Source: a virus (taxonomy: Duplodnaviria; Heunggongvirae; Uroviricota; Caudoviricetes). From it: a stretch of 64,000 nucleotides of DNA. How positions within the stretch are numbered: the stretch's first letter is position 1; every line of letters begins with the position of its first letter. A model generated the notes under the pieces. It was not told the origin of the DNA and made no database searches. It was given only the letters and a program-made list of their open reading frames with translations. The position numbers and the translations under genes were made by a program. Shown piece after piece: positions 1 to 64,000 of the stretch. Location of the stretch: the IMG/VR virus record IMGVR_UViG_2585427757_000006; one strand, 5' to 3'.

Positions 1-19233: not shown

Positions 19234-19551
19234 TGGAGAGTTCCCTTTGCGTATATAATTATCGTCTGAAACAACTTGTTTTCTTATATGTGATATAGCC
19301 TAAATGCCTACGGCTGCGGTGTAAAGGTTAAATGGTAGGTTGTGATTAACAATTGGCAAACATAGCTTGTATTTGTCTGTTGAAAAAAGTAACAATGACC
19401 TCTATATTACAAGTACGGTGATATGCCGTACACAATTTGATAATGCACACGTAATGGGCTATAGCCTTTTAAAGTAATTTTTGAGTCGAAAACTCAGTTT
19501 GAACAGAGGAGATTGATGGCCTTCCTACATCACGGCCATCAGGAGGAATAC

Positions 19552-19821
19552 ATGTCAGCACTAAAAAAGCAGCGCATCGATTTGAGATTAACCGATGACG
19601 ATAAAAGCATCATCGAGGAAGCTGCCGCAATGTCTAACCAGAGCATTACTCAGTTTATGGTTAGCAGTGCATCTGAACGTGCCGTGAAAGTTATAGAGCA
19701 ACACCGTAGACTAGTTCTGAATGAAGAATCCTGGAATCTGGTTATGGACGCTATAAGCAATCCTCCGGCACCGAACGACAAGCTGAAACGAGCTGCTGAT
19801 CGTCTGAAAAGCATGGAGTAG
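19552..19821 (+). CDS. DUF1778 (TacA-like) antitoxin
   Basis: ATG at 19552 preceded by AGGAGG; about 90 aa, sequence RIDLRLTDDDKSIIEEAAAMSNQSITQFMV typical of DUF1778 antitoxins of GNAT toxins; ORF track start 19513 is probably upstream of the real start. Confidence 0.7.
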   Translation: MSALKKQRIDLRLTDDDKSIIEEAAAMSNQSITQFMVSSASERAVKVIEQHRRLVLNEESWNLVMDAISNPPAPNDKLKRAADRLKSME

Positions 19822-19828
19822 TTTACTC

Positions 19829-20350
19829 GTGGATAATATAAAGATAGAAATTTTCTCTGGAGAGAAAGATTATGATTTGAATGGTTTTGATTGCGGTGAA
19901 GAATCACTAAATGCCTTTTTAACCAACCACTTAAAAAGGCAGCATGAGGGAAAAATTCTTCGCGCTTATGTGCTTTGCACGAAAGAAGGCAGACCAAAAG
20001 TGTTAGGGTATTACACTTTGTCAGGTAGCTGCTTTGAAAAGGAGTCCTTACCTTCAAGAAGCCAGCAAAAGAAGGTACCTTATCGGAATGTTCCAAGTGT
20101 TACTTTGGGTAGGCTGGCTTTGGACAAGTCCCTTCAAGGTCAAGGATTTGGCTCAATGCTTGTAACACATGCAATGCGCGTTGTGTACAATGCATCTCTT
20201 GCTGTAGGCATTCATGGACTTTTCGTTGAGGCGTTAAATGACAAAGCCAAGGCGTTTTATAAAAGTTTAGACTTTATCCAGCTGGTTGGTAACAACGAGC
20301 GTTCTTTGTTCTATCCTACAAAATCTATCGAAAAATTGTTCGAAGAATAA
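19829..20350 (+). CDS. GNAT-family acetyltransferase toxin (TacT/AtaT-like)
   Basis: 173-aa ORF 8 bp after antitoxin; GNAT motif region LALDKSLQGQGFGSML. Confidence 0.7.
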   Translation: MDNIKIEIFSGEKDYDLNGFDCGEESLNAFLTNHLKRQHEGKILRAYVLCTKEGRPKVLGYYTLSGSCFEKESLPSRSQQKKVPYRNVPSVTLGRLALDKSLQGQGFGSMLVTHAMRVVYNASLAVGIHGLFVEALNDKAKAFYKSLDFIQLVGNNERSLFYPTKSIEKLFEE

Positions 20351-20381
20351 TGTACTCCCCTCAAGTGAGGGGAACTTCGCA

Positions 20382-20597
20382 TCACCAACCGCAAACTCTC
20401 TCTCCCATCGTATTGTGAAAAAGGATTTGGCGTTCGGTTTCTTCGGTCATCACATCATTATTGCTGATATAGATAGGCCCAGCTCCATCGCAGAACAATA
20501 CGCTGGCGGTTTGTGGTTTAATGACGCACCCACTTATCATACAACTCACGATGAACGGCAGAAGCATCTTTCTGACGTATTTTATTGCTCGTCTCAT
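20382..20597 (-). CDS. o-spanin candidate (lipoprotein overlapping i-spanin gene in another frame)
   Basis: 71-aa ORF with lipobox-like ISGC after hydrophobic stretch; overlaps 3' end of 20518-20769. Confidence 0.45.
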   Translation of the reverse strand: MRRAIKYVRKMLLPFIVSCMISGCVIKPQTASVLFCDGAGPIYISNNDVMTEETERQILFHNTMGERVCGW

Positions 20598-20769
20598 TCA
20601 CCACTTCCACTGTGCTTTGAAGTCGTTTTCTGTCTTCCTGTTTTGCCTTCTCTTCCATTGCTCGTCGCGCCGCATTCCCGCCCATCGTGTAAGCGCCGAC
20701 AAGAACGAAAAGAACGGCAGCCAGCGTAATCAAAGCAACTTTTAGCTTTGTCATCAGGCTGCCTAGCAT
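20518..20769 (-). CDS. i-spanin candidate (N-terminal TM plus coiled coil)
   Basis: 83-aa ORF; TM helix VALITLAAVLFVLVGAY then charged helical region. Confidence 0.5.
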   Translation of the reverse strand: MLGSLMTKLKVALITLAAVLFVLVGAYTMGGNAARRAMEEKAKQEDRKRLQSTVEVVNETSNKIRQKDASAVHRELYDKWVRH

Positions 20770-20770
20770 A

Positions 20771-21490
20771 TTAGACCATCCCTTTCTGGTGTTTTCTTAC
20801 CTGCGACCAGGCAATGAATCCGGCCACAACAATAGTGGCAATACCGAAGATGATGCGTACTGTATCCCCGCTAGAGATATGACCTTGTGCTTTATCCATA
20901 GCAGCGGAAACCTGCGGCATAACATCGGCCAGCTGCGCCAGACCAATACCTGCTGTAACAGTTGCGCCTGCGGTTTCTTTAGTTACAGGAACAGCCTTCA
21001 CGGTTTTCACCGGCTTAACAACGCCAGCTCGACGCAGACCTTCCTCAATAACTTCTGCCGCATACCAGGTGTTCAGCGTTTTTAGCGGACCTCGCCCATT
21101 CTCATGGCGAATGATTGCCTCAACCAAAGGTCGAAGAATGTCGTAATCATGCAGATCGATAATCATGTCTGCGGTTACACCAACGGCTTTAGACACCTCA
21201 TTAATGTAGGCGTCAGTATTGTTTTCATTCGGCGGTGCCCAACGTTCAATAACTTCACGAATGGTATCGATACTTGAGCCGTCTTTTGCGCGACGTTTGT
21301 CGTGGTAGGTAATTAGAGTCACCGCCAGCGCACGAATCCCCCAAACAGGGTCTTTAAACGTGCAAAAGCGCGGTTCGTCTGGATTCGCAACCAGACCTTG
21401 CCACGGTGATCCTTTATCAAGATTACCGGGGTTATTATTACGAATGCCTCTCGGAGTCTTCATCCTTGATCTCCTGTTATTGCAGTCCAC
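20771..21490 (-). CDS. endolysin-like protein with C-terminal transmembrane helix
   Basis: 239-aa ORF; N-terminal NNPGN motif region; C-terminal hydrophobic IIFGIATIVVAGFIAW; position between holin-like gene and spanins. Confidence 0.5.
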   Translation of the reverse strand: MDCNNRRSRMKTPRGIRNNNPGNLDKGSPWQGLVANPDEPRFCTFKDPVWGIRALAVTLITYHDKRRAKDGSSIDTIREVIERWAPPNENNTDAYINEVSKAVGVTADMIIDLHDYDILRPLVEAIIRHENGRGPLKTLNTWYAAEVIEEGLRRAGVVKPVKTVKAVPVTKETAGATVTAGIGLAQLADVMPQVSAAMDKAQGHISSGDTVRIIFGIATIVVAGFIAWSQVRKHQKGMV

Positions 21491-21812
21491 TTTTTACGCC
21501 ATACGCGGCTAACCCCAAAAGCAGTGCGGTAATAATGAACGACGTTATTTTAGAAACAATGCCGCCAAAGAACCCACTTGAGATGGAATCTAACCGGTTA
21601 AGGAGTTTGTCCAGATTGGAGTGTTGAATACTATGTTGCGCCGGGGTCATATCACCAAAGTAGGTTTTCAGCTGATCATTGACCTCCTGGCCAATTTCTT
21701 CACGTAGCTCTTTACCTAATTTGCCAACAACCTCCCGAGCAACGATCGCGGCAATACGCTCAACTTGCTCTGTTGTAACGCCCGCCATCTCGTTCGACAT
21801 GTTTTCCTCCAT
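21477..21812 (-). CDS. holin candidate
   Basis: 111-aa ORF with C-terminal TM segment ITSFIITALLLGLAAYGV; first gene of lysis block. Confidence 0.45.
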   Translation of the reverse strand: MEENMSNEMAGVTTEQVERIAAIVAREVVGKLGKELREEIGQEVNDQLKTYFGDMTPAQHSIQHSNLDKLLNRLDSISSGFFGGIVSKITSFIITALLLGLAAYGVKSGLQ

Positions 21813-21881
21813 GAAAAGTCAAATCGGGATGGCGGATTTATATCACATTTCACCCTTTTGTTGTAGGTGTGTACTTACCTA

Positions 21882-22115
21882 TCATTCAGCATTGCAACCG
21901 ATTGATGAGAAAGCACCTACTCCAACCCATCGCCAGTTATAGATGCTACCCGCTTTGTATAAGGTATAGTCGTTCACTTTTTTAACAGCATATATGGGTA
22001 TGACTGTCTCCTGTCCACCAATGATAGCTTCACCATAACATATAGGTGTCGGCAATTTCTGGCAGCCAGTAAGAGAGAGAACAACAGCTATTGTTAGAAA
22101 TAATCTTTTCATCAT
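21882..22115 (-). CDS. small lipoprotein (candidate receptor-blocking superinfection-exclusion protein)
   Basis: 77-aa ORF with signal peptide plus lipobox LTGC; located immediately downstream of tail-fibre genes. Confidence 0.5.
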   Translation of the reverse strand: MMKRLFLTIAVVLSLTGCQKLPTPICYGEAIIGGQETVIPIYAVKKVNDYTLYKAGSIYNWRWVGVGAFSSIGCNAE

Positions 22116-22122
22116 TTACTCA

Positions 22123-22731
22123 TCAGTTATACAGATTTCTATTTATTACCGGTACTCTGCCATTTACGCTAAAACTATGGCCGCCATTAAGTTGGTTTAC
22201 GAATATCGAGCTAACAGTATTTCCATATGCCGCATATCCATAAACCATTGTCATGGCTCCGCCCGGTACTGGAACAGCGAACACATTCGCATATGTTGGG
22301 ATTATCGCTGGAGGGTAATCAAAAACATGCCCTCCAGAGCTGTTCCACTCCGTATTATTAAGAAAGGTAAATGAAAGTGGGATATTTGCCGTATTATAGA
22401 TTTCCCCCCCTTGTGCATTGAAAAAACTCATGCCCCAAGTTTCTTTTTTGGCTATACCTTTCGAAAATACGTATATCGTGGCACTAGAGTCGCTACCCTG
22501 ACCTCCGAAACTGTAAATCACCTGGTTGTTACGCACTATTCTGTTGGCTATTAATGAAACAGCTTTCGAATAGGCAACAAAAATAATCGGTGAACGATCT
22601 GGAGATATTTTGGTGTTAAACTCTGTCCCGCCGGACAAAGAAACAACCTGCTTTCTCTGAAAAACGATAGGAGACAAAGAAGGAGACATCCAGACCTTCC
22701 CGTCAGATCGATATATCTTGCTTCCGTACAT
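22123..22731 (-). CDS. tail-fibre-associated hypothetical protein
   Basis: 202-aa ORF translationally coupled (TAATG) to upstream ORF; Gly/Ser/Asn-rich. Confidence 0.45.
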   Translation of the reverse strand: MYGSKIYRSDGKVWMSPSLSPIVFQRKQVVSLSGGTEFNTKISPDRSPIIFVAYSKAVSLIANRIVRNNQVIYSFGGQGSDSSATIYVFSKGIAKKETWGMSFFNAQGGEIYNTANIPLSFTFLNNTEWNSSGGHVFDYPPAIIPTYANVFAVPVPGGAMTMVYGYAAYGNTVSSIFVNQLNGGHSFSVNGRVPVINRNLYN

Positions 22732-22985
22732 TATTTTTGAAAAACCAATATGTTTAAATTACCACTAGCTCCAGACCACGAAATGGTATTTCCAGAAACC
22801 GTAAGACTTGTGTACTTTCCATTGGTTACGTCCATTATGTAATAGTCGATTCCCAATCCCGCCTCAACCTCATATGTTCTACTTCCTGAACCAGAGGGAG
22901 TAAAATAATCGAGGTAATAAACAGGGGCCAACGCATTGACCATCTCCTGTCTTGATGGCGACCAAACCTGTGCACCATAGCTCAT
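22731..22985 (-). CDS. tail-fibre-associated hypothetical protein
   Basis: 84-aa ORF downstream of side tail fibre. Confidence 0.4.
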   Translation of the reverse strand: MSYGAQVWSPSRQEMVNALAPVYYLDYFTPSGSGSRTYEVEAGLGIDYYIMDVTNGKYTSLTVSGNTISWSGASGNLNILVFQK

Positions 22986-23045
22986 AAATATATCCTTATA
23001 CTTTTAAGCAGGGGCTGGTTTAGCTCCAGCCCCGATTGAAGTTGT

Positions 23046-26000
23046 TTATTCTTTAGGTGAATTTAACTTCGTTTCAAGCTCCTCAACCCTTTTGGTCAAT
23101 TGCTGAATATGATGAATGAGTGGTACAACCAAACGCTCATACATCACTCCTTCAGCGACCATACCATTTGAGGAAATATCTTCTGGAGAATCATTATTTG
23201 TTGGTTCACGCCAATGGACATATTGCGGGGCAATCTCACCAACCTCTTCAGCAATAAGGCCGTAATACCCCCAATCCTTTCGGTCACCTCGACAAATTGA
23301 ACGATACCAAACAGGTCTTAATGACAAAAGTTCATCAGCATATCGATCTTGTAATGTTTCAATATCCTTTTTATAGCGCCTTGAAGACGTTGAACGCCAA
23401 ACTGTATTGATACCTGGGTTTGGATCAATGTACATATTGGCACCGCTAGTAGTTGTGCCAATATCCCATATAGCAAACCCTCCACTACCGCCTGATTTGA
23501 CAACCAGTGTTTCAGCAACAATATCCAGGTTGCCACTATAGCCTGTCAGTGATGATCTGCTTGCATAGGAGCTTAGAAGGTTTGCTACCTCTGTTTTCGT
23601 GTAAGCATTAAGGTTAGCCGCAGTCAAAGTTATATCGGCAGAGCCATCAAACGCCACACCAGCAATTTTCCTTGCTGTCTGCAATTTTGTGGCGGTTGCG
23701 GCATTACCAGTAGTGTTCTGATTACCAGTTGTATTCACACCAGGGATTGAATCCTTAGCGGTATATACCTGCGCCCACGCTGACCATGCTGCACCTGTGT
23801 TATCTCTTCGTGAGCGAATGAAAACTGGCGCATGTGCACCGCTCGTACCACTCCAGCCAATAAGCAACTCGCCCTCACCAGCAGCACTCGCACCTTTCAT
23901 GTGCAATACGTTGCCATACGTGGTCGGGTAGCTATTGTTGTACGCCTCATACATTTGAATGCCAGCAGTGCCTTGAGTAGAGCCGCTTAACGCCGTAACT
24001 CGGCCACGAGATACCAATGTATTAATGTTGATATCGCCTGAACCATCAAACTTAACACCATTGATGTTTCTCGCTGTTTGCAACTTCGTAGCTGTTGAAG
24101 CATTACCGTTCAAACTACCATTTACGCCACCAGTCACATTTAGTCCATTACCAATTGATACAGCACCGCTGGTATTATTAATTGTAATCGGTCGCAAACC
24201 GTTCCATGAACCTAATGTGTCTCCTGATGCTGTTAGCAGGAAATATGTGTTCGCCCCATCATTACGGATAAAGAACCCATAGTTACCGTAAGCAATGCGG
24301 AAACCATTTGCATATTTTGAAACGATCTCACCAGAAGACGTTACCCCCCCAGATAATGTGCCACCTGAAAGCGGTAATGCTCCTACATCAGAAGCTGTTG
24401 GTTTGTTTCTGGTGTTATAAGAACGACGCCAGCCTGGCGCATAATCACTTCCATTGTACACATAAATAAATTCCGCATTATTAACACCACCATGACCCGA
24501 TGTTGTTGTCGTTGTAACACGAATAGTGTAATGGCTTGTTGCCTTATTACTAAACACCTCAATCACGGAACCAGATAGATCGATCCTACCGCAACCAGTG
24601 TCGTCTATATAATTATTGTTGGCGTAAGCCCATGAGCACCGTGCAATCCAATATTTGTTTGAAAATGCACCCTGATTATTTAGCCACGTTATAAACTGAG
24701 CAGTCGTAAATGCTGTTCCGTTACCACTATTTAACCATCCGGCGGCAGCGGTTGGTGCGTTTATATCAGCCGGCTGAGGCATAAATCCAGTCGTGTAAAC
24801 CTGCTCCCAACCACTTTCAAAACCATAGCCATCTCTTGAGGAACGGTAGAACAGACCACCATTTTTATAGTGAGCTTTAATTTGAAGCGTACGGCAACTA
24901 CCTACACCGGTATAAAAGTTGGCAAGAATATAACTAGCGCCTGCTCTAGTTACATTGTAAGCACCAGATTCAGCATTCCACGGCACGCCACCATCAGCAT
25001 CCGCATATGTATCCGTTGCCCTTCTGGCAAAAGCAGCCACATGCGCGGCGGTTAAAGTGATATCTTTGGAACCATCAAACTCAACACCAGAAACCCGTCT
25101 TGGCGTTTGCAGCTTTGTTGCTGTTAATGCATTACCGTTCAGACTTGCGGACAGTTTGGTTCCAATAACCAGTTCGCCGGTTGCGTTATCAATAGCAAAC
25201 GGTCTTAATGTATTCCAGCCACCATAAACATCACCTTGATTGGTAAGCAGCAGGTAAGTTTTAGCGCCATCATTACGCCATAATGCCCCATACTCCCCAC
25301 CTATCATTCGAATCTGATTACCACCACGCGCTACAATTTCGTCTGTGGCAAAAAGTTTTTTGCACGACAAGTTATCGTTAACGATTAACGAATGAGACTC
25401 ATAAAAACCACGCCCACTCTTAAAATCAAGGATAACGTCCGCCGCGATACATTCAATCGCCGGATTTGTTGCCCCAAACTTATAGGTCGTATCATTAACA
25501 ACGAGATCCGCACCAGGTGCGGATATTGACAGGCCATCTTCAATAAACGCAAAAACAGGGAAAGCAGCACCATCAACATAGAACACAGAGCGCAAATCAT
25601 CGCCCTTATTACTCATCATTATTGAGTGGATGGCTCGTTCATTGTTTTGATATTGCCAGAACATTCCATAAGCATAACGCCCCCTGTCAGTCCAGCCACC
25701 AGGCATAACAAATCCGTTAAACTCGCAGTTATTCATCGGATCGCCTGCGGTTCGCGTTGCCGTGGTGATAATGACCCTTGATGCCAGTTCGCTTACTGAG
25801 CCAGCAGAACGCATAACAACAACAGGGTAATATTTTCCAGATGTTGCACCTGCAGGAGCGTTAACCCGCACATAACGCATACCACGCTTATCAGCAAAGT
25901 CTGTTTTACTGACCGCGTTAATGTTGTTCAGGAAGCGTCCCTTATCGGGTATATCAGCGCCGTTCTGGTCTTTCTGCAGACGTTTCTCTGCATTGTCATA

Positions 26001-27467
26001 GGCTGATTTTACTGCCTTTGGCGTTGCCGCCAGCGTCTCAGACGTACTGTTGGTCGCACTGCTGAGCTGTACTATCCCCTTTTTCGTCGTACTTGCATCC
26101 TCAAGCGCCACGGCGGATGCAATATCCTCTGCCCGTTTTGCCGCTGTCTCGGCGCGCGTTGCCGCGGATTCCGCCGTACTTTTGCTCTGTGCTGCCGCCG
26201 TCGCACTGCCAGCTGCCTCTGTCGCCTTCGTGGATGCTGTCGTGGCGCTGCCCTTCGCTGCGGACGCTTGTCTGGTCGCCTCATCTTTTGAAGCAGACGC
26301 CGATGATGCCGATGACGCTGCCGAACTGGCGGACGATGCGGCTGCCGTTTTTGAGGATTCTGCACGGGTTTCCGACGCTTTCGCGTTCGTTTCGGATGTC
26401 TTCGCTGCGGAAGCAGACCTCGCTGCTGCGCTGGCCTGTTCAGTGGCTTCGCCAGCCTTCGTTGTGGCTGTTGAAGCAGACGATGCGGCACTTTCTGCCG
26501 ATTTTCCGGCGGCGGTGGCACTGGCTGAGGCCTGCCCGGCACTTGTTGACGCGGCACTTGCAGACGACGCAGCCGCTGTTTTTGAGCCTGCCGCAGCCGA
26601 GGCGCTCTGTCCCGCTGCCGTTTCAGAAGACCTGGCGTTCGTCTCGGACGTTTTTGCCGCCTTCGCGGAATTTCCTGCCGCCGTTGCCGAGGAAGCGGCA
26701 TTACTGGCGCTCGAGGCTGCGTTCGTTTCTGATGATTTCGCTGCCTCTTTTGAGGCCGCCGCATCCCGGGCTGAGGTGGCAGCTTCTGACGCCTTCGTGG
26801 TCGCGGTGGATGCAGAAGTGGCTGCAGATTTTTGTGACGCTGCAGCATTCGTTTCAGATTTTTTCGCAGCAGTTGCACTCGCACTTGCGGCACTTTGTGA
26901 GGATGCCGCAGCGGATGCACTTTGAGACGCTTGAGAGGCTTTTTCTCCAGCGGCATTGGCGCTTTTTGCTGCTGCGGCAGCACTGGCCGCCGCCTCACGA
27001 GCTTTGTCGCCAGCAGCATCAATCGCGTCAGTGTTATTTTTATACCACTCAACGTTTTCGTTGTGCTCGTTGACGATCTGCATTAGCGGCTTAACGGTCA
27101 CTTCTGTACCGTCTTCACGCTCGATTGTCACCTCATCCAGCGCAGTCAACCAACTGCGTATGGACTTGGAATCAGCCGACATACGCGACATTAGCGCAGT
27201 AAAACGCGCGCTAAACTGTGTTAAGTCGCCTTCATAGGTCGTAATGATTCGGCACGGAACCTCAGACTGAGTTTCGCCGGTATAAGGTTCTGAGAGAACA
27301 ATATTCGTATCGCTTATTACGCGCTTGATCTCATACAGCTTATTGTCGGGGCCAATGACGATCATCCCCGGCAACACACCATTAGCTGTTACGTTCCAGG
27401 CTGTCCCTGCCCCAACCAGAGTATTGCTACCATGTGTAAATGTGATAGTACCTTCCCTGTACCACAT
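23046..27467 (-). CDS. side tail fibre protein with Ala/Ser/Thr-rich repeat region, phage-fibre repeats and C-terminal S74-type intramolecular chaperone
   Basis: 1473-aa ORF; three copies of ...TATKLQTAR..G..FDGS.DI.. motif; C-terminal DIETLQDRY...GYYGLIAEEV...SSNGMVAEGVMYERL resembles chaperone-of-endosialidase domain. Confidence 0.8.
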   Translation of the reverse strand: MWYREGTITFTHGSNTLVGAGTAWNVTANGVLPGMIVIGPDNKLYEIKRVISDTNIVLSEPYTGETQSEVPCRIITTYEGDLTQFSARFTALMSRMSADSKSIRSWLTALDEVTIEREDGTEVTVKPLMQIVNEHNENVEWYKNNTDAIDAAGDKAREAAASAAAAAKSANAAGEKASQASQSASAAASSQSAASASATAAKKSETNAAASQKSAATSASTATTKASEAATSARDAAASKEAAKSSETNAASSASNAASSATAAGNSAKAAKTSETNARSSETAAGQSASAAAGSKTAAASSASAASTSAGQASASATAAGKSAESAASSASTATTKAGEATEQASAAARSASAAKTSETNAKASETRAESSKTAAASSASSAASSASSASASKDEATRQASAAKGSATTASTKATEAAGSATAAAQSKSTAESAATRAETAAKRAEDIASAVALEDASTTKKGIVQLSSATNSTSETLAATPKAVKSAYDNAEKRLQKDQNGADIPDKGRFLNNINAVSKTDFADKRGMRYVRVNAPAGATSGKYYPVVVMRSAGSVSELASRVIITTATRTAGDPMNNCEFNGFVMPGGWTDRGRYAYGMFWQYQNNERAIHSIMMSNKGDDLRSVFYVDGAAFPVFAFIEDGLSISAPGADLVVNDTTYKFGATNPAIECIAADVILDFKSGRGFYESHSLIVNDNLSCKKLFATDEIVARGGNQIRMIGGEYGALWRNDGAKTYLLLTNQGDVYGGWNTLRPFAIDNATGELVIGTKLSASLNGNALTATKLQTPRRVSGVEFDGSKDITLTAAHVAAFARRATDTYADADGGVPWNAESGAYNVTRAGASYILANFYTGVGSCRTLQIKAHYKNGGLFYRSSRDGYGFESGWEQVYTTGFMPQPADINAPTAAAGWLNSGNGTAFTTAQFITWLNNQGAFSNKYWIARCSWAYANNNYIDDTGCGRIDLSGSVIEVFSNKATSHYTIRVTTTTTSGHGGVNNAEFIYVYNGSDYAPGWRRSYNTRNKPTASDVGALPLSGGTLSGGVTSSGEIVSKYANGFRIAYGNYGFFIRNDGANTYFLLTASGDTLGSWNGLRPITINNTSGAVSIGNGLNVTGGVNGSLNGNASTATKLQTARNINGVKFDGSGDININTLVSRGRVTALSGSTQGTAGIQMYEAYNNSYPTTYGNVLHMKGASAAGEGELLIGWSGTSGAHAPVFIRSRRDNTGAAWSAWAQVYTAKDSIPGVNTTGNQNTTGNAATATKLQTARKIAGVAFDGSADITLTAANLNAYTKTEVANLLSSYASRSSLTGYSGNLDIVAETLVVKSGGSGGFAIWDIGTTTSGANMYIDPNPGINTVWRSTSSRRYKKDIETLQDRYADELLSLRPVWYRSICRGDRKDWGYYGLIAEEVGEIAPQYVHWREPTNNDSPEDISSNGMVAEGVMYERLVVPLIHHIQQLTKRVEELETKLNSPKE

Positions 27468-27560
27468 GTTGAATATGCTCCTTGATTTGGCGGGTTATCC
27501 TTGCCCGCCATTAAGTAAATACTTACCTATTTTTACCGATATAAAATTTTTTTTCCACCA

Positions 27561-30500
27561 TCACAGACGGCCAATTCTTACTCGTAGGACGTTGTTATCG
27601 TCATAAACGTCAATCCGCTGACCATTTATAACCAATCGCCCATTGCCGCCGCTATTACCGTTGATCTCCAGCGTTCCATTTTTGCCGAACCGCCATCCAG
27701 ATCTACCGCTAACAAAATTGGTAGATTGCAGATCGCCTACTTTTGCATTGGTGATTGTGCCATCCTTGATATACGCTCCATTCATATAGGCGATACTGTT
27801 TTCGATAACAAATGGCGTTGTGATCTTCCCGTTAACAGAGTTGACCAAACCAAACCTGTCCGCCTGAACCAAAAACTGAGATAGCCCAGTGGTGTCAATA
27901 CCAAGCGCAATACCGGCAACATACTTCTGCCCTCCGCTCGTTGAAGTCTCCATTTTCAACGTCCACGCGGTTGACACTTTTTTGTTGGTATCAGCAATAG
28001 CTGTTGCCTGCTGTTGAATTGTCGCGGTATTTCCATTCACCTCTGCTTTCAGAGTATCGATTCGCCCACTCAGAGCATTATCTGCCTGCGTTCTCGCTTT
28101 CGTTTCAGTTGTGACCGCCGCGGAAATGTTGGCTGCCGTTTGAGACTCTAAGTTTGTGATTTGAGTCGCCAATGCAGCATCTTGCTCTGTACGCGTTTTC
28201 GTTTCGGTTGCTACAGCCGCTTTAATATCCTCTTTGTATTGAGAGGTCAGCTTGGTGATCTGAGACGACAACGCCGAGTCAGCATCAGTTCGAGCCTGCG
28301 TTTCAACTGCAACGGCCGCACTAATATCTTTCGCTGTCTGTGCTTTTAAACTTGAAACCTCTTTTGTTAAAGCGGTATCACCATCTGCACGAGCCGTTGT
28401 TTCTCTGGCAAGAGACGCCTTGAGATCATTAGCTTTTGCTGTAAGAGACGTAATCTGGGTAGACAATGCACTATCGGCATCAGTCCTTGCTTTTGTCTCT
28501 ACAGCAACCGCTGCGGCAATATCAGTTCCGGTTTGTGCTCGCAGGCTGTTAATTTCTCGTGAGAGCGCCTGGTCAGCACTTGCTCTGGCCTCCTGCTCCT
28601 GAGTGATGGCAGCGGATATATCACCGTCAACCTTTGACTGAAGCTGGTTTATTTGTTTGGCTAACGCAGAGTCCCCGCTTGCTCGGGCCTCCTGCTCACT
28701 ACGTATTGCAGCAGAAATATCATCATCAACCTTTGCCTGAAGTTGGGTGATCTGGCTTGCCAGAGCCGAATCTTCCGTTACTCGGGCTTCTTGCTCTTCC
28801 TTAATAGCTGCGACGATATCGTTGCTTACTTTCGACTCAAGCTGAGTGATCTGTGTCGTCAGAGCTTCATCGGCAGATGTACGAGCCTCCTGCTCTGTAC
28901 TAATCGCCGCGCTGATATCTCCTTCAAACTTAGATTGCAGCTGAGTGACACGCTTTGCCAACGCTTCATCGCCATCGGCACGAGCGGTGGACTCTTCCAG
29001 AATACTGGCCTTAATGTCTTCGCCAATTTCTACGCGAATTTCCTCAACCTTCGTGGCCATTGCAGACATATCATCAGCAAAGGTTTTCTGTGTTGTTGCG
29101 ATCTTCGCGTTATTGACCATCTGCTTGTGCTGGTCTTCATCTTGACGAAGAGCCAGGTCAATATTTGTTTTGGCCAAAGCCTCAATGTTCGTAGTCAGTT
29201 CTGCACTGGCACGATCGACCTCTGCAACCGTCTTTTTCATTTCTTCAACGGCAGCGGAGCTTTCCTCTACCGTTGACTGCAACACTTCCAGTTGTTTAGC
29301 GTTTGCAGCATCCCCTTCAACACGAGCCTCGCTTTCCTTAGCAATAAGAGCCGCCGCTTCGTCTCTTGCAGCCTTTATTGCCTCGACTGTATTAGCGAGA
29401 GCTTTATCGTGTTCAGATACGGTGTTTTCGATTTCAACAATTGCAGCATCAGTAGCATCAATTTTTTCAAACGCTTCATTGACCTTGTCGATCGTTGCCG
29501 AAACCTCACCTTTAAGCTCGGTTTGTGCGTTCTCCAAAGCATCGCTACGCTCGTTGAATTTTATTTCAAAACCCGCGAGGTTATCGCTGAACTGCTTATC
29601 TAATTCAGCTATATCTTCCTTAACGTCGTTTACCGACCCCTCCAAAGATTCGACGCTCTGGTTGATATGCTCATTTAACTCGTCAACTGCTTCTTGAGAG
29701 ACTTTGCTGTTGATGTCCTCAAGCAGAGCCTGACCAAGCTCGGAAGATGTAATTTTGCCAGTCAGGAACGACAGTACATCGCGAGTTGTCGCCTCTGTTC
29801 CCAAGTTTGAGTTCGGAGGACTTAACATACCTCGCTTGTTCGATGCTCGAACCCAGTAATACCACGTTTCGCTATCCCCAAGACCAGCATGTGTAAAGGT
29901 GGTGCTTGCAGACTCTGCGATCAGTTTCGCCGTATCCAGATTGTTGGTCTGGGATGCGTAAACATTAATGTGATCAAGGTCTACCGAATCTGGATTAACC
30001 CAATTCAGTATCACATTACGATAGTCTCCAACGGCCGTTAATGACGTTGGGGCATCTGGCGGTGTCATTGTGCCCAACACCTGATAAACGGTACTGATAA
30101 TCTCTGTTTTTTTACCGTTGAATGAAACCGCATACAGCTGGAAGTCGTAGCGTCCATTCTCCGCGACATTAACGATTTCGTATTGCTCTTCGGTTACACG
30201 CGCCGATTGCCAGTTCGATACATTGTTTTCATCAGAACGTCGCCAACTGATCCAATACTCTGGAGATTTCCCTTCCCATGTTGCAGTCAGTTTTACTGAC
30301 AGGTTGCCCGGGCTTGAGAGGTAAGTCCCTTCAGTGATTTGCAAATTAGACGGCTTGGAGTAAGTCGGGTCCAATACCGTCGTATTCTGCGGGATAAGCG
30401 TTGCACCATTGTCGATCGCCTCATATTTAGACGGATTGTTTTCAACAGCGGTGATGTCAAAGCTACCCGACGTTTCCCCCTGAGCGATGTTAACGATGCG

Positions 30501-32291
30501 AACGCGCATAGGTTCGAGATCTGGTTCTGTAATTGTCCAGACACCGTTCAAAACAGGCGTTTCCGCTGACGACAGGGCTTTTGAAAACGTAACCTTTGTT
30601 ATGTTTTCGCCAGTTTCAAGAACATCGCGCTCAACGATTTTGCCTTCCTGATTCAATATCCGAATAAAGCTGCCGCTTTTAGCTAACGACACAGGCGCAT
30701 CGAGAGTGATGCTGTTTTTGGTAAACTCCACAATTCGACCGGAGTTACGTTTACCTGCACGATATTTGTTCTGAATCAGAACGGTTTCACCAGGCATCAG
30801 AAATGAGGCGTCTAAGCCGGCAGTAAATGTAATTACATCCGACTCCATTCTGGCGGTATACAAAAGCCACAAACCAACTCGGTGAGCCTGGCCTCGGCTT
30901 GTACATCCAAATGCTACGACTTCTGTTTTACGCTCACCATAACGGCGCATTGCGTCCTGATCTTCAACGTATTCGATGTTTTGCTTATAACCGTCCTCCT
31001 TGTTGTTGTAGGTTACGAGCGCAACGGATGGGCGATCTTTACGCGCAGAACCTTTATAGGTAAACAGTCCATCTTTGACGTTGGAGTTGGTAAACATCAT
31101 TACCGGATCTGATGGGCTATCCTGCATGATGTTAACCATGCCACCAGCCCAAAACACCATGCCGCGGAATGCACCGGCAATATCCTGAATTAATCGGTAT
31201 GCGTCTTGTCGACTGGTGATCTGCGTATTGATTGCAAAGCGTTTCTCTTTACCCCCAAAGCCATCATCGACCTCTTCGTCACAATATCGACCAATCTGGT
31301 AGAGCTGGCCGAGGTCAATCATGGATTCCGACACAAATTGCCCAAGACCATACCGAGTATTGGTAAGCAAATCGTAGAGAATCCACGCAGGGTTTGAAGA
31401 AGACAACAGCTTAAAAGTACCGTCCCATACGCCGACATAAGTATTGGTGTATTCGTTGTAGTTTGACGGTACTCGGATTTTGATACCGCGCACCAAATAC
31501 GAACGGGAAGGCATTGTGCTACCAAACTGCTCTGAATTGACCTTCAAGCCAACAAGAGCAGAGTTAGGGTAGTTCATTGGCGTGTCGACAATCTCACCGA
31601 TGGAATCAACCCATGTGTCGTTGTAGAGGTACTGGCTACTATTATCATCTGTAAGACGAATCACCCTAACCTTGTATGCACGACCAGGCTTAGGCAGTTT
31701 CAGCTCATAGCTACGGTAATACACGCCGGTTTTCTTTGCCGTTAGCGTGATATCAACGCTTTTCTCACCTTCTGCCACTACATCAGAAAATGTTGCGTCT
31801 GCGTTGGCGATCTGGAATTTGTACTTCACCGTAGTGTCATTTGTATCGCCAGAGCTTTTATCAACGCTACGTAAAGAGGGGAATTTCATGATGACACGAA
31901 CGCGATCAGCTTCATCGTTATCGATTGAAACCGTAACGTCGTGGGTTTTTTTAAGGTGAATATTTACGGACTTAGGCGTTTCAACAAAATCAAAACCAGC
32001 CATTGGCGTCTGGTCTTGTGAGCCGTCACGAAAATCCCATGTAATACCGCTGAAGTTGGAAGAGCCATCTTCATTCAAGATCGGTAAATCGTCGATGAAG
32101 ATCGACTTTGCGCCATTTACCAGGCCACCGATAACCCCCTCGCCAAGAAGGTCGAGGATGGCTGCCATAGCACGAGAATTGACAGTATCATCAGCTTCAA
32201 CCGGGGTACGGCTGGAGCTTTTACTTTTCTTGCCACCAGCACCGGCAATAAGAAGCGGTAATTTTTTCTTCTTGAACTGTTCCATGTCCAA
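27561..32291 (-). CDS. gpJ-like host specificity / central tail fibre protein with C-terminal coiled-coil tandem repeats
   Basis: 1576-aa ORF; lambda-J-like N-terminus and position ahead of I/K/L/M homologues; about 12 tandem ~30-aa repeats (EQEAR..AD.AL..QI..L.SKV..DI.AAI). Confidence 0.8.
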   Translation of the reverse strand: MDMEQFKKKKLPLLIAGAGGKKSKSSSRTPVEADDTVNSRAMAAILDLLGEGVIGGLVNGAKSIFIDDLPILNEDGSSNFSGITWDFRDGSQDQTPMAGFDFVETPKSVNIHLKKTHDVTVSIDNDEADRVRVIMKFPSLRSVDKSSGDTNDTTVKYKFQIANADATFSDVVAEGEKSVDITLTAKKTGVYYRSYELKLPKPGRAYKVRVIRLTDDNSSQYLYNDTWVDSIGEIVDTPMNYPNSALVGLKVNSEQFGSTMPSRSYLVRGIKIRVPSNYNEYTNTYVGVWDGTFKLLSSSNPAWILYDLLTNTRYGLGQFVSESMIDLGQLYQIGRYCDEEVDDGFGGKEKRFAINTQITSRQDAYRLIQDIAGAFRGMVFWAGGMVNIMQDSPSDPVMMFTNSNVKDGLFTYKGSARKDRPSVALVTYNNKEDGYKQNIEYVEDQDAMRRYGERKTEVVAFGCTSRGQAHRVGLWLLYTARMESDVITFTAGLDASFLMPGETVLIQNKYRAGKRNSGRIVEFTKNSITLDAPVSLAKSGSFIRILNQEGKIVERDVLETGENITKVTFSKALSSAETPVLNGVWTITEPDLEPMRVRIVNIAQGETSGSFDITAVENNPSKYEAIDNGATLIPQNTTVLDPTYSKPSNLQITEGTYLSSPGNLSVKLTATWEGKSPEYWISWRRSDENNVSNWQSARVTEEQYEIVNVAENGRYDFQLYAVSFNGKKTEIISTVYQVLGTMTPPDAPTSLTAVGDYRNVILNWVNPDSVDLDHINVYASQTNNLDTAKLIAESASTTFTHAGLGDSETWYYWVRASNKRGMLSPPNSNLGTEATTRDVLSFLTGKITSSELGQALLEDINSKVSQEAVDELNEHINQSVESLEGSVNDVKEDIAELDKQFSDNLAGFEIKFNERSDALENAQTELKGEVSATIDKVNEAFEKIDATDAAIVEIENTVSEHDKALANTVEAIKAARDEAAALIAKESEARVEGDAANAKQLEVLQSTVEESSAAVEEMKKTVAEVDRASAELTTNIEALAKTNIDLALRQDEDQHKQMVNNAKIATTQKTFADDMSAMATKVEEIRVEIGEDIKASILEESTARADGDEALAKRVTQLQSKFEGDISAAISTEQEARTSADEALTTQITQLESKVSNDIVAAIKEEQEARVTEDSALASQITQLQAKVDDDISAAIRSEQEARASGDSALAKQINQLQSKVDGDISAAITQEQEARASADQALSREINSLRAQTGTDIAAAVAVETKARTDADSALSTQITSLTAKANDLKASLARETTARADGDTALTKEVSSLKAQTAKDISAAVAVETQARTDADSALSSQITKLTSQYKEDIKAAVATETKTRTEQDAALATQITNLESQTAANISAAVTTETKARTQADNALSGRIDTLKAEVNGNTATIQQQATAIADTNKKVSTAWTLKMETSTSGGQKYVAGIALGIDTTGLSQFLVQADRFGLVNSVNGKITTPFVIENSIAYMNGAYIKDGTITNAKVGDLQSTNFVSGRSGWRFGKNGTLEINGNSGGNGRLVINGQRIDVYDDNNVLRVRIGRL

Positions 32292-32302
32292 AAAATCCTT
32301 GA

Positions 32303-32893
32303 TTACATAAGCTGGTCGATGGTGATAGAAGAACTCACGACCTGTGAGCCAACTAAAATTTCCTCGCCATAGATAAGCTGTACAGGGTTCCCCTGGTTTG
32401 TTGTGTTTTGAGGTCCATCAAAGTAATAAGAGTTCGAGTTATCCGCCTGCCTCACACTTTCGTTAGTGGCTTGCGGAGATATGATTTGCGCTATACCGCC
32501 CATCATCAGTGACAAACCGAGAGGCGCAAGAGCGGGCACCCATATCGAGGCAACCATTAATACTGCTCCAACAACCGTCTGAAACCATCCAAAAGCAGAT
32601 CCACCGCTTCCTCGCGGAACAGGTGTAATGCGGATTTTGGCTATGTTGTCAGACTGCCCCATCATCTGATATTCACTCTCGTCCACAGACCACTTGTGGC
32701 CCTGTTTATTGGTGATCTGGATGTGGTATCTGTCATAGGTTTTGATGTTGCGCTTCATCCATGCTTTAAACCCAGGCTTGTTGGCCTCAATTAAATCCAG
32801 AGCCTGTTTTGTATTGCGCACCTTTAGATGCCAGTGGCGGCCAAAATGTTTGGCCATAGGACCGCCAAGCTGCACATGAACTAACTCAGACAC
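32303..32893 (-). CDS. tail assembly protein I-like
   Basis: 196-aa ORF between J-like and K-like genes; C-terminal hydrophobic segment. Confidence 0.65.
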   Translation of the reverse strand: MSELVHVQLGGPMAKHFGRHWHLKVRNTKQALDLIEANKPGFKAWMKRNIKTYDRYHIQITNKQGHKWSVDESEYQMMGQSDNIAKIRITPVPRGSGGSAFGWFQTVVGAVLMVASIWVPALAPLGLSLMMGGIAQIISPQATNESVRQADNSNSYYFDGPQNTTNQGNPVQLIYGEEILVGSQVVSSSITIDQLM

Positions 32894-33705
32894 GTCTCAT
32901 CTCCCTTGAGCAAGTCTCTGTGACGCAAGTGATGCGTCGTATGTTTCTGATACATCCCGCCGTAATAAGCACGACAACTAAGGCGGTCGATCTGGTGATG
33001 AAGAATCATTCCATCGCCGATATAAACCGCACAGTGGTCAGGCATTTTTCCGTATTGGATAAAGAAGACGTCCCCACGTTGAGGTTCTGTCCCGGGCGCA
33101 AGCCGTACCAATCCTTCGTTTCGGTAGTTCTGGTCGAGAATGTCGTTATCGCCGGTGTACCACGATGGAATATGCAGGTGTGCGTTCGGGTTTAGTTCGA
33201 CGTTAAACTCACGCTTCAAATAGTCCCGACACAACATCCAGCAATCGAATACGCCAAATACATACGGTCTGCCCAGGTATGGCATTTCGAAACCATCAGG
33301 TGTGATCACATTCATCTCGCTAAAATGGAAAGGGGCATCTCCCTCAACATTCTTGCGAATAGCCAGAATCATCCACGGAACTTCCGTCGCTTCGCAGCCT
33401 GCACGATCGGCATCAGATGCTTCTGCTGATTCATCAGTATGTGAATGCCAGATTGCGATTACGTCACCTGCATCCTCTGCCGCTATAATGTCGTCAACGT
33501 GCATTACAAAAGTGTTCTGCGGGTTCTCCGAAACATTTCGCGCTTCCATAAAGCGATATTTGTCGCCATTAGTTCTCACCAGAAAGCCACACGCTTCATT
33601 AGGGTAGCGATTTATGGCGCAGAGATAGATTTGCTGCATAACATCAGAGCCAAGCTCAGGGATTGCTTTATTACCCATATCGCGTAGCTCCAATAAACCC
33701 GCCAA
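32881..33705 (-). CDS. tail assembly protein K-like (JAMM/MPN plus NlpC/P60 domains)
   Basis: JAMM motif HSHTDESAEASDAD; Cys/His NlpC/P60-like region. Confidence 0.75.
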   Translation of the reverse strand: MAGLLELRDMGNKAIPELGSDVMQQIYLCAINRYPNEACGFLVRTNGDKYRFMEARNVSENPQNTFVMHVDDIIAAEDAGDVIAIWHSHTDESAEASDADRAGCEATEVPWMILAIRKNVEGDAPFHFSEMNVITPDGFEMPYLGRPYVFGVFDCWMLCRDYLKREFNVELNPNAHLHIPSWYTGDNDILDQNYRNEGLVRLAPGTEPQRGDVFFIQYGKMPDHCAVYIGDGMILHHQIDRLSCRAYYGGMYQKHTTHHLRHRDLLKGDETCLS

Positions 33706-34369
33706 AATGGATCACTCCGTTGGCAAAATAATTCCGACGCGCATTACAGGCGTCATAACGTTTTGTGCAGTAATCAGCACCAGACATAGACGTCTGCTGG
33801 TTATTTTTGTCGAAATATGGACCGGTATAGCCGCATTCTGGCCCTCGGTATTTCCACGGGCAGGTGTTTTTAATGATCTGACGATACGGCAGTTGCACCC
33901 CCATCAAATCGAACACACTGGACAACTCAAACTCGACAACCTGATGAGTTTCGAGCGTTTTCTGTTCGATAAACCACATTTCATCCGGGAAATGTTGGTT
34001 TGGATCTGCTGTTGGGTTGCCGTCTTTAAAATTAACGGCATCGAGGAAGCGAGCCAGCGTCATCTTGCGAATAATGCGGCAGCCAACAAGATCGTCGTTC
34101 GCCTGAACTTCCGCAGAGACGGTTCCGGCAAAGTTCGATACCTGAATTTTTGGACGTGGCAACGTTCCCTGGCCAGTTTTGTCAAAGCCTGATGCTTTGA
34201 TTGGCCACGGCTCGTATGTCACTCCTTGCCAGACGACCGGTTGCATCAGTTCGTTTGTTCCGGCGTGGAAGAATAGCTTCCCCCCTGAAGTTGTGTTCGA
34301 CATATCCAGTACGAACAACTCAATGAGTGCAGAGGGAGATAAGCTCTGAATATCAGCTTTAATTCCCAT
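33671..34369 (-). CDS. minor tail protein L-like
   Basis: 232-aa ORF (same length as lambda gpL); conserved Cys cluster near C-terminus. Confidence 0.75.
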   Translation of the reverse strand: MGIKADIQSLSPSALIELFVLDMSNTTSGGKLFFHAGTNELMQPVVWQGVTYEPWPIKASGFDKTGQGTLPRPKIQVSNFAGTVSAEVQANDDLVGCRIIRKMTLARFLDAVNFKDGNPTADPNQHFPDEMWFIEQKTLETHQVVEFELSSVFDLMGVQLPYRQIIKNTCPWKYRGPECGYTGPYFDKNNQQTSMSGADYCTKRYDACNARRNYFANGVIHFGGFIGATRYG

Positions 34370-34451
34370 TGTTTCATCCTTGATATAAGTAGGCGCTAAA
34401 ATCCTGTTAGCGCCACAATGATAGTAAATTAGTACTTACTTATCCAGATGC

Positions 34452-34787
34452 TTAAGCCTCAAATACTTGTCTGAATGTAGCAGTTAAGACACAGTACCCC
34501 TGATATCGCTTGACCGTATGACTGTCACATACAACTACAATCTGCTTGCCTCTTGGATTAACCCAATAGAACGATTCAACACCTGATCGCTCAGTCAGGA
34601 AATCATCGATTGCATTAATTTCGTTGTATGATCTGGTAAAGGTTAACGACCATTCTTCTTTAATACGATTAAGACCTTGAGCCTGTCGCTGCTCGTAGTC
34701 ATCACCAAAATTAAGTACCGTTACATTCGGTTTTACGCTCTTTTCAGATTCGTAATCTGGATACCAATTAAACGTTTGTCTTTCCAT
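34452..34787 (-). CDS. minor tail protein M-like
   Basis: 111-aa ORF directly downstream of tape measure gene. Confidence 0.7.
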   Translation of the reverse strand: MERQTFNWYPDYESEKSVKPNVTVLNFGDDYEQRQAQGLNRIKEEWSLTFTRSYNEINAIDDFLTERSGVESFYWVNPRGKQIVVVCDSHTVKRYQGYCVLTATFRQVFEA

Positions 34788-34829
34788 CTCACATCCTTGT
34801 GAGACTGCCCCGGTCGGGGCAGTCGATAG

Positions 34830-37800
34830 TTAGTTACGTTGAGTGTTTGGGTTGAGTGATCCGCCAGGGCGTTTCTCTTGAGCGATAGTCTCAAGCGCGA
34901 TTGCTTTCATCCGTTGAGCGGCATTGTTCCATATGCTTTCTGTATCGCCGGATTCTGTCGTGCTACCGTCACTATGGACGTTGATCTCAATTGATACAGG
35001 AGAAAGAACATTTCCGCCTCCACTCATACCATCGGTACTGAGCGTTACAGGGATTGTTCGACCATCAGGCAATGGAACATACGCCTCATTCATATCGCCT
35101 TCCCCAAACAACGCCAATTGAGGTGAGTTAGCAATACCGCCTTTCTGGTATGCCCGGAGCGGGATCACGCCGTCTTTTCCGAATATTCCTCCATTTGCAA
35201 ACTTCGGGATTGCAGGAATGCCTTTAGTTCCGTCAGCCACACTGCTGGTTGCGGTTTTAGCAGAGCTTGATGTCACGCTGTCGAAACCACCGCCAGCCCA
35301 AGCTGAAACAAGACCAGATGCAACCGTTGCTCCAAAACTCAACCACTTATTACCAGAGCCGGAAGCATTAGCTCCAAGCATTGCAAACGCGGCAGACAGC
35401 GCGCCGGTAACAGAGCTGAGGTTCTGCATCGAGAAGATGGAGTCCTTCACGGCTTTTGTCTCGGCATCTTTGGCTTCAGTGCTATCAAATAGCCCCGATA
35501 CCCAGCTACCAATCGCATTTGTTGCAGTGCCAATTGCGCTGGTGGTCTGCTGTGTTGTTTGCCCCAATCCAGTTACCGAACTGGACGTCTCCTTCGTGGC
35601 TTCTCCTACCGACTTGTCGCCGTTAACAGTGTTGCCCATTCGTACCCCTTGATTGGCAACGGCGGAAGCAACCCCGGTCAGCAAATTACCACTCTGTGAA
35701 CTACCAGCTGCGGTGGTTCCCATCCCCAACATGTTCATTAGAGGCAGCGTGATCTGCGACTTCACGACCATATTGGTGATATCTTTCAAAATGGACTGAG
35801 ATAGGCTGGAGAAGCTCATCTTCCCGTTAATAACGAAATCAGTCAGGACATCAGTTAAGCCACTAAACAAATCAGTCCAGGTGCTTTCGATCTGCTCTGC
35901 CAGGTTTTCGTATTCCAGTGCCAACTTCTGCGTCGCAGTCCCCGTCTCTTTAATAAGCGCGGTATTGCCAGCAGCAATCAGTTGATTGATTTTCTTTGTA
36001 TAAAGCGCCACAACTTTAGGATCAGACGCCTTATCACGAAGTTCTATCAACGCTTTGAGATTGCGGTTGTAGGTGTCTTCGAAATCAGCAACTTTCTCTT
36101 CACGAGACGGCGTATAGCCAGCACTAATAATGGAATCCGCCTCCGGTGCCCAAGTGGAGATCATCTGCTCAACATTGCGGCGATTAAACATCTCGCGATA
36201 TTCAGGTGTCGCATTTTTGAGGTCTTCAAGACGTTTTTTCGCCTTGTCGATCATCTCTTGAGTGATGAACTCGTTAGGAACCGCATTAGCCAAATCCGTC
36301 AGCGATTTCGTTGTATCGCGTAGAGACTGATCAAACGATACCGTAGCCTTAGAGCTTTCACCCATTTGCCCCATAAGCTGATCGGCTTTATCCAGAGCCT
36401 TCTGGTATCCGGCTGCCAGTTTCTGTTGCGCTGCCTGTTCTTTCTTGGCCGCACGCTGCGAGGCATTAGCTGATCGTTGGGCTGCTTTCTCGGCGGCTGC
36501 GGCATCCTGTTCACGAGCTTTAGTCAGTGCGGCAATGGCTGCGGTACGCTCTTCATCGCTCATTTTCTCCAGAGAGCTGGCACTGGATGCTTTCTGCAAA
36601 TTAAGCTGCGTCTTGAGTTGTTTAGGCCCAATAATCGGCTTACCTTCGAAGTCCATCATCGGAGTGCCGTCAGGCAAAGTACGTTGATAAGTCGCAGAAT
36701 CCATCTGGTTTCGCATGTATTGCGCCAGCGCCTTCTGAGCAGCTTTATCAGTTGTACCTAACCCAAGAACAGTCCCCTGGTTTGACATTACGCCCTTACC
36801 AGTTTTGGCCGCGTTATCTCTCTCGAACTCTGCCTGAGTAAGTTCCTGAGCAACGGCTTCCAAATGCTCCTGATAACCACGAATACTGCCTTGCAGTTTC
36901 TGGATTTGCTCGGTATTGCCATCCTTTTTGGCTTTTTCAAGCTGATCATTAAGAGTCGCAATTTGCTTCTCGGTCGCATTCTTACGAGAAGAAAGTGAAT
37001 CAACCAGTTTTTGCGCAGGCTCCAGATAGCTTTTGTTTACCGTTTCACGTAACGGTGCCAATAGCTTGTTCTTTTCGTCATCTGAAAGTGAACCGTCATC
37101 ATTGATTTTCTGGATCTTATCCAGAGCCTCCTGCCGGGCTTTCACGAATGTTGCCGCGAAAATCTGGTTTTCCGCTCGAATTTTCTCAATCTGAGATTCG
37201 GCAGCCTCTTTAGCCAAACGCTTTGCTACAGCGCCGTCACCAAGAGCTATCGTGCCGGTTATCTTTTGATACTCTTCCTGATTTTTTTTCAGGCGTGCTT
37301 CGATGTCAGCCTTCGACTCTTTGTGAGTAATAACACCGGCAGAGTTAGATACGTAATTAACACCCTCACCAGTTTTTAATGCTCGTTGATCAGCAAGAAT
37401 CTGCTTTTCGAGCTTTTCTGCGCGGTCGGCCATTTGTGCACGTTTGGCCGCTGTCATCGCTTCTGGTATTTTCCTAATCTCGTCAACGACCTTTGAAGTT
37501 TCGCTGCGGAGCATGGTCATGTACGTGATTAGGCCAGCAACAGCTACAGTGGCAACTGTAAATGCTGCCCCTATAGGGTTTGCTACAATGAACGCCGTTA
37601 ATCCAGCAAAAGCGCCTTTAAGCCCCGTAATCGCCCCACGGATGGCGAAAATAAGAGAGGGGATCGGAGCCAGCCCCATACGTGCCGCACGATTGAATCG
37701 AGTTACTGCTGTAGCGCCGAGGTTAAATGGAGTCTGTATGGCGGTCGCCATCGTGGCAAAGGTGCTAACCATCTGGCTCCCAGCGCCAACTACCCCCATG

Positions 37801-39404
37801 ATCCCTGCTCGCATCAGTTTGAACGCAACCATCGCGGCCACGACCTTACCGAGATTAATTACCAGCTCTTGGTTCTTTGCTAACCATTGAGCAAGCTGAC
37901 GCAACCCATCGATTGCCGTTGTTAACCCCGAACCTAAAGAATTGGCAAACGAAATCCCTTCGGCGCTATTCATGATTGAAGCCAGTTCTTTCATCCCCTT
38001 CGATAGAGAATCCAGATATCCGGCCTGACCAACCCGATCAGCAAATAACGTGAATGACGTCTGAAGTTGCGCCAGCGCACCTGTGTAGGTTTGCATCATG
38101 TCTTTCGCTGCGTTCTCATTCTCCGCACGCAGACCAACAAACATCAGAGACAACGCCTGTTTTGCCTCAACCGTACCGCTGGCAACGGCTTTAGTCAGTT
38201 CCCCCATAGTGATGCCTGCGGCGTCTGCCATTGCCTGCATCGCGTTAGGAACGGCTTCACCTAATTGCTGACGTAGCTCTTCCATTGACACGACGCCCTT
38301 ACCGGACATCTGCTGAACGGCCACAGCCGCACGTTTCAACAGCTCACTATCACCACCAAAACGAGCAACGGAGTCCACCAGCGCCTTCAGAGAACCATCG
38401 GTTGGATCTAAGCCAGCAGAACGAAACTTCACGAAGGAGTCTGTTAACGCCTGCATCGCGAACGGCGCATTTTGAGCCATGTCTACGATGTACTTCATAT
38501 CATCAGCGGCAGCCTGGCCCGGGTTGGACTTCTCCTTATTCAACCCTCGAAGCATCACCCGCATACGTTCCATTTCGGCCGCAGCTTCAACAATAGGCTT
38601 CTGCCACCCAAACATGATGTCAGTAACCGTTCTGGCTGCATCTCCGATCTCGCCAAGCAGGAAAATGTTGCCACGAAGGCCAGAGAACATACCTTCTTCG
38701 TTACTTTTACCGCTATGGCCAGAAGCGCCGCTACGCCGCCCGCCACCACCATCGCCACTTCCAGATGTACGAACGCGTACCGGCTTGCTAATCAGTTGCT
38801 GACGTCCGATAACTTCGTCCATCTGCTCACGAACCTTTTTCAGTCCCTCGGCAGCCTGACTCGTTGTGACACCCCAATTACTGAGTCGCTTCGTCGTGGT
38901 ATTAAGGCGCGTATTCATGCCACTCACGGACGCAGAGGCTTCTTTGACCTCCGTACCAAAGCGGCTTGCGCTTTTGCTTGCATAGGTCGCCCAATCAGAG
39001 AAATCATTTAGCTCTGATTGCACTTTACGTAATGACGCGGTGAGTTTATCTACTGAAGAAGTTGTCGTATCGACGCGCTCAATCAGGGCTTTAAGACCAG
39101 AATTGAGGCTGGTGATGTTGCCACGCATTTTACGCGTAGCATCTGAAGCAAGCTCAAAACCGGCAGCTACATCCTGTAGTTTATCTGCCGTAGAATCGAG
39201 CTTGCTTTCCAGAACGCCAATGATACGGGCGACCGAACCCAAAGAGCGTTCAAAGGTTTGGATTTTTTGAGCAGGCTTTGTTACCTGCTCACCAAATCGA
39301 GTAAGCAGTTTCCCCGCACGATCGATTGACGCTGTAAACTGTTTGTCTTCCAGCGACAGGATAAACTCTACGTTTTGTGACATTCCCTTGTCATCCTCTG
39401 CCAA
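34830..39404 (-). CDS. tail tape measure protein
   Basis: 1524-aa ORF, helical/coiled-coil-rich with hydrophobic segments, downstream of G/T chaperones. Confidence 0.85.
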   Translation of the reverse strand: MAEDDKGMSQNVEFILSLEDKQFTASIDRAGKLLTRFGEQVTKPAQKIQTFERSLGSVARIIGVLESKLDSTADKLQDVAAGFELASDATRKMRGNITSLNSGLKALIERVDTTTSSVDKLTASLRKVQSELNDFSDWATYASKSASRFGTEVKEASASVSGMNTRLNTTTKRLSNWGVTTSQAAEGLKKVREQMDEVIGRQQLISKPVRVRTSGSGDGGGGRRSGASGHSGKSNEEGMFSGLRGNIFLLGEIGDAARTVTDIMFGWQKPIVEAAAEMERMRVMLRGLNKEKSNPGQAAADDMKYIVDMAQNAPFAMQALTDSFVKFRSAGLDPTDGSLKALVDSVARFGGDSELLKRAAVAVQQMSGKGVVSMEELRQQLGEAVPNAMQAMADAAGITMGELTKAVASGTVEAKQALSLMFVGLRAENENAAKDMMQTYTGALAQLQTSFTLFADRVGQAGYLDSLSKGMKELASIMNSAEGISFANSLGSGLTTAIDGLRQLAQWLAKNQELVINLGKVVAAMVAFKLMRAGIMGVVGAGSQMVSTFATMATAIQTPFNLGATAVTRFNRAARMGLAPIPSLIFAIRGAITGLKGAFAGLTAFIVANPIGAAFTVATVAVAGLITYMTMLRSETSKVVDEIRKIPEAMTAAKRAQMADRAEKLEKQILADQRALKTGEGVNYVSNSAGVITHKESKADIEARLKKNQEEYQKITGTIALGDGAVAKRLAKEAAESQIEKIRAENQIFAATFVKARQEALDKIQKINDDGSLSDDEKNKLLAPLRETVNKSYLEPAQKLVDSLSSRKNATEKQIATLNDQLEKAKKDGNTEQIQKLQGSIRGYQEHLEAVAQELTQAEFERDNAAKTGKGVMSNQGTVLGLGTTDKAAQKALAQYMRNQMDSATYQRTLPDGTPMMDFEGKPIIGPKQLKTQLNLQKASSASSLEKMSDEERTAAIAALTKAREQDAAAAEKAAQRSANASQRAAKKEQAAQQKLAAGYQKALDKADQLMGQMGESSKATVSFDQSLRDTTKSLTDLANAVPNEFITQEMIDKAKKRLEDLKNATPEYREMFNRRNVEQMISTWAPEADSIISAGYTPSREEKVADFEDTYNRNLKALIELRDKASDPKVVALYTKKINQLIAAGNTALIKETGTATQKLALEYENLAEQIESTWTDLFSGLTDVLTDFVINGKMSFSSLSQSILKDITNMVVKSQITLPLMNMLGMGTTAAGSSQSGNLLTGVASAVANQGVRMGNTVNGDKSVGEATKETSSSVTGLGQTTQQTTSAIGTATNAIGSWVSGLFDSTEAKDAETKAVKDSIFSMQNLSSVTGALSAAFAMLGANASGSGNKWLSFGATVASGLVSAWAGGGFDSVTSSSAKTATSSVADGTKGIPAIPKFANGGIFGKDGVIPLRAYQKGGIANSPQLALFGEGDMNEAYVPLPDGRTIPVTLSTDGMSGGGNVLSPVSIEINVHSDGSTTESGDTESIWNNAAQRMKAIALETIAQEKRPGGSLNPNTQRN

Positions 39405-39660
39405 ATATTTGCATCAGTTGCTCTTTGGCGTCAGGGTCTGCCTTATCCTGGCTTGGATCGTAGACTTTATCTGTTACGACTGGTCTTCCAATCCTGAGTT
39501 GCAAACCCTCCATGAACGCCTTCACAGCCTCGCCATCCGCCTGGGACGCACGAGCGACTTGTAAGTTGCGGACATCCTCTTCCGCACGCAGACGGTCTAT
39601 ATTGCGACTGAGCATCCAGAACATCGTGAGAGGAACGTTCAGTAGCTCTAATGGCGACAC
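39391..39660 (-). CDS. tail assembly chaperone T-like segment (probable -1 frameshift extension of G)
   Basis: Frame stays open upstream of the GTG start back into the 3' end of the G-like gene, in the -1 frame relative to G. Confidence 0.5.
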   Translation of the reverse strand: MSPLELLNVPLTMFWMLSRNIDRLRAEEDVRNLQVARASQADGEAVKAFMEGLQLRIGRPVVTDKVYDPSQDKADPDAKEQLMQIFGRG

Positions 39661-39740
39661 GGCGTAGTGAGCAACTACACGACTGAAATAGAATCCGAGA
39701 TCTATTGAGACGGTCCTTGTCCCGGATTCATCGCGGGAAA

Positions 39741-40058
39741 TTACTTTGCCCCTTCGCCAGCCGCTTTTTCGTTTTCTTCATCAATCACTTCCATAGCGAA
39801 GGTGAAGATCTGCTGGAGTTGCGGAACGGTCAGTTTTTCAAGAACTTCATCAGGTACTGAAGGGATAACCTTACGAACCAGATCTGCATAAGCTGTCACT
39901 TGCTCAACAGGAGACATGTTCATGAGATCTTTGCCTTCCATCTGCTTGATGGAAACGAACAGACCTACCGTCATTTCAACGATGGGATATTCCTGACCGC
40001 CAAATTTGATGCTTTTCTTCGGAGGCAGAATGGAATCTAGATCGAGTAATTTGGTCAT
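39741..40058 (-). CDS. tail assembly chaperone G-like
   Basis: 105-aa acidic protein between major tail and tape measure genes. Confidence 0.6.
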   Translation of the reverse strand: MTKLLDLDSILPPKKSIKFGGQEYPIVEMTVGLFVSIKQMEGKDLMNMSPVEQVTAYADLVRKVIPSVPDEVLEKLTVPQLQQIFTFAMEVIDEENEKAAGEGAK

Positions 40059-40113
40059 TGGTTAAAATCCTTTTAAAAGAGAGGCCCATCCTGAGCCTCT
40101 GCTTAATTACTGA

Positions 40114-40896
40114 TTAATCTGCGGGGTTAATCGTTACTGACTTAGTTGCCTTCTTACCACCGCTATTGCTGGTGAAGGAGATATTTGTAGAACCCTGCGC
40201 CACACCACGTACCAGACCCGTTTGATCTACCGTGGCCTTTTTCTGGTCTTCGGATTCCCAAACACCGGTTTTGTCTGCGGCATCAGCTGGAGTGATTTCG
40301 GCTGTCAGTTGCACAGTCTCCCCTGCTTTTACAGTTGGAGATTCCTGTTTGATCGACACGGTTTTTACCGGTTTAGGACCGCTCATTTTGCCCAGAACGC
40401 CTTCATCATCCGGGTATGCGCTGAACTGAACAGAGAACACACGAACATCATCAGACTGGTAGGTCATAGTGAAGTTGCCCGCGGTTGCCGCTTTCGGGAT
40501 GGTCAACACATAGTCGGTGGTGTCCTGCGGAGTCAGAACCAGCTCCTTCGCCACATCAATCAGGTTAACGCCCTGTGCAGATGTGATCGTGACAGAGCTG
40601 TCATCTTCGCTCAGAGTAGAACCAGGCATCAGGTCAACCATGTTTTGGAGTACAGACTCAGCCAGAGGCGCGGTGATGGTAATGTTGCGCCCCTGAACTA
40701 ATTCGGAAATTACGGTCTGCCCCAACTGATCGACGGTGACTTTCAGCGTTTCAGTGGCTACTTCAACCTGAACACCACCTTTGGTGTAACCCAAATCCAC
40801 ACCACCAAACGACACCTTACAGGCACCAAGTTTGATGTTTTTTACATGGGTATTAGACATTGATGGAAAACTCCTTTTTCCGTTAATTCTACGCAT
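40114..40896 (-). CDS. major tail protein with C-terminal Ig-like (Big_2) domain
   Basis: 260-aa ORF; C-terminal ...TVQLTAEITPADAADKTGVWESEDQKKATVDQTGLVRGVAQGSTNISF... Big_2-like; true start possibly internal Met (about 40860). Confidence 0.75.
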   Translation of the reverse strand: MRRINGKRSFPSMSNTHVKNIKLGACKVSFGGVDLGYTKGGVQVEVATETLKVTVDQLGQTVISELVQGRNITITAPLAESVLQNMVDLMPGSTLSEDDSSVTITSAQGVNLIDVAKELVLTPQDTTDYVLTIPKAATAGNFTMTYQSDDVRVFSVQFSAYPDDEGVLGKMSGPKPVKTVSIKQESPTVKAGETVQLTAEITPADAADKTGVWESEDQKKATVDQTGLVRGVAQGSTNISFTSNSGGKKATKSVTINPAD

Positions 40897-40934
40897 TCAT
40901 TGCGCCAACAGTAAGTATATACTTACCGATTAAC

Positions 40935-41441
40935 CTAATTCAATAAATAGCCAGCAAATTCAACAGGAATGCCTGCTTCTATTAATGCTCCATCATTTTT
41001 GGGATAAATGATTGGCATCGCCATCGGTCGTACCAGTCGAAAATAAACACCACCAGATTCCGTTTCCTCTACTGGAAACATCTCAATGATTTTATTAGCT
41101 TTCTCAACCGTCGTAGTAATTGACGAACCACGCACAATTATTGTGAATGATTCGTGGTAAAAGCCCTGTAGCTCATGATCGATGCTGATACCGGTATTTG
41201 GGTTAATAAGCAGGACGCCAGATTTCACATTGGCAGGCAAGTAGTGACAGAAAATGTCAGTCCCGACCGTGCCAATCTTTGCCTTCTGCATCAAACTTGC
41301 AAACGCTTCAATAAACACATTAACCTCTCGTAAAACCGGCTTTTCTGGCAGCCTCAAGAATCGCTTCTGAGAACTGCTTCTCGCTAATTTCCACCGCTCT
41401 TTCCAGAAAGTGTGGCCCAACACGAGGTTTAACACCGGCAA
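40935..41441 (-). CDS. tail completion / terminator-like protein (start uncertain)
   Basis: 168-aa ORF overlapping upstream ORF by about 120 nt; likely starts at a downstream codon. Confidence 0.4.
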   Translation of the reverse strand: MPVLNLVLGHTFWKERWKLARSSSQKRFLRLPEKPVLREVNVFIEAFASLMQKAKIGTVGTDIFCHYLPANVKSGVLLINPNTGISIDHELQGFYHESFTIIVRGSSITTTVEKANKIIEMFPVEETESGGVYFRLVRPMAMPIIYPKNDGALIEAGIPVEFAGYLLN

Positions 41442-41793
41442 TTGGTGGGTTTGTCACGTTCTTCATTCGAGAAAGATAACCGAGTCGGTATTTACCCAGC
41501 TCCATGTACTTAGCATAGTCACCGACTTCTACGCCCGGATGCCCCTGACGTGGTTTTGCTCCAGACACAGAAAGCTCAATGCGCAGCCCTGAATAACCTT
41601 CTTTAATCACCCTGGCAAAGATGGCTGTCTCCAGAGATCCGGTTTCCAGCGGGGCCATTGCACGGCTGAGACGCTCAACCAAACGCGCCAGCTTTTCCAT
41701 GTCCCGAATAAGATATCGCTTAAATGCTTTCTGGCTGTTATTGAGTCTATTCCCCGCACGTTTGAACTGATGCGCATCGTATTTCAGACCCAT
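41320..41793 (-). CDS. head-tail joining protein candidate
   Basis: 157-aa ORF in neck module by position. Confidence 0.4.
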   Translation of the reverse strand: MGLKYDAHQFKRAGNRLNNSQKAFKRYLIRDMEKLARLVERLSRAMAPLETGSLETAIFARVIKEGYSGLRIELSVSGAKPRQGHPGVEVGDYAKYMELGKYRLGYLSRMKNVTNPPIAGVKPRVGPHFLERAVEISEKQFSEAILEAARKAGFTRG

Positions 41794-42224
41794 ATATTCG
41801 CCCCCACTTCAAGATGCCCAGGTCTTCCTCGTAGCCCCCAGCGGCGATGAACACTGGACACCTTTAATTTTTGACCTTCAAGGATCAGCACATCATCAAG
41901 TTGTACAGCCGCTTCTAAAGGGACAACTAACACAGCATCAAACAGCTCCAGACTCGCCTTACCACGACTACCAGAGCTATCAGCACGAACTGACGATTTC
42001 TCATTACTCTGTTCGAACTTAACCACGCCGACATTCGTCTTCCTGACGAATTGTAATTGCGCCTCGCCGTAAACGTTCTTTGCGCCAAAGCGGTAGATCG
42101 CAATTTCTGTTTGCCACGAAATATTCATGCTCTCTCTCTGTTGTTGTCGGTCGCTCTCATTACTGGCCAAAAAACCTTTCGACCAAAAGTAAATAATGCG
42201 ACTGGCGTTACGCACGGCGAACAA
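41784..42224 (-). CDS. head-tail connector/neck protein candidate
   Basis: 146-aa ORF, position-based. Confidence 0.4.
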   Translation of the reverse strand: MFAVRNASRIIYFWSKGFLASNESDRQQQRESMNISWQTEIAIYRFGAKNVYGEAQLQFVRKTNVGVVKFEQSNEKSSVRADSSGSRGKASLELFDAVLVVPLEAAVQLDDVLILEGQKLKVSSVHRRWGLRGRPGHLEVGANIWV

Positions 42225-43041
42225 TCATACGGTTGTTGATGTAACTGACCAGCAAGCGCCAGGTACTACGAGCCACATGCACGTTTGCAGCTTTACCGGT
42301 ACGGTACATGTTGGTTGTTTCACCGATGGACTCTGACAAAATGCCATCCTCTCGTGCTGCGGCTACATCATTGCCATTTGCGATCTCACACGCTTCGTTG
42401 ACAACGGCAAGCATCAACGCTTCTTTGAAGTAGTCAGGGAACTCTTCAAACTTCTCCTGCGTCATCTTTTCCCAATCGACTAAATCATGCCGGTACGCTC
42501 CATCTGCTCCCCACGGAATGTCATACACATTCAGCATATTTTGAGGGCGATCGTATCGGTCAAAGTCGATACGTAGAATTTTGCGGATTGAGAACGGTAA
42601 AGTTTTAATTCGTCTGGTAGCCTCAATGAGACGCTTGCGCATTAAGCCTTCACCATCCGACAGCAAAGTGTCCCCATTCAGCATATCGATCGCCTGCATT
42701 TGAGCATCAGCGACAGTTGCAAACGACTGTTCTGGTATCGACAGTTCAAAACTATTCAGCAGAACATACATTTGCCGCTCTTCATGCGTCAGACCCGATG
42801 CAACAGCCTTCACAATGACGTACCGCAGATCTCGCTCTTTCTCAGAGAGCTGGTTATATTCAGCCGACACGACAACCGGAATCGACATTTGACCGCTGGT
42901 AATTTCTAGCGGCTCGCCCTCAACGAGAATAGCCCCGGGGCTGTCCTTTACTGTGTAGGTAGCAGATTCGATATCCAGCACGTTGAAGGCAAATGAAAGG
43001 GAAACAGCTTCACCGCTACGATACGAGTCGATCTGCGCCAT
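42208..43041 (-). CDS. hypothetical structural protein
   Basis: 277-aa ORF between capsid and tail modules. Confidence 0.4.
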   Translation of the reverse strand: MAQIDSYRSGEAVSLSFAFNVLDIESATYTVKDSPGAILVEGEPLEITSGQMSIPVVVSAEYNQLSEKERDLRYVIVKAVASGLTHEERQMYVLLNSFELSIPEQSFATVADAQMQAIDMLNGDTLLSDGEGLMRKRLIEATRRIKTLPFSIRKILRIDFDRYDRPQNMLNVYDIPWGADGAYRHDLVDWEKMTQEKFEEFPDYFKEALMLAVVNEACEIANGNDVAAAREDGILSESIGETTNMYRTGKAANVHVARSTWRLLVSYINNRMIVRRA

Positions 43042-43475
43042 TACTCACCGCCTTGTGCTTTCAGGATGCCTTCAATCATCTCGACAATTCCTTTCGCTTT
43101 GACACCAACCTGATTACCAATCACACGTAGACCGGCAATGCCTTCATTGTCTGCAATTGACTCCAACTCTTCTCGTGTGAAAGTCTGGATCTGTTTGGCC
43201 GGTTCATCTGGTGTCCCACGTTTCATTGGCACAATGTCAGGTGCTGCTGGCTCGGTAATCAGGTCTGCGGTCAACTCGCCACGATCACTGTATGCGGCAG
43301 ACGGAGAAACATTTTTGCCCTCGACTGTTGATGCTCGCATTGAGGCACAAATCCTTTGCTGATCGATAAAAGGCAACTCCGCTACGGACACCCCGTTCTC
43401 GAACTGAACGCCGCACAGCATTCCCGAATAACCGGAAAATTGCGGTTCTAATAAAACAATTTTTGCTGGTTTCAT
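43041..43475 (-). CDS. hypothetical structural protein
   Basis: 144-aa ORF, position-based. Confidence 0.4.
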   Translation of the reverse strand: MKPAKIVLLEPQFSGYSGMLCGVQFENGVSVAELPFIDQQRICASMRASTVEGKNVSPSAAYSDRGELTADLITEPAAPDIVPMKRGTPDEPAKQIQTFTREELESIADNEGIAGLRVIGNQVGVKAKGIVEMIEGILKAQGGE

Positions 43476-43519
43476 AACGCTTTCTCTCCTCTTGGGCGGC
43501 TTTCGCCGCCCAATGTCGG

Positions 43520-44440
43520 TTATTCCTGTGCGGCAGTGACCTCTACGGTCGCTGTCGCTTTGTGGCTACCATCTTGGGTAGTAACCTCGATTGTGGCAGT
43601 ACCAGCCGCAACACCAGTTACAACACCGGTTTCGCTGTCCACCGTTGCAAACTCGGTATTTTTAGATTCCCAAGTAACGGTTTTATTTGTGGCTCCTGCC
43701 GGCTCGACATTTGCGGTCAGCTGAACAGTTTTGCTTGCCTCAACGGTTGTGCTATTTGGGTCGATTTCGACGCCTGTAACAGCCACAACAGGCGCAGTTA
43801 CTTCCACCGTTGCAGTTGCCTTTTTGCTACCATCTTGGGAAACGATCTCAATCGTCGCAGTGCCAACTTCTACACCAGTTACGTTCCCGCTCTGGTCTAC
43901 CGTTGCCTTATCTTCATTTTTGGAAGACCAGGTAACAGCCTTATTCGTCGCATTTGACGGCTGAACATTCGCTTTCAGACTGACTGATTTCCCTTTCTCA
44001 ACAGACGTTGATTCTGGCGTTACCGTTACGGATTGAACGGCTACCGGATTTACGGTGACTTCCACTGAAGCGGAAAGCTGGGTTTCCTGATCAGTTGCAG
44101 TAATTTTTACTTTGCCTGGGGCTACGCCAGTTACTAATCCAGTGCCGTTAACGGTTGCAATTTGATCATTGGCTGACTTCCAGGTAAATGAACTGGCACT
44201 CTTACCCATACTAATACCTGCACTAAGTTGAACAGTTTTCCCAACCAAAACTGATGGTGAAGCCGGAGTTATGTTTACGGATTGGGAGAAGGGAACCGCC
44301 TGCAAACAAGCAGATAGCTGACTTTGTTGCCGCTCGGTTAAAGGTTCATCGGAGATAGAATTGGTAAATCCGGCGCGGCACATATGCCCCGTAAAATCCG
44401 AAAATGCCTCTTCCGTAATCTTCATCTTTTGTTCTGGCAT
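43520..44440 (-). CDS. capsid decoration-like protein with three tandem Ig-like (Big_2) domains
   Basis: 306-aa ORF; three repeats of ...TVQLSA/TANV.P..ATNK.VTW.SKN...ATVD..G.VTGV..GTATI...; immediately downstream of major capsid gene. Confidence 0.65.
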   Translation of the reverse strand: MPEQKMKITEEAFSDFTGHMCRAGFTNSISDEPLTERQQSQLSACLQAVPFSQSVNITPASPSVLVGKTVQLSAGISMGKSASSFTWKSANDQIATVNGTGLVTGVAPGKVKITATDQETQLSASVEVTVNPVAVQSVTVTPESTSVEKGKSVSLKANVQPSNATNKAVTWSSKNEDKATVDQSGNVTGVEVGTATIEIVSQDGSKKATATVEVTAPVVAVTGVEIDPNSTTVEASKTVQLTANVEPAGATNKTVTWESKNTEFATVDSETGVVTGVAAGTATIEVTTQDGSHKATATVEVTAAQE

Positions 44441-44513
44441 TTCTTGCTCCTACAAAAAGGGGGGGCGTATAGCCCACCCTTAAACATAGATAATTACTTA
44501 TCTACCACACTGA

Positions 44514-45389
44514 TTAAATTTTTACATTGGTCAGTGCAGCGATAGCCTTATCGTGCTTATTCGCCAGAGAGCAGTACCACTTCACACGGGTACGTACTGC
44601 GTCTTTGTTCTGTACAGTACCAATGTTTTCAACAACGATACCTGCGTTGTCGCCGCCATACAGACCAGTAACGCCGTTCTCTTCTGACAGATGCAGGCAG
44701 TAGATGCTTGCTTTGCCAGCATCGGTCGGGATGAAGTCGTTTACGATAAACGGAACGCCGTTATGGCACAGCATTGGTCGACCGAAGTTTTCCATCATGA
44801 TTTCGGACGGGCCTACGTTTACAGTTCGCAGCAGCGCACGGTAAGCGCGAAGATGCTCAGAACGCATCATGATGCAGTCAGCACCAAGATCTTTCACCGC
44901 ATCGACCAGTTCGTCGAACATGGAGAAAGTCATAGATGCACCTGCAATGTCGATCTTCTGATCTGCGTGCATCAGGCGTGGAATGCCGTCGAAGGCTTTG
45001 TTGTTAGTGGTGGAGTCGCCAACAATCAGATTGCGACGGAAGGCACGAGCCAGACCTTTGACTTTCTGACGAACCTGGATAGCCAGCTGGTTGTTGGTAT
45101 CAGCCATAGTGGTAGCCAGGAATTTGTCGACGTCAACGTCGCCAGCCAGAATGCGCAGCTTCGCAACTTTCTCTTCGAAGGTTGCTGCACCTTCGGTGAT
45201 GGTGTCGTTCACATCAATGAAAGTAGCTTCGCTCAGCGTTTTTTCACGGTTGTACAGATATGCCTTTGAATTAATTTTCATAAAAGGCAGGATGGCAAAC
45301 AGGTCATCGCGATCGATGATAGTTTCGATCACACCCTGTTCAAGTTCGTTGTTAGACAGCTTTTCAGCTTCTTCACGCAGTAATGGCAT
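44514..45389 (-). CDS. major capsid protein
   Basis: 291-aa ORF between scaffold-like and decoration genes. Confidence 0.7.
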   Translation of the reverse strand: MPLLREEAEKLSNNELEQGVIETIIDRDDLFAILPFMKINSKAYLYNREKTLSEATFIDVNDTITEGAATFEEKVAKLRILAGDVDVDKFLATTMADTNNQLAIQVRQKVKGLARAFRRNLIVGDSTTNNKAFDGIPRLMHADQKIDIAGASMTFSMFDELVDAVKDLGADCIMMRSEHLRAYRALLRTVNVGPSEIMMENFGRPMLCHNGVPFIVNDFIPTDAGKASIYCLHLSEENGVTGLYGGDNAGIVVENIGTVQNKDAVRTRVKWYCSLANKHDKAIAALTNVKI

Positions 45390-45414
45390 CTATCAATTCC
45401 CTTTGATTTAGATG

Positions 45415-46302
45415 TTACTTAAGTCCAATTTTCCCCAGACCGGAGGCCAACTTATCCATAGTCGACTTGTTCTTCGGTTGGGATATTGTGTAGGTCGATT
45501 TGGAATGTGAGCCTACACCCTGCTTGGCTTCGCTACGCATCAATGCGTCAGCTTCCGGATCTGCCCGCACAATGCGTTCAATCGCGGATTCAAACGGCAA
45601 CGGCTTACCTTCACCGTCAACCAGAACAGCTCGTTCTTTATGACCTGCCGGTTTGTCATAACCCACTACGCTACCGTCTTCACCCACTTCAAAATGAGAA
45701 CCGTAGATCACGCGGGCTTTTGCCGGGGTCATCAGAACTTTGTCACGTAGGAAGAGAGAGTTACTGAAGGAAGCGCCCACGGTCATCTCGACTAATTGAG
45801 ATTTCAGTGATGCGTTTTCACTTTCCAGTGCTGTATAACGTTCGTCACGCTGTGCCAGCTCTGCCTGGTGTGCTTCGATCATCTGTTTTTTAACAGCATC
45901 GAACTCACCACGACGCTCCAGTTCAGCTTGCTCCGCCTCACGACGTGCATTTTCTGCGGCCTGTTCAGCTTCTAAAAGCTGGCGAGCACGCGCCGGGTCG
46001 ATATCACCGTACTGAGCAAGCTGATCGGCCAATGTGCGCTCTTTCTCTTTGCGCTTCATGTTCTCTTTCAGCAGTTCAGCACCAGCTTTCTTGGTTTTAC
46101 GAAGTTCGGCCAGTAACTCTTCCTGAGTCATGCCAGCGTATTCGTCATCGCCCTTCGGCTGCTCTTTTTGTTCACCCTGTTTGTCAGGATCTTGTGTGCT
46201 CTGCTCATTATCAGCAGCTACACCGCCAGCGCCTCCACGCTCATGCGCTTCAGCGACATCCATCAGACCACGACGGGCCAAAAGCATTTGCCACAGATTC
46301 AT
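45415..46302 (-). CDS. scaffolding protein
   Basis: 295-aa charged, coiled-coil-rich protein (EAEQAAENARREAEQAELERR...) between portal and capsid genes. Confidence 0.6.
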   Translation of the reverse strand: MNLWQMLLARRGLMDVAEAHERGGAGGVAADNEQSTQDPDKQGEQKEQPKGDDEYAGMTQEELLAELRKTKKAGAELLKENMKRKEKERTLADQLAQYGDIDPARARQLLEAEQAAENARREAEQAELERRGEFDAVKKQMIEAHQAELAQRDERYTALESENASLKSQLVEMTVGASFSNSLFLRDKVLMTPAKARVIYGSHFEVGEDGSVVGYDKPAGHKERAVLVDGEGKPLPFESAIERIVRADPEADALMRSEAKQGVGSHSKSTYTISQPKNKSTMDKLASGLGKIGLK

Positions 46303-46323
46303 AAAAATTCCTTTTGTTACTTA

Positions 46324-47898
46324 TCACTCGTTCTCTTGAGTAGATGAGTCCCCATTCCCTCGGGGTTGATCTTGCCCGCTTTCTTGGGCTGCACCACGAT
46401 CATAAGTAAGTACTGACTTATTTTCAAGGGTATTTAGATCATTTTTTGGAGGAAAATTCAAGAGATCTTTATCAAATTCCTTTTTCATCGCCTCAGTAAT
46501 GTTCGGGAAAATCTTCTCAATAAGCATTTCCATCTGGTGACGACGTACAGAGTCCGGTGCCTGAAGTAATGACAGTTTCTCGGCAACAGAAAATTCATCA
46601 GTAAGGCCACGAATATCGAAACTTTCTGGATACGCAATTAAAGAGTGGTCTTCGTCCAGATCTGCCCCCATCCATTTCGCAACCAGTAGCATGATTTGGC
46701 GTTCAGCCCTTTCCAGACGCTCTGCTTTTGTGACAAGCAAGCTATTTACACGCTGGAAGTCATACATTTTTGCGGCACCAGATGAATTATCGATTCCCTG
46801 TGCGTTGTCCTGCTTCGTTCGCTCACCAGCTACACCAACTGAATGGTAGATTTCGTTAATCACCGTCTTAATCGTAGTGATGATCATCTGAGCTTGTTTC
46901 GGGTCTGGTGACAGATAAAACGGCTGGTTTCCACCTTCAGAATCGTAGGTGAAGACTCGCTTTGTGCCCATTTCAAGCACTTTAGTGTGGTTTTCATCAC
47001 CAGGTAAAAGCGACTGTACCGGTATAGCCAACTGGCTAAATGTCTGATCCTGAATAATGGCATCAAGGTTTGACAGATAGTTTGCAACCGCACGATCAAG
47101 ATAAGCGATATCATCGATCAACGATGGGCTGAAATACGGTGATTCACTTTCTCCAATACAATCAACAGGAAACACAGGAACTACGCCGAGATTATGCGCG
47201 CCGCTGTCCTCTAAAATAACTTTTGCCTGACGACGACCTGCTCCACCAGCCCCCTTCTTCACTTCCTCACGGAACAGATACCACTCGTTTTGTGTCCACA
47301 GACGATAACGTTGGTATTCCTGACCTGTAGAAGTAAAAGGATCTGCGTCATCGCGAGCGACTTCCACAATTAACGCCCATAACATATTCCCGTCGTCGTC
47401 CCATGCCACATCCAGCATTTGCTGAGGTGAAATCCAGTAGGCGTAGGCGCGAGCATCTTTCTTTTTCTCGTCAGCTACTGACTCAACATCACCACTCATC
47501 GTGCTATCGACAACAACCCATATGCGACCGTAAATAGACGACTGCAAATCAATGGCGGCCATAAATGAGTCAATAGAGGCATTCTGGCGAGTCGCACGTT
47601 TCCAGAAATTGCGGATCTGCTCTGGTGCCTCTTCGATATTTCTATGAATGTCTTCTTTAAAGAGATATTTGTTGATGAGGTTTACCACCTCACGAGTGTG
47701 GTTGAAGCGATAGGCACGCTCAACACGCTCCTTAAACTCCTGATCTCCCTCTTTAAAGTAACGAAAGATATTGTCTGTAAACCAACCACGCCCGCCAGCG
47801 TAAGTGCTGGCGAGGAAGTCCCAATGTTCTTTTTTCTTTTCGTATTCCGGGTGGCGTCGCGCCACCAGATCCTTAATTTGTTTGTCGTTCAATTCCAT
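46324..47898 (-). CDS. portal protein
   Basis: 524-aa ORF directly downstream of terminase large subunit. Confidence 0.75.
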   Translation of the reverse strand: MELNDKQIKDLVARRHPEYEKKKEHWDFLASTYAGGRGWFTDNIFRYFKEGDQEFKERVERAYRFNHTREVVNLINKYLFKEDIHRNIEEAPEQIRNFWKRATRQNASIDSFMAAIDLQSSIYGRIWVVVDSTMSGDVESVADEKKKDARAYAYWISPQQMLDVAWDDDGNMLWALIVEVARDDADPFTSTGQEYQRYRLWTQNEWYLFREEVKKGAGGAGRRQAKVILEDSGAHNLGVVPVFPVDCIGESESPYFSPSLIDDIAYLDRAVANYLSNLDAIIQDQTFSQLAIPVQSLLPGDENHTKVLEMGTKRVFTYDSEGGNQPFYLSPDPKQAQMIITTIKTVINEIYHSVGVAGERTKQDNAQGIDNSSGAAKMYDFQRVNSLLVTKAERLERAERQIMLLVAKWMGADLDEDHSLIAYPESFDIRGLTDEFSVAEKLSLLQAPDSVRRHQMEMLIEKIFPNITEAMKKEFDKDLLNFPPKNDLNTLENKSVLTYDRGAAQESGQDQPRGNGDSSTQENE

Positions 47899-47924
47899 TT
47901 GAATAACCTTAGATAATTACTTAC

Positions 47925-49181
47925 CTATCGAGAACCACCAAGAATAACACGGTTTTTGACTGGATACCTACGATGTACTGGATAGCCCAATGCGTCTGCA
48001 CTATGCTCAATGCCACCTGTCTTATCCATATCTCGTGTTCCAGGCTTGTAGATGACTTTTTCCAGTGAATCAATCAAATGCTTGCACTTCGGATCGATAT
48101 ACAGCCGGATATCTCCAGATGCGGACATCAGCATTCGGTTAACAGCATTAACACGATCCGCAATTGGCGGGGGCTTTTTCGAATAATCGACACGTAAGAA
48201 TCCCTTCTCTTTGAATATGTCTACGTCAGACTCCCCACGAGCATGTTGGCGATAAGCACCTGCCGGATCTGGAAATACCGTTACCTGTGATTTCCAGCGC
48301 CAGAAGCGTCTCTCAAGCTCATCACAAACTTCTGCCGTGTTAGAGGAAAAGAGCACCAATTCATCAATTGCCCATAACTCACCATTTGGCTGAGGTTGCA
48401 AAATTACTGAAGACATCGGGTCAATGTTGAAGTCCTGCCCTACCCATATAGGCAACCGAGGGTTGAACTGAAGCGGTTTTACATGCACGTTACGATCGAA
48501 CGGGTAGTAAACGCGCCCGGACATGTTCTCAAAGCTGGCCAGGTACTCCTGAGCGAACGATTTGGGGTCCATATCGTTCTTAGCAGCTTCAATTTCCGCC
48601 GTAGGCACAAACGGAGAATCGGCAGTTACAAACTGCCAGCTCTTCCACTGTCCCTTTCTTTGCAGCTCTACGTTCTGGCCTATAGTCCACAGTTTGTGAA
48701 ATTCCGAGAAGCCTTTTGGCGTACCAATGATCAGTGCACCGCCGCGTGTCGATGAAAGAGTAGGTCGTAACACCTTGTACCAGGTGTCAGCCTTCATATC
48801 CTGAAATTCATCAAGCACTACAAAATGCAACGCTACGCCGCGCAGAGTGTCAGGCTTATCAGCACCTTTGAGGGCGATCTCCGAACCGTTCTTCAACACG
48901 ATTGTCATCGTGGTGTCGTTCTTTTTCCTAACCCACTTACGAGGCAGAACTTCCTGTAGATCGTCCCACAAAATCTGGCGAGCCATCTGGTAAGTAGGAG
49001 CGACATACCAGACCCTTTGCTTTTTTTCCTTTGCCGCCGCACGAATAATAGTGGAGATCGACAACCGGGATTTTCCCCAGCGTCGACCAGCACAAACAAC
49101 TTTAAATCGATGCGGAGACTGGAAGACTTTCATCTGTCCAGAATGCAGTTGCACAAGACTGAGCGAGGACGGGATTGCCAT
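47925..49181 (-). CDS. terminase large subunit
   Basis: 418-aa ORF; Walker A-like VVCAGRRWGKS, Walker B VVLDEF, C-terminal nuclease-like region. Confidence 0.85.
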   Translation of the reverse strand: MAIPSSLSLVQLHSGQMKVFQSPHRFKVVCAGRRWGKSRLSISTIIRAAAKEKKQRVWYVAPTYQMARQILWDDLQEVLPRKWVRKKNDTTMTIVLKNGSEIALKGADKPDTLRGVALHFVVLDEFQDMKADTWYKVLRPTLSSTRGGALIIGTPKGFSEFHKLWTIGQNVELQRKGQWKSWQFVTADSPFVPTAEIEAAKNDMDPKSFAQEYLASFENMSGRVYYPFDRNVHVKPLQFNPRLPIWVGQDFNIDPMSSVILQPQPNGELWAIDELVLFSSNTAEVCDELERRFWRWKSQVTVFPDPAGAYRQHARGESDVDIFKEKGFLRVDYSKKPPPIADRVNAVNRMLMSASGDIRLYIDPKCKHLIDSLEKVIYKPGTRDMDKTGGIEHSADALGYPVHRRYPVKNRVILGGSR

Positions 49182-49813
49182 TATTCGTCCTCCCCTTCAC
49201 TTCCATCATCTGTCGCATCAAATTCGCTTAGAGCTTCTTCTTCCAACGTCTCAAGCAATTCGTCATCGATGATTTCAGGCTCGTCGTCTTCCTGACGTAA
49301 TTTCGCCACCTGGGAAGGCGTAAGCTCACCAAATACCAGGTTCGGAATTTCTTCCTCGTCATTTTCCGCATGATCCATGCCCAATGCTTTGGACGAAACT
49401 TCAAAGCATTTTGCAAGGGTATTACTGGCTCTCTGTAAGCTCTTGAGAGAATCCTCAATCGCCCCTAAAGGCTTACCCTCACGTTTGGCCGTAGTGACTT
49501 CGACCATCACCATCTGCCCCAACGCATACGCCCAGCCGTCATAACGTGTACGACGTTCTTCTATCTTTTCCGCACGGGCTTTAGCGCGAAGCTCTGCGTC
49601 AGATTTAAGAGACTCACGAACCATCTTCCCAACAGAGTCCGCGCCTTTCTCTAATCCTCGCTTTTTGAAATGTCTGGAGAGTGTTTCACGACGAATGCCG
49701 TACTCTTCCTCCAGCTTTGAGAGTGTATATTCGCCTGACGTCCATTTGGCTTCAGCTTCGGCCCACTCCGCTGGTGTCAGGCGAGTTTTTACCTCGTCTT
49801 TTTCGACCGTCAT
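49181..49813 (-). CDS. terminase small subunit candidate
   Basis: 210-aa ORF; N-terminal HTH-like region, acidic C-terminus, stop overlaps large-subunit start. Confidence 0.6.
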   Translation of the reverse strand: MTVEKDEVKTRLTPAEWAEAEAKWTSGEYTLSKLEEEYGIRRETLSRHFKKRGLEKGADSVGKMVRESLKSDAELRAKARAEKIEERRTRYDGWAYALGQMVMVEVTTAKREGKPLGAIEDSLKSLQRASNTLAKCFEVSSKALGMDHAENDEEEIPNLVFGELTPSQVAKLRQEDDEPEIIDDELLETLEEEALSEFDATDDGSEGEDE

Positions 49814-49929
49814 AGATCCCTCTAAAACACACAGAGCGCGTCCATGCGCTCTAAAACAACTTGTTTACTGCATCTGCTAACCAACTTGTTTTCTGGGGTG
49901 TTTAATTAGGTCTGGCATGTCTTACGAAG

Positions 49930-49986
49930 CCTGCTTCCGTATATATTTAATAAGTTACTTATTATTTATATATACAGATGCAGGTC
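49930..49986. repeat. 57-bp imperfect palindromic element related to 17329-17383, core taagttacttatt
   Basis: Left arm cctgcttccgtatatat, right arm tatatacagatgcaggtc (2 mismatches to the reverse complement of the 17329-17383 left arm). Confidence 0.7.
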
Positions 49987-50008
49987 TTTAAATAAGCTCC
50001 CAGACCGA

Positions 50009-50275
50009 TTACATCACCAGTAACTTCGCTTTGGCTCGACCTAAAGTGGTTAACCCAAGAGTTCGGCGGTGATAGCGATTGTCACTGCGTTGGCGCGTAT
50101 GCCCTTTCTCCACCAGCCCCTTTTTTATCAGAGCGCGAATTGAGAACTGGATACTTTGCTTGGTTGTCTTGTACGGCAAAACTTCAAGCAATTCGTCCAG
50201 GTCAAGTAGATGACCTCGCTCATAACCGAGATTGAGCGTTTTGATGATGTCCTTTTGTTTATCGGTTAACGTCAT
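50009..50275 (-). CDS. small winged-helix DNA-binding protein candidate
   Basis: 88-aa ORF; segment KQSIQFSIRALIKKGLVEK HTH-like. Confidence 0.4.
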   Translation of the reverse strand: MTLTDKQKDIIKTLNLGYERGHLLDLDELLEVLPYKTTKQSIQFSIRALIKKGLVEKGHTRQRSDNRYHRRTLGLTTLGRAKAKLLVM

Positions 50276-50284
50276 GGCAAATCC

Positions 50285-51184
50285 TTATGCCGGTAAAGCA
50301 ATTTCTAACGGTTTATCCAAAGGTTGTTTGTCGAATGCCAGCAGTGGCAGCGTGTCAGGCAGTCGACGACCAAAGTCAGGGTTTCGATACACACCATACA
50401 ACGGAGACGTAAAGCTCAGGTTGTGAATGTCCTTGAGCAGCTTCACAATGCTGGCCTCGTCCACCAGACTGTCGGCAATGTCCTGAATCGTCGTGCCACG
50501 ATTCCGCCCAGCTTTTGCCAGGGAACTGTTCTTGTGGTAGTCCGCCACCAGATCACGCAGTGCACGGCGACGACGAGACTCGCTCATAGCGAACAACTCT
50601 TTGACGATCGCCTCGTTATCACCCGGGTCGGAGCGGAAATGGCGCTGGAACACACGCAGTGCACTTTCATAGCTCTTCGGTCGCTCAGAGCGGATGAACT
50701 TAAACCCTGCTTTCATGGCGAAGGGATTGTATTTGCTCATCGATGACTGGATCTCAATGATTGGCCGGTCATGCATCCTGCTAACCAGGTTAATCATTCG
50801 ATAAGAGACGCCTACGCCACGGTACTGAGTATCCACAACTGAGCGGCTGATCACCGCAAAGTTGTTATTCACGTACCGGCCCCAGTACTGGTTAGCCACG
50901 GTGGTATTGGTGGTTGGTTTCAACTTAGGAAACATGCGATGGCGAGGTGCCAGCAGAAGTTTCGGGTAAGCCATAACCACGACGCCCACCAGACGGTCAT
51001 CCAGTTCGCAGCGATAGTATGTTGGCGCGAAAGGTTTGCCGTCTGTTTTGTAGTGAAGCGACTTAAGAGCGTGCCAGTCCTCTACAGTTCCCTTTGTGAC
51101 AGTCATTCGCTCCAGAAAGTCCAGATGACGCGGAAACTCTTCAGGGCGGTAGCGTTTGATGATGATATCTGCCATGTCGATCAC
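50285..51184 (-). CDS. hypothetical protein
   Basis: 299-aa ORF; no confident motif. Confidence 0.45.
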   Translation of the reverse strand: MIDMADIIIKRYRPEEFPRHLDFLERMTVTKGTVEDWHALKSLHYKTDGKPFAPTYYRCELDDRLVGVVVMAYPKLLLAPRHRMFPKLKPTTNTTVANQYWGRYVNNNFAVISRSVVDTQYRGVGVSYRMINLVSRMHDRPIIEIQSSMSKYNPFAMKAGFKFIRSERPKSYESALRVFQRHFRSDPGDNEAIVKELFAMSESRRRRALRDLVADYHKNSSLAKAGRNRGTTIQDIADSLVDEASIVKLLKDIHNLSFTSPLYGVYRNPDFGRRLPDTLPLLAFDKQPLDKPLEIALPA

Positions 51185-51435
51185 CTGCGCTCGATATTGG
51201 CATTGATGAAATCCAGGCGAAGAGACTCCATCGCCCCTACCATGACATACGGGCGCCCGCCGTTATGCCAGCAATCAAGAACACTGCCGTCGTTGTTGAT
51301 CATCAACAGCGCCAGACTCTGGCTTTTTCCTTCTCTGGCATGCTGAAGTGCTTCTTCCAGCAGGCGGATGACTTCCACGTTGTTGTTATCAGTCTCTTTC
51401 GATGGCTTCAGCTCTACGATCTTCAAATCAGGCAT
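51181..51435 (-). CDS. hypothetical protein
   Basis: 84-aa ORF, overlapping start/stop with neighbours. Confidence 0.4.
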   Translation of the reverse strand: MPDLKIVELKPSKETDNNNVEVIRLLEEALQHAREGKSQSLALLMINNDGSVLDCWHNGGRPYVMVGAMESLRLDFINANIERR

Positions 51436-52066
51436 ATTCCACCTTCACGCGTTCTTTGTAGTGCTTGGTGATCTGCATATCCGGGCGCAGCGCGTTCTTC
51501 AGGTCTTCGTGAGTCGTCGCCACCATTACCGTCGCACCAACCTTTCGAGCGGCACGCTGGAGGTTAGACGCCACAACCTGAGCGGTTACACGGTCTAGAA
51601 CAGCGCCGAACTCGTCAGCAGCCCATACTTTAGCGCCTGACTCAATCAGTTTGGCAATCTTGAGACGATATTTCTGGCCGTCTGACATTTCAGAAGGCTT
51701 GCGAACAAACAGATATGCATCGTTCAGACCAGCCATAGATAACAACCCAAGCGCATCACTGGTCGTTTTGCCCAACTGATCGATGACGTTAACCTCATTA
51801 TCGAAGGTAAAATCATCGATGGAGGCTACAGACAGCCCTTCATCCTTCATCTGTCGTTGCAACTCGCGCAGCACAACGGATTTGCCGGAACCGGATTGGC
51901 CGGTGATGTACACCACATCGCCCTGCTTCACTTCCAGCTCCAGATTGTCGTAAAGCGTCCACTCTTTTTCGTCCAGGCCAAGCCCGAACGACTCAGCGAT
52001 TTCCAACGTGCGCGTGGTTTTATTTACGCGTGTCTGAAACGATACGTTGATGATGTATTTGCTCAT
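51428..52066 (-). CDS. ABC-type ATPase (no transmembrane domain)
   Basis: Walker A GQSGSGKS, ABC signature-like MSDGQ, Walker B VWAADEF, H-loop TTHED. Confidence 0.65.
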   Translation of the reverse strand: MSKYIINVSFQTRVNKTTRTLEIAESFGLGLDEKEWTLYDNLELEVKQGDVVYITGQSGSGKSVVLRELQRQMKDEGLSVASIDDFTFDNEVNVIDQLGKTTSDALGLLSMAGLNDAYLFVRKPSEMSDGQKYRLKIAKLIESGAKVWAADEFGAVLDRVTAQVVASNLQRAARKVGATVMVATTHEDLKNALRPDMQITKHYKERVKVEYA

Positions 52067-52764
52067 GCAGCCATCTCCCCGGAAGAGATCTTCTCCGCAT
52101 ATGCCACAAATGCGTCTACCCCGCTTTCTCCCGTCATTTCTTCCATGTGGGCAAGCAAATCACCAACAACAATGGCAGAGCCAGCAGGAAGCGTTTTAAA
52201 GCCCAATACGTCGACAACACGTACTTCTTCCGCTGCAACTTCACGACTGATCTCGGTGTGTTCATCCTTCTGTCGTTTAGTTTCTTCGCCAAGATCGATA
52301 ACTAGCGAGTCGGTGTCCATTTCTTCTGTCATACTGCCAACGAGAACATTCAACTCACGCTCTTCGAAGCCGAAAACCTCGATATCGTCCAGAACAAGCG
52401 ACTCAAGCTCTTTCTGTAGCTTAATTGCATCGTAATCAATGCTGGCAAGTCGGTTATCTTCAAGGCGCTTTGCACGTACCTCGTCATCACTCAGATCATC
52501 ACGAACAATAACCGGTACGCGCTCAAGTCCAGCAAAAATTGCAGCCTCACGGCGGCCGTGGCCAGTAATAATTACGTCGTTCTTATCGACCGTAATTGGC
52601 TGGTCAAATCCACGCTTTTTAATGGCTGCGGCCAGATCTCTGATCTGCTGTTCATCATGCTTTTTGGCATTCATCTCATAGGGAATAAGATCTGCCGGGT
52701 CGCGATATACGATTTCAAACTTTTTGGTCATTACATACGCTCCTTGTAGTAGTCGACCAGCCAC
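52063..52764 (-). CDS. ParB/Srx-domain protein
   Basis: ParB N-terminal-domain motif ITGHGRREAAIFAGLERVPV. Confidence 0.7.
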   Translation of the reverse strand: MAGRLLQGAYVMTKKFEIVYRDPADLIPYEMNAKKHDEQQIRDLAAAIKKRGFDQPITVDKNDVIITGHGRREAAIFAGLERVPVIVRDDLSDDEVRAKRLEDNRLASIDYDAIKLQKELESLVLDDIEVFGFEERELNVLVGSMTEEMDTDSLVIDLGEETKRQKDEHTEISREVAAEEVRVVDVLGFKTLPAGSAIVVGDLLAHMEEMTGESGVDAFVAYAEKISSGEMAA

Positions 52765-53429
52765 ACCAGAGCCTCACCAGCGTTCTCCATTTCATTACCG
52801 GTGTTAATAGCCTGCTCTTTGATGATGTTTTTTATGGTTTCTGCAACACGATCTGACGCATCGAAAGTTACTTTGAAGCGCATGGTCTGATGTTCCGCAC
52901 CCACACGTTCGGTTTTCTCTCGTTTGTCGGTATCGACAGGCTCATCACTACCACGAGACAACGCCTCCAGTGCTTCAAGGTCGATTGCCGCCTCTTTTGC
53001 TAAAACCATCGAGATTTCGTCGTCATACGGAGCGATTTCAGACAGTTGATAGTCAAGTTCTGACTGAATTTCTTCAATGAAGCGTTGCAATGCGATTTGG
53101 TCGTCTTCACCGTATCGCTCGTTGTCCACCAGTGACATCTGTTTAGCTACGACATCGCTAATTTTGCCCACAGAAAGCACCGGAACCGTTGAAATTCCTT
53201 GCTCAATAGCAGCACGCCAGCGATGTTCACCGCCGAGGATTTCAAAAAATCCATCTTCAAGTTCACGAGCCAAAATTGGCTTAAAAAAGCCCAATTTTTC
53301 GATAGAACCTTTCAGTTTTTCAAAATTCTGCGCACCAACCGAATTGGTGTTCCAGGTATTCGGGCGAAGGTTGGCAACATCAACCTGCAAAATCGTGATT
53401 TTTACATCCATTTTATTGCTACAATCCAC
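52731..53429 (-). CDS. ParB/Srx-domain protein (second copy)
   Basis: Motif ILGGEHRWRAAIEQGISTVPV; acidic C-terminal half. Confidence 0.7.
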   Translation of the reverse strand: MDCSNKMDVKITILQVDVANLRPNTWNTNSVGAQNFEKLKGSIEKLGFFKPILARELEDGFFEILGGEHRWRAAIEQGISTVPVLSVGKISDVVAKQMSLVDNERYGEDDQIALQRFIEEIQSELDYQLSEIAPYDDEISMVLAKEAAIDLEALEALSRGSDEPVDTDKREKTERVGAEHQTMRFKVTFDASDRVAETIKNIIKEQAINTGNEMENAGEALVWLVDYYKERM

Positions 53430-53493
53430 TAAGTAATCACTTACTTATTATAATAGCCAAATAACATACAAAAGGCACTAAGGAAAGAGGTTT

Positions 53494-55053
53494 ATGACTG
53501 TTCGGATTGTATCTAACGCAGTAAATGCGCTTATTTCTGGCGCAGATGACAAGGTAAAGCAACTGGTGCAGCAAATGTTGAGCTACGAAGTCGAGACTGG
53601 CGACTGGAAGGGCACAAGCACGATGTTCAACTGGAGTAAAAACTCGTTCCCTGCTGGCTTTGCCAAGCCTGTAGCGGCGAACTTGAACAAGGCGGGCATC
53701 AAATGTGTTCATATCCGCAAAGACAAAGCCCCGGCGCTTGGTAAACCAAATCCGGCGGTTAACCCATTCCCATACAATCCTGATTATGCGTATCAGGATC
53801 AGACTGTGGAAACACTGGTTCGAGAGGGAATGATGATTGCGCAGATCGCTACTGGTGGCGGGAAATCTAACGTTGCCTGCAAAGCAGCTGCACGTATCGG
53901 TCGAATGACATTATTTTTAACAACCCGCTCTGTTCTGATGTTTCAAATGGCCGAAAACTTCCAGAGATCCATCGACTACCGCGCCGAAAATGGCGAACCG
54001 TGGTTAAAGGGCCAAAAGGTTGGAGTCATTGGCTCGGGTGAGTTCCAGGTATCACGACATATCAACGTCGCTACAGTTCAAACTCTGGCAAGTTTCCTTG
54101 AAGAACCACCACGCGATGCAACACCAGATAAAAAGAGCTACCACCTCAAACGTCGGGAGTTGGTGAAACGCTTCCTTTCAAGTGTGTCTCTGCTTATTCT
54201 GGAAGAAGCGCATGAGTCTTCAGGCTCTAATTTCTATGACATTGCCAGATTATGTGTGAACGCAGACTATCGTCTGGCGCTTACAGCCACGCCGTTCATG
54301 AAGGATTCGACGGAAGCCAACATGCGCCTGATGGCGGTGGCCGGGCGAATTGAAATTAAAGTCACAGAAAAGTACCTGATTGATCGAGGCATTCTGGCAA
54401 AACCGTACTTCCTTTATCATAAAGTTGCCTACAAGCCAGACGAGGCCAGAATCAAGGCCGAACTTGCCAACAAACACCTTAATTTTAGAGTAGGTATGAG
54501 CACAGCCTACCAAAAGGCTTATCAGTTGGGGATCGTGTATAATTTGGGACGTAACGAGGCCATTGTGCGCGAGGCATTGCTTTATAAGCAACATTCACTC
54601 AACTGCATGACTCTGGTTCGTCTTAAACGCCACGGGCAAATCCTGATGGAGATGATGAAGGAGTCAGGTCTTAAAGTTGATTTCATCTATGGGGAATCTA
54701 ACCAGACGACAAGGCAAGCAAAGCTGAATAGTTTAGCGTCTGGTGAAATAGATGTTTTAATAGGCTCGACTATTCTGGATGTTGGTGTTGATGTGCCAAG
54801 CGTTGGTGCGGTCATTCTTGCTGGTGGTGGGAAAGCAGAAGTTGAAATGAGACAGCGTGTCGGTCGCGGCTTACGAGCCAAAAAAAATCAGGCAAACGTG
54901 TGTTTTATCACTGATTTCATTGACATTAGCAACAAATACCTGTTGTCTCACTCTTATGAGCGAAAACACATCATCGACACCACACCTGGCTTTGCAGAAG
55001 GTGTATTGCCTATTGATGGAGCATTCGATTTTGGAGTTCTGAAACGAGATTAG
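53494..55053 (+). CDS. superfamily-2 DEAD/DEAH-type helicase
   Basis: Walker A TGGGKS, motif II LILEEAHE, C-terminal helicase motifs (QRVGRGLR). Confidence 0.75.
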   Translation: MTVRIVSNAVNALISGADDKVKQLVQQMLSYEVETGDWKGTSTMFNWSKNSFPAGFAKPVAANLNKAGIKCVHIRKDKAPALGKPNPAVNPFPYNPDYAYQDQTVETLVREGMMIAQIATGGGKSNVACKAAARIGRMTLFLTTRSVLMFQMAENFQRSIDYRAENGEPWLKGQKVGVIGSGEFQVSRHINVATVQTLASFLEEPPRDATPDKKSYHLKRRELVKRFLSSVSLLILEEAHESSGSNFYDIARLCVNADYRLALTATPFMKDSTEANMRLMAVAGRIEIKVTEKYLIDRGILAKPYFLYHKVAYKPDEARIKAELANKHLNFRVGMSTAYQKAYQLGIVYNLGRNEAIVREALLYKQHSLNCMTLVRLKRHGQILMEMMKESGLKVDFIYGESNQTTRQAKLNSLASGEIDVLIGSTILDVGVDVPSVGAVILAGGGKAEVEMRQRVGRGLRAKKNQANVCFITDFIDISNKYLLSHSYERKHIIDTTPGFAEGVLPIDGAFDFGVLKRD

Positions 55054-55055
55054 TT

Positions 55056-55334
55056 ATGAGTGAAAAGAAAACAACTTACTGTCAGGTAGCATTGTCTGAT
55101 AAGGCCAATGACAAACTTGGAAAGTTTCAAGTGAAACTAAAAGAAAAAAATATCAAAATGTCTAAGGCTGAAGTCATAAATACCATTCTGGAACAATTGA
55201 CAATGGCCGACTTTGACAAGGTTATATCTTCTGTCGGGGCTTCCGCTAAGACTCGTGAGAAAATCATGCGTATCTATGAGAACTCTAATATGACAAAGGA
55301 AGATCTCGAAACGCTATTAAGCAGATTAAAATAA
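55056..55334 (+). CDS. hypothetical protein
   Basis: 92-aa ORF. Confidence 0.4.
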   Translation: MSEKKTTYCQVALSDKANDKLGKFQVKLKEKNIKMSKAEVINTILEQLTMADFDKVISSVGASAKTREKIMRIYENSNMTKEDLETLLSRLK

Positions 55335-55402
55335 TCACGCTATCAATTAGGGAGACAAAGATGAAGTCTCCCATACTGTTCACTTTCTGTTCTAAAACTA
55401 TC

Positions 55403-55825
55403 ATGAAATACTCGCTTCTCCCTCTACTAACGTTACCAGTGTTGATGCTTACCGCGTGCCAATCACGCCCAATATCAATCCATGACGCCAAACCAGCACC
55501 GCAGGCCAAAGTGTTCAAGTATCAAAGCGCAGCGCCAGCTACGTTGGTGGTAATGAGAGACACAGGTTTTGTAGGAGCTGGATGTGATGCTTCCATTTTC
55601 ATCAACGGCGAAACTATCGCAAAACTGGCTACAGGCGAAAAAGCGACTTTCCATTTAAATGCCGGAGAATTAATTGTGGGTGCATCTCTTGAAGGTGCAG
55701 GTTTATGTGCTCTAAACCCCGCTCGTCAAGAGCGAGAAACGACTCTGAAGAATGGAGACACAAAAGCATTCAGGGTGTTCACCAGCAATTCTGGTGACAT
55801 CGACATTCTGCCAACAACTCTGTGA
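55403..55825 (+). CDS. lipoprotein
   Basis: Signal peptide plus lipobox MKYSLLPLLTLPVLMLTACQ (internal Met of track ORF 55361-55825). Confidence 0.5.
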   Translation: MKYSLLPLLTLPVLMLTACQSRPISIHDAKPAPQAKVFKYQSAAPATLVVMRDTGFVGAGCDASIFINGETIAKLATGEKATFHLNAGELIVGASLEGAGLCALNPARQERETTLKNGDTKAFRVFTSNSGDIDILPTTL

Positions 55826-55829
55826 TGAC

Positions 55830-56354
55830 ATGACAACCAAAGATATTACCTACGGTATCCAAGCTGAACTCTGGCCGCGAGATTACACTAACGTTGAAAA
55901 ACTACTGATGTTCTGGCGCAGAGAACAAATTCCTGTAAGGGTCACTCTCGAAGATGGCCAGGCGTTTTGCATGTACGTTTATGGCCTCATGCCATCTCGT
56001 AACAAAGTTGACCTTTGCCCAGCCCCTTTTGACAAAGAAAATCGTATAAGGCTCCCACTTGAACGCATTAGTACAATTGAATCAGGTGTGGTTGACAGTA
56101 TCGCTCACGATTTCAAAGGTCGACTAACAGTTCACCCTGATTATGTCGATAATCGGCCATCACGCCGCGATTTTTTTGCAATTTGCAACCAAGCCTACAA
56201 AGCAAACAAATCTATAAGGGTGTACATGGCGGATGGCCGTGAAATTGAGGGGGTGTCAGCAGGCGCAGATGCTTGTCAGGTTACACTACGTGTCGAGAAC
56301 GGTAGAAAAATAGTTGTTTTGTTCGATTGGGTTGAACGAATTTTGCCTTTTTGA
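55830..56354 (+). CDS. hypothetical protein
   Basis: Internal ATG (MTTKDITYG...) of track ORF 55752-56354, just after stop of lipoprotein gene. Confidence 0.45.
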   Translation: MTTKDITYGIQAELWPRDYTNVEKLLMFWRREQIPVRVTLEDGQAFCMYVYGLMPSRNKVDLCPAPFDKENRIRLPLERISTIESGVVDSIAHDFKGRLTVHPDYVDNRPSRRDFFAICNQAYKANKSIRVYMADGREIEGVSAGADACQVTLRVENGRKIVVLFDWVERILPF

Positions 56355-56357
56355 GTT

Positions 56358-56666
56358 ATGAAATCGATATTGTTACCACCATTATTTTTACTTTGCTCAG
56401 TTGCGGCAAATGCAATGGACTATAAGCCTGTCATTCAGTCGCTGATGAATGACGTGTGCTCAACGTCTCAGAATGTATCAGTTTGCATGTATCAATTTTC
56501 GGCAGCCGTAAAAGCAGGAAAAGCGATAGGCGAGAATGTGGAACTGTGTAAGAAAGTGGCAAATGAAGAACGGGCAATGTTGGATTGCGAATCTAGCGAG
56601 TCATCGGCACAGTTCGTTGATGCGCTATTTGACACCAATCGTAAGGCTGTAGAGTCTGTTCAATAA
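56358..56666 (+). CDS. secreted small protein
   Basis: N-terminal signal peptide MKSILLPPLFLLCSVAANA. Confidence 0.5.
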   Translation: MKSILLPPLFLLCSVAANAMDYKPVIQSLMNDVCSTSQNVSVCMYQFSAAVKAGKAIGENVELCKKVANEERAMLDCESSESSAQFVDALFDTNRKAVESVQ

Positions 56667-56856
56667 ATCTATAAGGTTAATAACCGGCTAAGTCCGGTTA
56701 TTATTTTTCACATCACTTCTTTATATCTACAAATCAAATAACCTAAATATATATAAGGTCTAAAGCCGCAATCGATTATTTATTTAGGGAACACCTTCGA
56801 CGATCTCGCTTTTATTTCTAGGACTTTCATCCCTGCAAAAAATTTTAAAAAAACAC

Positions 56857-56885
56857 TTGCAATCTTTTTTCGTATATCGATAATT
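56857..56885 (+). promoter_or_regulatory. sigma70-like promoter (TTGCAA - 16/17 bp - GATAAT) with upstream A/T tract
   Basis: Hexamers read directly about 65 bp upstream of ATG at 56950. Confidence 0.5.
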
Positions 56886-56949
56886 GAACTCGTCGAAAGC
56901 GAATACGCTAACGACAATAAATTTTAAATTTACATAAGGAAAAATCATC

Positions 56950-57600
56950 ATGGCTAACATTATCATTTCTAAAAAATCCATCGTTGAAGCTGCTTCCATT
57001 GTATCCGATGAACTGCGCGAAAAAGCAGATCTGGCAACTCAAACATATAATGAACATTATAAAAATGGTACGCACACTAAAGCAGACAAAGCAAATATGC
57101 AAGCTGCGACCACGAAACTTGCTTACTTCATCAACAACGTCGTAAACGCAGTAGAAGACGAAAAATTATGCTCTGTTTTCTACTATGCGATTAAAGCAAG
57201 CAAACAAGCGCCAGAAGTATTTTTTCGTGATGCAATGACTAATAGTTATTCTCTGGAAAAACTGGTTTATCTGGTTAAATCAATTAAATCTGGCAAATGC
57301 GTTTATTCCATCGCTGATATGTCAGGATCTCGTGTATTCGCTTTAATCGATATGATTAACGACGAGATCGACACGTTCACCAATGGCGCTGTTTTCGATT
57401 TAATGAATGAAGCTAAAAAAGCGTGTGAAATTAAATTGGACGCTGGCTATACTCAAGCCAACCAGTTGATCAATCTTTGCGAACGTCTTGGACTTGTTGA
57501 AAAAGTCAAAGGAGCTGGGAGCGCGAAAGCTGGTACTCAGCAATATCGCTTCATTAAAAATGATTTCTACAATTATTTGGCTGATGCTTTCAAAGCGTAA
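56950..57600 (+). CDS. hypothetical protein (moron-like cassette)
   Basis: 216-aa ORF with own promoter and downstream hairpin. Confidence 0.55.
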   Translation: MANIIISKKSIVEAASIVSDELREKADLATQTYNEHYKNGTHTKADKANMQAATTKLAYFINNVVNAVEDEKLCSVFYYAIKASKQAPEVFFRDAMTNSYSLEKLVYLVKSIKSGKCVYSIADMSGSRVFALIDMINDEIDTFTNGAVFDLMNEAKKACEIKLDAGYTQANQLINLCERLGLVEKVKGAGSAKAGTQQYRFIKNDFYNYLADAFKA

Positions 57601-57648
57601 TTAATGGAATCAAGCGCCCACTATGGGCGCTTTAAAGGAGCTTTGAAA

Positions 57649-57852
57649 ATGGTCAGCTATGACAAGATCCGCGCGGAATATCGCGCAAAGTATCGCGCTT
57701 ATAAACTGGAATTAATCGATGATTTGATCGCGCAACGCGACCAATTAAATTTTACGTTTTCTGATTTGCTTAACAGCAAGCGAGATTGCAAGCGCAAACG
57801 TGAATACTTACGCTTAAGCGCATTAATCGGAAAACTTCAAAATTCTATTTAA
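57649..57852 (+). CDS. hypothetical small basic protein
   Basis: ATG at 57649 preceded by AAAGGAG; track ORF 57604 start lies inside the upstream hairpin. Confidence 0.4.
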   Translation: MVSYDKIRAEYRAKYRAYKLELIDDLIAQRDQLNFTFSDLLNSKRDCKRKREYLRLSALIGKLQNSI

Positions 57853-57873
57853 TTTTTTTTAAGGAGCTTAATC

Positions 57874-58104
57874 ATGTTTGTTCTTATCGCTGGCGTTAAC
57901 GTCCATAATGAATATTATGTTAATCGCATCGCTGGGATCGCTGGTTACGCTGGGCGCGCAGTCGAGCTTATAGATGAAACGACGCGCAAAATTGACTTAT
58001 TGAGCGACCAGGAGCGAAAAAAAGCAGACGTGAACGACGCTGATATATTTTTAATGTTAAAAGCGTTTGTAGAAATGGGATTTAAAATCAGTTTACACAA
58101 ATAA
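57874..58104 (+). CDS. hypothetical small protein
   Basis: 76-aa ORF preceded by AAGGAG. Confidence 0.4.
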   Translation: MFVLIAGVNVHNEYYVNRIAGIAGYAGRAVELIDETTRKIDLLSDQERKKADVNDADIFLMLKAFVEMGFKISLHK

Positions 58105-58110
58105 AATCGA

Positions 58111-58139
58111 GCGCCCCCCATGGGCGCTTTTTTTTTTTT
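58111..58139 (+). terminator. strong intrinsic terminator
   Basis: gcgcccccca-tgggcgc followed by a 12-nt T-run. Confidence 0.7.
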
Positions 58140-58156
58140 CCATACTTCCACCATAA

Positions 58157-58181
58157 CGCGCCAATGATGGCGCTTTTTTTA
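58157..58181 (+). terminator. second tandem intrinsic terminator
   Basis: gcgcca-atga-tggcgc followed by ttttttt. Confidence 0.6.
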
Positions 58182-58595
58182 TTGTCTTTGACTCAAGCCA
58201 ACAACATAAAAATAAGCGCCAAAATAACGCCATAGACGCGCTTTTATATCCTTACCAGTACATACCCATTACTTAACACATTAACGCGCTTAAATCGCGT
58301 TATATTGCGTTATGGTGTATGGTTAATCATTGGCTTTTATTCTTGCTTTATGATCCGCGTTTATTTGTCGGCGCGGATCGGCATTTTGTTTTGTTCCGTA
58401 TCCGCTCGCGTATTATGTGCGCGTGATTTTTCACATAATCACACCACTTAATCACGTATGTGATTATGCTACGAAAGAAATCTGGATGTCTCAGGCGACG
58501 AAAGTCATCATAATTTTCCCCGCTCACCTGTCCGACAACCGCTGGTTGGATTCCACCAGCTTCCCGATGTTTTTTCTACACAAAGGCGAATGCAG

Positions 58596-58708
58596 CCGTT
58601 TCCCGAAAAAATCCTGGCCGTTCCCCGTCGGCTCATGAATACGTTCCTCGCCGTTTCTGAAAATTTCCCTGCGGCAGCTGGTGGCTATAGAGAAAGGGCC
58701 GTTTCTGG
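58596..58708. repeat. iteron-like array A: about 5 direct copies of CCGTT(T)CC(C)G motif at about 22-24 bp spacing
   Basis: Copies at about 58596, 58618, 58642, 58651, 58699; about 35 bp near-identical to array B. Confidence 0.7.
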
Positions 58709-58720
58709 CCCTCTTCTCAG

Positions 58721-59203
58721 TTACACGCCATCAAGGATGTGGATGCGGTTGCTTGCGTATACATTCAGCATAAAGTTAGCGCAAAACAGTTTCCATGTAT
58801 CAACGCCAGCGGTATACGTAATGTTTTTGCATTTAATTGCATTGTTGGCGATCCGCATCCCCTGCGATACTGCTTCATCGTCGGAAAATTTGAACGACGA
58901 TTGAGTTTTAATCCAGACAGAAATCTGCGTAGCGAACTCAATCAGCTTGGACTGGCAGAATCGCCCGGAGCGCACCGGAAAGACGAACGTTCCGAATCCA
59001 GAATTTACCACATATGCTTTCTCAAATACCCGCGAGTAACGACGATTGCCAATGATGTCGCGTGCAATAATGCATTTTTCTTGTGCTGACAGTTCTACCG
59101 TCTCATTGTCGCGCCATGCACCAAGTACTCGTTTTTCAATGTCAGAGAACGTTACAGCGATATTGCCATGTGCGGGTGCGTTTACAGTAGCGATAAAATT
59201 CAT
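58721..59203 (-). CDS. hypothetical protein
   Basis: 160-aa ORF; motif-II element about 22 bp upstream. Confidence 0.45.
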   Translation of the reverse strand: MNFIATVNAPAHGNIAVTFSDIEKRVLGAWRDNETVELSAQEKCIIARDIIGNRRYSRVFEKAYVVNSGFGTFVFPVRSGRFCQSKLIEFATQISVWIKTQSSFKFSDDEAVSQGMRIANNAIKCKNITYTAGVDTWKLFCANFMLNVYASNRIHILDGV

Positions 59204-59407
59204 GATTAATTCCTTATCGTAAATAACAAATTGTTTTCTTGTTGGTGTTAATTATCGTTGTACGAATAAGGCGTCAAAGTGGAAAGTTGCGGTAGCCGGA
59301 CGGGAACAGGTGGGTTTGTCGGTTGCCTGGAGGTAAGAGGTTGGTGTTATTAGCCTGAGGGAAACAGGATGGTCATTTAAGACCACCAATGCTGGTGGCC
59401 TTAATAA

Positions 59408-59551
59408 TTATCGCCCGATTACGCTAAGGATCTTTTCCTCAACTGATTTGTTGTTGCGACTAAACTGCCTTGCGTATCTGATGACAGAAGAGGCGTTTTG
59501 CTTTCTGACCATCTCGGCTCTTTCCTTCAGGCGTTTCTTGAAATCGCCCAT
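59408..59551 (-). CDS. putative small basic protein (MGDFKKRLKERAEMVRKQ...)
   Basis: Own translation, 47 aa, below track cutoff. Confidence 0.3.
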   Translation of the reverse strand: MGDFKKRLKERAEMVRKQNASSVIRYARQFSRNNKSVEEKILSVIGR

Positions 59552-59553
59552 AT

Positions 59554-59970
59554 TTACCACCAGGCGCAGAAGGTCAGTCTGTTATTGTGAAAGTCGTGGT
59601 TCTTAATCAGATCTTCCACAAGCTCTTTCAACTGCCCCACATCATGCCAGTAACCTTCGTCGTACTCCTGACTGCCGAAGAAAAAACCTTCCCGAGTAGG
59701 CAAGTACTCTTCGCAATTGCTTTCGTTTATGTGCATCAAATGAGCTTTCAGAAGACAAATGTCATTCATCGTTAATTCTAAAAGCTCACAATTTTCGACT
59801 TCACCTACGTTGCGCTCCATCCACCCAACGAGCGCATTGAACTTACGGAAGTAAGCAACCTGCTTTCTGGATGCCTCGTTATTCAGATCGTTTTTAGGCT
59901 GTGTCTCGATATAGATATCAAGTCCCATGATGGTTTCCTTATTAACTTGCTTCAGTAAAATCATTTTCAC
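59554..59970 (-). CDS. hypothetical protein
   Basis: 138-aa ORF; possible internal start at MGLDIYIE. Confidence 0.45.
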   Translation of the reverse strand: MKMILLKQVNKETIMGLDIYIETQPKNDLNNEASRKQVAYFRKFNALVGWMERNVGEVENCELLELTMNDICLLKAHLMHINESNCEEYLPTREGFFFGSQEYDEGYWHDVGQLKELVEDLIKNHDFHNNRLTFCAWW

Positions 59971-60012
59971 AAATCAGATAAGGCAGAAAACAAATTGTTA
60001 TCGGGCTTAATA

Positions 60013-60037
60013 AAATGGCGCGGTTTACGCGCCATTT
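60013..60037 (-). terminator. intrinsic terminator for minus-strand gene 60046-60441
   Basis: aaatggcgcg-gttta-cgcgccattt hairpin with T-rich tail on minus strand. Confidence 0.5.
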
Positions 60038-60045
60038 AAAGAGGA

Positions 60046-60441
60046 TTAAGCGAATACGCTTTCAGGGATTAAGGTGTCGGCAGGAATGCCAGAGGTAATG
60101 CGCAGGCCGTACTGACCAATCCAGGTAGTGTTGGTATTCAGGCTGGAGGCGAATACGGTGTTAACCATATTCATCATGGTTTCAAACACCTCTTCATCAA
60201 CCTGGCGGAAGTAGTTCTCGATTTTCAGCAGCAGCGGGTCAGTTGCATCGAGAATGGACTGGTATTGAGTCGCGTACTCGCCGCCGGAGGCATCACCTTT
60301 ACGCACGATCGTACTGGCCTGGACTTCGGCACCAGTTTCGGTGTTGTACGTAACAACGGTAATTTTTGCCACATTCTTACCTTCGGCGGTTTCAGAGGCA
60401 TAGTAAACATCAACTGTCAGTTTTTCGCGTTTAACGGTCAT
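60046..60441 (-). CDS. hypothetical protein
   Basis: 131-aa ORF; motif-I element about 45 bp upstream. Confidence 0.5.
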   Translation of the reverse strand: MTVKREKLTVDVYYASETAEGKNVAKITVVTYNTETGAEVQASTIVRKGDASGGEYATQYQSILDATDPLLLKIENYFRQVDEEVFETMMNMVNTVFASSLNTNTTWIGQYGLRITSGIPADTLIPESVFA

Positions 60442-60504
60442 TTCACTCTCCGTAGTGTATTGGTTATTTTTATATTCTATAATCGTAAGTATTTACTTAC
60501 AATA

Positions 60505-60532
60505 CAAAAAGCCCCGTAAGGATGGCGGGGCT
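60505..60532 (-). terminator. intrinsic terminator for minus-strand gene 60567-60878
   Basis: Minus strand reads AGCCCCGCCATCCTTACGGGGCTTTTTGTATT. Confidence 0.65.
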
Positions 60533-60566
60533 GTCGTACTGTCGACTAATTGCCACTTGCACATTA

Positions 60567-60878
60567 TCAGGCTATTGCCATCACTGATGCTCTCTGAATT
60601 TCTTGCTGGGCCACGCGGTTAACTTCCATCAAGGCCAGTTCGAGCTGATGTTCCGGCCACATTCTTTGAAACGCCATCCAGCCTTTTCCACGCTGGCGAC
60701 GAACATTCATTACATAACGAGTAAAGGTGTTTTTATCGAAAGACACCGCTGTTTCACGGAACAGACGAATAGAGGTTCCATTGGCAACGATGTCCAGCAA
60801 AGTTAATTGAGCAACCAGCGCAGGCTTCTCTTTTCTCTTCTGGTCTTTGTCCAGACCAAGAACCAATGATTTTTTCAT
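60567..60878 (-). CDS. hypothetical basic protein
   Basis: Internal ATG (MKKSLVLGLDKDQ...) preceded by GGAG; track ORF extends to 60926. Confidence 0.45.
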   Translation of the reverse strand: MKKSLVLGLDKDQKRKEKPALVAQLTLLDIVANGTSIRLFRETAVSFDKNTFTRYVMNVRRQRGKGWMAFQRMWPEHQLELALMEVNRVAQQEIQRASVMAIA

Positions 60879-61032
60879 CACAACTCCGTAAACAACTTGT
60901 TTTCTCAATGGCGTAAATAATACCAATAAGAAAACGGCTACAAAGCATAATGATCAGGTGCATGAGCGATATGCAGGTTCTTCCCTGCGGCTACAGATTA
61001 AGTTAAGCCAGCAATGCTGGCTTTGGTTGGGG

Positions 61033-61383
61033 TTACTCGAATACTTCAAGAAACTCCTGAACGTCCCAATGCTGGACGAGGTGAAGATAGACCTTAGAAA
61101 TCACGTCATTTTCGCTATCGCATGTGAAGTAGTACTTCTGGCTGCGGTTGTATGTGTCCACACAAAATTCGCTCATATCCATAAAGTCAGCATCTTCACC
61201 CATGTCGCAAATCATCAAAGCAGGTGCGTCATCACGAGTCATCAGCTCAAGCACCCACCGCGAATTGATCAGAGTGGAAGACCAACCTTCTAACTCATAA
61301 AACTGATCAAACTCTTTTTGAGTTAATTTCTTGATTTGGTTGATGTCGATATTTGCAAACATAAAGCAATCCTTAAACAACAT
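61033..61383 (-). CDS. hypothetical acidic protein
   Basis: 116-aa ORF; start codon embedded in motif-II element. Confidence 0.45.
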   Translation of the reverse strand: MLFKDCFMFANIDINQIKKLTQKEFDQFYELEGWSSTLINSRWVLELMTRDDAPALMICDMGEDADFMDMSEFCVDTYNRSQKYYFTCDSENDVISKVYLHLVQHWDVQEFLEVFE

Positions 61384-61726
61384 GTTTTCTTATTGGTGTT
61401 ATTATCGCAATAACGCATAGGCGAAAAAGGATTTTATTCCGGTGAATGTGGTTTTGGCAGTGAGTTTTCAGGTTCAGTACCGAGTACACTTTTTACATTA
61501 TTCTGATTTAGTAGCCGAAGGTGGCTGGTGGGCAGAATAATCATCTCCCCGAAAACCTACTGAAATCGATTGTGACCCGTTGGCTGTCTGGCACAATTAC
61601 GCTGTAGCTGGGCATTCAGAGGGAATCCAGCGGTAAGTAAGTTCGCCTGCACGTGAGCGCCTCTCTTCTTCCCGCACATTACAGGTGGGTAGCCGCAACT
61701 CTCCCTCTCGCTATACCGGTACGCCA

Positions 61727-61857
61727 CCGTTCCTGAACCGGCACCGAGCCTTTTCCCGAAATCCACACAGGCAACTCGACCGTTTCCCTGAAAATCCCCA
61801 GCCGTTCCCCGAAGGCAACCCAGCCGTTTCTGTAGCGGGATGCAGCCTTTTCCCTGT
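61727..61857. repeat. iteron-like array B: 6 direct copies of CCGTT(T)CC(C)(T)G motif, mostly 22-bp spacing
   Basis: Copies at 61727, 61749, 61780, 61802, 61824, 61846. Confidence 0.75.
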
Positions 61858-61986
61858 ATGGACCGAAGGCTGACCGTAGGGGTGTTGTCAGCGCCAATGA
61901 TATAAGACAGTAATTCACCATTTGGATTGTCCGCTCCACCCAACATGTTGTTTCCTTAAGGTTCCTACACCACAAAGGGAACACTC

Positions 61987-63953
<1,967 letters not shown>

Positions 63954-64000
63954 TGACCAATAGCGGACATTAAAAATGGCGAAAAACGGCCAATAATCTT

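Follow-up and report, generated by a model that had tools for sequence, protein, structure and literature searches.

An AtaRT/KacAT-type toxin-antitoxin operon in the probable plasmid-maintenance region of an SSU5-like E. coli phage-plasmid

Introduction

Two short genes lie in tandem on the plus strand of the 64-kb stretch of viral DNA analysed here (the window), close to a gene for a ParA-type ATPase. A preliminary description of the sequence proposed that they encode a DUF1778 antitoxin and a GNAT toxin, which raises the questions of what kind of toxin-antitoxin (TA) pair this is, and what it might do for the element that carries it. Our overall explanation, to which we assign a probability of roughly 75%, is that the locus is an AtaRT/KacAT-type operon, located among the maintenance genes of an E. 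coli phage-plasmid of the SSU5 type, and that it probably promotes retention of this plasmid. The pair itself is ordinary, already known and annotated before: the RefSeq labels for identical proteins are DUF1778/TacA-family antitoxin and GNAT acetyltransferase.

Identity of the two genes

The genes, and the ribosome-binding site of the first, are located as follows.

19541-19546, plus strand: AGGAGG, the antitoxin gene's Shine-Dalgarno sequence, evident from the DNA itself
19552-19821, plus strand: antitoxin gene, 89 aa, DUF1778/TacA1, with an N-terminal ribbon-helix-helix and a C-terminal toxin-binding region
19829-20350, plus strand: toxin gene, 173 aa, GTG start, by homology a GNAT aminoacyl-tRNA N-acetyltransferase of the AtaT/KacT clade

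The antitoxin reading frame runs from the ATG at 19552 to the TAG at 19821, with AGGAGG 5 nt upstream of the ATG, in agreement with the protein of about 90 residues first described. The toxin reading frame runs from GTG 19829 to TAA 20350, its GTG start being likewise as described, and a GGAG is found 10 nt upstream of the GTG, within the 3' end of the antitoxin gene. The spacing between the genes, given as 8 bp, is off by one, the actual gap being 7 nt (19822-19828). A bicistronic operon with the antitoxin first and a 7-nt gap is the arrangement of DUF1778-GNAT TA systems.

The longest open reading frame would give a 102-aa antitoxin starting at TTG 19513. This was rejected, as alignments with homologues and with the proteins in crystal structures begin at the ATG of 19552; the start of a near-identical 101-aa version in the record of the phage-plasmid Cyrano is ruled out on the same alignment evidence. 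The extra codons of the 102-aa frame overlap a conserved inverted repeat, described below. The alignment of KacA and AtaR from residue 1, together with the RefSeq gene at 19552-19821 on the colinear pLAO7, identifies 19552 as the true start.

The proposal of a DUF1778/GNAT pair is borne out by Pfam, where the TacA1/DUF1778 and GNAT matches are both above their gathering cut-offs. In the HMM search that the preliminary description had put forward as a check, the antitoxin matches PF08681 with 90.7 bits (cut-off 21; E=5.7e-26; profile positions 1-79 of 80) and the toxin matches Acetyltransf_1 with 28.9 bits (cut-off 20.7). A search of the PDB with the antitoxin identified KacA (E=6.6e-42; 80% identity) and AtaR (E=1.3e-40; 76% identity). 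The DNA-contact residues of KacA are R8, D10 and R12 (PMC6698736), and all three are kept. The same search with the toxin gave full-length alignments to AtaT (E=8e-79, 266.9 bits) and KacT (E=3.7e-74, 251.7 bits), with all other solved GNAT toxins at 76.6 bits or less; TacT-type structures were found at about E=1e-18, and another GNAT toxin at E=0.003. The distance between about 1e-79 for AtaT and about 1e-18 for the TacT type places the pair in the group of AtaRT and KacAT (clade A in the naming of PMC9177977), and not with TacAT proper. The TacA/TacT-like architecture that had been suggested is right as regards the two-gene DUF1778-GNAT layout, and can be narrowed down to this clade.

Identity between the toxin and crystallised AtaT is 69%, and the functional residues of AtaT have been defined by mutagenesis, including G108D and Y144F (PMC7595197). 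Alignment with AtaT places the acetyl-CoA motif QGQGFG at residues 103-108, G108 included, and shows that the catalytic Y144 is kept. Given this conservation of motif and tyrosine, neither of the two outcomes named beforehand as counting against the pair (no similarity to the families, or no acetyl-CoA motif on alignment) was obtained. The tRNA-contact residues F30, H34, R37, S76, S78, K81, K82, Y85, R95 and K165 are also retained, as are the pocket residues L27 and L136. Four residues that in AtaT contact tRNA or line the amino-acid pocket are changed (R40E, N41G, K79Q and A26S), so the target preference may differ from that of AtaT. Purifying selection acts on the two genes, dN/dS being 0.04 for the antitoxin and 0.06-0.15 for the toxin. 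As to family and biochemical type, we regard it as almost certain that the locus is a type II TA operon of the AtaR-AtaT/KacA-KacT clade.

It is worth adding that the toxin gene contains a mosaic, recombination-like patch between near-identical phage-plasmids. The patch is placed in the N-terminal half of the toxin, which faces the tRNA and the antitoxin.

Promoter, operator and leader

Four further features were located around the genes.

19380-19408, plus strand: candidate sigma-70 promoter (TTGAAA, 17-nt spacer, TATATT), a prediction with 10 of 12 consensus matches
19413-19431, no strand assigned: predicted operator palindrome GTACGG-TGATATG-CCGTAC, 5 nt after the predicted -10 hexamer
19514-19541, plus strand: inverted repeat TGATGGCC-N12-GGCCATCA in the 5' leader, abutting the Shine-Dalgarno sequence, identified by repeat search
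20354-20375, no strand assigned: GC-rich stem-loop with a 9-bp stem, a terminator-like match on the minus strand, in the gap between the toxin gene and the convergent Rz1-Rz genes

The KacAT operator has been crystallised as a 27-bp duplex, AAATGTACGGTTATTAACCGTACATGA (PMC6698736). The half-sites and the 7-nt spacing of the predicted operator are equal to those of this duplex. The palindrome occurs once in the window, where 0.05 matches would be expected by chance. Among the TA-bearing loci that were fetched, the exact palindrome lies upstream of the pair in 37 of 38, and the remaining one (L040) has a single mismatch, whereas it is absent from both of the fetched loci that have no TA pair. 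The half-sites are invariant and nine different spacers occur across the fetched loci, the KacAT oligonucleotide having a tenth. This pattern in the sequences makes it likely that the operon would be autoregulated at the palindrome.

The inverted repeat in the leader is also kept in an allele with 89% identity (L004). A structured RNA extending across the 120-nt leader was considered and rejected, its fold having z=-0.36 relative to shuffled sequence, and an Rfam search of the leader returned a lone result, a chance miRNA match with E=0.34. The only feature of the leader that stands out is the 8-bp hairpin adjoining the Shine-Dalgarno sequence.

Genomic setting

The window is colinear with the 109.6-kb E. 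coli phage-plasmid pLAO7, of the SSU5/pHCM2 family, and contains head, tail and lysis genes together with genes for ParA, DnaB and a primase; the phage-plasmid setting that had been proposed is thus well founded. The cassette and its neighbours are as follows.

18206-18565, minus strand: 119-aa gene overlapping the end of parA, a putative partner or adaptor by position
18565-19233, minus strand: ParA-type partition ATPase, 222 aa (Pfam MipZ/AAA_31/CbiA), divergent from the TA operon
19341-20399, plus strand: TA cassette, in a variable cargo slot from the parA promoter region to the end of the Rz/Rz1 spanin genes

The divergent orientation noted beforehand is correct, with parA on the minus strand, the TA pair on the plus strand, and an intergenic region of 318 bp between them. 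The ParA product matches NCBIfam ParA_partition with E=1.9e-33, a score below the cut-off of that model, and is a small Walker-type ParA that lacks an N-terminal DNA-binding domain, as is characteristic of the ParF type (type Ib). The 119-aa gene is presumed to encode a ParG-like partner, on the basis of its position and of hints from secondary structure: in the family alignment the N-terminal tail is basic and disordered, and the C-terminal part is helical and conserved. No homology was found for this protein in Pfam, NCBIfam or the PDB (phmmer, E up to 10), Foldseek gave no match in the PDB, and its AF2 model is poor (pLDDT 62.7). In the Cyrano record the gene is labelled as a RelE/ParE toxin, for which Pfam, NCBIfam and the PDB provide no support.

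The borders of the cassette were defined by blastn against the SSU5 locus (L002), which is homologous over 18204-19340 (86%) and 20400-22985 (75%), and not at all in between. In this slot SSU5 carries SSU5_031/032, for which neither Pfam nor PADLOC gave a match, and Klebsiella pJN2-26 has a 185-aa gene with no Pfam match. The absence of the cassette from SSU5 and from the Klebsiella relatives implies that it is accessory, and not essential for maintenance. The cassette holds its place next to parA throughout the 28 SSU5-like IMG/VR loci, and every one of the 265 E. coli hits to the neighbouring par locus is on a plasmid, mostly of 94-115 kb among the records listed. In a neighbouring variable slot, a DUF2971 gene gave a match to the PADLOC candidate PDC-S31 (E=3e-41).

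Distribution and expression

Relatives of the pair are present on 574 plasmids in PLSDB. One related allele adjoins RepB on a conjugative IncF plasmid, and another, on a different element, adjoins ParM/StbA, StbB and a ParA-like gene. Across 5426 E. coli genomes, related modules were located at 1626 chromosomal and 299 plasmid sites, and about 30% of the complete E. coli genomes have a chromosomal ataRT. Two related modules were found together in at most 71 genomes, slightly below the approximately 90 expected if they were independent, a figure confounded by phylogeny and by the pooling of IncF with phage-plasmid alleles. This co-occurrence with chromosomal ataRT was set aside as evidence, being too confounded to interpret.

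For the Cyrano phage-plasmid, whose locus is 97% identical to the TA locus described here, a published study describes a KacT-like toxin/antitoxin that lysogens express, with the antitoxin transcript 60-fold and the toxin transcript 35-fold over the local prophage background (PMC9928086). Carriage on a low-copy extrachromosomal replicon, as seen from the plasmid hits to the par locus and the colinearity with pLAO7, and expression while it is resident, as in the Cyrano data, are features of addiction modules.

Proposed function

By analogy with relatives that are 69-80% identical, the following mechanism can be proposed, in which toxicity, neutralisation, tRNA acetylation, lability of the antitoxin and plasmid stabilisation are all carried over from those relatives. 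With acetyl-CoA as donor, the GNAT toxin would modify the alpha-amino group of aminoacyl-tRNAs by acetylation; the targets for clade A toxins are Gly-tRNA and the hydrophobic aminoacyl-tRNAs (Trp, Tyr, Phe and Met, including the initiator) (PMC9177977), and translation would thereby be blocked. The 89-aa antitoxin would neutralise the toxin through its C-terminal region, and a T2A4 hexamer would repress the operon, the ribbon-helix-helix domains of the antitoxin binding GTACGG-N7-CCGTAC just downstream of the -10 hexamer. The operon would be expressed during lysogeny, and a daughter cell that had lost the plasmid could not renew its labile antitoxin and would be arrested by the leftover toxin. 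As an addiction module, the pair would then work alongside partition by the neighbouring ParA system, akin to phd-doc in P1. We lean towards such post-segregational stabilisation of the plasmid as the main selected role, with somewhat better than even confidence. The setting speaks for maintenance: the cassette has a constant place next to parA, related alleles elsewhere adjoin replication or partition genes, and many plasmids in PLSDB have a relative. One point on the other side is that a chromosomal AtaR-type antitoxin might cross-neutralise the toxin, which would weaken addiction in such hosts.

Several other roles have to be weighed against this one. Defence against other phages, by abortive infection or superinfection exclusion, would be compatible with addiction: infection by another phage would shut down host transcription or trigger degradation of the antitoxin, the freed toxin would stop translation by acetylating charged tRNAs, and the cycle of the invader would be halted before completion, which would protect sibling carriers of the phage-plasmid. 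The carrier is a temperate element, and the cassette occupies one of its variable cargo slots, near the slot with the DUF2971 gene that matches PDC-S31; the operon is expressed in lysogeny in Cyrano; in addition, tRNA-targeting toxins are an acknowledged class of phage defence effector (PMC12409363). However, neither TA protein has a match in PADLOC-DB v2 at E<=0.01, a DUF1778-GNAT pair was not found as a defence system in the literature searched, the position of the cassette beside the partition genes is conserved, and the relatives on conjugative plasmids adjoin replication and partition genes rather than defence islands. We consider this role unlikely: the gathered evidence favours addiction, and nothing in it specifically supports anti-phage defence. 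Another reading is that the pair is a moron of benefit to the host, giving transient growth arrest and a persister-like tolerance of antibiotics or stress, as has been suggested for TacT of Salmonella and KacT of Klebsiella, and not mainly serving plasmid retention. We regard this as improbable. Addiction is the simpler explanation for a site among the maintenance genes of an extrachromosomal element of low copy number, and where TA systems have been credited with tolerance, the phenotype has generally required overexpression. In its favour, KacT reportedly halts growth and induces antibiotic tolerance (PMC9431474), TacT has been linked to persister formation in macrophages (PMC5959882), and the Cyrano homologue is listed among the lysogeny-expressed morons of an intramacrophage pathogen (PMC9928086).

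A similarly low probability attaches to the pair being a selfish or competitive element of no net benefit to the phage-plasmid, which would either persist through counter-selection of its loss or act in exclusion or anti-addiction interplay with related AtaRT-type modules of the chromosome or of IncF plasmids. Such modules are frequent in E. coli, work in Klebsiella has demonstrated that chromosomal and plasmid GNAT-RHH pairs can cross-neutralise (PMC9431474), and the mosaic patch in the toxin gene could be read in the same way; but the three TacAT pairs of Salmonella are insulated from each other, as cited in PMC9431474, and the co-occurrence given above, itself confounded, is just slightly below the expectation for independence. 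It is also unlikely that the phage-plasmid copy serves conflict between elements (abortive infection or superinfection exclusion set off by incoming phages, or competition with AtaRT-type modules by cross-neutralisation or anti-addiction), whether instead of addiction or besides it. If it did, the recombination-like patch in the toxin would reflect escape from cross-talk. We give almost no weight to the GNAT protein being an ordinary small-molecule or protein acetyltransferase, with the upstream gene merely a transcription factor. There are generic NCBIfam/Pfam matches to broad GNAT models such as RimI, but the 69% full-length identity to AtaT, the retained tRNA-binding and catalytic residues, the toxin-binding C-terminal region of the cognate DUF1778 partner and the conserved operator all argue against it.

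The finding alone is of little importance. It does confirm an AtaT/KacT-type TA pair in the maintenance region of E. coli phage-plasmids of the SSU5/pHCM2 type, which occur in about 5% of complete genomes and sometimes carry ESBL genes. The pair may help to explain the persistence of these phage-plasmids, and would be a factor in any attempt at curing. In practical terms, the analysis yields a corrected start codon, a defined (predicted) operator, and defined borders for the cassette.

Comparison with known systems

AtaR-AtaT of E. coli O157:H7 (PDB 6GTS, 6AJM, 6AJN) has the same gene order as the present pair and proteins of similar size (88 and 175 aa, compared to 89 and 173 aa here), and its operator has the same GTACGG-N7-CCGTAC form. 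However, ataRT is chromosomal, being located between livJ and panM, whereas the present pair is on a phage-plasmid, and the DNA identity is only about 65%. The leader from operator to ATG is 120 nt here, with the extra hairpin, compared to 26 nt in ataRT, and the toxin starts with GTG rather than the ATG of AtaT. KacA-KacT of Klebsiella pneumoniae HS11286 (PDB 5ZGN, 5XUN) is also chromosomal, and from another genus. Its operator, like that predicted here, is in the region of the promoter and transcription start, with the spacer TTATTAA in place of TGATATG; conditional cooperativity is a feature shown for KacAT. TacA-TacT of Salmonella, ItaRT and AtaRT2 resemble the AtaRT/KacAT clade in their two-gene layout, their domain families and the general chemistry of aminoacyl-tRNA acetylation, but fall into other clades (B and D), whose tRNA specificities differ or are narrower (PMC9177977).

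Pairs on IncF and other enterobacterial plasmids are also close, as in pHN15978-1, where the toxin is 71% identical to that described here. This type of pair has the same operator, 112 nt upstream of the ATG, and adjoins replication/maintenance genes; it differs in its conjugative IncFIA/FIB/FIC backbone, and the DNA identity is about 68%. Phd-Doc of the phage-plasmid P1 is a functional analogue from unrelated protein families: it is a type II TA system on a plasmid prophage, autoregulated by the TA complex, in which post-segregational arrest stabilises the prophage, and Doc, a Fic kinase, targets EF-Tu. Phd-Doc of P1 is also mentioned in the KacAT operator study (PMC6698736).

A toxin-antitoxin operon of the AtaRT/KacAT clade

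The two genes form an operon-like pair on the + strand. The preliminary description had an ATG at 19552 behind AGGAGG, followed by a gene with a GTG start, and both ORFs are confirmed by the ORF list and the raw sequence; RefSeq has the same two (19552-19821 and 19829-20350) on the plasmid pLAO7 (NZ_OP242221.1). The genes are indeed closely adjacent, but the raw sequence gives a gap of 7 nt from the antitoxin stop to the toxin GTG, rather than 8 bp. The left border proposed earlier, 19513, marks the TTG that would open the longest possible ORF and is ruled out as the gene start in favour of 19552, since the alignments with the crystallised antitoxins KacA and AtaR begin at residue 1 and RefSeq uses this start on pLAO7. 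The features are as follows.

19380-19408, + strand: predicted sigma-70-like promoter (TTGAAA, 17 nt, TATATT)
19413-19431: predicted operator, the palindrome GTACGG-TGATATG-CCGTAC, 5 nt after the -10 hexamer
19514-19541, + strand: 8-bp inverted repeat (hairpin) in the leader, touching the Shine-Dalgarno sequence
19541-19546, + strand: Shine-Dalgarno sequence of the antitoxin gene, AGGAGG, 5 nt 5' of the ATG
19552-19821, + strand: antitoxin gene, ATG to TAG, 89 aa
19829-20350, + strand: toxin gene, GTG to TAA, 173 aa

The toxin GTG is preceded at 10 nt by GGAG, located within the final codons of the antitoxin gene, which suggests that translation of the two genes may be coupled.

Profile searches bear out the proposed DUF1778 antitoxin and GNAT toxin. 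The antitoxin matches Pfam TacA1/DUF1778 with E=5.7e-26 and 90.7 bits (cut-off 21 bits), and the toxin exceeds the cut-offs of the Pfam GNAT models. Searches of all PDB chains gave full-length alignments of the toxin to AtaT of E. coli O157:H7 (E=8e-79) and to KacT of K. pneumoniae (E=3.7e-74); for the antitoxin they gave KacA (E=6.6e-42) and AtaR (E=1.3e-40). Ungapped identities are 69% for toxin and AtaT, 80% for antitoxin and KacA, and 76% for antitoxin and AtaR. The TacT-type and other GNAT toxins in the PDB match the toxin more weakly (E=1e-20 to 3e-3). The TacA/TacT-like architecture first suggested thus holds as a DUF1778-GNAT pairing, the nearer relatives being AtaRT and KacAT.

The residues of AtaT that are important by mutagenesis have been defined (PMC7595197). 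On alignment, the toxin keeps the catalytic Y144 and the acetyl-CoA binding motif, with G108 conserved within QGQGFG. It also keeps the tRNA contacts F30, H34, R37, S76, S78, K81, K82, Y85, R95 and K165 and the pocket residues L27 and L136. It differs from AtaT at four positions (R40E, N41G, K79Q and A26S). The DNA-reading residues of KacA, R8, D10 and R12 (PMC6698736), are all retained in the antitoxin. Taken together, the strengths of the PDB matches, the identities and the conserved residues place the predicted operon in clade A of the GNAT toxins (Bikmetov et al., PMC9177977), the AtaRT/KacAT clade.

Predicted operator and leader

The oligonucleotide in the KacA4KacT2 co-crystal is AAATGTACGGTTATTAACCGTACATGA, and its half-sites and 7-nt spacing are identical to those of the predicted operator here. 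The KacAT operator is reported to span the transcription start site (PMC6698736). The palindrome pattern occurs once in the 64-kb window, against 0.05 occurrences expected by chance with one mismatch permitted. Among the TA-bearing loci fetched, which comprise chromosomal ataRT, an IncF plasmid, an Enterobacter phage-plasmid, E. coli phage-plasmids and IMG/VR contigs, it is found once 5' of the operon in 37 of 38, with a single mismatch in the remaining one (L040), and it was not found in either of the two fetched loci without the pair. The spacer takes nine forms among the fetched loci while the half-sites are constant, which is the signature of an operator read by a protein, and the palindrome is therefore predicted to be a real operator.

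The operator lies 120 nt from the ATG here and 112-222 nt from it in other plasmid and viral copies, whereas in chromosomal ataRT this distance is only 26 nt. The 8-bp leader hairpin is conserved in SSU5-like copies, including one diverged allele; fold analysis found no unusual structure in the leader overall, and there was no match to an Rfam family. The leader (19432-19551) also holds a 10-bp palindrome, GGCTATAGCC, at 19457-19466 in the SSU5-like copies, and a related motif, GATATAGCC, is present in the parA promoter region at 19291-19299.

Setting in a phage-plasmid

The phage-plasmid setting proposed earlier is well founded. The window is colinear with pLAO7, coordinate for coordinate, and in the pLAO7 annotation the pair has primase, DnaB-like helicase and ParA genes and the ParA partner gene to its left, and holin, endolysin, Rz/Rz1, tail and head genes to its right. 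The element is a member of the SSU5/pHCM2 phage-plasmid family. The 1.1-kb region recurs at 100% identity in numerous E. coli plasmids about 110 kb long, and at 97-99.5% identity in the 'Escherichia phage' records CMS-2020a and Cyrano.

Homology to SSU5 ends at 19340 and restarts at 20400. The intervening position is taken in SSU5 by two unrelated hypothetical genes and in a Klebsiella relative by a single gene of 185 aa; none has a Pfam match, and the SSU5 genes also have no PADLOC match. This break, and the different genes found there, mark a variable cargo slot, occupied here by a cassette with its own predicted promoter and operator. The arrangement does not vary within the E. coli lineage: in each of the 28 IMG/VR loci with toxin identity of at least 92%, the partner gene and parA point left, antitoxin and toxin point right, and Rz and endolysin then point left, so that the divergence of the pair from parA noted at the outset recurs in 28/28.

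The par locus is present in 264 of 5426 complete E. coli genomes, plasmid-borne every time, and the pair occurs at a DNA identity of at least 80% in 155 E. coli records. The related ataRT (about 65% identical) occupies a further 1626 chromosomal places in E. coli, between livJ and panM. In PLSDB, 145 plasmids carry the pair at 90% identity or above and another 389, many of them conjugative, at 60-80%. One of these, the IncF plasmid copy, has a toxin of 71% identity and adjoins RepB. In Enterobacter hormaechei pEh65_1, which is SSU5-like, the same slot holds a pair, at 3501-4298 of the fetched locus, with 88% antitoxin and 62% toxin identity; its toxin gene probably begins with a GTG located 21 nt 5' of the annotated ATG. 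Another related pair, with a toxin of 72% and an antitoxin of 89% identity and with unchanged operator half-sites, was found in the locus (1-6519) fetched from IMGVR_UViG_3300025735_000294, an 89.9-kb 'viral' contig. It stands beside a Dam/Dcm-type methyltransferase fusion and ParA-like, StbB and ParM/StbA genes, a further setting in a maintenance region, possibly that of a different phage-plasmid.

Prior annotation and selection

The pair is already known, both by annotation and, through the 97%-identical Cyrano allele, by expression in lysogeny. In RefSeq the identical antitoxin is called 'DUF1778 domain-containing protein' or 'type II toxin-antitoxin system TacA family antitoxin' (WP_001351987.1) and the identical toxin 'GNAT family N-acetyltransferase', and the Cyrano record has 'KacT acetyltransferase-type toxin' and 'putative antitoxin'. 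In LF82 lysogens, Misson et al. (2023) count both Cyrano genes among the morons, with the toxin transcribed 35-fold and the antitoxin 60-fold above the local prophage background (PMC9928086).

Comparisons among the phage-plasmid alleles give dN/dS values of 0.04 for the antitoxin gene and 0.06-0.15 for the toxin gene, from which it follows that selection maintains both genes. Between the window and Cyrano, the antitoxin gene has no differences, and the toxin gene has 25 in its first 270 nt and 1 in its last 252 nt. The differences in this N-terminal half (window 19829-20098, 5530-5799 of the fetched Cyrano locus) are mostly synonymous, and the mosaic pattern suggests a recombination tract inside the operon.

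Proposed function

What was observed is that the pair belongs to this family, keeps its catalytic and DNA-binding residues, has a conserved predicted operator and is under purifying selection; an allele of 97% identity is also expressed in lysogeny. By analogy with the characterised relatives, the toxin would acetylate aminoacyl-tRNAs, the antitoxin would neutralise it in a T2A4 complex, and the complex would autorepress the operon, possibly with conditional cooperativity. Type II toxin-antitoxin systems borne on plasmids have post-segregational arrest as their classical role, with phd-doc of P1 as the phage-plasmid precedent. Given this role, the position of the cassette in a maintenance module adjoining partition genes, and the presence of related alleles next to genes for replication or partition on three other backbones, the pair would be expected to stabilise the plasmid prophage. 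A possible anti-phage role, which had been offered beside that of an addiction module, finds no specific support: PADLOC returned no match for the pair, and the literature searched gave nothing in its favour. Chromosomal ataRT, which about 30% of E. coli carry, could engage in cross-talk with the pair, and there is a precedent for this in Klebsiella (PMC9431474). The interpretation that is supported, as a refinement of the earlier one, is of an AtaRT/KacAT-clade operon in the maintenance region of an SSU5-like phage-plasmid.

Neighbouring genes

Profile searches support the ParA identity of the neighbouring gene. The 119-aa gene 3' of parA, whose end it overlaps (18206-18565, - strand), had been called ParG-like, an identity for which Pfam, NCBIfam and PDB searches gave no support; the same searches detected no homologue of known function. 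The label 'RelE/ParE putative toxin' in the Cyrano record is likewise without Pfam, NCBIfam or PDB support. In the family alignment the N-terminal tail is basic and disordered, and the C-terminal part is helical and conserved. AF2 modelled the protein poorly (pLDDT 62.7), and a Foldseek search with the model gave no match. A putative centromere-binding adaptor is a reasonable guess.

On the opposite side of the par genes from the pair, a DUF2971 gene (17406-18209, - strand) occupies a second variable slot, and its protein is a match to the candidate defence system PDC-S31 of PADLOC (E=3.3e-41). Of the 28 related IMG/VR loci, only 2 carry the gene in near-identical form and a third carries it at 39% identity; in other phage-plasmids the slot holds a LEM-3-like GIY-YIG gene or another hypothetical gene. 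The phage-plasmid also has a cluster of four tRNA genes (7162-7719, - strand), for Ser(UGA), Thr(UGU), Tyr(GUA) and Asn(GUU), and Tyr-tRNA is one of the reported substrates of AtaT. These tRNAs might have a connection with the toxin or might counteract anticodon nucleases of the host. Finally, 20382-20597 and 20518-20769 (- strand) resemble two spanin genes: one ORF, of 83 aa, is Rz-like, and it overlaps another, of 71 aa, that contains the lipobox-like sequence ISGC and is presumably Rz1. The RefSeq table for pLAO7 has the Rz-like ORF only, and the Cyrano record has a shorter Rz1.

What the first reader, a model, noticed from the sequence alone, without database searches (positions are those of the whole stretch)
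20382..21812. Lysis cassette with embedded o-spanin and an endolysin-like protein carrying a C-terminal transmembrane helix
The 20382-20597 ORF lies in an alternative frame overlapping the i-spanin-like gene (Rz/Rz1-like architecture). The putative endolysin has an NNPGN region and a C-terminal hydrophobic helix, which is unusual for endolysins. The holin assignment rests only on a TM segment.
Basis: partly seen in the sequence, partly recalled or inferred. Interest (0 to 1): 0.4.

Follow-up and report, generated by a model that had tools for sequence, protein, structure and literature searches.

The report
Lysis cassette of SSU5-like phage-plasmid
This is the four-gene cell-bursting module of a common E. 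coli phage-plasmid (SSU5/Cyrano type); its membrane-anchored cell-wall enzyme looks odd but belongs to a class already described and crystallised, so the finding is real but ordinary.

Summary
Window 20354-21800 (minus strand) is the lysis cassette of an SSU5-like phage-plasmid. It is 98% identical to Escherichia phage Cyrano, where the four genes are annotated holin, endolysin, Rz and Rz1. It occurs on about 110-kb plasmids in 250 of 5,426 complete E. coli genomes.

The "endolysin with a C-terminal TM helix" is real. It is an Enc34/M4Lys/Siskin-type (PHA02564) enzyme: E=1.5e-54 to PDB 7Q47, catalytic Glu/Trp/Tyr conserved, and a conserved C-terminal two-helix membrane domain. This class was reported in 2019-2022, and how the enzyme reaches the cell wall is still unknown.

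The spanin pair is real: phrog_1026 and phrog_1275, lipobox ISGC with Cys24. Its architecture is overlapped (80 nt, +1 frame, P2-like), not embedded.

The "holin" (phrog_5093, function unknown) is a tail-anchored protein of 107 aa with an invariant HxxxH motif. Its distant relatives sit first in lysis cassettes with at least four unrelated endolysin types, so it is a lysis gene. They usually lie next to another small membrane protein, so holin versus regulator is unresolved.

Verdict: already known, low interest.

The parts
21477..21800 (-). Holin-position gene, 107 aa, phrog_5093 (function unknown). Predicted as helix 10-48, an FGDMTP turn, then helix 53-103 whose last ~20 residues form the only TM segment (81-99). 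G49, H56 and H60 are invariant (HxxxH). Probably tail-anchored with the N-terminus inside the cell.
   Evidence: GGAGG Shine-Dalgarno 5 nt before ATG 21800; phrog_5093, E=2e-68; hydropathy; 54 representative clusters, invariant residues; AF2 model; first gene of lysis cassettes.
20771..21463 (-). Enc34/M4Lys-type endolysin, 230 aa. It has an N-terminal PHA02564 catalytic domain (~1-150) and a linker plus C-terminal two-helix membrane domain.
   Evidence: 7Q47, E=1.5e-54; phrog_873 endolysin, E=6e-89; 2,295 homologues, mostly 226-240 aa; AF2, catalytic domain pLDDT ~90; Foldseek top hit 7Q47.
21101..21103 (-). Codon of Glu121 (RHENG), equivalent to the catalytic Glu131 of Enc34. W75 and Y86 correspond to Enc34 W79 and Y95.
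   Evidence: Invariant in alignment A2; aligned to 7Q47; roles from PMC8943055. Codon position read.
20906..20974 (-). Endolysin helix 1 (residues 164-186, TAGATVTAGIGLAQLADVMPQVS). It is weakly hydrophobic, ~52% Gly/Ala/Ser/Thr, with conserved Q177 and D/E180. Its composition resembles a SAR domain, and whether it spans the membrane is uncertain.
   Evidence: KD 0.84-1.1; summed Hessa scale +12.9; conservation; helical but pLDDT <50.
20798..20863 (-). Endolysin helix 2 (residues 201-222, TVRIIFGIATIVVAGFIAWSQV). This is the strong TM segment, followed by the basic tail RKHQKGMV, so the C-terminus is predicted to be cytoplasmic.
   Evidence: KD ~1.75-2.07; tail net charge +3; (K/R)(K/R)(H/Y)Q conserved in most of the 31 homologues.
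20518..20769 (-). i-spanin, 83 aa. It has an N-terminal TM segment (11-29) and a ~53-residue charged periplasmic region ending in the conserved L..W.R motif.
   Evidence: phrog_1026 Rz-like spanin, E=9e-25; (alignment with Chivirus, Pasteurella and Alcaligenaceae homologues).
20382..20597 (-). o-spanin, 71-aa precursor, in the +1 frame. It overlaps the i-spanin gene by 80 nt (20518-20597) and extends 136 nt beyond it. Signal peptide MRRAIKYVRKMLLPFIVSCMISG|C; lipobox ISGC; Cys24 codon at 20526-20528; +2 residue Val. C36 and C69 are conserved.
   Evidence: phrog_1275, E=2e-24; G23, C24, C36 and C69 invariant; PMC6139136 lists the SSU5 o-spanin in the Chi family.
20354..20375 (-). Terminator-like hairpin (GTTCCCCTCACTTGAGGGGAGT plus a T-rich tail), 7 nt after the o-spanin stop. 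It lies between the lysis cassette and the convergent GNAT toxin gene.
   Evidence: No sigma-70-like promoter was found inside 20200-22300, so the cassette is probably the tail end of the late structural operon (inference).

Best explanation
This is the functional lysis module at the 3' end of the late (virion) operon of an SSU5-like temperate phage-plasmid of E. coli. It has four genes.

1. A 107-aa tail-anchored membrane protein (phrog_5093) in the holin position.
2. A 230-aa Enc34/M4Lys-type endolysin. Its all-helical PHA02564 catalytic domain is probably an N-acetylglucosaminidase using Glu121. The domain is tethered to the inner membrane by a conserved C-terminal pair of helices: a weak, SAR-like helix 1, then a strong helix 2 with a basic cytoplasmic tail.
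3. An 83-aa i-spanin anchored in the inner membrane.
4. A 48-aa mature outer-membrane lipoprotein o-spanin. It is translated from a +1-frame gene that overlaps the end of the i-spanin gene.

Proposed sequence of events:
- The endolysin accumulates at the inner membrane in a harmless state.
- At a set time the membrane is permeabilised or depolarised by the phrog_5093 protein, the endolysin's own membrane domain, or both.
- The catalytic domain reaches the murein and degrades it.
- The spanin complex then fuses the inner and outer membranes, releasing virions.

Shown here: gene identities, homology, conserved catalytic and lipobox residues, and gene architecture. Taken from homologues in the literature: muralytic activity, and lysis that depends on the TMD but not on a holin or Sec. 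Inferred: topology, the trigger, and the role of phrog_5093.
For: Element identity:
- 98% nt identity to phage Cyrano and 82% to SSU5. Both are annotated holin/endolysin/spanins.
- 99.9% identity to E. coli plasmid NZ_OP242221.
- Found on plasmids only, in 250 of 5,426 complete E. coli genomes.

Endolysin:
- PDB 7Q47 at E=1.5e-54.
- AF2 model matches 7Q47 at TM 0.82.
- W75, Y86 and E121 are invariant.
- Full-length Chivirus homologues are 55% identical over 95% of the length.
- Enc34 and M4Lys catalytic domains lyse permeabilised Gram-negative cells. Full-length M4Lys lyses E. coli without a holin and without Sec, and needs its TMD (PMC8943055, PMC7143992).
- No other endolysin is annotated in Cyrano.

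Spanins:
- PHROG lysis families, TM segment and lipobox, conserved across three bacterial families.

phrog_5093:
- Relatives lie directly upstream of Enc34-type, Peptidase_M15_3, GH108/PG_binding_3 and phrog_669 endolysins.

Operon end:
- Terminator-like hairpin after the o-spanin gene.
Against: [quoted passage not shown] How the enzyme reaches murein is therefore unknown, as the Enc34 authors also say.
- Helix 1 is only marginally hydrophobic and the AF2 model is unconfident there (pLDDT <50 for 158-198), so the topology is not settled.
- phrog_5093 has no experimental function and no Pfam or NCBIfam model.
- phrog_5093 lacks the long charged C-terminal tail typical of holins.
- In most distant contexts phrog_5093 co-occurs with another small 1-3-TMD protein, including an annotated 3-TMD holin. 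It may therefore not be the holin itself.
- Nothing was tested experimentally for this sequence.
Confidence: 0.85

Rival explanations
1. The endolysin is a natural holin-endolysin fusion. Its C-terminal helix pair is the membrane-lesion module, and the upstream phrog_5093 protein is not the holin. Instead it is a tail-anchored timer, antiholin or partner whose cytoplasmic HxxxH motif senses or regulates.
For: - Full-length M4Lys lyses E. coli alone. The upstream ORF is dispensable and slightly delays lysis. Deleting 13 C-terminal residues abolishes lysis (PMC7143992).
- The C-terminal domain is as conserved as the catalytic domain, including polar residues Q177, S198 and Q221.
- Where phrog_5093 relatives accompany soluble or SAR endolysins, a further small 1-3-TMD protein is present. 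The two Enc34-type cassettes (window and L009) lack one.
- Catalytic-domain-only PHA02564 endolysins in Nonagvirus and CSP1 are followed immediately by a separate 3-TMD holin gene.
- The L009 homologue has lost W75, Y86 and E121 but keeps the membrane domain.
Against: - Expression of the M4Lys TMD alone is only bacteriostatic, not lytic.
- Holin-independent lysis may be an overexpression artefact, a caveat raised by the Enc34 authors.
- The Chivirus upstream ORF is unrelated to phrog_5093, so M4Lys co-expression data do not transfer directly.
- The fused domain shows no sequence similarity to any holin.
- The context sample is small (10 loci), and L009 is a single metagenomic contig.
Confidence: 0.3
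2. The 230-aa protein is mainly a virion-associated (entry) peptidoglycan hydrolase rather than the endolysin. Its membrane helices would serve during DNA ejection.
For: The PHA02564 domain was first named 'virion protein'. It occurs inside internal virion/ejectosome proteins, tape-measure proteins and head proteins: phrog_7182, phrog_2276 and phrog_992; PDB 9vvp Gp29 core protein; T7-like internal virion proteins.
Against: - The gene sits between the holin-position gene and the spanins, after the tail-fibre genes.
- Full-length homologues with the same architecture cause lysis from within.
- No alternative endolysin is annotated in Cyrano.
- Virion-associated versions are domains of much larger proteins and lack this C-terminal domain (coverage ~50-60%).
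Confidence: 0.05
3. The cassette is a decaying remnant on a plasmid that no longer functions as a phage.
For: RefSeq annotates these genes on E. coli plasmids only as hypothetical or membrane proteins, and the o-spanin is not called. Most such plasmids have never been shown to produce virions.
Against: - All four ORFs are intact, with good ribosome-binding sites.
- The cassette is 98% identical to that of the sequenced phage Cyrano and 82% to the isolated phage SSU5.
- It is conserved at 80-100% identity in 403 plasmids.
- A full virion module precedes it in the window.
Confidence: 0.05

Closest known systems
Hafnia phage Enc34 ORF39 endolysin (PDB 7Q47; PMC8943055) and its cassette ORF38-41
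   Same: - PHA02564 all-helical catalytic domain (59% identity, TM 0.82).
- The same catalytic Glu/Trp/Tyr.
- The same C-terminal two-helix membrane domain.
- The same gene order (small membrane protein, endolysin, i-spanin, overlapped o-spanin).
- Homologous spanins.
   Different: [quoted passage not shown] Here the first gene (phrog_5093) has its TM helix at the C-terminus and is unrelated in sequence (tested against the Chivirus homologue).
- The host element is a ~110-kb phage-plasmid, not a ~60-kb Chi-like siphovirus.
- The Enc34 paper describes the architecture as limited to Chivirus and some related viruses, and its text does not mention SSU5. Here it also appears in SSU5-like phage-plasmids and in Pasteurella and Alcaligenaceae prophages.
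M4Lys of Salmonella phage BSPM4 (PMC7143992), and the putative endolysin of phage Siskin with its proposed 'class IV' holin (PMC6498227)
   Same: - The same endolysin family and architecture. Chivirus homologues are 55% identical over 95% of the length.
- The basic tail after the last helix is conserved.
   Different: The functional data (lysis independent of holin and Sec, TMD required, GlcNAc-releasing activity) exist only for M4Lys and are extrapolated here. The upstream partner protein is a different family.
Salmonella phage SSU5 gp026-030 and Escherichia phage Cyrano CYRAN_22-25
   Same: Orthologous cassette (82% and 98% nt identity), already annotated as holin, endolysin, Rz and Rz1.
   Different: - The Cyrano Rz1 annotation (39 aa) starts downstream of the lipobox and is truncated.
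- Cyrano lacks the three small genes (including cor) that separate the tail fibre from the cassette here and in SSU5.
Phage P2 lysB/lysC (overlapped two-component spanin) versus lambda Rz/Rz1 (embedded)
   Same: i-spanin with an N-terminal TMD. The o-spanin lipoprotein gene starts in the +1 frame inside the i-spanin gene.
   Different: As in P2, and unlike lambda, the o-spanin gene runs past the i-spanin stop. The i-spanin is short (83 aa). No sequence relationship to P2 or lambda spanins was seen.
SAR endolysins (P1 Lyz, phage 21 R21) with pinholin S21
   Same: Works alike in outline: a membrane-tethered muralytic enzyme with a weakly hydrophobic Gly/Ala/Ser/Thr-rich helix, and lysis on overexpression without a holin.
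   Different: The hydrophobic helices are at the C-terminus, so Sec-dependent export of the catalytic domain through an N-terminal signal anchor cannot apply. There is no N-terminal SAR domain.

Membership tests
Enc34/M4Lys-type (PHA02564) endolysins with a C-terminal membrane domain | N-terminal catalytic domain homologous in sequence and fold to Enc34 ORF39 (PDB 7Q47) | tested here: met
   phmmer E=1.5e-54 over residues 10-160 of the 239-aa ORF. The AF2 model against 7Q47 gives Foldseek E=7.5e-16, target-normalised TM 0.82 and 59% identity.
Enc34/M4Lys-type (PHA02564) endolysins with a C-terminal membrane domain | Catalytic Glu (Enc34 E131) plus Trp79 and Tyr95 equivalents | tested here: met
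   E121, W75 and Y86 are invariant in 31 homologues and aligned to the Enc34 chain. Their roles are taken from PMC8943055.
Enc34/M4Lys-type (PHA02564) endolysins with a C-terminal membrane domain | C-terminal two-helix hydrophobic domain followed by a basic tail | tested here: met
   Helix 2 (201-222) has KD ~1.75-2.07 with tail RKHQK. Helix 1 (164-186) is weakly hydrophobic. Both are conserved and predicted helical. Membrane insertion of helix 1 is not established.
Enc34/M4Lys-type (PHA02564) endolysins with a C-terminal membrane domain | Muralytic activity, and TMD-dependent lysis from within | not testable with these tools
   Shown only for Enc34 and M4Lys.
Two-component spanin, overlapped architecture (Chi o-spanin family of Kongari et al. 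2018) | i-spanin: N-terminal TMD plus a periplasmic helical domain | tested here: met
   TM segment at 11-29 (KD 2.38). phrog_1026 Rz-like spanin, E=9e-25. Aligns with Chivirus, Pasteurella and Alcaligenaceae i-spanins.
Two-component spanin, overlapped architecture (Chi o-spanin family of Kongari et al. 2018) | o-spanin: lipoprotein signal with a lipobox Cys, and an outer-membrane sorting residue (+2 not Asp) | tested here: met
   ISGC with Cys24 and +2 Val. G23 and C24 are invariant in 5 homologues. phrog_1275, E=2e-24. No dedicated predictor such as LipoP was available.
Two-component spanin, overlapped architecture (Chi o-spanin family of Kongari et al. 2018) | The o-spanin gene starts inside the i-spanin gene in another frame and extends beyond its stop | tested here: met
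   Start at 20597 in the +1 frame. The i-spanin stop is at 20518-20520 and the o-spanin ends at 20382.
Lambda-type embedded Rz/Rz1 | The o-spanin gene lies wholly within the i-spanin gene | tested here: not met
   136 of 216 nt lie outside the i-spanin gene.
Holins (canonical classes I-III) | Small phage membrane protein with at least one TMD, encoded next to the endolysin | tested here: met
   107 aa with one TM segment (81-99). The stop lies 13 nt before the endolysin start. Relatives sit at the start of lysis cassettes with at least four endolysin types.
Holins (canonical classes I-III) | Membership of a described holin family or topology class, with a hydrophilic charged C-terminal tail | tested here: not met
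   No Pfam or NCBIfam hit. phrog_5093 is labelled 'unknown function'. The TM segment is at the extreme C-terminus with an 8-residue tail carrying one Lys. No relation to the Chivirus upstream ORF.
Holins (canonical classes I-III) | Lethal, energy-poison-triggerable hole formation that releases endolysin | not testable with these tools
   No experimental data were found for any phrog_5093 member. Among 50,697 phage records, matches were found only in 12 SSU5-like phages.
SAR endolysins | N-terminal signal-anchor-release domain | tested here: not met
   There is no hydrophobic segment in the first 30 residues. The only such segments are C-terminal.

The most novel reading that the evidence does not exclude
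The first gene (phrog_5093) is not a classical holin. It would be a new, widespread family of tail-anchored lysis regulators or partners carrying an invariant cytoplasmic HxxxH motif. The endolysin's conserved C-terminal helix pair would be the actual membrane-lesion module. The cassette would then encode a natural holin-endolysin fusion controlled by a separate timer.
Probability: 0.25. Interest if true: 0.6.

Novelty: already known. Interest (0 to 1): 0.22.

Why it matters
As given, the finding adds little. The cassette is annotated in near-identical phages, and the endolysin class has a crystal structure and functional papers. Three modest points remain.

1. How a C-terminally anchored endolysin reaches the cell wall has been open since 2019. 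SSU5-like phage-plasmids are present in about 4.6% of complete E. coli genomes, so they offer a tractable E. coli system in which to test it.
2. The holin-position protein belongs to an uncharacterised family (phrog_5093). It has an invariant HxxxH motif and heads lysis cassettes with several unrelated endolysins.
3. In RefSeq plasmid records these genes are 'hypothetical' or 'membrane protein', the o-spanin is not called, and Cyrano's Rz1 is truncated. The annotation can be corrected.

Tried and rejected
- Pfam and NCBIfam gave nothing above cut-off for any of the four proteins.
- hhalign of the phrog_5093 family profile against the Chivirus upstream ORF (SPN19_037) and against the Alcaligenaceae 99-aa protein with a C-terminal TM segment showed no relationship (probability ≤1%).
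- Fusion-by-homology idea: phmmer of the endolysin C-terminal 85 residues against the separately encoded holins and neighbours downstream of catalytic-domain-only PHA02564 endolysins (Nonagvirus, CSP1, Stenotrophomonas S1) found no similarity.
- Dual-start (holin/antiholin) motif: M1 and M5 are present here, but M5 is not conserved in the family. Rejected as evidence.
- No sigma-70-like promoter was found within 20200-22300.
- The search for related loci with family alignments A3 and A6 failed because no conserved stretch was long enough, so a larger context survey was not possible.
- tblastn with distant family members recovered only the 12 SSU5-like phages.
- The AF2 model of the endolysin membrane domain is too unconfident (pLDDT ~40) to say whether the two helices form a hairpin.
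- The phrog_5093 model has pTM 0.31, so no fold search was run on it.
Full report
**What is there.** The minus strand of 20354-21800 carries four tightly packed ORFs followed by a hairpin.

- A 107-aa ORF at 21477-21800.
- A 230-aa ORF at 20771-21463.
- An 83-aa ORF at 20518-20769.
- A 71-aa ORF at 20382-20597. It is in the +1 frame relative to the 83-aa ORF and shares 80 nt with it.

- The ATG at 21812 overlaps the GGAGG that serves the ATG at 21800.
- The GTG at 21490 lies inside the upstream gene, whereas ATG 21463 has an AGGAG upstream.
- Homologues are 107 aa and 230 aa respectively.

**Where it comes from.** The cassette matches known phages and plasmids closely.

- It is 98% identical to Escherichia phage Cyrano and 82% to Salmonella phage SSU5. 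In both, the four genes are annotated holin, endolysin, Rz and Rz1.
- It is 99.9% identical to a 109.6-kb E. coli plasmid and is found in 403 PLSDB plasmids.
- It occurs in 250 of 5,426 complete E. coli genomes, always on plasmids.
- The rest of the window fits an SSU5-like phage-plasmid. Terminase-to-tail-fibre genes lie upstream on the same strand. ParA, a DUF1778/GNAT toxin-antitoxin pair, a helicase and a tRNA cluster lie on the other side.
- The cassette closes the late operon. No sigma-70-like promoter lies inside it, and a terminator-like hairpin follows it.

- The protein matches the crystallised catalytic domain of the Hafnia phage Enc34 endolysin (PDB 7Q47) at E=1.5e-54.
- The AlphaFold model (catalytic domain pLDDT ~90) superposes on 7Q47 with TM 0.82 and 59% identity.
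- In an alignment of 31 homologues down to 56% identity, W75, Y86 and E121 are invariant. They correspond to Enc34 W79, Y95 and the catalytic E131 (PMC8943055).
- The C-terminal third is about as conserved as the enzyme domain. It comprises a PVTKET linker, a weakly hydrophobic Gly/Ala/Ser/Thr-rich helix (164-186, with conserved Q177 and an acidic residue), a short polar loop, a strong TM helix (201-222) and a basic tail.

This is the 'N-terminal catalytic domain plus C-terminal two-helix TMD' architecture already in the literature.

- It was first noted for phage Siskin (PMC6498227).
- It was characterised functionally as M4Lys of phage BSPM4 (PMC7143992).
- It was characterised structurally for Enc34 (PMC8943055).
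- Chivirus homologues are 55% identical over 95% of the length.

The feature is therefore unusual among endolysins in general, but it is a described class. It is also broader than the Enc34 paper states, since full-length homologues occur in prophages of Pasteurella and Alcaligenaceae with the same spanins. The family has no Pfam or NCBIfam model. This explains why RefSeq calls it 'membrane protein'.

**The spanins.**

- The 83-aa protein has an N-terminal TM segment and a charged periplasmic region (phrog_1026, E=9e-25).
- The 71-aa protein is phrog_1275 (E=2e-24), with a basic n-region, a hydrophobic core and the lipobox ISGC.
- G23, C24, C36 and C69 are invariant across five homologues from three bacterial families. 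The i-spanin C-terminal L..W.R motif is also conserved.
- The o-spanin gene starts inside the i-spanin gene and extends 136 nt beyond it. In the terminology of Kongari et al., who list the SSU5 o-spanin in the Chi family, this is 'overlapped', not 'embedded' (PMC6139136).
- Cyrano's Rz1 annotation (39 aa) starts after the lipobox and is truncated. RefSeq does not call the gene at all.

- The protein is phrog_5093, 'unknown function'.
- A word-seeded search finds it only in SSU5-like elements.
- Matches were found in only 12 of 50,697 phage records, all SSU5-like.
- An exhaustive profile search finds 54 representative clusters of 100-140 aa. They share one plan: a charged N-terminal helix, an FGDMTP turn, an invariant HxxxH (H56, H60) with G49, then a C-terminal TM segment.
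- AlphaFold gives two long helices, 10-48 and 53-103. The flanking charges suggest an N-in, tail-anchored topology (inference).
- Ten loci with distant members were examined. In eight of them the gene is the first of a recognisable lysis or small-membrane-protein cluster. It lies directly upstream of an Enc34-type protein (L009), Peptidase_M15_3 endolysins (L011, L012, L013, L017), a GH108/PG_binding_3 endolysin (L020), or a 3-TMD phrog_8226 holin plus a phrog_669 endolysin (L018).

That association with at least four unrelated muralytic families is good evidence that it is a lysis gene. However, where the endolysin is soluble or SAR-like, another small 1-3-TMD protein is usually present too. 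Only the Enc34-type cassettes lack one. Whether phrog_5093 is the holin, a second holin, or an antiholin/timer is therefore open. It is unrelated to the upstream ORF of Chiviruses, which has an N-terminal TM segment.

**Mechanism.** The best-supported model is a standard three-step lysis: membrane lesion, murein degradation, then spanin-mediated membrane fusion. The enzyme is held at the inner membrane by its C-terminal helices.

The step that cannot be explained is how the N-terminal catalytic domain reaches the periplasm.

- By the positive-inside rule, the basic tail places the C-terminus in the cytoplasm.
- If only helix 2 spans the membrane, about 200 residues would have to be translocated without a signal sequence.
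- If both helices span, the enzyme is cytoplasmic until a lesion forms.

M4Lys data bear on this: lysis occurs without the upstream ORF and despite azide; the TMD is required; and the TMD alone is only bacteriostatic. These leave room for a self-contained 'holin-endolysin fusion' with phrog_5093 as a regulator.

Three observations made here lean that way.

- Cassettes containing phrog_5093 follow the complementary pattern of small TMD proteins described above.
- Catalytic-domain-only PHA02564 endolysins in Nonagvirus and CSP1 are followed at once by a separate holin gene.
- One divergent homologue (L009) has lost W75, Y86 and E121 but keeps the membrane domain.

None of these is decisive. The fused domain has no sequence similarity to those holins, the sample is small, and L009 is one metagenomic contig.

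**Verdict.** The object is already known: it is annotated in near-identical phages, and the endolysin class, its structure and the spanin family are published. Interest is low. The residual value lies in the unsolved export mechanism of this endolysin class, the uncharacterised phrog_5093 family, and annotation fixes for several hundred enterobacterial plasmids.

Noticed in passing
L009:3368-4063 (Logan SRR30563942 contig): A divergent homologue of the endolysin (40% identity) has W75->Y, Y86->Q and E121->Y, and only 10% identity over residues 57-104. It keeps the linker and both C-terminal helices at 42-57% identity. It may be a catalytically dead protein retained for its membrane module, or a decaying element.
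   Followed up: partly
L022 (Escherichia phage FritzHoffmann) 1489-2245; L023 (Cronobacter phage CSP1) 1489-2307: PHA02564 endolysins that lack the membrane domain (144-145 aa) are followed immediately by a separately encoded 3-TMD holin gene, in the position that the fused TMD occupies here. No sequence similarity to the fused domain was found.
   Followed up: partly
window 19513-20350 (+): A DUF1778 antitoxin (about 89 aa from the internal start) and a GNAT acetyltransferase toxin (173 aa) form a KacAT/TacAT-like toxin-antitoxin pair. It converges on the lysis cassette and shares the hairpin at 20354-20375.
   Followed up: partly
window 21882-22985 (-): Three small genes lie between the tail fibre and the lysis cassette: phrog_557 'outer membrane protein' (84 aa), phrog_425 'membrane associated protein' (202 aa), and a Cor superinfection-exclusion lipoprotein (77 aa, lipobox LTGC). 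They are present in SSU5 but absent from Cyrano, which explains why Cyrano matches only 83% of the query region.
   Followed up: partly
window 18206-18565 (-): A 119-aa ORF directly downstream of parA is annotated 'RelE/ParE putative toxin' in Cyrano. By its position and its C-terminal half it looks more like a small ParG/RHH-type centromere-binding partner of ParA. PHROGs gives only 'unknown function' (phrog_5111).
   Followed up: no
window 7162-7719 (-): A cluster of four tRNA genes (Ser-tga, Thr-tgt, Tyr-gta, Asn-gtt). Cyrano annotates only three (Asn, Thr, Ser) at the corresponding place.
   Followed up: no
window 23046-27467 (-): A 1,473-aa tail-fibre ORF with a ~330-residue Ala/Ser/Thr-rich low-complexity tract near the N-terminus. 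This tract generates long spurious ORFs on both strands at 26050-27073. The C-terminal end resembles an intramolecular-chaperone (S74-like) module, judged by eye and not tested.
   Followed up: no
L001 3084-3203 (Cyrano CYRAN_25); L008 (RefSeq NZ_CP023851): Annotation errors in public records. Cyrano's Rz1 is truncated to 39 aa and so lacks its signal peptide and lipobox. RefSeq plasmid records omit the o-spanin gene and label the endolysin 'membrane protein'.
   Followed up: yes
L006:3705-4004 (Alcaligenaceae prophage): The gene upstream of the Enc34-type endolysin encodes a 99-aa protein with the same plan as phrog_5093: a hydrophilic helical N-terminal part, an HxxxH-like pair (HRRYH) and a C-terminal TM segment. 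hhalign detects no homology, so this could be convergence or divergence beyond detection.
   Followed up: partly

Follow-up and report, generated by a model that had tools for sequence, protein, structure and literature searches.

Cor proteins of phages phi80, N15, HK022, mEp167, and T1 are lipoproteins of about 77 aa with a common cysteine pattern, and their gene is the last of a gp22-gp23-cor cassette in the tail gene cluster. According to Uc-Mass 2004, as cited in 10.64898/2026.03.26.714494, Cor inactivates FhuA functions. The three-gene locus lies downstream of the tail genes in T1, HK022, N15, ES18, and phi80, and this extended cassette accompanies FhuA use in those phages and in BASEL phages; within the BASEL collection, possession of the full cassette is confined to phages that target FhuA, and no function is assigned to its two upstream proteins (PMC13164509). 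The BASEL paper itself describes the genes downstream of gpJ as a receptor-binding locus with cognate exclusion genes, whose alleles are matched to receptor specificity (PMC8594841).

The mechanism has been solved for T5 Llp (PDB structures 8A60, with FhuA, and 7QJF), which binds FhuA periplasmically and shuts its extracellular loops allosterically, with closure of EL7 and EL8 (PMC9586334). Cor and Llp have a common fold, disulfide included, at about 20% identity (PMC9586334; 10.64898/2026.03.26.714494; PMC13164509), and a published AF3 model of KanT1 Cor with FhuA has an ipTM of 0.84 (PMC13164509). Llp differs from Cor in being a separate family by sequence and an early gene of a lytic phage, without gp22- or gp23-like companions. 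Rtp45 of phage Rtp (PDB structure 9RPS) follows the same logic as Cor: in this small siphophage, the gene for an exclusion protein lies next to the receptor-binding locus (PMC12685063). Unlike Cor, this lipoprotein acts on LptDE, with LptD as target, by a steric mechanism, and no sequence relation was detected between Rtp45 and the Cor protein analyzed here.

That protein is encoded in a 64,000-nt stretch of DNA (the window), which contains genes for ParA and a GNAT-type toxin-antitoxin pair, replication genes, a tRNA cluster, and a lambda-like tail module. We assign the window to an SSU5-like phage-plasmid of E. coli, because its lysis, toxin-antitoxin, and partition region has 93-98% identity to Escherichia phages Cyrano, CMS-2020a, and PhiR41_1 and 82% to Salmonella phage SSU5, and because many E. 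coli plasmids with sizes of about 110 kb, such as pECAZ162_2 (NZ_CP019013), match the 1.3 kb around cor at 99.9% identity. The orthologue of cor in SSU5, gp25, is called "Cor-like superinfection exclusion protein" in the deposited GenBank record (JQ965645 / NC_018843). In the literature searched, no report ties SSU5-type phage-plasmids to cor or to superinfection exclusion. Our main reading is that the gene is the cor of an SSU5-like phage-plasmid and that its product most likely binds the periplasmic face of FhuA, excluding FhuA-dependent phages; we give this a probability of roughly 0.72. The features on which the argument draws are as follows.

21882..22115 (-): cor, encoding a 77-aa prolipoprotein (ATG-started ORF; NF047972, PHROG 1119, RefSeq name)
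22065..22115 (-): Cor signal peptide, residues 1-17 (MMKRLFLTIAVVLSLTG), with predicted signal peptidase II cleavage (rule-based lipobox test)
22062..22073 (-): Cor lipobox L15-T16-G17-C18, read straight from the sequence
21885..22064 (-): mature Cor domain, residues 18-77, with a predicted small beta-barrel-like fold and conserved Cys26 and Cys74
22123..22731 (-): middle gene of the cor cassette, phi80/N15 gp23-like (188 aa from the start at 22689; PHROG 425, E=3.4e-48; 74% identity to SSU5 gp24)
22731..22985 (-): first gene of the cor cassette, phi80/N15 gp22-like, 84 aa (PHROG 557, E=2.4e-24; 68% identity to SSU5 gp23)
23046..27467 (-): side tail fibre gene, 1473 aa (BLAST; annotations of the SSU5 and Cyrano homologues)
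27561..32291 (-): J-like central tail tip protein, listed with 1576 aa, translation probably beginning at the Met two codons in (lambda_TipJ, E=4e-159)
21477..21812 (-): holin, the first lysis gene directly downstream of cor (holin annotation in Cyrano and SSU5)
20771..21490 (-): endolysin, longest ORF (PHROG 873/1026/1275 for the endolysin-Rz-Rz1 set)
20518..20769 (-): Rz (same PHROG set)
20382..20597 (-): Rz1 lipoprotein, overlapping Rz (lipobox; same PHROG set)

A 77-aa ORF with an LTGC lipobox had been picked out in the sequence-only reading, and this is borne out: the ORF begins with ATG, its stop codon occupies 21882..21884 (-), and L-T-G-C is found at residues 15-18 of the product (MMKRLFLTIAVVLSLTGCQKLPTPICYGEAIIGGQETVIPIYAVKKVNDYTLYKAGSIYNWRWVGVGAFSSIGCNAE). 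RefSeq places the start one codon later, at 22112, for a protein of 76 aa. The N terminus, with two basic residues and an 11-residue hydrophobic core ahead of the lipobox, satisfies a PROSITE-PS51257-like rule (K or R within the first seven residues, six uncharged residues, and then a lipobox) with the cysteine at position 18, so that the lipoprotein signal claimed for the ORF is present by this rule. Cleavage between MMKRLFLTIAVVLSLTG and C would leave Cys18 (codon at 22062..22064) as the predicted acylated N terminus of the mature protein, with Gln19, not Asp, at the +2 position. Lipoproteins without Asp at +2 are sorted by Lol to the outer membrane, and Gln19 thus implies that Cor would take this route. 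The lipobox by itself is weak evidence for cor. Of the 301 ORFs of 50 aa or more in the six frames of the window, 6 satisfied the same rule, two of these being antisense junk, and the reality of cor therefore rests on homology and conservation. Pfam has no Cor family, and its sole match to the protein was LPAM_1 over residues 2-19, at 16.6 bits and so under the cut-off of 20.

Homology makes the gene a clear member, by sequence, of the known Cor family of phage exclusion lipoproteins. The NCBIfam equivalog NF047972 (lamb_exclu_cor, "phage exclusion lipoprotein Cor") matched residues 2-75 with 80.1 bits against a cut-off of 31, and PHROG 1119, "Cor superinfection exclusion protein," matched residues 2-76 with E=7.8e-30. 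RefSeq has the identical gene under the name "cor: phage exclusion lipoprotein Cor" (WP_021520500.1). A tblastn search with Cor found 193 phage records, all with at least 80% query coverage. Among these were phi80 cor (41.6% identity, E=2e-14, 96% of the length), SSU5 gp25 (59%), the HK and mEp lambdoid cor genes, ES18 gp32, and exclusion genes of Drexlerviridae and Dhillonvirus, including those of JLBYU37 and JLBYU60, which are FhuA-dependent phages (PMC10373560). The earlier proposal of a Cor/Llp-type exclusion lipoprotein is thus supported at the family level, with a strong match on the Cor side. None of the three proteins of the cassette had a match in PADLOC.

An exhaustive HMMER search of 1.84 billion cluster representatives returned only 20 Cor relatives at E<=0.001, and the family is, on these matches, small and centred on enterobacterial phages. 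A 1087-aa protein (P0006, E=4e-24 versus Cor) was rejected as a homologue, being a tandem repeat that piles up weak matches. In an alignment of 21 Cor members, at least 90% of sequences have the lipobox cysteine and Cys26, all have I41 and G56, and F69 is nearly invariant; the C-terminal cysteine (C74 in the window) recurs in SSU5, phi80, and most homologues. The length of 77 aa fits a family of about 75-80 aa, as do the two further conserved cysteines, which may form a disulfide (a putative Cys26-Cys74 bond). The window protein and the phi80, N15, HK022, mEp167, and T1 group also have the motifs GG, IY..K, Y-x-AG, and NWRWV in common. Between cor and the SSU5/Salmonella alleles, synonymous sites are saturated and dN is 0.33-0.35, and close E. 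coli and E. albertii alleles gave dN/dS values of 0.10-0.45; we read cor as being under purifying selection. None of this is new: the family has already been described, as have the place where its genes usually lie and the way it probably works, and this exact protein already carries the name Cor in RefSeq. The cor finding has little weight as a discovery and some practical value, as it bears on the choice of therapeutic phages.

The predicted fold of the mature Cor domain is closest to that of T5 Llp, with about 13-15% identity in structural alignments. A word-indexed homologue search recovered mostly fragments, with no more than 4 relatives for Cor and 5 for the gp23-like protein, and the structure predictions were therefore built on shallow alignments. 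The AF2 model of the 188-aa gp23-like protein had a mean pLDDT of 31.8, was unusable, and was not taken to a fold search. With phmmer, Cor found no match among PDB sequences. A profile of the Cor alignment compared with the same sequences gave T5 Llp (8A60 chain B) as its best match (E=0.011), and in an hhalign comparison of Cor with Llp the signal peptide, the lipobox cysteine, and the second cysteine line up. Both results agree with the published likeness of Cor and Llp.

This likeness suggests how the protein may act. As we infer it from what is known of Cor and Llp, Cor would be lipidated at Cys18 and placed in the inner leaflet of the outer membrane, where its disulfide-stabilised domain of roughly 60 residues would bind the periplasmic face of FhuA, the TonB-dependent ferrichrome transporter. 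The extracellular loops of Cor-bound FhuA would be altered allosterically into a conformation useless to phage receptor-binding proteins, and other FhuA functions would be blocked. Neither the same phage nor others that depend on FhuA (such as T1, T5, and phi80) would then be able to superinfect a carrier cell, and progeny would be spared adsorption to debris; impaired FhuA function is the likely cost to the carrier. "Receptor masking," as the activity had been termed, is probably not the mechanism in the literal sense of masking at the cell surface, since Llp works from the periplasmic face of FhuA (PMC9586334). A promoter scan found 2 promoter-like sites versus 5.0 in shuffled sequence, i.e., fewer, and is uninformative on lysogenic expression; a terminator scan saw none after cor.

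The position of cor needs one correction. It had been placed directly downstream of the tail-fibre genes, and two co-oriented genes intervene, encoding proteins of 84 aa and of 188 or 202 aa; in the latter, the longest ORF gives 202 aa, and the start at 22689 used in RefSeq and SSU5 gives 188 aa. The gene closes a portable three-gene cassette in the order PHROG 557, PHROG 425, cor, the same as gp22-gp23-cor in phi80 and as in SSU5. In SSU5, too, this module is flanked by the fibre genes and the holin; SSU5 differs in having an extra tail-fibre adhesin gene (gp22) ahead of the cassette and a different distal part of the fibre; the window cor is the E. coli allele. Compared with phi80, N15, HK022, mEp167, and T1, the window cassette comes after a side tail fibre gene, not after J, and borders on the lysis genes, and it sits on a phage-plasmid of roughly 110 kb and not on an integrated lambdoid prophage or a lytic T1-like phage. 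It also has no intergenic gap ahead of cor: the gene starts 7 nt past the stop of the gp23-like gene, versus 111 nt in phi80.

Because the full three-gene cassette is present, FhuA is, by analogy with the phages described above, the most likely target of Cor here, and the cassette as a whole has been reported only in FhuA users (PMC13164509). Should Cor instead act by the same principle on another outer membrane target, candidates would be BtuB, another TonB-dependent transporter, or the ligand of this phage's own tip. The protein has only about 42% identity to phi80 Cor, and between the window and SSU5 it diverges faster than its neighbours (59% identity, versus 68% for the gp22-like, 74% for the gp23-like, and 79% for the J protein); the latter may also be explained by the different host FhuA, that of Salmonella versus E. 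coli. Cor-like proteins have been reported in BtuB-targeting phages (PMC13164509), and the closest Cor relatives outside the phage-plasmids are in Stx-type podophages without the full cassette. Against these points, all functionally characterised Cor proteins act on FhuA, and homologues of the gp23-like protein occur in Drexlerviridae, including the BASEL phage FritzSarasin and the JLBYU phages. We consider a target other than FhuA unlikely.

The two genes ahead of cor bear on what the functional unit is. By hydropathy, both of their products lack a signal peptide, a lipobox, and any hydrophobic stretch of transmembrane grade, a result that fits soluble virion proteins better than envelope proteins. 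We suggest that both probably sit in the virion, where they would bind the receptor that Cor targets or act as adaptors to it; the BASEL analysis likewise treats the locus downstream of J as one for receptor binding (PMC8594841). They have alternatively been proposed to be exclusion machinery (PMC13164509), in which case all three proteins would work as one envelope complex. The order and orientation of the three genes are kept in unrelated phages (PMC13164509), as such a complex would lead one to expect, and the 7-nt spacing ahead of cor suggests co-translation. However, the lack of export and membrane signals leaves an envelope localisation unsupported, cor alone is enough for exclusion in phi80, N15, and mEp167 in the cited literature, and in T5-like and Stx-type phages Cor is found unaccompanied by them (PMC13164509). 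A three-protein exclusion complex is accordingly, in our estimate, quite improbable. [quoted passage not shown]"

On its other side, cor adjoins the holin, endolysin, and Rz/Rz1 genes, the 69-nt spacer between holin and cor (21813..21881) being part of the conserved lysis module. A small, predicted outer membrane lipoprotein in this position recalls Rz1, and cor might be taken for a lysis-related gene, o-spanin-like or accessory. However, a complete Rz/Rz1 pair is already there (PHROG 1026 and 1275; 20382..20769), so the o-spanin role is filled; the cor ORF has no spanin match and a strong Cor match, it does not belong to the Rz1 type, and Cyrano and PhiR41_1 carry the same lysis cassette without cor. 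The family assignments effectively refute an o-spanin identity, and we regard any lysis role as extremely unlikely.

Within the SSU5-like group, the distribution of the cassette is patchy. We searched 5426 complete E. coli genomes, of which 238 have an SSU5-type holin and endolysin; the cor cassette was present in 74 of these 238 (roughly 31%), every copy on a plasmid. Phage-plasmids of Enterobacter, Citrobacter, Kluyvera, and Salmonella carry Cor homologues at about 59% identity, annotated "lipoprotein." In Cyrano (L002 15503..19730), the fibre gene is followed directly by the holin, with no genes between, and in PhiR41_1 (L005 8402..9154), two unrelated small genes (94 and 92 aa) occupy the cassette position; neither the Cyrano nor the PhiR41_1 region has homologues of the three cassette proteins. 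Thus, the cor cassette is optional in this group of phage-plasmids. Similarity between the window and Cyrano stops at 21883, within the cor stop codon, and restarts inside the fibre gene, which makes the distal fibre and the cassette one exchangeable segment.

The tail tip does not follow this exchange. The J-like protein, whose match to the NCBIfam model lambda_TipJ (E=4e-159) lies under the curated cut-off, is 97.5% identical over its full length to that of cassette-less Cyrano, and relatives of its C-terminal 249 aa occur in 1869 phage records, with many different hosts. Variation in J is thus not coupled to the presence of cor. As an indicator of receptor type, the C-terminal domain of J was rejected, being too widespread and identical in cassette-less relatives. 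Since Cyrano has nearly the same J, the cassette might be an optional plug-in, in which the two soluble upstream proteins would be detachable FhuA adaptors on an unchanged J tip. A phage otherwise dependent on LPS binding would thereby gain a protein receptor, and Cor would supply the corresponding immunity. We offer this tentatively, as a possibility that we rate well below even. The presence or absence of the cassette on otherwise near-identical phage-plasmids provides a clean natural system for the function of the two cor-adjacent genes.

Outside the phage-plasmids, the closest Cor relative, at 58% identity, is in vB_EcoP_phi367, a short-tailed Stx-type podophage (Sepvirinae). Its cor (L010 3486..3713) comes immediately behind the genes for tail fibre and adhesin, and the only gp22-like ORF is a distant one about 3 kb downstream of cor (L010 6954..7184); the fetched region of this phage has no gp23-like gene. 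In the window, the C terminus of the fibre (23046..27467) is unlike those of Cyrano and SSU5, and it is not followed by a separate adhesin gene. The C-terminal segment (…SSRRYKKDIETL…) may resemble a peptidase S74-like domain, an intramolecular chaperone. At 26050..27073, within the fibre gene, the two strands together have three long ORFs (291-326 aa), each out of frame or antisense, which overlap the Ala/Ser-rich repeat region and look like an artefact of composition rather than genes.

Elsewhere in the window, an antitoxin gene and a GNAT acetyltransferase toxin gene (PHROG 10531 and 1758) lie at 19513..20350 (+), between the ParA gene and the lysis cassette, with a KacT-type annotation in Cyrano. 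Four tRNA genes (Ser-TGA, Thr-TGT, Tyr-GTA, and Asn-GTT) are located at 7162..7719 (-); the annotated cluster of Cyrano has Ser, Thr, and Asn only. Two further lipoproteins are predicted, one of 88 aa at 12190..12456 (-) (MSKNKLILTGALLSLFALVGC...), in PHROG 2320 (function unknown), and one of 154 aa at 55361..55825 (+), in PHROG 890, "lipoprotein."

What the first reader, a model, noticed from the sequence alone, without database searches (positions are those of the whole stretch)
23046..27467. Side tail fibre with extreme Ala/Ser/Thr-rich repeats and S74-type auto-chaperone
The central low-complexity region (about 26000-27050) is GC-rich and generates three long spurious ORFs in other frames. 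Three phage-fibre repeats and a C-terminal intramolecular chaperone domain suggest a trimeric fibre that self-cleaves. Repeat number may be recombinationally variable.
Basis: partly seen in the sequence, partly recalled or inferred. Interest (0 to 1): 0.4.

Follow-up and report, generated by a model that had tools for sequence, protein, structure and literature searches.

The report
Mosaic self-cleaving phage side tail fibre
This is an intact but ordinary 1473-residue tail-fibre gene of an SSU5-like E. coli phage-plasmid. It combines a long Ala/Ser coiled-coil shaft shared with phage lambda's side fibre, swapped-in middle modules, and a C-terminal self-cleaving folding chaperone.

Summary
ORF 23046-27467 (minus strand, 1473 aa) is a real tail-fibre gene. 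It lies between a J-like central-fibre gene and a Cor/holin/endolysin block, in the same order as in Salmonella phage SSU5.

- **Ala/Ser/Thr region.** Residues 141-480 are 70% Ala/Ser/Thr, and the DNA is 60-63% GC against about 45% nearby. It is not a DNA tandem repeat. It is 44 unbroken heptads (aa 148-455, Ala in 43 of 44 at one position), homologous to the trimeric proximal coiled coil of lambda Stf.
- **Alternative-frame ORFs.** All three exist. They are by-products of composition and codon-junction bias.
- **C-terminus.** Peptidase_S74 scores above Pfam's cut-off. The T1360-S1361...K1366 pattern matches T5 pb1, and S1361 and K1366 are invariant in 74 homologues. The AlphaFold model matches only intramolecular-chaperone structures.
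- **Repeats.** There is one Phage_fiber_2 repeat, not three. The three repeats are a different motif (GNAxTATKLQT...FDGS).
- **Length variation.** Coil length is constant in seven close relatives. Rare variants lack exactly 15, 16 or 30 heptads.
- **Mosaicism.** The main variability is module exchange. This allele is a recombinant of a phage-plasmid fibre and a lambdoid stf, with one crossover in the shared coil DNA and the other just after the first conserved motif.

Self-cleavage and trimer formation are inferred, not shown. The gene is a known kind and of low novelty.

The parts
23046..27467 (-). Complete tail-fibre gene, 1473 aa (153.8 kDa), stop TAA at 23046-23048
   Evidence: ORF list; PHROG tail-fibre families; RBS AAGGAG upstream; mass
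27048..27467 (-). N-terminal domain, aa 1-140. SSU5-type, presumed tail-attachment domain. No Pfam match, and not the lambda phage_tail_N domain
   Evidence: 99-100% DNA identity to phage-plasmid relatives and 73% to SSU5_021. No Pfam family on the fragment. AF2 model is low confidence (pLDDT 56.7) and the fold search is not significant
26103..27026 (-). Ala/Ser coiled-coil shaft, aa 148-455: 44 uninterrupted heptads, consensus S-A-[S/T]-A-A-A-[S/T], about 46 nm if fully helical
   Evidence: Fourier power at periods 3.5 and 7.0 far above 500 shuffles. Register table: Ala 43/44, Ser 33/44, Ala 30/44. Homologous to lambdoid Stf, whose residues 102-393 form a trimeric coiled coil (PMC12617516)
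25971..26093 (-). Single Phage_fiber_2 (PF03406) repeat, aa 459-499
   Evidence: E 2.7e-22, 78.5 bits on a 111-aa fragment. Missed in the full-length scan. Relatives P0121 and P0123 carry two copies
25191..25487 (-). Gp34_trimer domain 1, aa 661-759
   Evidence: Pfam E 2.4e-28 on fragment
25038..25136 (-). Conserved motif copy 1 (GNALTATKLQTPRRVSGVEFDGSKDITL), aa 778-810. The right-hand recombination junction lies just after it
   Evidence: Identity to the lambdoid parent falls off at gene nt 2415-2624, and identity to the phage-plasmid parent resumes at gene nt 2332
24378..25034 (-). Domains shared with phage Mu tail-fibre protein S/S', aa 812-1030
   Evidence: PDB 8ju3 E 2.4e-74, stretches 812-909 and 902-1030
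24180..24479 (-). Gp34_trimer domain 2, aa 997-1096. Internal duplicate of domain 1
   Evidence: Pfam. T4 gp34 4uxe E 9e-23 and Mu S 5yvq E 1e-44. aa 707-805 against 1044-1148: 51% identity, E 3e-31
24009..24107 (-). Conserved motif copy 2, aa 1121-1153
23595..23708 (-). Conserved motif copy 3, aa 1254-1291
23388..23594 (-). Distal tip, aa 1292-1360. Predicted C-terminal end of the mature fibre and presumed receptor-binding part. Structure unresolved
   Evidence: pLDDT 45-72 in the monomer model. Conserved together with the chaperone in about 231-aa proteins of T1-like coliphages
23049..23387 (-). Intramolecular chaperone / auto-cleavage domain (Peptidase_S74), aa 1361-1473, 13.3 kDa. Dyad S1361 (23385-23387) and K1366 (23370-23372)
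   Evidence: Pfam above cut-off. S1361, S1362 and K1366 invariant in 74 sequences. pLDDT 90-97. Foldseek top hits 7dc3, 3gud, 3gw6. Weak sequence match to 8hqz_d, deposited as L-shaped tail fiber assembly
26050..27073 (.). Three overlapping alternative-frame ORFs (26050-26925 +, 26072-27052 -, 26093-27073 +), judged to be non-genes
   Evidence: Listed. Two stay open in synonymous-codon permutations. The third depends on NCT|A junction avoidance that also holds in the rest of the gene, and it is interrupted in SSU5 and PhiR34_1

Best explanation
The gene encodes the side (lateral) tail fibre of an SSU5-like E. coli phage-plasmid.

**Inferred architecture, as a homotrimer:**
- An N-terminal domain (aa 1-140) anchors the fibre to the tail tip region.
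- A shaft of about 46 nm follows, made of 44 perfect heptads with Ala and Ser in the core positions.
- Next come one Phage_fiber_2 repeat and a series of beta-rich modules: two Gp34_trimer domains, Mu S-like domains, and three copies of a GNAxTATKLQT...FDGS linker motif.
- A short distal tip (aa 1292-1360) ends the mature fibre.

**Inferred maturation.** The last 113 residues form an S74-type intramolecular chaperone that nucleates trimer folding from the C-terminus. Once the trimer is correctly folded, the S1361/K1366 dyad cuts the chain after T1360. This releases a 13.3-kDa fragment and unmasks the receptor-binding tip. That is why no separate tail-fibre assembly gene or gp38-type adhesin gene follows the fibre gene.

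**Origin of this allele (shown by DNA identity).** It is a recent recombinant:
- gene nt 1 to about 1200 and nt 2332-4422 come from a phage-plasmid fibre;
- nt about 1200-2450 come from a lambdoid prophage stf;
- the left crossover lies inside the shared coiled-coil DNA and the right one just after the first conserved motif.

**Shown:** ORF, domains, heptad register, conserved dyad, fold match, mosaic breakpoints.
**Inferred:** trimer formation, cleavage, anchoring site, receptor binding.
For: - **Identity and context.** ORF and neighbours are. Cor, holin and endolysin lie downstream. SSU5 has the same gene order. Near-identical genes occur on non-mobilizable E. coli plasmids of about 110 kb (mostly rep_cluster_488, some IncFIB) and in phages Cyrano and CMS-2020a.
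- **Coil.** Composition is. The 3.5/7.0 periodicity has A-power 7.45 against a shuffle maximum of 1.61. There are no DNA tandem arrays. Lambda Stf residues 102-393 form a trimeric coiled coil (PMC12617516).
- **Modules.**
- **Chaperone.** Pfam scores 26.9 and 28.5 bits against a cut-off of 22. S1361, S1362 and K1366 are invariant, and R1358, S1359 and T1360 nearly so, in 74 homologues down to 27% identity. The model has pLDDT above 90 over the domain. The only Foldseek PDB hits above noise are MyRF ICA 7dc3 (E 5.5e-5, prob 1.0), GA-1 gp12 chaperone 3gud (prob 0.99) and endoNF chaperone 3gw6. The Ser-x4-Lys spacing equals S911/K916 of endoNF (PMC8326128) and Thr1263-Ser1264...Lys1269 of T5 pb1 (PMC4690869).
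- **No separate chaperone gene.** Only 60 nt separate the stop from the next gene. Alleles without S74 in L006, L007 and SSU5 are followed by a receptor-recognising adhesin gene.
- **Mosaic.**
Against: - No experiment shows cleavage, trimerisation or virion incorporation.
- The S74 HMM score is only about 5 bits above threshold, and direct sequence matches to solved chaperone-containing chains are weak (8hqz_d, E 0.021).
- The structure was predicted as a monomer, although the domain is an intertwined trimer. TM-scores to PDB chaperones are modest (0.37-0.46 on the query).
- The tip (aa 1292-1360) and the N-terminal domain were not modelled with confidence, so the attachment site and the receptor are unknown.
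- Whether this particular phage-plasmid is inducible was not examined.
Confidence: 0.85

Rival explanations
1. The C-terminal S74-like domain is kept only as a trimerisation or capping module. It does not cleave, so the fibre carries it permanently.
For: The HMM score is close to threshold. Cleavage was not tested.
Against: Ser1361 and Lys1366 are invariant in 74 homologues. They have the spacing and the preceding Thr of T5 pb1, in which S1264A blocks cleavage (PMC4690869). In T5 the uncleaved protein does not compete for the receptor (same paper), so a permanently retained chaperone would be expected to mask the tip.
Confidence: 0.07
2. The Ala/Ser/Thr region is a disordered low-complexity spacer, or a contingency locus whose length changes rapidly, rather than a fixed coiled-coil rod.
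For: Composition is extreme. Four distant relatives have shorter versions. Short imperfect DNA repeats are present (families D2 and D3).
Against: There are 44 heptads with no phase break. Periodicity is far above the shuffles. TRF finds no array scoring above 46. Seven relatives have zero indels in aa 1-480, with 97-100% aa identity except one 100-aa block at 92%. The homologous lambda segment is modelled as a trimeric coiled coil in a cryo-EM/cryo-ET study.
Confidence: 0.05
3. One of the long alternative-frame ORFs, above all 26093-27073 on the plus strand, is a real overlapping gene.
For: That antisense frame has 0 stops where synonymous-codon permutations give a mean of 8.4 (0 of 500 permutations reach 0; 0 of 1000 reach the observed open length).
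Against: The cause is avoidance of NCT|A codon junctions. The same avoidance holds outside the region (16 observed against 29.6 expected) and in relatives. The frame has 4 stops in SSU5 and 1 in PhiR34_1. The other two frames stay open in the permutations. The products are Arg/Pro/Leu/Gln-rich or Ala/Asp/Phe/Val-rich low-complexity strings.
Confidence: 0.02

Closest known systems
Phage lambda (Ur-lambda) and lambdoid side tail fibre Stf, e.g. Escherichia phage PhiR34_1 stf
   Same: Gene nt 525-2651 are 95.6% identical to PhiR34_1 stf, and 99-100% identical over nt about 1260-2400. Both have the same Ala/Ser heptad coiled coil, a Gp34_trimer domain, and a gene position after J.
   Different: The N-terminal anchor is not the phage_tail_N (PF08400) collar domain. 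The distal third is different. Lambdoid Stf ends in Collar/Phage_fiber repeats and needs a separate Tfa. Here an S74 intramolecular chaperone replaces it.
Phage T5 L-shaped tail fibre pb1 (PDB 4UW8)
   Same: It is a side fibre of a siphovirus, about 1400 aa long. Its C-terminal ~130-residue intramolecular chaperone has a Thr-Ser...Lys catalytic pattern and is cut off after folding (PMC4690869).
   Different: No detectable sequence similarity outside the chaperone. T5 pb1 is not among the PDB sequence hits. pb1 has no Ala/Ser coiled-coil shaft and a different tip fold.
Fibre genes of SSU5-like phage-plasmids (SSU5_021; pTW10722_119, pECOH89, phage Cyrano)
   Same: Same N-terminal domain and coil, and the same locus. 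pTW10722_119 has the same tip plus S74 domain at 97-100% aa identity.
   Different: In pTW10722_119, the Shigella sonnei plasmid p38, pECOH89 and pECAZ162_2 (1385-1432 aa), aa about 490-780 belong to an unrelated module with two Phage_fiber_2 repeats. SSU5, pAMPD1 and pYUYZPE244-1 have other tips followed by a gp38-type adhesin gene. Cyrano has another tip.
Endosialidase endoNF, GA-1 gp12 and MyRF ICA domain (Peptidase_S74 / intramolecular chaperone auto-cleavage domain)
   Same: Fold match, Ser-x4-Lys dyad, and a C-terminal position after a trimeric fibre.
   Different: The passenger is a fibre rather than a tailspike enzyme or transcription factor. Sequence identity is only 11-22%.
Phage Mu tail fibre S (gp49) and T4 gp34 proximal long tail fibre
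   Same: Shared domains: Mu S/S' (8ju3 E 2.4e-74; 5yvq E 1e-44) and the T4 gp34 trimerisation domain (4uxe E 9e-23).
   Different: Those are fibres of contractile-tailed phages that use separate chaperones. Only internal modules are shared.

Membership tests
Peptidase_S74 / intramolecular chaperone auto-cleavage (ICA) domain | Match to the family HMM above the curated threshold | tested here: met
   PF13884: 26.9 bits (full length) and 28.5 bits (fragment) against a cut-off of 22, aa 1361-1417, profile positions 1-57 of 58
Peptidase_S74 / intramolecular chaperone auto-cleavage (ICA) domain | Catalytic Ser-Lys dyad with Ser-x4-Lys spacing at the start of the domain | tested here: met
   S1361 and K1366 are invariant in 74 homologues. 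Same spacing as endoNF S911/K916 and T5 pb1 S1264/K1269, with the preceding Thr
Peptidase_S74 / intramolecular chaperone auto-cleavage (ICA) domain | Mixed alpha/beta body ending in a long C-terminal helix (trimeric coiled coil) with the ICA fold | tested here: met
   AF2 monomer model has pLDDT 90-97 over the domain and a terminal helix at 158-180 of the fragment. Foldseek: 7dc3 E 5.5e-5, 3gud prob 0.99, 3gw6. No other fold reaches E < 1. The trimer was not modelled
Peptidase_S74 / intramolecular chaperone auto-cleavage (ICA) domain | Autoproteolytic release of the domain after trimer folding | not testable with these tools
   Needs protein expression or virion mass spectrometry
Lambda-type side tail fibre (Stf) | N-terminal phage_tail_N (PF08400) collar domain | tested here: not met
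   No PF08400 match in aa 1-140 even at E<=1. The lambdoid PhiR34_1 Stf scores E 1.6e-71
Lambda-type side tail fibre (Stf) | Proximal Ala/Ser-rich trimeric coiled coil homologous to Stf residues 102-393 | tested here: met
   Up to 99-100% DNA identity to a lambdoid stf within the coil. Heptad register shown and also seen in lambdoid P0190. The trimeric state is taken from PMC12617516
Lambda-type side tail fibre (Stf) | Separate tail-fibre assembly gene (tfa) immediately downstream | tested here: not met
   The next genes are phrog_557 (84 aa), phrog_425 (202 aa) and Cor. No Tfa family was found. PhiR34_1 has tfa
SSU5-like phage-plasmid tail fibre | SSU5-type N-terminal domain, and a locus between the J-like gene and the Cor/holin/endolysin block | tested here: met
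   Gene nt 1-741 are 73% identical to SSU5_021. Gene order is identical. Close relatives lie on phage-plasmids of about 110 kb
One copy, aa 459-499, 78.5 bits, seen only on a fragment. Absent from the full-length scan.
Gp34_trimer (PF21446) domain-containing fibres | Match to the T4 gp34 C-terminal trimerisation domain | tested here: met
   Two copies, aa 661-759 and 997-1096. PDB 4uxe/5nxf E about 1e-22

The most novel reading that the evidence does not exclude
The Ala/Ser heptad shaft may be more than a spacer. It could be a conserved, length-quantised adaptor shared by phage-plasmids and lambdoid prophages. Its nearly identical DNA would serve as the homology tract for swapping receptor-binding modules between the two kinds of element. 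Its length would change only in whole heptads: 15, 16 or 30 in the four SSU5-type variants seen. That would tune fibre reach without breaking the coiled-coil register.
Probability: 0.2. Interest if true: 0.4.

Novelty: new member of a known kind. Interest (0 to 1): 0.2.

Why it matters
Tail fibres set host range. This allele documents a recent exchange of a module of about 1.2 kb between a lambdoid prophage stf and an SSU5-like phage-plasmid. These phage-plasmids are common in clinical E. coli and Shigella. One crossover lies in the conserved coiled-coil DNA and the other just after a conserved linker motif.

There are two practical lessons:
- A full-length HMM scan missed a 78-bit Phage_fiber_2 match, presumably because of the low-complexity shaft.
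- The gene tables of several relatives appear to start the fibre CDS after the shaft.

Otherwise the gene is built entirely from known modules and raises no new biological question.

Tried and rejected
- **Full-length Pfam and NCBIfam scans.** Pfam gave only Gp34_trimer and S74. NCBIfam gave nothing. Splitting the protein was needed to recover Phage_fiber_2.
- **Self-BLAST of aa 481-1473.** It printed no off-diagonal hits. Pairwise segment BLAST worked.
- **TRF and exact-seed repeat search in the coil.** Only tiny arrays (score 46 or less) and 66-88% identical 26-29-nt repeats were found. The DNA tandem-repeat or slippage reading was rejected.
- **N-terminal domain.** The AF2 model from a shallow 14-sequence alignment was poor (pLDDT 56.7). 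Foldseek gave nothing below E 0.01; the best hits were small beta-barrels of phi92 and K1F tailspikes at E 0.015-0.04. The attachment mode is left open.
- **Direct sequence search of the C-terminus against PDB.** It gave only a weak hit (8hqz_d, E 0.021). The fold search was needed.
- **Overlapping-gene hypothesis for the antisense ORF.** Tested by synonymous permutation and by comparison with relatives, and rejected.
- **'Always whole heptads'.** This holds for the four SSU5-type length variants. It does not hold for two lambdoid variants, which have deletions of 3 and 36 aa, so it is stated only as a tendency.
- **Promoter/terminator scan.** Nothing above shuffle expectation that matters.
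- **The search for homologous proteins.** In both searches every listed hit was shorter than about 1.75 times the query length. Full-length relatives therefore had to come from the plasmid and phage collections.

Full report
**1. What is there**

The window carries one uninterrupted ORF at 23046-27467 on the minus strand (ATG start, 1473 aa, 153.8 kDa). An AAGGAG ribosome-binding site lies 10 nt before the ATG.

The upstream gene is a 1576-aa J-type central fibre/tip protein, matching FNIII-A_GpJ, Phage-tail_3 and Phage_Tail_Tip. Downstream lie, in order:
- an 84-aa gene (phrog_557);
- a 202-aa gene (phrog_425);
- a Cor-like superinfection-exclusion lipoprotein;
- a phrog_5093 gene (function unknown) in the position of the SSU5 and Cyrano holin;
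- an endolysin.

This is exactly the order of genes 020-027 of Salmonella phage SSU5. Megablast finds the gene on 513 plasmid records. The close full-length relatives are about 110 kb and nearly all non-mobilizable, from E. coli and Shigella. It also finds the gene in phages Cyrano and CMS-2020a. The element is therefore an SSU5-like phage-plasmid, and the gene is its lateral fibre.

**2. The Ala/Ser/Thr region**

Residues 141-480 (window 26028-27047) are 36.8% Ala, 22.1% Ser and 11.2% Thr. The DNA is 60-63% GC, against 42-47% in the neighbouring parts of the gene.

At the DNA level it is not a tandem repeat. TRF finds only four micro-arrays with scores of 46 or less. The direct repeats are 26-29 nt long and 66-88% identical.

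At the protein level it is strikingly regular. The Ala indicator has Fourier power 7.45 at period 3.5 and 3.88 at period 7.0, while the maximum over 500 shuffles is 1.61 and 1.17. Written in sevens, aa 148-455 form 44 consecutive heptads with no phase shift. One position is Ala in 43 of 44 heptads, a second is Ser in 33 of 44, and a third is Ala in 30 of 44.

This is the sequence signature of a coiled coil with a small-residue core. The segment is homologous to lambdoid Stf, with up to 99-100% DNA identity. Residues 102-393 of Ur-lambda Stf were modelled as the proximal trimeric coiled coil of the side fibre in a cryo-EM/cryo-ET study (PMC12617516). If fully helical, the shaft is about 46 nm long (inference).

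**3. The three alternative-frame ORFs**

All three exist. I permuted synonymous codons within the region to test whether they are expected.
- The same-strand +1 frame stays open. Only 8 of 340 codons have T at the second position, so stop codons cannot form.
- One antisense frame also stays open.
- The third frame, antisense at 26093-27073, has 0 stops against 8.4 expected. None of 500 permutations reached 0.

The cause of the third case is avoidance of NCT|A codon junctions. The same avoidance operates in the rest of the gene (16 observed against 29.6 expected) and in relatives. The frame is interrupted 4 times in SSU5 and once in PhiR34_1. I conclude that all three are by-products of composition and junction bias, not genes.

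**4. Domain map**

A full-length hmmscan reports only Gp34_trimer (E 4e-56, two stretches) and Peptidase_S74. Scanning fragments adds one Phage_fiber_2 repeat at aa 459-499 (78.5 bits). It also places the Gp34_trimer domains at aa 661-759 and 997-1096. The full-length scan missed Phage_fiber_2 even at E<=10, presumably because of bias filtering against the low-complexity shaft.

PDB sequence searches link several parts to solved fibres:
- aa 438-518, 812-909 and 902-1030 to phage Mu fibre protein S/S' (8ju3, E 2.4e-74);
- aa 1006-1116 to Mu S (5yvq);
- aa 1030-1121 to T4 gp34 (4uxe).

There is an internal duplication: aa 707-805 against aa 1044-1148, 51% identity, E 3e-31. A 30-38-aa motif, GNAxTATKLQTxRxxxGVxFDGSxDI, occurs three times, at aa 778, 1121 and 1254. 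They are not Pfam Phage_fiber_2.

**5. The C-terminal chaperone**

- **HMM.** Peptidase_S74 matches aa 1361-1417, covering 57 of the 58 profile positions, above the curated cut-off.
- **Conservation.** In an alignment of 74 homologues down to 27% identity, S1361, S1362 and K1366 are invariant. R1358, S1359 and T1360 are nearly so.
- **Catalytic pattern.** T1360-S1361-x4-K1366 reproduces Thr1263-Ser1264...Lys1269 of T5 pb1. There the S1264A mutant blocks cleavage, and the Ser leaves with the chaperone (PMC4690869). It also reproduces S911/K916 of endoNF (PMC8326128).
- **Fold.** An AlphaFold2 model of aa 1290-1473 has pLDDT 90-97 over the chaperone. In Foldseek against the PDB, the only matches above noise are the MyRF ICA domain (7dc3, E 5.5e-5, probability 1.0), the GA-1 gp12 chaperone (3gud, probability 0.99) and the endoNF chaperone (3gw6).
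- **Gene context.** Only 60 nt separate the stop codon from the next gene, and no Tfa or gp38-type gene follows. Alleles with other tips (SSU5, pAMPD1, pYUYZPE244-1) are followed by a receptor-recognising adhesin gene. The lambdoid Stf is followed by tfa.

The predicted products are a 140.5-kDa mature chain ending at T1360 and a 13.3-kDa released fragment. Cleavage itself is inferred.

**6. Variability among relatives**

Seven fetched relatives show no indel in aa 1-480, with 97-100% aa identity apart from one 100-aa block at 92%.

Seventeen proteins with the SSU5-type N-terminus could be scored by the position of the first Phage_fiber_2 motif. It lies at aa 463 in 13, at 358 in 2, at 351 in 1 and at 253 in 1. 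These offsets correspond to deletions of 105, 112 and 210 aa, which are 15, 16 and 30 whole heptads. The 112-aa deletion joins two AAK(S/T)SETN repeats. Two lambdoid variants have deletions of 3 and 36 aa, so whole-heptad change is a tendency and not a rule.

The larger source of diversity is module replacement at aa about 490-780, at about 825-890, and at the tip.

**7. This allele is a recombinant**

Sliding identity shows three blocks:
- gene nt 1 to about 1155 are 95-100% (mostly 98-100%) identical to pTW10722_119;
- gene nt about 1155-2414 are 99-100% identical, apart from two 105-nt windows at 97-98%, to the stf of lambdoid phage PhiR34_1;
- gene nt 2332-4422 are again 97.9% identical to pTW10722_119.

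The left junction (nt about 1155-1260) lies inside the shared coil DNA. The right junction (nt about 2415-2520) lies just after motif copy 1, which both parents carry.

In PLSDB, a probe spanning both junctions is covered at 98-100% only by lambdoid-type records annotated as prophage tail fibre N-terminal domain-containing protein. The phage-plasmids among the listed hits cover 68% of it, at about 83% identity. Recombination between conserved motifs that swaps adhesin specificity is a long-known principle for T-even fibres (Tetart et al. 1998, cited in PMC10879196).

**8. Verdict**

- the region is a heptad coiled coil rather than a DNA repeat;
- there is one Phage_fiber_2 repeat, and the three repeats belong to a different motif;
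- shaft length varies rarely, and module swapping is the dominant source of variation.

Every module belongs to a known family, and near-identical pieces are already in public records. The item is a new recombinant member of a known kind and of low interest. Still open are the attachment mode of the N-terminal domain, the structure of the tip and its receptor, and experimental proof of cleavage.

Noticed in passing
window 27561-32291 (-): The J-like central fibre protein (1576 aa) carries a very long Ala/Glu/Gln-rich repeat insertion between its fn3 region and the Phage_Tail_Tip domain. The insertion spans roughly aa 830-1400 in units of about 33 aa. TRF sees a 99-nt period at 28579-28796. SSU5's J gene is about 190 codons shorter.
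   Followed up: partly
window 21882-22115 (-): A Cor-like superinfection-exclusion lipoprotein (77 aa, phrog_1119, E 8e-30) sits between the fibre cluster and the lysis genes, as SSU5_025 does. From my own knowledge, untested here: Cor proteins are known to block FhuA-dependent phages, which hints that the J tip may use FhuA.
   Followed up: no
window 22123-22985 (-): Two small genes (84 aa, phrog_557 'outer membrane protein'; 202 aa, phrog_425 'membrane associated protein') directly follow the fibre. They are also present after the differently tipped SSU5 fibre and after the pTW10722_119-type fibres, but were not seen after the Cyrano fibre. They have no Pfam match and their function is unknown.
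   Followed up: partly
window 25971-26093 (-), aa 459-499: Method artefact. hmmscan on the whole 1473-aa protein does not report Phage_fiber_2 even at E<=10, yet the same segment scores 78.5 bits (E 2.7e-22) when a 111-aa fragment is scanned. Low-complexity shafts can hide real domains.
   Followed up: yes
window 26093-27073 (+), and the whole fibre gene: There is strong avoidance of NCT|A codon junctions: 0 observed against 8.7 expected in the shaft, and 16 against 29.6 in the rest of the gene. The same holds in SSU5 and lambdoid homologues. This keeps an antisense frame open for 326 codons.
   Followed up: yes
L001, L003, L004, L005 (plasmid relatives): The distributed gene tables start the fibre CDS at internal Met455, just after the coiled coil, although an intact 1385-1432-aa ORF begins about 1360 nt upstream. 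The N-terminal domain and shaft are therefore unannotated in those tables. The PLSDB tables are incomplete, so the original records may differ.
   Followed up: partly
window 27489-27509 and 23011-23033: GC-rich hairpins flank the gene: GGCGGG-9 nt-CCCGCC just upstream of the RBS, and GGGGCTGG-7 nt-CCAGCCCC 13 nt after the stop codon. Neither has a T-run, and the terminator scan called neither.
   Followed up: partly
proteins P0019-P0036; phage hits H100-H112: T1-like coliphages (tonn, BEBK14, swan01, JLBYU series) encode the distal tip plus S74 chaperone as separate proteins of about 231 aa, 44-55% identical to aa about 1290-1473. So the same module exists both fused and stand-alone.
   Followed up: no

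What the first reader, a model, noticed from the sequence alone, without database searches (positions are those of the whole stretch)
28090..29000. About 12 tandem ~30-aa coiled-coil repeats inserted in the gpJ-like tail tip protein
The repeated unit (EQEAR..AD.AL..QI..L.SKV..DI.AAI) lengthens the protein to 1576 aa versus about 1130 aa for lambda J. The periodic DNA repeats could expand or contract and alter fibre length or host range.
Basis: seen in the sequence. Interest (0 to 1): 0.45.

Follow-up and report, generated by a model that had tools for sequence, protein, structure and literature searches.

The report
Modular helical shaft of phage tail fibre
The central tail-fibre protein of an E. 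coli phage-plasmid carries ten in-register 33-residue helical modules. Relatives have gained or lost whole modules, and the modules resemble a pyocin coiled coil that refolds to puncture cells, so they offer a natural length series for testing that mechanism.

Summary
The gpJ-like gene (27561..32291, minus strand, 1576 aa) holds 10 contiguous units of 33 aa (one of 32) at aa 1100-1428, window 28008..28994. Two degenerate units lie upstream. Lag-33 identity is 47%, against at most 19% in shuffles.

The element is an SSU5/Cyrano-like phage-plasmid. AlphaFold2 monomer models place the array in one helix of about 557 residues (aa 851-1407), between the FN3 domains and the beta tip domain. Lambda J has 53 residues there.

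Whole units are gained and lost. Near-identical E. coli plasmids carry 9 (two different junctions), 10 (most) or 11 units. More distant relatives carry 1, 4, 5 or 6.

The last units plus the tip domain are homologous to the F-type pyocin central fibre. Its 163-residue coiled coil was reported in 2026 to switch to a beta-prism on cell contact. Every unit here carries the published switch motif SxSxxMxxLxS twice, in opposite orientations. The adjacent side fibre has the pyocin-type N-terminal domain that docks on that shaft.

The verdict is a modular, copy-number-variable version of a known shaft. The fold switch is inferred, not shown.

The parts
27561..32291 (-). Gene for the gpJ-like central fibre / tail tip protein (1576 aa, TTG start; relatives are annotated from the ATG at 32285)
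   Evidence: ORF list. Pfam FNIII-A_GpJ 103-237, Phage-tail_3 359-522, fn3 746-825 and Phage_Tail_Tip 1424-1558. PDB sequence hits to the F2-pyocin fibre, T1 gp33 and lambda J. The gene order TMP-M-L-K-I-J-fibre is seen in relatives.
29817..32291 (-). Hub domains and FN3 domains (aa 1-825), the lambda-J-like tail tip body
   Evidence: Aligns with lambda J 3-836 and with F2-pyocin fibre 9-843 (E 6e-131). Pfam domains.
28071..29741 (-). Predicted continuous alpha-helical shaft, aa 851-1407 (about 557 residues)
   Evidence: AlphaFold2 monomer models with alignments give a helix at 851-1109 and at 1104-1407. The hydrophobic period is 3.55 in aa 861-1097 and 3.65 in the array.
29238..29447 (-). Two degenerate repeat-like units (aa about 949-1018)
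   Evidence: The unit HMM hits aa 986-1015. Reverse/forward motif pairs with the same +15 spacing as in the array occur at 949/964 and 981/996.
28995..29231 (-). Most conserved shaft segment (aa 1021-1099, with the acidic patch LALRQDEDQHKQ); candidate side-fibre docking site (inferred)
   Evidence: 83-96% conserved across six SSU5-like J proteins, while the array is the least conserved part. It is the only stretch that still matches phage SSU5 at the DNA level (query nt 2947-3279). The analogy is to the acidic patch D950-D961 of the pyocin shaft (PMC12874032).
28008..28994 (-). The array: 10 tandem 33-aa units (aa 1100-1428). Unit 1 is 28896-28994, 2 is 28797-28895, 3 is 28698-28796, 4 is 28599-28697, 5 is 28500-28598, 6 is 28404-28499 (32 aa), 7 is 28305-28403, 8 is 28206-28304, 9 is 28107-28205 and 10 is 28008-28106
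   Evidence: Shuffle test. The fold-switch motif occurs twice per unit: the forward copy at columns 11-21 has 100% occupancy and the reverse copy from column 29 to column 6 of the next unit has 98%.
28500..28796 (-). Units 3-5, the stretch where whole-unit gains and losses are seen in near-identical plasmids
   Evidence: Units 3 and 4 are the most alike at the DNA level (69%). A 99-nt deletion lies at the unit 4/5 junction in NZ_CP081792 and at the unit 3/4 junction in NZ_CP027358 and pPEC178_2. Unit 4 is duplicated in pCUPF07B.
27564..28022 (-). Beta-rich tip domain (aa 1424-1576, Pfam Phage_Tail_Tip plus the conserved C-terminal end ...VLRVRIGRL); no lambda-type receptor-binding domain follows
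   Evidence: Pfam. AlphaFold2 predicts strands from aa 1413 onwards. Foldseek matches the lambda central tail fibre 8xcj/8xci and the SU10 tip fibre 7z4b. The C-terminus aligns with the ends of T1 gp33 and the DEV protein.
23046..27467 (-). Side tail fibre gene (1473 aa), immediately downstream of J
   Evidence: ORF. Pfam Gp34_trimer x2 and Peptidase_S74.
27141..27467 (-). [quoted passage not shown]
   Evidence: phmmer against PDB: the best hit is 25ve_A residues 3-106, E 0.0027. A family profile built from 40 homologues scores that pyocin segment at 94.6 bits, E 4e-26 for a PDB-sized search. The domain is conserved in every SSU5-like element examined, whatever the fibre length.

Best explanation

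Shown. Ten 33-residue units (329 aa) lie between a conserved shaft segment and the beta tip domain. The units sit within a predicted single helix of about 557 residues. Whole units are gained and lost in register: 9, 10 or 11 in near-identical E. coli plasmids, and 1, 4, 5 or 6 in more distant relatives. The distal units and the tip domain are homologous to the F-type pyocin central fibre. The neighbouring side fibre has the pyocin-type N-terminal docking domain.

Inferred. The shaft is a three-stranded coiled coil whose core follows an 11/3 (hendecad-like) spacing, because 33 is not a multiple of 7 and the hydrophobic period is 3.65. As a helix the array would be about 49 nm long. The side fibres would dock on the conserved acidic segment just upstream (aa 1021-1099).

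Inferred, and the step I commit to. As in the F7 pyocin, and on a small scale in lambda J residues 841-861, the shaft is metastable. Receptor engagement at the tip would make the helices refold into an antiparallel beta-prism seeded by the tip domain. Each unit would supply one hairpin: the reverse-pattern strand from column 29 to column 6 of the next unit, and the forward-pattern strand at columns 11-21. That would shorten the array from about 49 nm to about 10 nm, pull the tail tip to the membrane and open it. Copy number would then set both the reach and the stroke of the fibre.
For: Repeat and anatomy.

Helix.

Homology to the solved pyocin fibre: query aa 1276-1548 aligns to F2 residues 927-1193, E 1e-21 to 1e-23. 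The pyocin coil itself is built of units of about 32 residues with the same E..AR...D.AL motif.

Switch motif. The published motif SxSxxMxxLxS (PMC12874032) fits every unit twice in opposite orientation, with occupancy 100% and 98%. After column permutation the best score has a 95th percentile of 0.90 and the second-best 0.82. Exact matches are 7.6 per 100 aa in the array, 1.0 in the hub and 0 in the tip.

Check of the mapping. When it is transferred to pyocin numbering, the four residues whose Gln substitution abolished killing (A987, A995, V1010, A1017) fall on S positions. The two control residues (A998, A1011) do not. E1039-R1043 is the E1-R5 pair of the unit (PMC12874032 sections 8 and 38).

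Side fibre. Cryo-EM shows that this domain binds the shaft in F2, F7 and PAO1 pyocins (PMC13455828, PMC12874032, 10.64898/2026.02.24.707460). The side-fibre N-domain and shaft aa 1021-1100 are conserved together.

Copy-number changes.

Lambda precedent for a helix-to-strand change at the junction with the beta-prism: PMC11101478.
Against: No structure exists of any SSU5-like tail tip. The fold switch is an extrapolation from a preprint on a Pseudomonas tailocin.

AlphaFold2 in monomer mode gave only the helical state. I could not run trimer predictions.

A relative with a nearly identical tip domain has a single unit (J of 1229 aa). A long array is therefore not essential, if that element is a working phage.

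The pyocin shaft is described as mostly heptad-based with one stutter, not hendecad-based.

I did not look for PyoF11/PyoF12-like adhesins at the fibre end, so the trigger may differ.

The motif is loose and the region is rich in Ala, Ser and Thr. The column-permutation control allows for this but is not a strict test.

Unit number shows no clear relation to side-fibre length.
Confidence: 0.55

Rival explanations
1. Static spacer. The array is a stable coiled-coil extension that holds the tip domain at a set distance from the tail tip and the side-fibre attachment point. It does not refold. Copy number simply sets the reach through surface layers of different thickness.
For: The helix prediction is confident and is the only state obtained. 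Unit number differs between host genera. Variants with 1 to 11 units all keep the reading frame and the same flanks. Lambda and T5 open their tips without an extensive switch (PMC12874032, discussion).
Against: A static coil does not explain why small residues are kept at six positions per unit in all ten units, in exactly the published switch pattern. Those positions are described as solvent-exposed in the pyocin coiled coil. The homologous pyocin segment does switch, and blocking the switch abolishes killing (PMC12874032).
Confidence: 0.3
2. Multivalent docking platform. Each repeat unit is a binding site for side fibres or another accessory protein, so copy number sets how many appendages the central fibre carries.
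For: In F-type pyocins the side fibres bind the shaft (PMC13455828, PMC12874032). The side fibre here has the same N-terminal domain. In the alignment, the pyocin acidic patch RDDADDG falls opposite an ARADGD unit motif.
Against: The side-fibre N-domain is highly conserved across elements with 1 to 10 units, while the array is the least conserved part of the shaft. The segment just upstream is 83-96% conserved. In pyocins a single short site binds three trimers. The alignment of the acidic patch to a unit has low confidence.
Confidence: 0.1
3. Contingency locus. The DNA repeats slip at high frequency, giving rapid reversible switching of fibre length within a population.
For: Exact one-unit gains and losses occur among plasmids that are 97-99% identical.
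Against: The DNA units are only 38-69% identical, and Tandem Repeats Finder barely detects them. In an evenly spaced sample of 60 of the 168 matching E. coli genomes, 54 have 10 units, 3 have 9 and 1 has 11. The events lie only at the most similar units and use short patches of identity. That pattern fits rare unequal recombination rather than slippage.
Confidence: 0.04

Closest known systems
Central fibre protein of F-type pyocins (PyoF10 / PA0641; PDB 25vf, 25vj, 26ci; He et al. 2026 preprint PMC12874032; Gu et al. 2026 PMC13455828; bioRxiv 10.64898/2026.02.24.707460)
   Same: The domain order is the same: hub, FN3, alpha-helical shaft, beta tip domain. The sequences are homologous over hub and FN3 (E 6e-131) and over the distal shaft plus tip (E about 1e-22). 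The unit motif E..AR...D.AL...I..L is shared, as is the SxSxxMxxLxS pattern in alternating orientation. The partner side fibre has a homologous N-terminal docking domain.
   Different: The pyocin coil has 163 residues, about five degenerate units of period 32. Here there are ten regular units of period 33 plus about 250 further helical residues. Copy-number variation has not been described for pyocins. The pyocin is a tailocin of Pseudomonas, whereas this is a phage-plasmid of Enterobacteriaceae. The pyocin fibre end carries PyoF11/PyoF12, which I did not look for here. The fold switch is demonstrated there and only inferred here.
Lambda gpJ (PDB 8iyk, 8xcg, 8xci, 8xcj; PMC11101478)
   Same: The tail-tip body is homologous, with J 3-836 aligning to query 22-861. 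The beta-sheet prism (central straight fibre) is also homologous, with J 840-971 aligning to query 1420-1549. Lambda has an alpha-helical shaft in the same place, and part of it (residues 841-861) turns into beta strands on LamB binding.
   Different: The lambda shaft has only 53 residues (809-861) and no repeats. Lambda has a C-terminal Ig-like receptor-binding domain that is absent here. Lambda side fibres attach elsewhere, around the distal tail protein in Ur-lambda (PMC13455828).
Phage T1 central fibre protein gp33 (PDB 9l9p; PMC11945409)
   Same: It is the best PDB match for the distal shaft plus tip (E 3e-31). It contains two to three copies of a 33-residue unit (EALSREIDQLKAQIGDDIQASLTDIREVIATET) and has the same C-terminal end.
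   Different: It has far fewer units (1172 aa in all). Its C-terminal 350 residues were not resolved and were only modelled with AlphaFold3 as a fibre of about 37 nm.
J proteins of other SSU5-like phage-plasmids (SSU5, pHCM2, pMT1, Cyrano)
   Same: They are the same gene in the same module, with the same conserved shaft segment, unit type and tip domain.
   Different: They have 4 to 6 units instead of 10. pMT1 has an added C-terminal domain. The Klebsiella members have a quite different giant fibre protein.

Membership tests
Lambda gpJ-like tip attachment / central fibre protein (TipJ) | Hub domains and FN3 domains homologous to gpJ | tested here: met
   Pfam FNIII-A_GpJ, Phage-tail_3 and fn3. 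Lambda J 3-836 aligns to query 22-861, E 3e-127 overall.
Lambda gpJ-like tip attachment / central fibre protein (TipJ) | Position in a lambda-like tail module (TMP, M, L, K, I, then J, then fibre) | tested here: met
   Upstream are a JAB plus NlpC/P60 protein (K-like) and a tail assembly protein (I-like, phrog_32). The full TMP-M-L-K-I-J-fibre order is annotated in relatives.
Lambda gpJ-like tip attachment / central fibre protein (TipJ) | Beta-prism central straight fibre domain (Pfam Phage_Tail_Tip) | tested here: met
   PF09327 at aa 1424-1558, E 1e-41. Foldseek matches 8xcj and 8xci.
Lambda gpJ-like tip attachment / central fibre protein (TipJ) | C-terminal Ig-like receptor-binding domain as in lambda J (about residues 985-1132) | tested here: not met
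   The protein ends about 25 residues after the region that aligns with J 840-971. No alignment to the lambda receptor-binding domain was found.
F-pyocin-type central fibre with a fold-switching coiled-coil shaft | Long alpha-helical shaft between FN3 and the beta tip domain | tested here: met
   Predicted helix at aa 851-1407. Hydrophobic period 3.55-3.65.
F-pyocin-type central fibre with a fold-switching coiled-coil shaft | Sequence homology of the distal shaft and tip to the pyocin fibre | tested here: met
   Query 1276-1548 aligns to F2 residues 927-1193, E 1e-21 to 1e-23.
F-pyocin-type central fibre with a fold-switching coiled-coil shaft | SxSxxMxxLxS strand motif in alternating orientation, with Glu/Asp-Arg i+4 pairs at M positions | tested here: met
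   Occupancy is 100% for the forward copy and 98% for the reverse copy in all ten units, above the column-permutation controls. E1-R5-D9 are invariant. The mapping agrees with the six mutated or control residues of the F7 study.
F-pyocin-type central fibre with a fold-switching coiled-coil shaft | Side fibre whose N-terminal domain docks on the shaft | tested here: inconclusive
   Homology of the N-terminal domain to the F2 side fibre is established. Binding to this shaft is inferred from joint conservation only.
F-pyocin-type central fibre with a fold-switching coiled-coil shaft | Trimeric coiled coil in the resting state and beta-prism after receptor binding | not testable with these tools
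   Only monomer AlphaFold2 was available, and it gave a helix. This needs trimer prediction or cryo-EM.
F-pyocin-type central fibre with a fold-switching coiled-coil shaft | PyoF11/PyoF12-like adhesins bound to the fibre end | not tested
   The genes after the side fibre match an outer membrane protein, a membrane-associated protein and Cor in PHROGs. No direct comparison with PyoF11/PyoF12 was made.
Canonical heptad coiled coil | Hydrophobic period of 3.5 and a repeat length that is a multiple of 7 | tested here: not met
   The array period is 3.65, close to 11/3, and the unit is 33 residues, which is three times 11. The upstream shaft has period 3.55.
Slippage-prone DNA tandem repeat (contingency locus) | Near-identical DNA copies head to tail | tested here: not met
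   Units are 38-69% identical at the DNA level. Tandem Repeats Finder detects 2.2 copies at 76% match.

The most novel reading that the evidence does not exclude
Each 33-residue unit is one beta-hairpin rung of a post-ejection beta-prism. On that reading the central fibre is a quantised spring. Every unit would add about 5 nm of reach in the helical state and about 4 nm of contraction stroke on refolding, along with stored energy. The natural alleles with 1, 4, 5, 6, 9, 10 and 11 units, found in otherwise similar phage-plasmids, would then tune penetration to the envelope or surface-layer thickness of the host. That would be the first case of a viral fold-switch device whose size evolves by gain and loss of modules.
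Probability: 0.3. Interest if true: 0.7.

Novelty: new variant of a known kind. Interest (0 to 1): 0.5.

Why it matters
How non-contractile tails find the energy to breach the cell envelope is an old open question. [quoted passage not shown]

This locus shows the same sequence device in a regular, modular form, with two switch strands per 33-residue unit. Natural alleles with 9, 10 and 11 units occur on backgrounds that are 97-99% identical, and relatives in other hosts carry 1 to 6 units. That gives a ready-made length series for testing whether stroke length and stored energy scale with the number of modules.

The element is also common. It is in 168 of 5,426 complete E. coli genomes, always on plasmids, and related elements include Y. 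pestis pMT1 and S. Typhi pHCM2. Its adsorption apparatus therefore bears on how these phage-plasmids spread.

Tried and rejected
- DNA-level repeat detection almost fails. Tandem Repeats Finder reports only 2.2 copies, because the units have diverged to 38-69% identity. The repeat had to be shown at the protein level.
- Pfam has no family for the unit.
- AlphaFold2 with a 125-sequence alignment was run partly to see whether a beta conformation would appear. Only the helix did, so this neither supports nor excludes the switch.
- Foldseek of that model against the PDB matched only the tip domain. The pyocin entries are not in that library copy.
- I looked for a link between unit number and side-fibre length and found none. 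The pairs are 10 units with 1473 aa, 10 with 876, 6 with 962, 5 with 1260, 5 with 1184, 4 with 850 and 1 with 625.
- I considered that the units themselves are the side-fibre docking sites. I rejected this in favour of the conserved segment upstream.
- A possible similarity between the pyocin acidic patch (ATRDDADD) and LALRQDEDQ was noted by eye only and is a lead, not a test.
- TEM data for Cyrano give a tail of 259 nm against 230 nm expected from the tape measure protein (PMC9928086). They do not resolve the tip fibre.
- The long ORFs on the opposite strand and in other frames at 26050..27073 and 28743..29697 are by-products of the Ala/Ser-rich and repeat coding sequence.
Full report
**1. 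The observation**

The finding lies in a 4,731-nt ORF on the minus strand (27561..32291, 1576 aa, TTG start). Printing the protein in rows of 33 residues shows ten consecutive units from aa 1100 to 1428.

Nine units have 33 residues and unit 6 has 32. The consensus is E-[TQ]-x-A-R-x-x-x-D-x-A-L-x-x-Q-I-T-x-L-x-[SA]-[KQ]-V-x-x-D-I-S-A-A-[IV]-x-x. E1, R5, D9, A11, L12 and L19 are invariant, and mean pairwise identity is 46%.

Identity at lag 33 is 47%, whereas no lag in 2000 shuffles exceeded 19%. Two degenerate units sit further upstream at aa 949-1018.

At the DNA level the copies are only 38-69% identical. Tandem Repeats Finder reports just 2.2 copies. This is an old repeat maintained at the protein level.

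**2. What the gene and the element are**

Pfam finds FNIII-A_GpJ, Phage-tail_3, fn3 and, at aa 1424-1558, Phage_Tail_Tip. The best matches among solved structures are the F2-pyocin tail fibre, phage T1 gp33 and lambda gpJ.

The DNA is 95% identical to Escherichia phages CMS-2020a and Cyrano, and 98-99% identical to many non-mobilizable E. coli plasmids of about 110 kb. Weaker matches include Salmonella phage SSU5. The window therefore comes from an SSU5/Cyrano-like phage-plasmid.

The array is present in 168 of 5,426 complete E. coli genomes, always on a plasmid. Upstream genes are K-like (JAB plus NlpC/P60) and I-like. Relatives show the full order TMP-M-L-K-I-J-fibre.

**3. Anatomy of the fibre**

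Lambda J residues 3-836 align with aa 22-861, and residues 840-971 align with aa 1420-1549. About 560 residues here therefore stand where lambda has its 53-residue alpha-helical shaft (residues 809-861, PMC11101478). The lambda receptor-binding domain is missing.

AlphaFold2 monomer models built with alignments of homologues predict a helix from aa 851 to 1109 (mean pLDDT 85) and from 1104 to 1407. Beta strands follow from 1413 onwards. The beta part matches the lambda central fibre and the SU10 tip fibre in Foldseek.

The hydrophobic period is 3.55 in the upstream shaft and 3.65 in the array. A conserved 33-residue unit cannot keep a heptad register, because 33 is not a multiple of 7. The spacing of the conserved hydrophobic columns (12, 16, 19, 23, 27, 30) fits three hendecads per unit, with a polar third (E1, R5, D9). 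That last step is inference from the sequence.

At about 0.15 nm per residue, the array would be about 49 nm long and the whole shaft about 80 nm, if straight. These lengths are inferences from standard helix geometry.

**4. Copy number in relatives**

Counting units with a profile of the ten units gives the following:

| Element | Contiguous units |
|---|---|
| This window, and a Shigella sonnei plasmid | 10 |
| E. coli plasmid pCUPF07B | 11 |
| Some E. coli plasmids | 9 |
| Y. pestis pMT1 | 6 |
| Phage SSU5, Enterobacter hormaechei, and one E. coli class | 5 |
| S. Typhi pHCM2 | 4 |
| An E. coli class with a 1229-aa J | 1 |

The 1229-aa J has a tip domain nearly identical to the one here.

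Among plasmids 97-99% identical to the window the changes are exact multiples of 99 nt.
- NZ_CP081792 lacks one unit, with the junction between units 4 and 5.
- NZ_CP027358 and pPEC178_2 lack one unit, with the junction between units 3 and 4.
- pCUPF07B has unit 4 duplicated exactly.
- Phage CMS-2020a (CP054387) has one extra unit after unit 1 and lacks one after unit 3.

The events within near-identical plasmids lie in the units that are most alike at the DNA level (69%). An evenly spaced sample of 60 of the 168 E. coli genomes gave 54 with ten units, three with nine and one with eleven. So the array does expand and contract, by rare unequal recombination and not by slippage.

**5. Link to a known mechanism**

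Three 2026 papers describe the F-type pyocin central fibre. It has a trimeric coiled-coil shaft (residues 921-1083) to which the N-terminal domains of the side fibres bind (PMC13455828; 10.64898/2026.02.24.707460). In the F7 pyocin the shaft refolds into a triangular beta-prism on cell contact, opening the tip. Gln substitutions at small residues that pack in the prism corners abolish killing without affecting assembly. Each strand shows the pattern SxSxxMxxLxS, read in the direction of the strand (PMC12874032).

Aa 1276-1548 of this protein align with F2 residues 927-1193. I scanned the ten aligned units for the pattern. It fits at columns 11-21 in the forward sense (100% occupancy), and from column 29 to column 6 of the next unit in the reverse sense (98%). 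These values exceed column-permuted controls, where the 95th percentile is 0.90 for the best fit and 0.82 for the second best. Exact matches are 7.6 per 100 residues in the array, 1.0 in the hub and none in the tip.

As a check, I rebuilt the pyocin numbering from the alignment. Every residue named in the papers has the stated identity. Under the same two-strands-per-unit mapping, the four residues whose substitution blocked killing (A987, A995, V1010, A1017) are S positions. The two control residues (A998, A1011) are not. The salt bridge E1039-R1043 is the E1-R5 pair of the unit.

The pyocin coil is thus about five degenerate units of period 32, and this protein has ten regular units of period 33. 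The preprint does not mention repeats, heptads or SSU5.

**6. The side fibre**

The gene immediately downstream (23046..27467, 1473 aa) has T4 gp34-type trimerisation domains and a C-terminal S74 chaperone. Its first 109 residues have as their best PDB match the N-terminus of the F2-pyocin side fibre (E 0.0027). A profile built from 40 homologues of this domain scores that pyocin segment at 94.6 bits (E 4e-26 for a PDB-sized search).

The domain is conserved in all SSU5-like elements examined, although the rest of the fibre varies from 625 to 1473 aa. Along the shaft, the best conserved stretch is aa 1021-1100 (83-96%, peaking at KTNIDLALRQDEDQHKQMVN), immediately before the array. The array itself is the least conserved part.

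I infer that the side fibres dock on that segment, as they do on the acidic patch D950-D961 of the pyocin shaft. This is not shown.

**7. Best explanation and rivals**

[quoted passage not shown] That much is well supported. The step I commit to, at about even odds, is that the shaft is metastable. On receptor engagement each unit would become one beta hairpin of a prism that grows from the tip domain, shortening the array from about 49 nm to about 10 nm and opening the tip.

The main rival is a purely static spacer. It explains the length variation, but not the strict retention of small residues in the switch pattern.

Two further rivals fit the data poorly. Docking sites on the units themselves are unlikely given the conservation pattern along the shaft. 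A slippage-type contingency locus is unlikely given the divergence of the DNA copies and the predominance of ten units.

An effect of copy number on host range remains untested. I found no relation between unit number and side-fibre length.

**8. Novelty**

The protein family and the shaft are known, and the fold switch was proposed in 2026. Three things appear new here:
- the regular 33-residue modular form of the switch region;
- the mapping of two switch strands per module;
- the documented gain and loss of whole modules, from 1 to 11, among related phage-plasmids.

I rate it a new variant of a known kind, of moderate interest. It offers a natural length series for testing a recently proposed answer to how non-contractile tails penetrate cells.

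Noticed in passing
window 21882..22115 (-), with 22123..22731 (-) and 22731..22985 (-): Just downstream of the side-fibre gene lie three small genes: a 77-aa Cor-like superinfection exclusion protein (phrog_1119, E 8e-30), a membrane-associated moron (phrog_425) and a small 'outer membrane protein' (phrog_557). From my own knowledge, Cor proteins are known from FhuA-dependent phages. The J tip domain here is closest to that of T1 gp33. Together these hint that FhuA may be the receptor.
   Followed up: no
window 23046..27467 (-): The 1473-aa side fibre is a mosaic. It combines a conserved pyocin-type N-terminal domain, a long Ala/Ser-rich stretch that I recognise as very like lambda Stf, two T4 gp34-type trimerisation domains and a C-terminal S74 intramolecular chaperone. 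Relatives keep the first 110 residues and swap the rest, giving fibres of 625-1473 aa.
   Followed up: partly
L010/L011 (K. pneumoniae plasmid NZ_CP101792.1, 103073-111595): The Klebsiella SSU5-like element has a central fibre protein of at least 2840 aa, and the annotated CDS begins at the record end. It has a different coil repeat (...ALSALQNTVTQQGKDISS...) interrupted several times by non-repeat stretches of about 150-250 aa that look like globular inserts. It ends in the same tip domain. Its side fibre has a more distant version of the N-terminal domain.
   Followed up: partly
plasmid hits H28 (NZ_CP035843.1) and H68 (NZ_CP124394.1), within the J gene: In two E. coli plasmids the J gene is interrupted by insertion sequences, IS100 in one and an IS66-family element in the other. 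These copies are probably defective as phages.
   Followed up: no
L007 (Y. pestis pMT, J at locus 3008-7639): The pMT1 J protein (1543 aa) has six units. After the tip domain it carries an extra C-terminal domain that is absent from the window protein. A DUF4376 gene follows before the fibre gene.
   Followed up: no
window 26050..27073 (both strands) and 28743..29697 (+): Several long ORFs overlap the fibre and J genes in other frames or on the opposite strand (291-326 aa and 103-177 aa). They coincide with the Ala/Ser-rich and repeat coding stretches and look like compositional by-products, not genes.
   Followed up: no
window 32285..32291: The longest ORF starts at a TTG. RefSeq annotations of near-identical plasmids start the protein at the ATG two codons downstream (locus position 307 against 301 in L001), giving 1574 aa for the ten-unit form.
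   Followed up: partly
protein hits P0082-P0119 and P0001-P0008: Many database copies of this J protein are partial and break off inside or just before the array. This suggests that short-read assemblies often fail at the repeat, so copy number should be taken only from complete plasmids.
   Followed up: no

What the first reader, a model, noticed from the sequence alone, without database searches (positions are those of the whole stretch)
39391..40058. Probable G/GT-type programmed -1 frameshift without a canonical slippery heptamer
The T-like frame is open from just after codon GAT-GAA of G (after two TGA stops) through the G stop, in the -1 frame. The only slippage-prone sequence in the window is GAAAAAG, not the lambda-type G GGA AAG.
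Basis: partly seen in the sequence, partly recalled or inferred. Interest (0 to 1): 0.35.

Follow-up and report, generated by a model that had tools for sequence, protein, structure and literature searches.

The report
Unannotated tail-chaperone frameshift, different slip site

Summary
The genes lie on the minus strand: tail tube with Ig domain (40896-40114), G-like chaperone (40058-39741), a -1-frame ORF open from 39777 to 39391, then the tape measure gene. Its proposed slip site, GAAAAAG (39770-39764), fails comparison with relatives. It is absent in divergent relatives. In 45 of 106 loci a -1-frame TGA lies between it and the G stop.

G(C/U)A_AAG + UAR ends G in every SSU5-clade locus examined (105). 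The T-frame peptide (KVISRDESG...IDLGFYF...) is conserved from the first codon after that point. There is no start codon before GTG 39660, and that GTG is itself not conserved.

Remote family members carry canonical heptamers (G_GGA_AAG, G_GGA_AAA, G_GGA_AAC, A_AAA_AAG) zero to three codons before the G stop. Synonymous-site variation collapses at the junction. A conserved stem-loop starts 8 nt downstream.

Best reading: a G/GT -1 frameshift on a degenerate hexamer, with tRNA-Lys slipping from AAG to AAA, giving a 222-aa GT protein. All public records checked call the two ORFs hypothetical proteins. This is a new member of a known kind, of modest interest.

The parts
40114..40896 (-). Major tail (tube) protein with a C-terminal Big_2 Ig-like domain, fused in frame. 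This is the upstream neighbour of G.
   Evidence: ORF of 260 aa; Pfam Big_2 E 1e-24 and PHROG major-tail/Ig families; annotated 'Tail protein' in phage Cyrano.
39741..40058 (-). G-like tail assembly chaperone gene (105 aa, 11.7 kDa), including stop TAA at 39743-39741.
   Evidence: phrog_893, E 4.5e-49. AlphaFold model (pLDDT 71.5) matches BFVD entries named 'Tail assembly chaperone' (top E 2.8e-4, TM 0.67). It sits between the tube gene and the tape measure gene.
39764..39770 (-). Judged not to be the programmed site.
   Evidence: Absent in divergent relatives; separated from the G stop by a -1-frame TGA in 45 of 106 loci.
39744..39749 (-). Proposed shift site GCA_AAG: P-site codon GCA at 39749-39747, A_AAG tetramer at 39747-39744. 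tRNA-Lys re-pairs from AAG to AAA.
   Evidence: G(C/U)A_AAG followed by UAR ends G in all 105 SSU5-clade loci examined. It is the only conserved slippery motif inside the 3-4 codons left open by -1-frame stops. Synonymous diversity is at its minimum (0.07-0.13) at exactly this point.
39391..39744 (-). T-specific part of GT, read in the -1 frame from GTA (39744-39742) to TGA (39393-39391). This is 117 codons. The predicted GT product is 222 aa, 24.8 kDa.
   Evidence: Translation. phrog_1131 matches only the part annotated in other phages. Third-position bias of substitutions upstream of GTG 39660 is 7/3/15 variable columns. Indels are in frame. D16 and F19 of the T frame are invariant upstream of GTG 39660.
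39678..39735 (-). Predicted bipartite stem-loop, a candidate 3' stimulator. H1 is CGCGAU (39735-39730) paired with GUCGUG (39683-39678). H2 is GAAUCCGGGAC (39729-39719) paired with GAUCUCGGAUUC (39702-39691). H1 starts 8 nt after AAG.
   Evidence: MFE folds of the window and of relatives. RNAalifold consensus. 92-99% of cells paired against at most 62% in slid controls, and 2-3 pairs with compensatory change. Synonymous-site troughs fall on the arms and a peak on the loop. H1 is broken in 5 of 18 sequences.
34830..39383 (-). Tape measure protein gene. The start is most likely ATG 39383, 7 nt after the T stop. This is the downstream neighbour.
   Evidence: ORF list; annotated as tape measure in Cyrano, SSU5 and RefSeq E. 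coli plasmids; Pfam TMP_3 and Tape_meas_lam_C on homologues.

Best explanation
This is the tail assembly chaperone pair of an SSU5-like siphovirus phage-plasmid. It is expressed as G (105 aa) and, from a minority of ribosomes, as a G-T fusion (222 aa) by programmed -1 ribosomal frameshifting. The shift happens on the last sense codon of G. With GCA in the P site and AAG in the A site (or AAG in the P site over the stop), tRNA-Lys re-pairs from AAG to the overlapping AAA. Translation then continues with GUA AUU UCC..., so the junction reads ...EGAK-VISRDESG.... The motif is a degenerate hexamer (NNA_AAG type) and not an X_XXY_YYZ heptamer. Because such tetramers are barely shifty alone, the conserved stem-loop that starts 8 nt downstream is the likely stimulator. 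Shown here: the ORF geometry, conservation of the site, coding signal in the T frame immediately after the site, absence of a conserved start codon, and canonical heptamers at the same place in remote homologues. Inferred: that slippage actually occurs, its efficiency, the role of the hairpin, and the chaperone functions of G and T by analogy with lambda.
For: 1. Synteny is tube - G - T - tape measure.
2. G is TAC-like by fold: BFVD 'Tail assembly chaperone' hits, top E 2.8e-4. Two of 60 family members weakly hit Pfam Phage_TAC_7.
3. In SSU5 and in many other relatives a -1-frame TGA restricts the usable overlap to the last 3-4 codons, GAN GNN G(C/U)A AAG.
4. G(C/U)A_AAG_UAR ends G in all 105 SSU5-clade loci examined (about 27 distinct contexts), down to 38% G identity.
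5. The T-frame peptide is conserved from the first post-shift codon. Substitutions are biased to third positions (7/3/15). Indels are multiples of 3.
6. GTG 39660 is not conserved, no SD-like sequence is visible upstream of it (read from the sequence), and the invariant IDxGF motif lies upstream of it.
7. Remote phrog_893 members carry G_GGA_AAG, G_GGA_AAA, G_GGA_AAC or A_AAA_AAG at 0-3 codons from the G stop, with a homologous T in the -1 frame.
8. Synonymous diversity falls from about 0.5 to 0.07-0.13 at fusion codons 104-108.
9. A conserved stem-loop lies downstream, with some covariation.
10. Literature: A_AAG is by far the most -1-shift-prone tetramer in E. coli but needs a 3' stimulator (0.15% without one, up to 5.6% with the IS3 pseudoknot; PMC4066793). 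NNA_AAG hexamers are used by IS1222 and in B. subtilis cdd, and their efficiency depends on the wobble propensity of the P-site tRNA (PMC5009743).
Against: There is no experimental evidence for a fusion protein in this family. No public record annotates slippage, and no natural in-frame G-T fusion was found. The motif lacks P-site re-pairing potential, so efficiency may be low. The core helix H2 starts 14 nt after AAG. Only the less conserved H1, broken in 5 of 18 sequences, gives the classical 8-nt spacer. The 82-nt fold is not more stable than shuffles (z -0.73). Covariation is modest and the region is coding, so the RNA constraint cannot be fully separated from protein constraint. PDB fold searches gave no convincing TAC hit. 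There is no sequence similarity to lambda gpG.
Confidence: 0.8

Rival explanations
1. The -1 shift happens at GAA_AAA_G (39770-39764). tRNA-Lys would slip on A_AAA and give ...ENEK-SGWRRGKVISRDE....
For: In this window and its closest relatives the -1 frame is open from 39777, so such a shift would be productive here. A run of five A is mildly slippery.
Against: The motif is absent in relatives at 60-72% G identity, which read GAA GCC GC.... In 45 of 106 loci, SSU5 included, a TGA in the -1 frame lies downstream of it. A_AAA is among the weakest active tetramers (PMC4066793). The hairpin is 28 nt or more away. In the overlap, variation falls on G-frame third positions, so the -1 frame is not under coding constraint there. 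The one database protein with this junction (P0003) comes from a single metagenome contig; I read it as a homopolymer sequencing error, which was not checked.
Confidence: 0.05
2. T is an independent protein started at GTG 39660 or at a downstream ATG, as all current annotations assume. No fusion is made.
For: Gene callers and depositors annotate a separate 75-108 aa ORF. The phrog_1131 profile begins near that point.
Against: GTG 39660 is GTA, GTC or ATT in relatives. No SD-like sequence is visible before GTG 39660 or ATG 39633 (read from the sequence). The 28 codons upstream are under purifying selection in the T frame and hold invariant residues D16 and F19. Remote homologues have canonical heptamers at the G end.
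Confidence: 0.07
3. Termination-reinitiation: ribosomes that terminate at UAA restart nearby in the T frame and make a separate, longer T protein without a fusion.
For: The T-frame conservation begins right at the G stop. Coupled reinitiation is common in phage operons.
Against: The T frame has no AUG, GUG or UUG within 28 codons after the stop. The nearby codons GUA AUU or GUA GUU are not conserved as any start type. The invariant A_AAG and the canonical heptamers in remote relatives are unexplained by this model.
Confidence: 0.03

Closest known systems
Phage lambda G / G-T tail assembly chaperones (programmed -1 frameshift at G_GGA_AAG; Levin et al. 1993; Xu, Hendrix and Duda 2004, 2013, 2014, as summarised in PMC5009743)
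   Same: Two small ORFs between the major tail gene and the tape measure gene. The second is in the -1 frame, overlaps the 3' end of the first and has no start of its own. The slip involves tRNA-Lys at an A_AAG near the end of G. Remote members of this protein family use exactly G_GGA_AAG.
   Different: There is no detectable sequence similarity to lambda gpG or gpT. The motif here is GCA_AAG with no P-site re-pairing. It abuts the stop codon, whereas in lambda five codons follow the site. A conserved downstream stem-loop is predicted here. From my own recollection, the lambda shift is reported to need no such structure.
Hexanucleotide/tetranucleotide A_AAG -1 frameshift signals: IS1222 (G_CGA_AAG), IS3 (C_CA A_AAG plus pseudoknot), B. 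subtilis cdd (A_CGA_AAG)
   Same: Single-tRNA slippage of tRNA-Lys from AAG to AAA, preceded by an NNA codon. It depends on a 3' stimulator, and the zero-frame stop is nearby (PMC5009743, PMC4066793).
   Different: The host gene is a phage tail chaperone and not a transposase. The P-site codon is GCA or GUA and not CGA or CCA. The stimulator here is a predicted bipartite hairpin and not a demonstrated pseudoknot. Nothing has been measured.
Ig-like domains added to phage structural proteins by programmed frameshifts (Fraser et al. 2006, from my own knowledge)
   Same: In sister clades of this phage the tube gene ends C_CCA_AAG_UAR and the Big_2 domain follows in the -1 frame. This is the same 'XXA_AAG + stop' layout as at the G/T junction.
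   Different: In the window itself the tube and Big_2 parts are fused in frame, so this second recoding event is not present here.

Membership tests
G/GT-type tail assembly chaperone frameshift (functional class of Xu, Hendrix and Duda 2004) | Two small ORFs located between the major tail protein gene and the tape measure gene | tested here: met
   Tube+Big_2 40896-40114, G 40058-39741, T frame to 39391, TMP from 39383. The order is the same in Cyrano, SSU5, Klebsiella, Photorhabdus and Raoultella relatives.
G/GT-type tail assembly chaperone frameshift (functional class of Xu, Hendrix and Duda 2004) | The downstream ORF is in the -1 frame, overlaps the 3' end of G, and has no conserved start codon or RBS of its own | tested here: met
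   The -1 frame is open from 39777. The first start codon is GTG 39660, which is not conserved. Coding signal and invariant residues lie upstream of it. The absence of an SD-like sequence was judged by eye from the sequence.
G/GT-type tail assembly chaperone frameshift (functional class of Xu, Hendrix and Duda 2004) | A canonical X_XXY_YYZ slippery heptamer in the overlap | tested here: not met
   There is no heptamer in 39777-39744, only GCA_AAG. Canonical heptamers are present in remote family members L102, L103, L108 and L109. The class is known to include non-canonical sites, so this lowers 'canonical member' and not 'works like one'.
G/GT-type tail assembly chaperone frameshift (functional class of Xu, Hendrix and Duda 2004) | G has the tail-assembly-chaperone fold | tested here: inconclusive
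G/GT-type tail assembly chaperone frameshift (functional class of Xu, Hendrix and Duda 2004) | G and GT are both made, at a fixed low GT:G ratio, and both are needed for tail assembly | not testable with these tools
   This needs protein detection and genetics.
Lambda gpG / gpT sequence families (Pfam tail-chaperone and Phage_tail_T models) | Significant sequence match to the family profiles or to lambda gpG | tested here: not met
   No Pfam hit for G or T at E<=1 apart from noise. hhalign of the G family against lambda gpG gives probability 0.7%. Only 2 of 60 remote members hit Phage_TAC_7, weakly at E 0.002.
A_AAG tetramer / NNA_AAG hexamer -1 frameshift signals (IS1222, IS3, cdd) | A_AAG in the zero-frame register Z_ZZN, with the -1 frame open across it | tested here: met
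   GCA AAG at 39749-39744; the -1 frame reads ..GGC AAA GUA..; conserved in all 105 SSU5-clade loci.
A_AAG tetramer / NNA_AAG hexamer -1 frameshift signals (IS1222, IS3, cdd) | A 3' stimulatory RNA structure about 5-9 nt downstream | tested here: inconclusive
   The predicted stem-loop starts 8 nt after AAG (H1) or 14 nt after it (H2). 92-99% of cells are paired and 2-3 pairs covary. H1 is broken in 5 of 18 sequences and the fold is not more stable than shuffles. There is no Rfam match.
A_AAG tetramer / NNA_AAG hexamer -1 frameshift signals (IS1222, IS3, cdd) | Measured -1 frameshifting that depends on the motif | not testable with these tools
   This needs a reporter assay.

The most novel reading that the evidence does not exclude
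The SSU5 clade has replaced the ancestral canonical heptamer, still present in remote family members, by a bare A_AAG that abuts the G stop codon. The G:GT ratio would then be set by a conserved bipartite 3' stem-loop, and possibly by competition with release factor at the adjacent stop. The same 'XXA_AAG + stop' cassette is reused in sister clades to attach the Ig domain to the tube protein. On this reading, a stop-adjacent single-tRNA slip cassette would be a modular dosage device in this phage lineage.
Probability: 0.2. Interest if true: 0.45.

Novelty: new member of a known kind. Interest (0 to 1): 0.3.

Why it matters
SSU5-like phage-plasmids are widespread. This exact G-T region is on a plasmid in 232 of 5426 complete E. 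coli genomes. Relatives were found in Salmonella phage SSU5, Klebsiella phages and plasmids, a Yersinia pestis contig (pMT1-like, by my reading), Kluyvera, Photorhabdus and Raoultella. In every record checked the two genes are 'hypothetical protein', and the T ORF is truncated at an arbitrary internal start. Recognising the G/GT frameshift and its true site corrects the annotation of an essential tail-assembly gene. It gives a natural phage example of an NNA_AAG-type signal.

Tried and rejected
1. Pfam scans of G and T gave nothing useful.
3. hhalign of the G family against lambda gpG found no relationship.
4. A search for natural or annotated G-T fusion proteins returned only chimeric or apparently error-containing ORFs. 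One, P0003, has a junction that fits a 1-nt deletion inside GAAAAAG.
5. The search for related loci with the remote-homologue alignment failed because there was no conserved block. Four single remote queries found nothing in IMG/VR.
6. The genome-contig scan returned only 7 loci.
7. The Rfam scan of 39300-40200 found no family.
8. An SD-like upstream stimulator was considered. GGUGA lies 6 nt upstream of A_AAG in many relatives, but it is GGCGA in the window and is not conserved, so it was rejected.
9. Transcriptional slippage was considered and rejected. The A-runs are only 3 and 5 nt long, and the longer one is blocked by the downstream TGA in relatives.
10. A 'shifty stop' as an essential element was weakened, because remote members place the heptamer 1-3 codons before the stop.
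11. The Licznar et al. 2003 paper could not be retrieved. Its content is cited only through the review PMC5009743.
Full report
**What is there**

All relevant genes are on the minus strand.
- An ORF of 260 aa (40896-40114) is a tail tube protein with a C-terminal Big_2 Ig-like domain (Pfam E 1e-24; PHROG tail families).
- Next comes a 105-aa ORF, 40058-39741, here called G (phrog_893, E 4.5e-49).
- Then comes an ORF in the -1 frame. After TGA TGA at 39783-39778 it is open from 39777 to TGA 39393-39391. Its first ATG/GTG/TTG is GTG 39660.
- Seven nucleotides further on, the 1.5-kaa tape measure gene starts at ATG 39383.
- GAAAAAG is at 39770-39764, and there is no G_GGA_AAG.

It missed that the last two codons of G are GCA AAG (39749-39744), followed by TAA.

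**Where the window comes from**

The region is 99-100% identical to E. coli phage-plasmids: CMS-2020a, Cyrano of strain LF82, and plasmid NZ_CP115378. It is 86% identical to Salmonella phage SSU5 and 81% identical to Klebsiella phage-plasmids.

It occurs in 232 of 5426 complete E. coli genomes, always on a plasmid. In every record inspected the two ORFs are 'hypothetical protein' and no slippage is annotated. Full-text searches found no paper describing a frameshift in this group.

**Locating the shift by comparison**

I collected 109 loci, 108 of them relatives and one the lambda reference. They came from IMG/VR, GTDB genomes, annotated phage records and metagenome or genome contigs.

Three results decide the site.
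1. GAAAAAG is not conserved. Relatives with 60-72% G identity read GAA GCC GC.... In 45 of 106 loci, among them SSU5 and the Yersinia pestis and Kluyvera sequences, the codons GGT GAA create a -1-frame TGA between GAAAAAG and the G stop. In those genomes only the last 3-4 codons of G (GAN GNN G(C/U)A AAG) overlap an open -1 frame.
2. G(C/U)A_AAG followed by UAA or UAG ends G in every SSU5-clade locus (97 GCA, 8 GUA). This holds down to 38% and 48% G identity (L105 and L106).
3. The -1-frame peptide is conserved from the very first codon after AAG (K-V-I/V-S/T-R-D/E-E-S/A-G ... S-I-D-L/F-G-F-Y-F). Between the G stop and GTG 39660, variable columns fall 7/3/15 on T-frame codon positions 1/2/3, the same pattern as in the annotated part of T. 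Indels there are 3 nt long.

GTG 39660 itself is GTA, GTC or ATT in relatives. Two of the eight residues that are invariant across the whole T family (D16 and F19, in the IDxGF motif) lie upstream of it. In the overlap upstream of the site, variation sits on G-frame third positions, so the -1 frame is not constrained there.

**Remote family members**

An exhaustive HMM search with the G alignment found 433 homologues, and all 60 that were scanned belong to phrog_893. Four remote loci (about 30% identity to G) have a homologous T in the -1 frame and a canonical heptamer at the end of G:
- G_GGA_AAC_UGA in L102;
- A_AAA_AAG_UAA in L103;
- G_GGA_AAA, three codons before the stop, in L108;
- G_GGA_AAG, one codon before the stop, in L109.

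The family is thus a normal lambda-style G/GT family. The SSU5 clade carries a degenerate version in which only the A_AAG half survives.

**Signals at the RNA level**

I made a codon-aware comparison of 18 diverse G-T sequences.
- Synonymous diversity is about 0.5 over the body of G.
- It falls to 0.07-0.13 in the 9-codon windows centred on fusion codons 104-108 (A K | V I S).
- It rises to 0.52-0.59 at codons 114-118.
- It dips again to 0.27-0.37 at codons 121-134.

This pattern matches a predicted bipartite stem-loop.
- H1 is CGCGAU (39735-39730) paired with GUCGUG (39683-39678).
- H2 is GAAUCCGGGAC (39729-39719) paired with GAUCUCGGAUUC (39702-39691).
- The variable loop lies between the H2 arms.
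- H1 begins 8 nt after AAG, and H2 begins 14 nt after it.

On the 18-sequence alignment, 92-99% of cells are paired against at most 62% when the partners are slid. Two or three pairs show compensatory change, for example U-A to G-C in Photorhabdus.

There are caveats. H1 is broken in 5 of 18 sequences (the Raoultella-type clade). The window's 82-nt fold is not more stable than shuffles (z -0.73). The region is coding, so protein constraint is mixed in. No Rfam family matches.

**Mechanism proposed**

tRNA-Lys decoding AAG re-pairs with the overlapping AAA, the next codon read is GUA, and the product is ...AAGEGAK-VISRDESGTRTVSIDLGFYF..., 222 aa and 24.8 kDa.

The literature fits this.
- The minimal -1 motif is Z_ZZN.
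- A_AAG is by far the best tetramer in E. coli, but it is barely above background alone (0.147% against 0.112%) and reaches up to 5.6% with a 3' pseudoknot (PMC4066793).
- NNA_AAG hexamers are used by IS1222 and occur in B. subtilis cdd. Their efficiency rises when the P-site tRNA has high wobble propensity (PMC5009743).
- From my own knowledge, GCA and GUA are read in E. coli by cmo5U34 tRNAs, which would fit that rule. I could not retrieve the primary paper.

The need of A_AAG for a stimulator makes the conserved stem-loop a plausible functional part, but this step is inferred.

**Is G a tail assembly chaperone?**

Its position says yes. An AlphaFold model (pLDDT 71.5) matches BFVD entries named 'Tail assembly chaperone' (top E 2.8e-4, TM 0.67; several more in the top 50). 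PDB searches gave nothing convincing. There is no sequence similarity to lambda gpG and no Pfam hit.

I therefore file it in the functional class and not in the lambda sequence families. In lambda the site G_GGA_AAG is followed by five more codons before the stop, whereas here the site abuts the stop.

**Rivals**

- A shift at GAAAAAG could occur adventitiously in this particular genome, but it cannot be the conserved mechanism.
- Independent initiation at GTG 39660 is contradicted by the lack of conservation, by the absence of a visible SD-like sequence (read), and by the coding signal upstream.
- Termination-reinitiation lacks any start-like codon near the stop.
- No natural in-frame fusions were found. 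The few 'fusion' proteins in the databases look like sequencing or assembly artefacts.

**Verdict**

The finding is real and the general interpretation is right, but the slip site is wrong. It is an ordinary G/GT frameshift with a degenerate hexamer motif. It is unannotated in a widespread phage-plasmid family, so it is a new member of a known kind, of modest interest.

Noticed in passing
L086:1685-1700 (also L087, L089, L090, L099, L101, L104); the window equivalent is 40896-40114: In the Raoultella-type sister clade the tube gene (163 aa) ends GCC_CCA_AAG_UAR, a canonical C_CCA_AAG heptamer abutting the stop. The Big_2 Ig-like domain continues in the -1 frame (..PK-VKVTGVTV..). This looks like a second programmed -1 frameshift that adds the Ig domain. 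In the window the two parts are fused in frame into one 260-aa protein.
   Followed up: partly
window 40101-40066, minus strand, between the tube stop and the G start: A GC-rich hairpin AGAGGCTCAGGATGGGCCTCT followed by CTTTTAAAA lies between the tube gene and G. It is present in all relatives, with changes that look compensatory (for example GAGGCCCATGGATGGGCCTC in Klebsiella). It may be an attenuating terminator that lowers G/T/TMP expression relative to the tube protein. The simple terminator scan did not call it.
   Followed up: partly
protein P0003 (ENA metagenome, 139 aa): A database protein reads ...EENEK-SGWRRGKVISRDESG.... This is exactly the product expected from a -1 shift at GAAAAAG. 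It comes from a single contig. I read it as a 1-nt homopolymer error and not as biology, but this was not checked.
   Followed up: partly
window 39383-39404: The mechanical ORF list starts the tape measure ORF at TTG 39404, overlapping the end of T. Relatives are annotated from the ATG at 39383, 7 nt after the T stop and preceded by AAGGGA. This suggests translational coupling of TMP to T/GT.
   Followed up: no
T-frame codons about 176-185 and 198-215 of the fusion (window about 39535-39505 and 39470-39415): Two further troughs of synonymous-site diversity (0.23-0.35 against about 0.55) occur inside T, well away from the shift site. No explanation was sought.
   Followed up: no
window 43520-44440, minus strand: A 306-aa ORF made largely of three Big_2-like repeats (..VTV.P.S..V..GK.V.L.A.V.P..ATNK.VTW.S...) lies just downstream of the probable major capsid gene. 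It may be a head decoration protein with Ig domains.
   Followed up: no
whole window; The window is part of a ~110-kb SSU5-like phage-plasmid. The G-T region is 100% identical to E. coli plasmid NZ_CP115378.1. The same G-T region is found on plasmids in 232 of 5426 complete E. coli genomes and never on a chromosome.
   Followed up: yes
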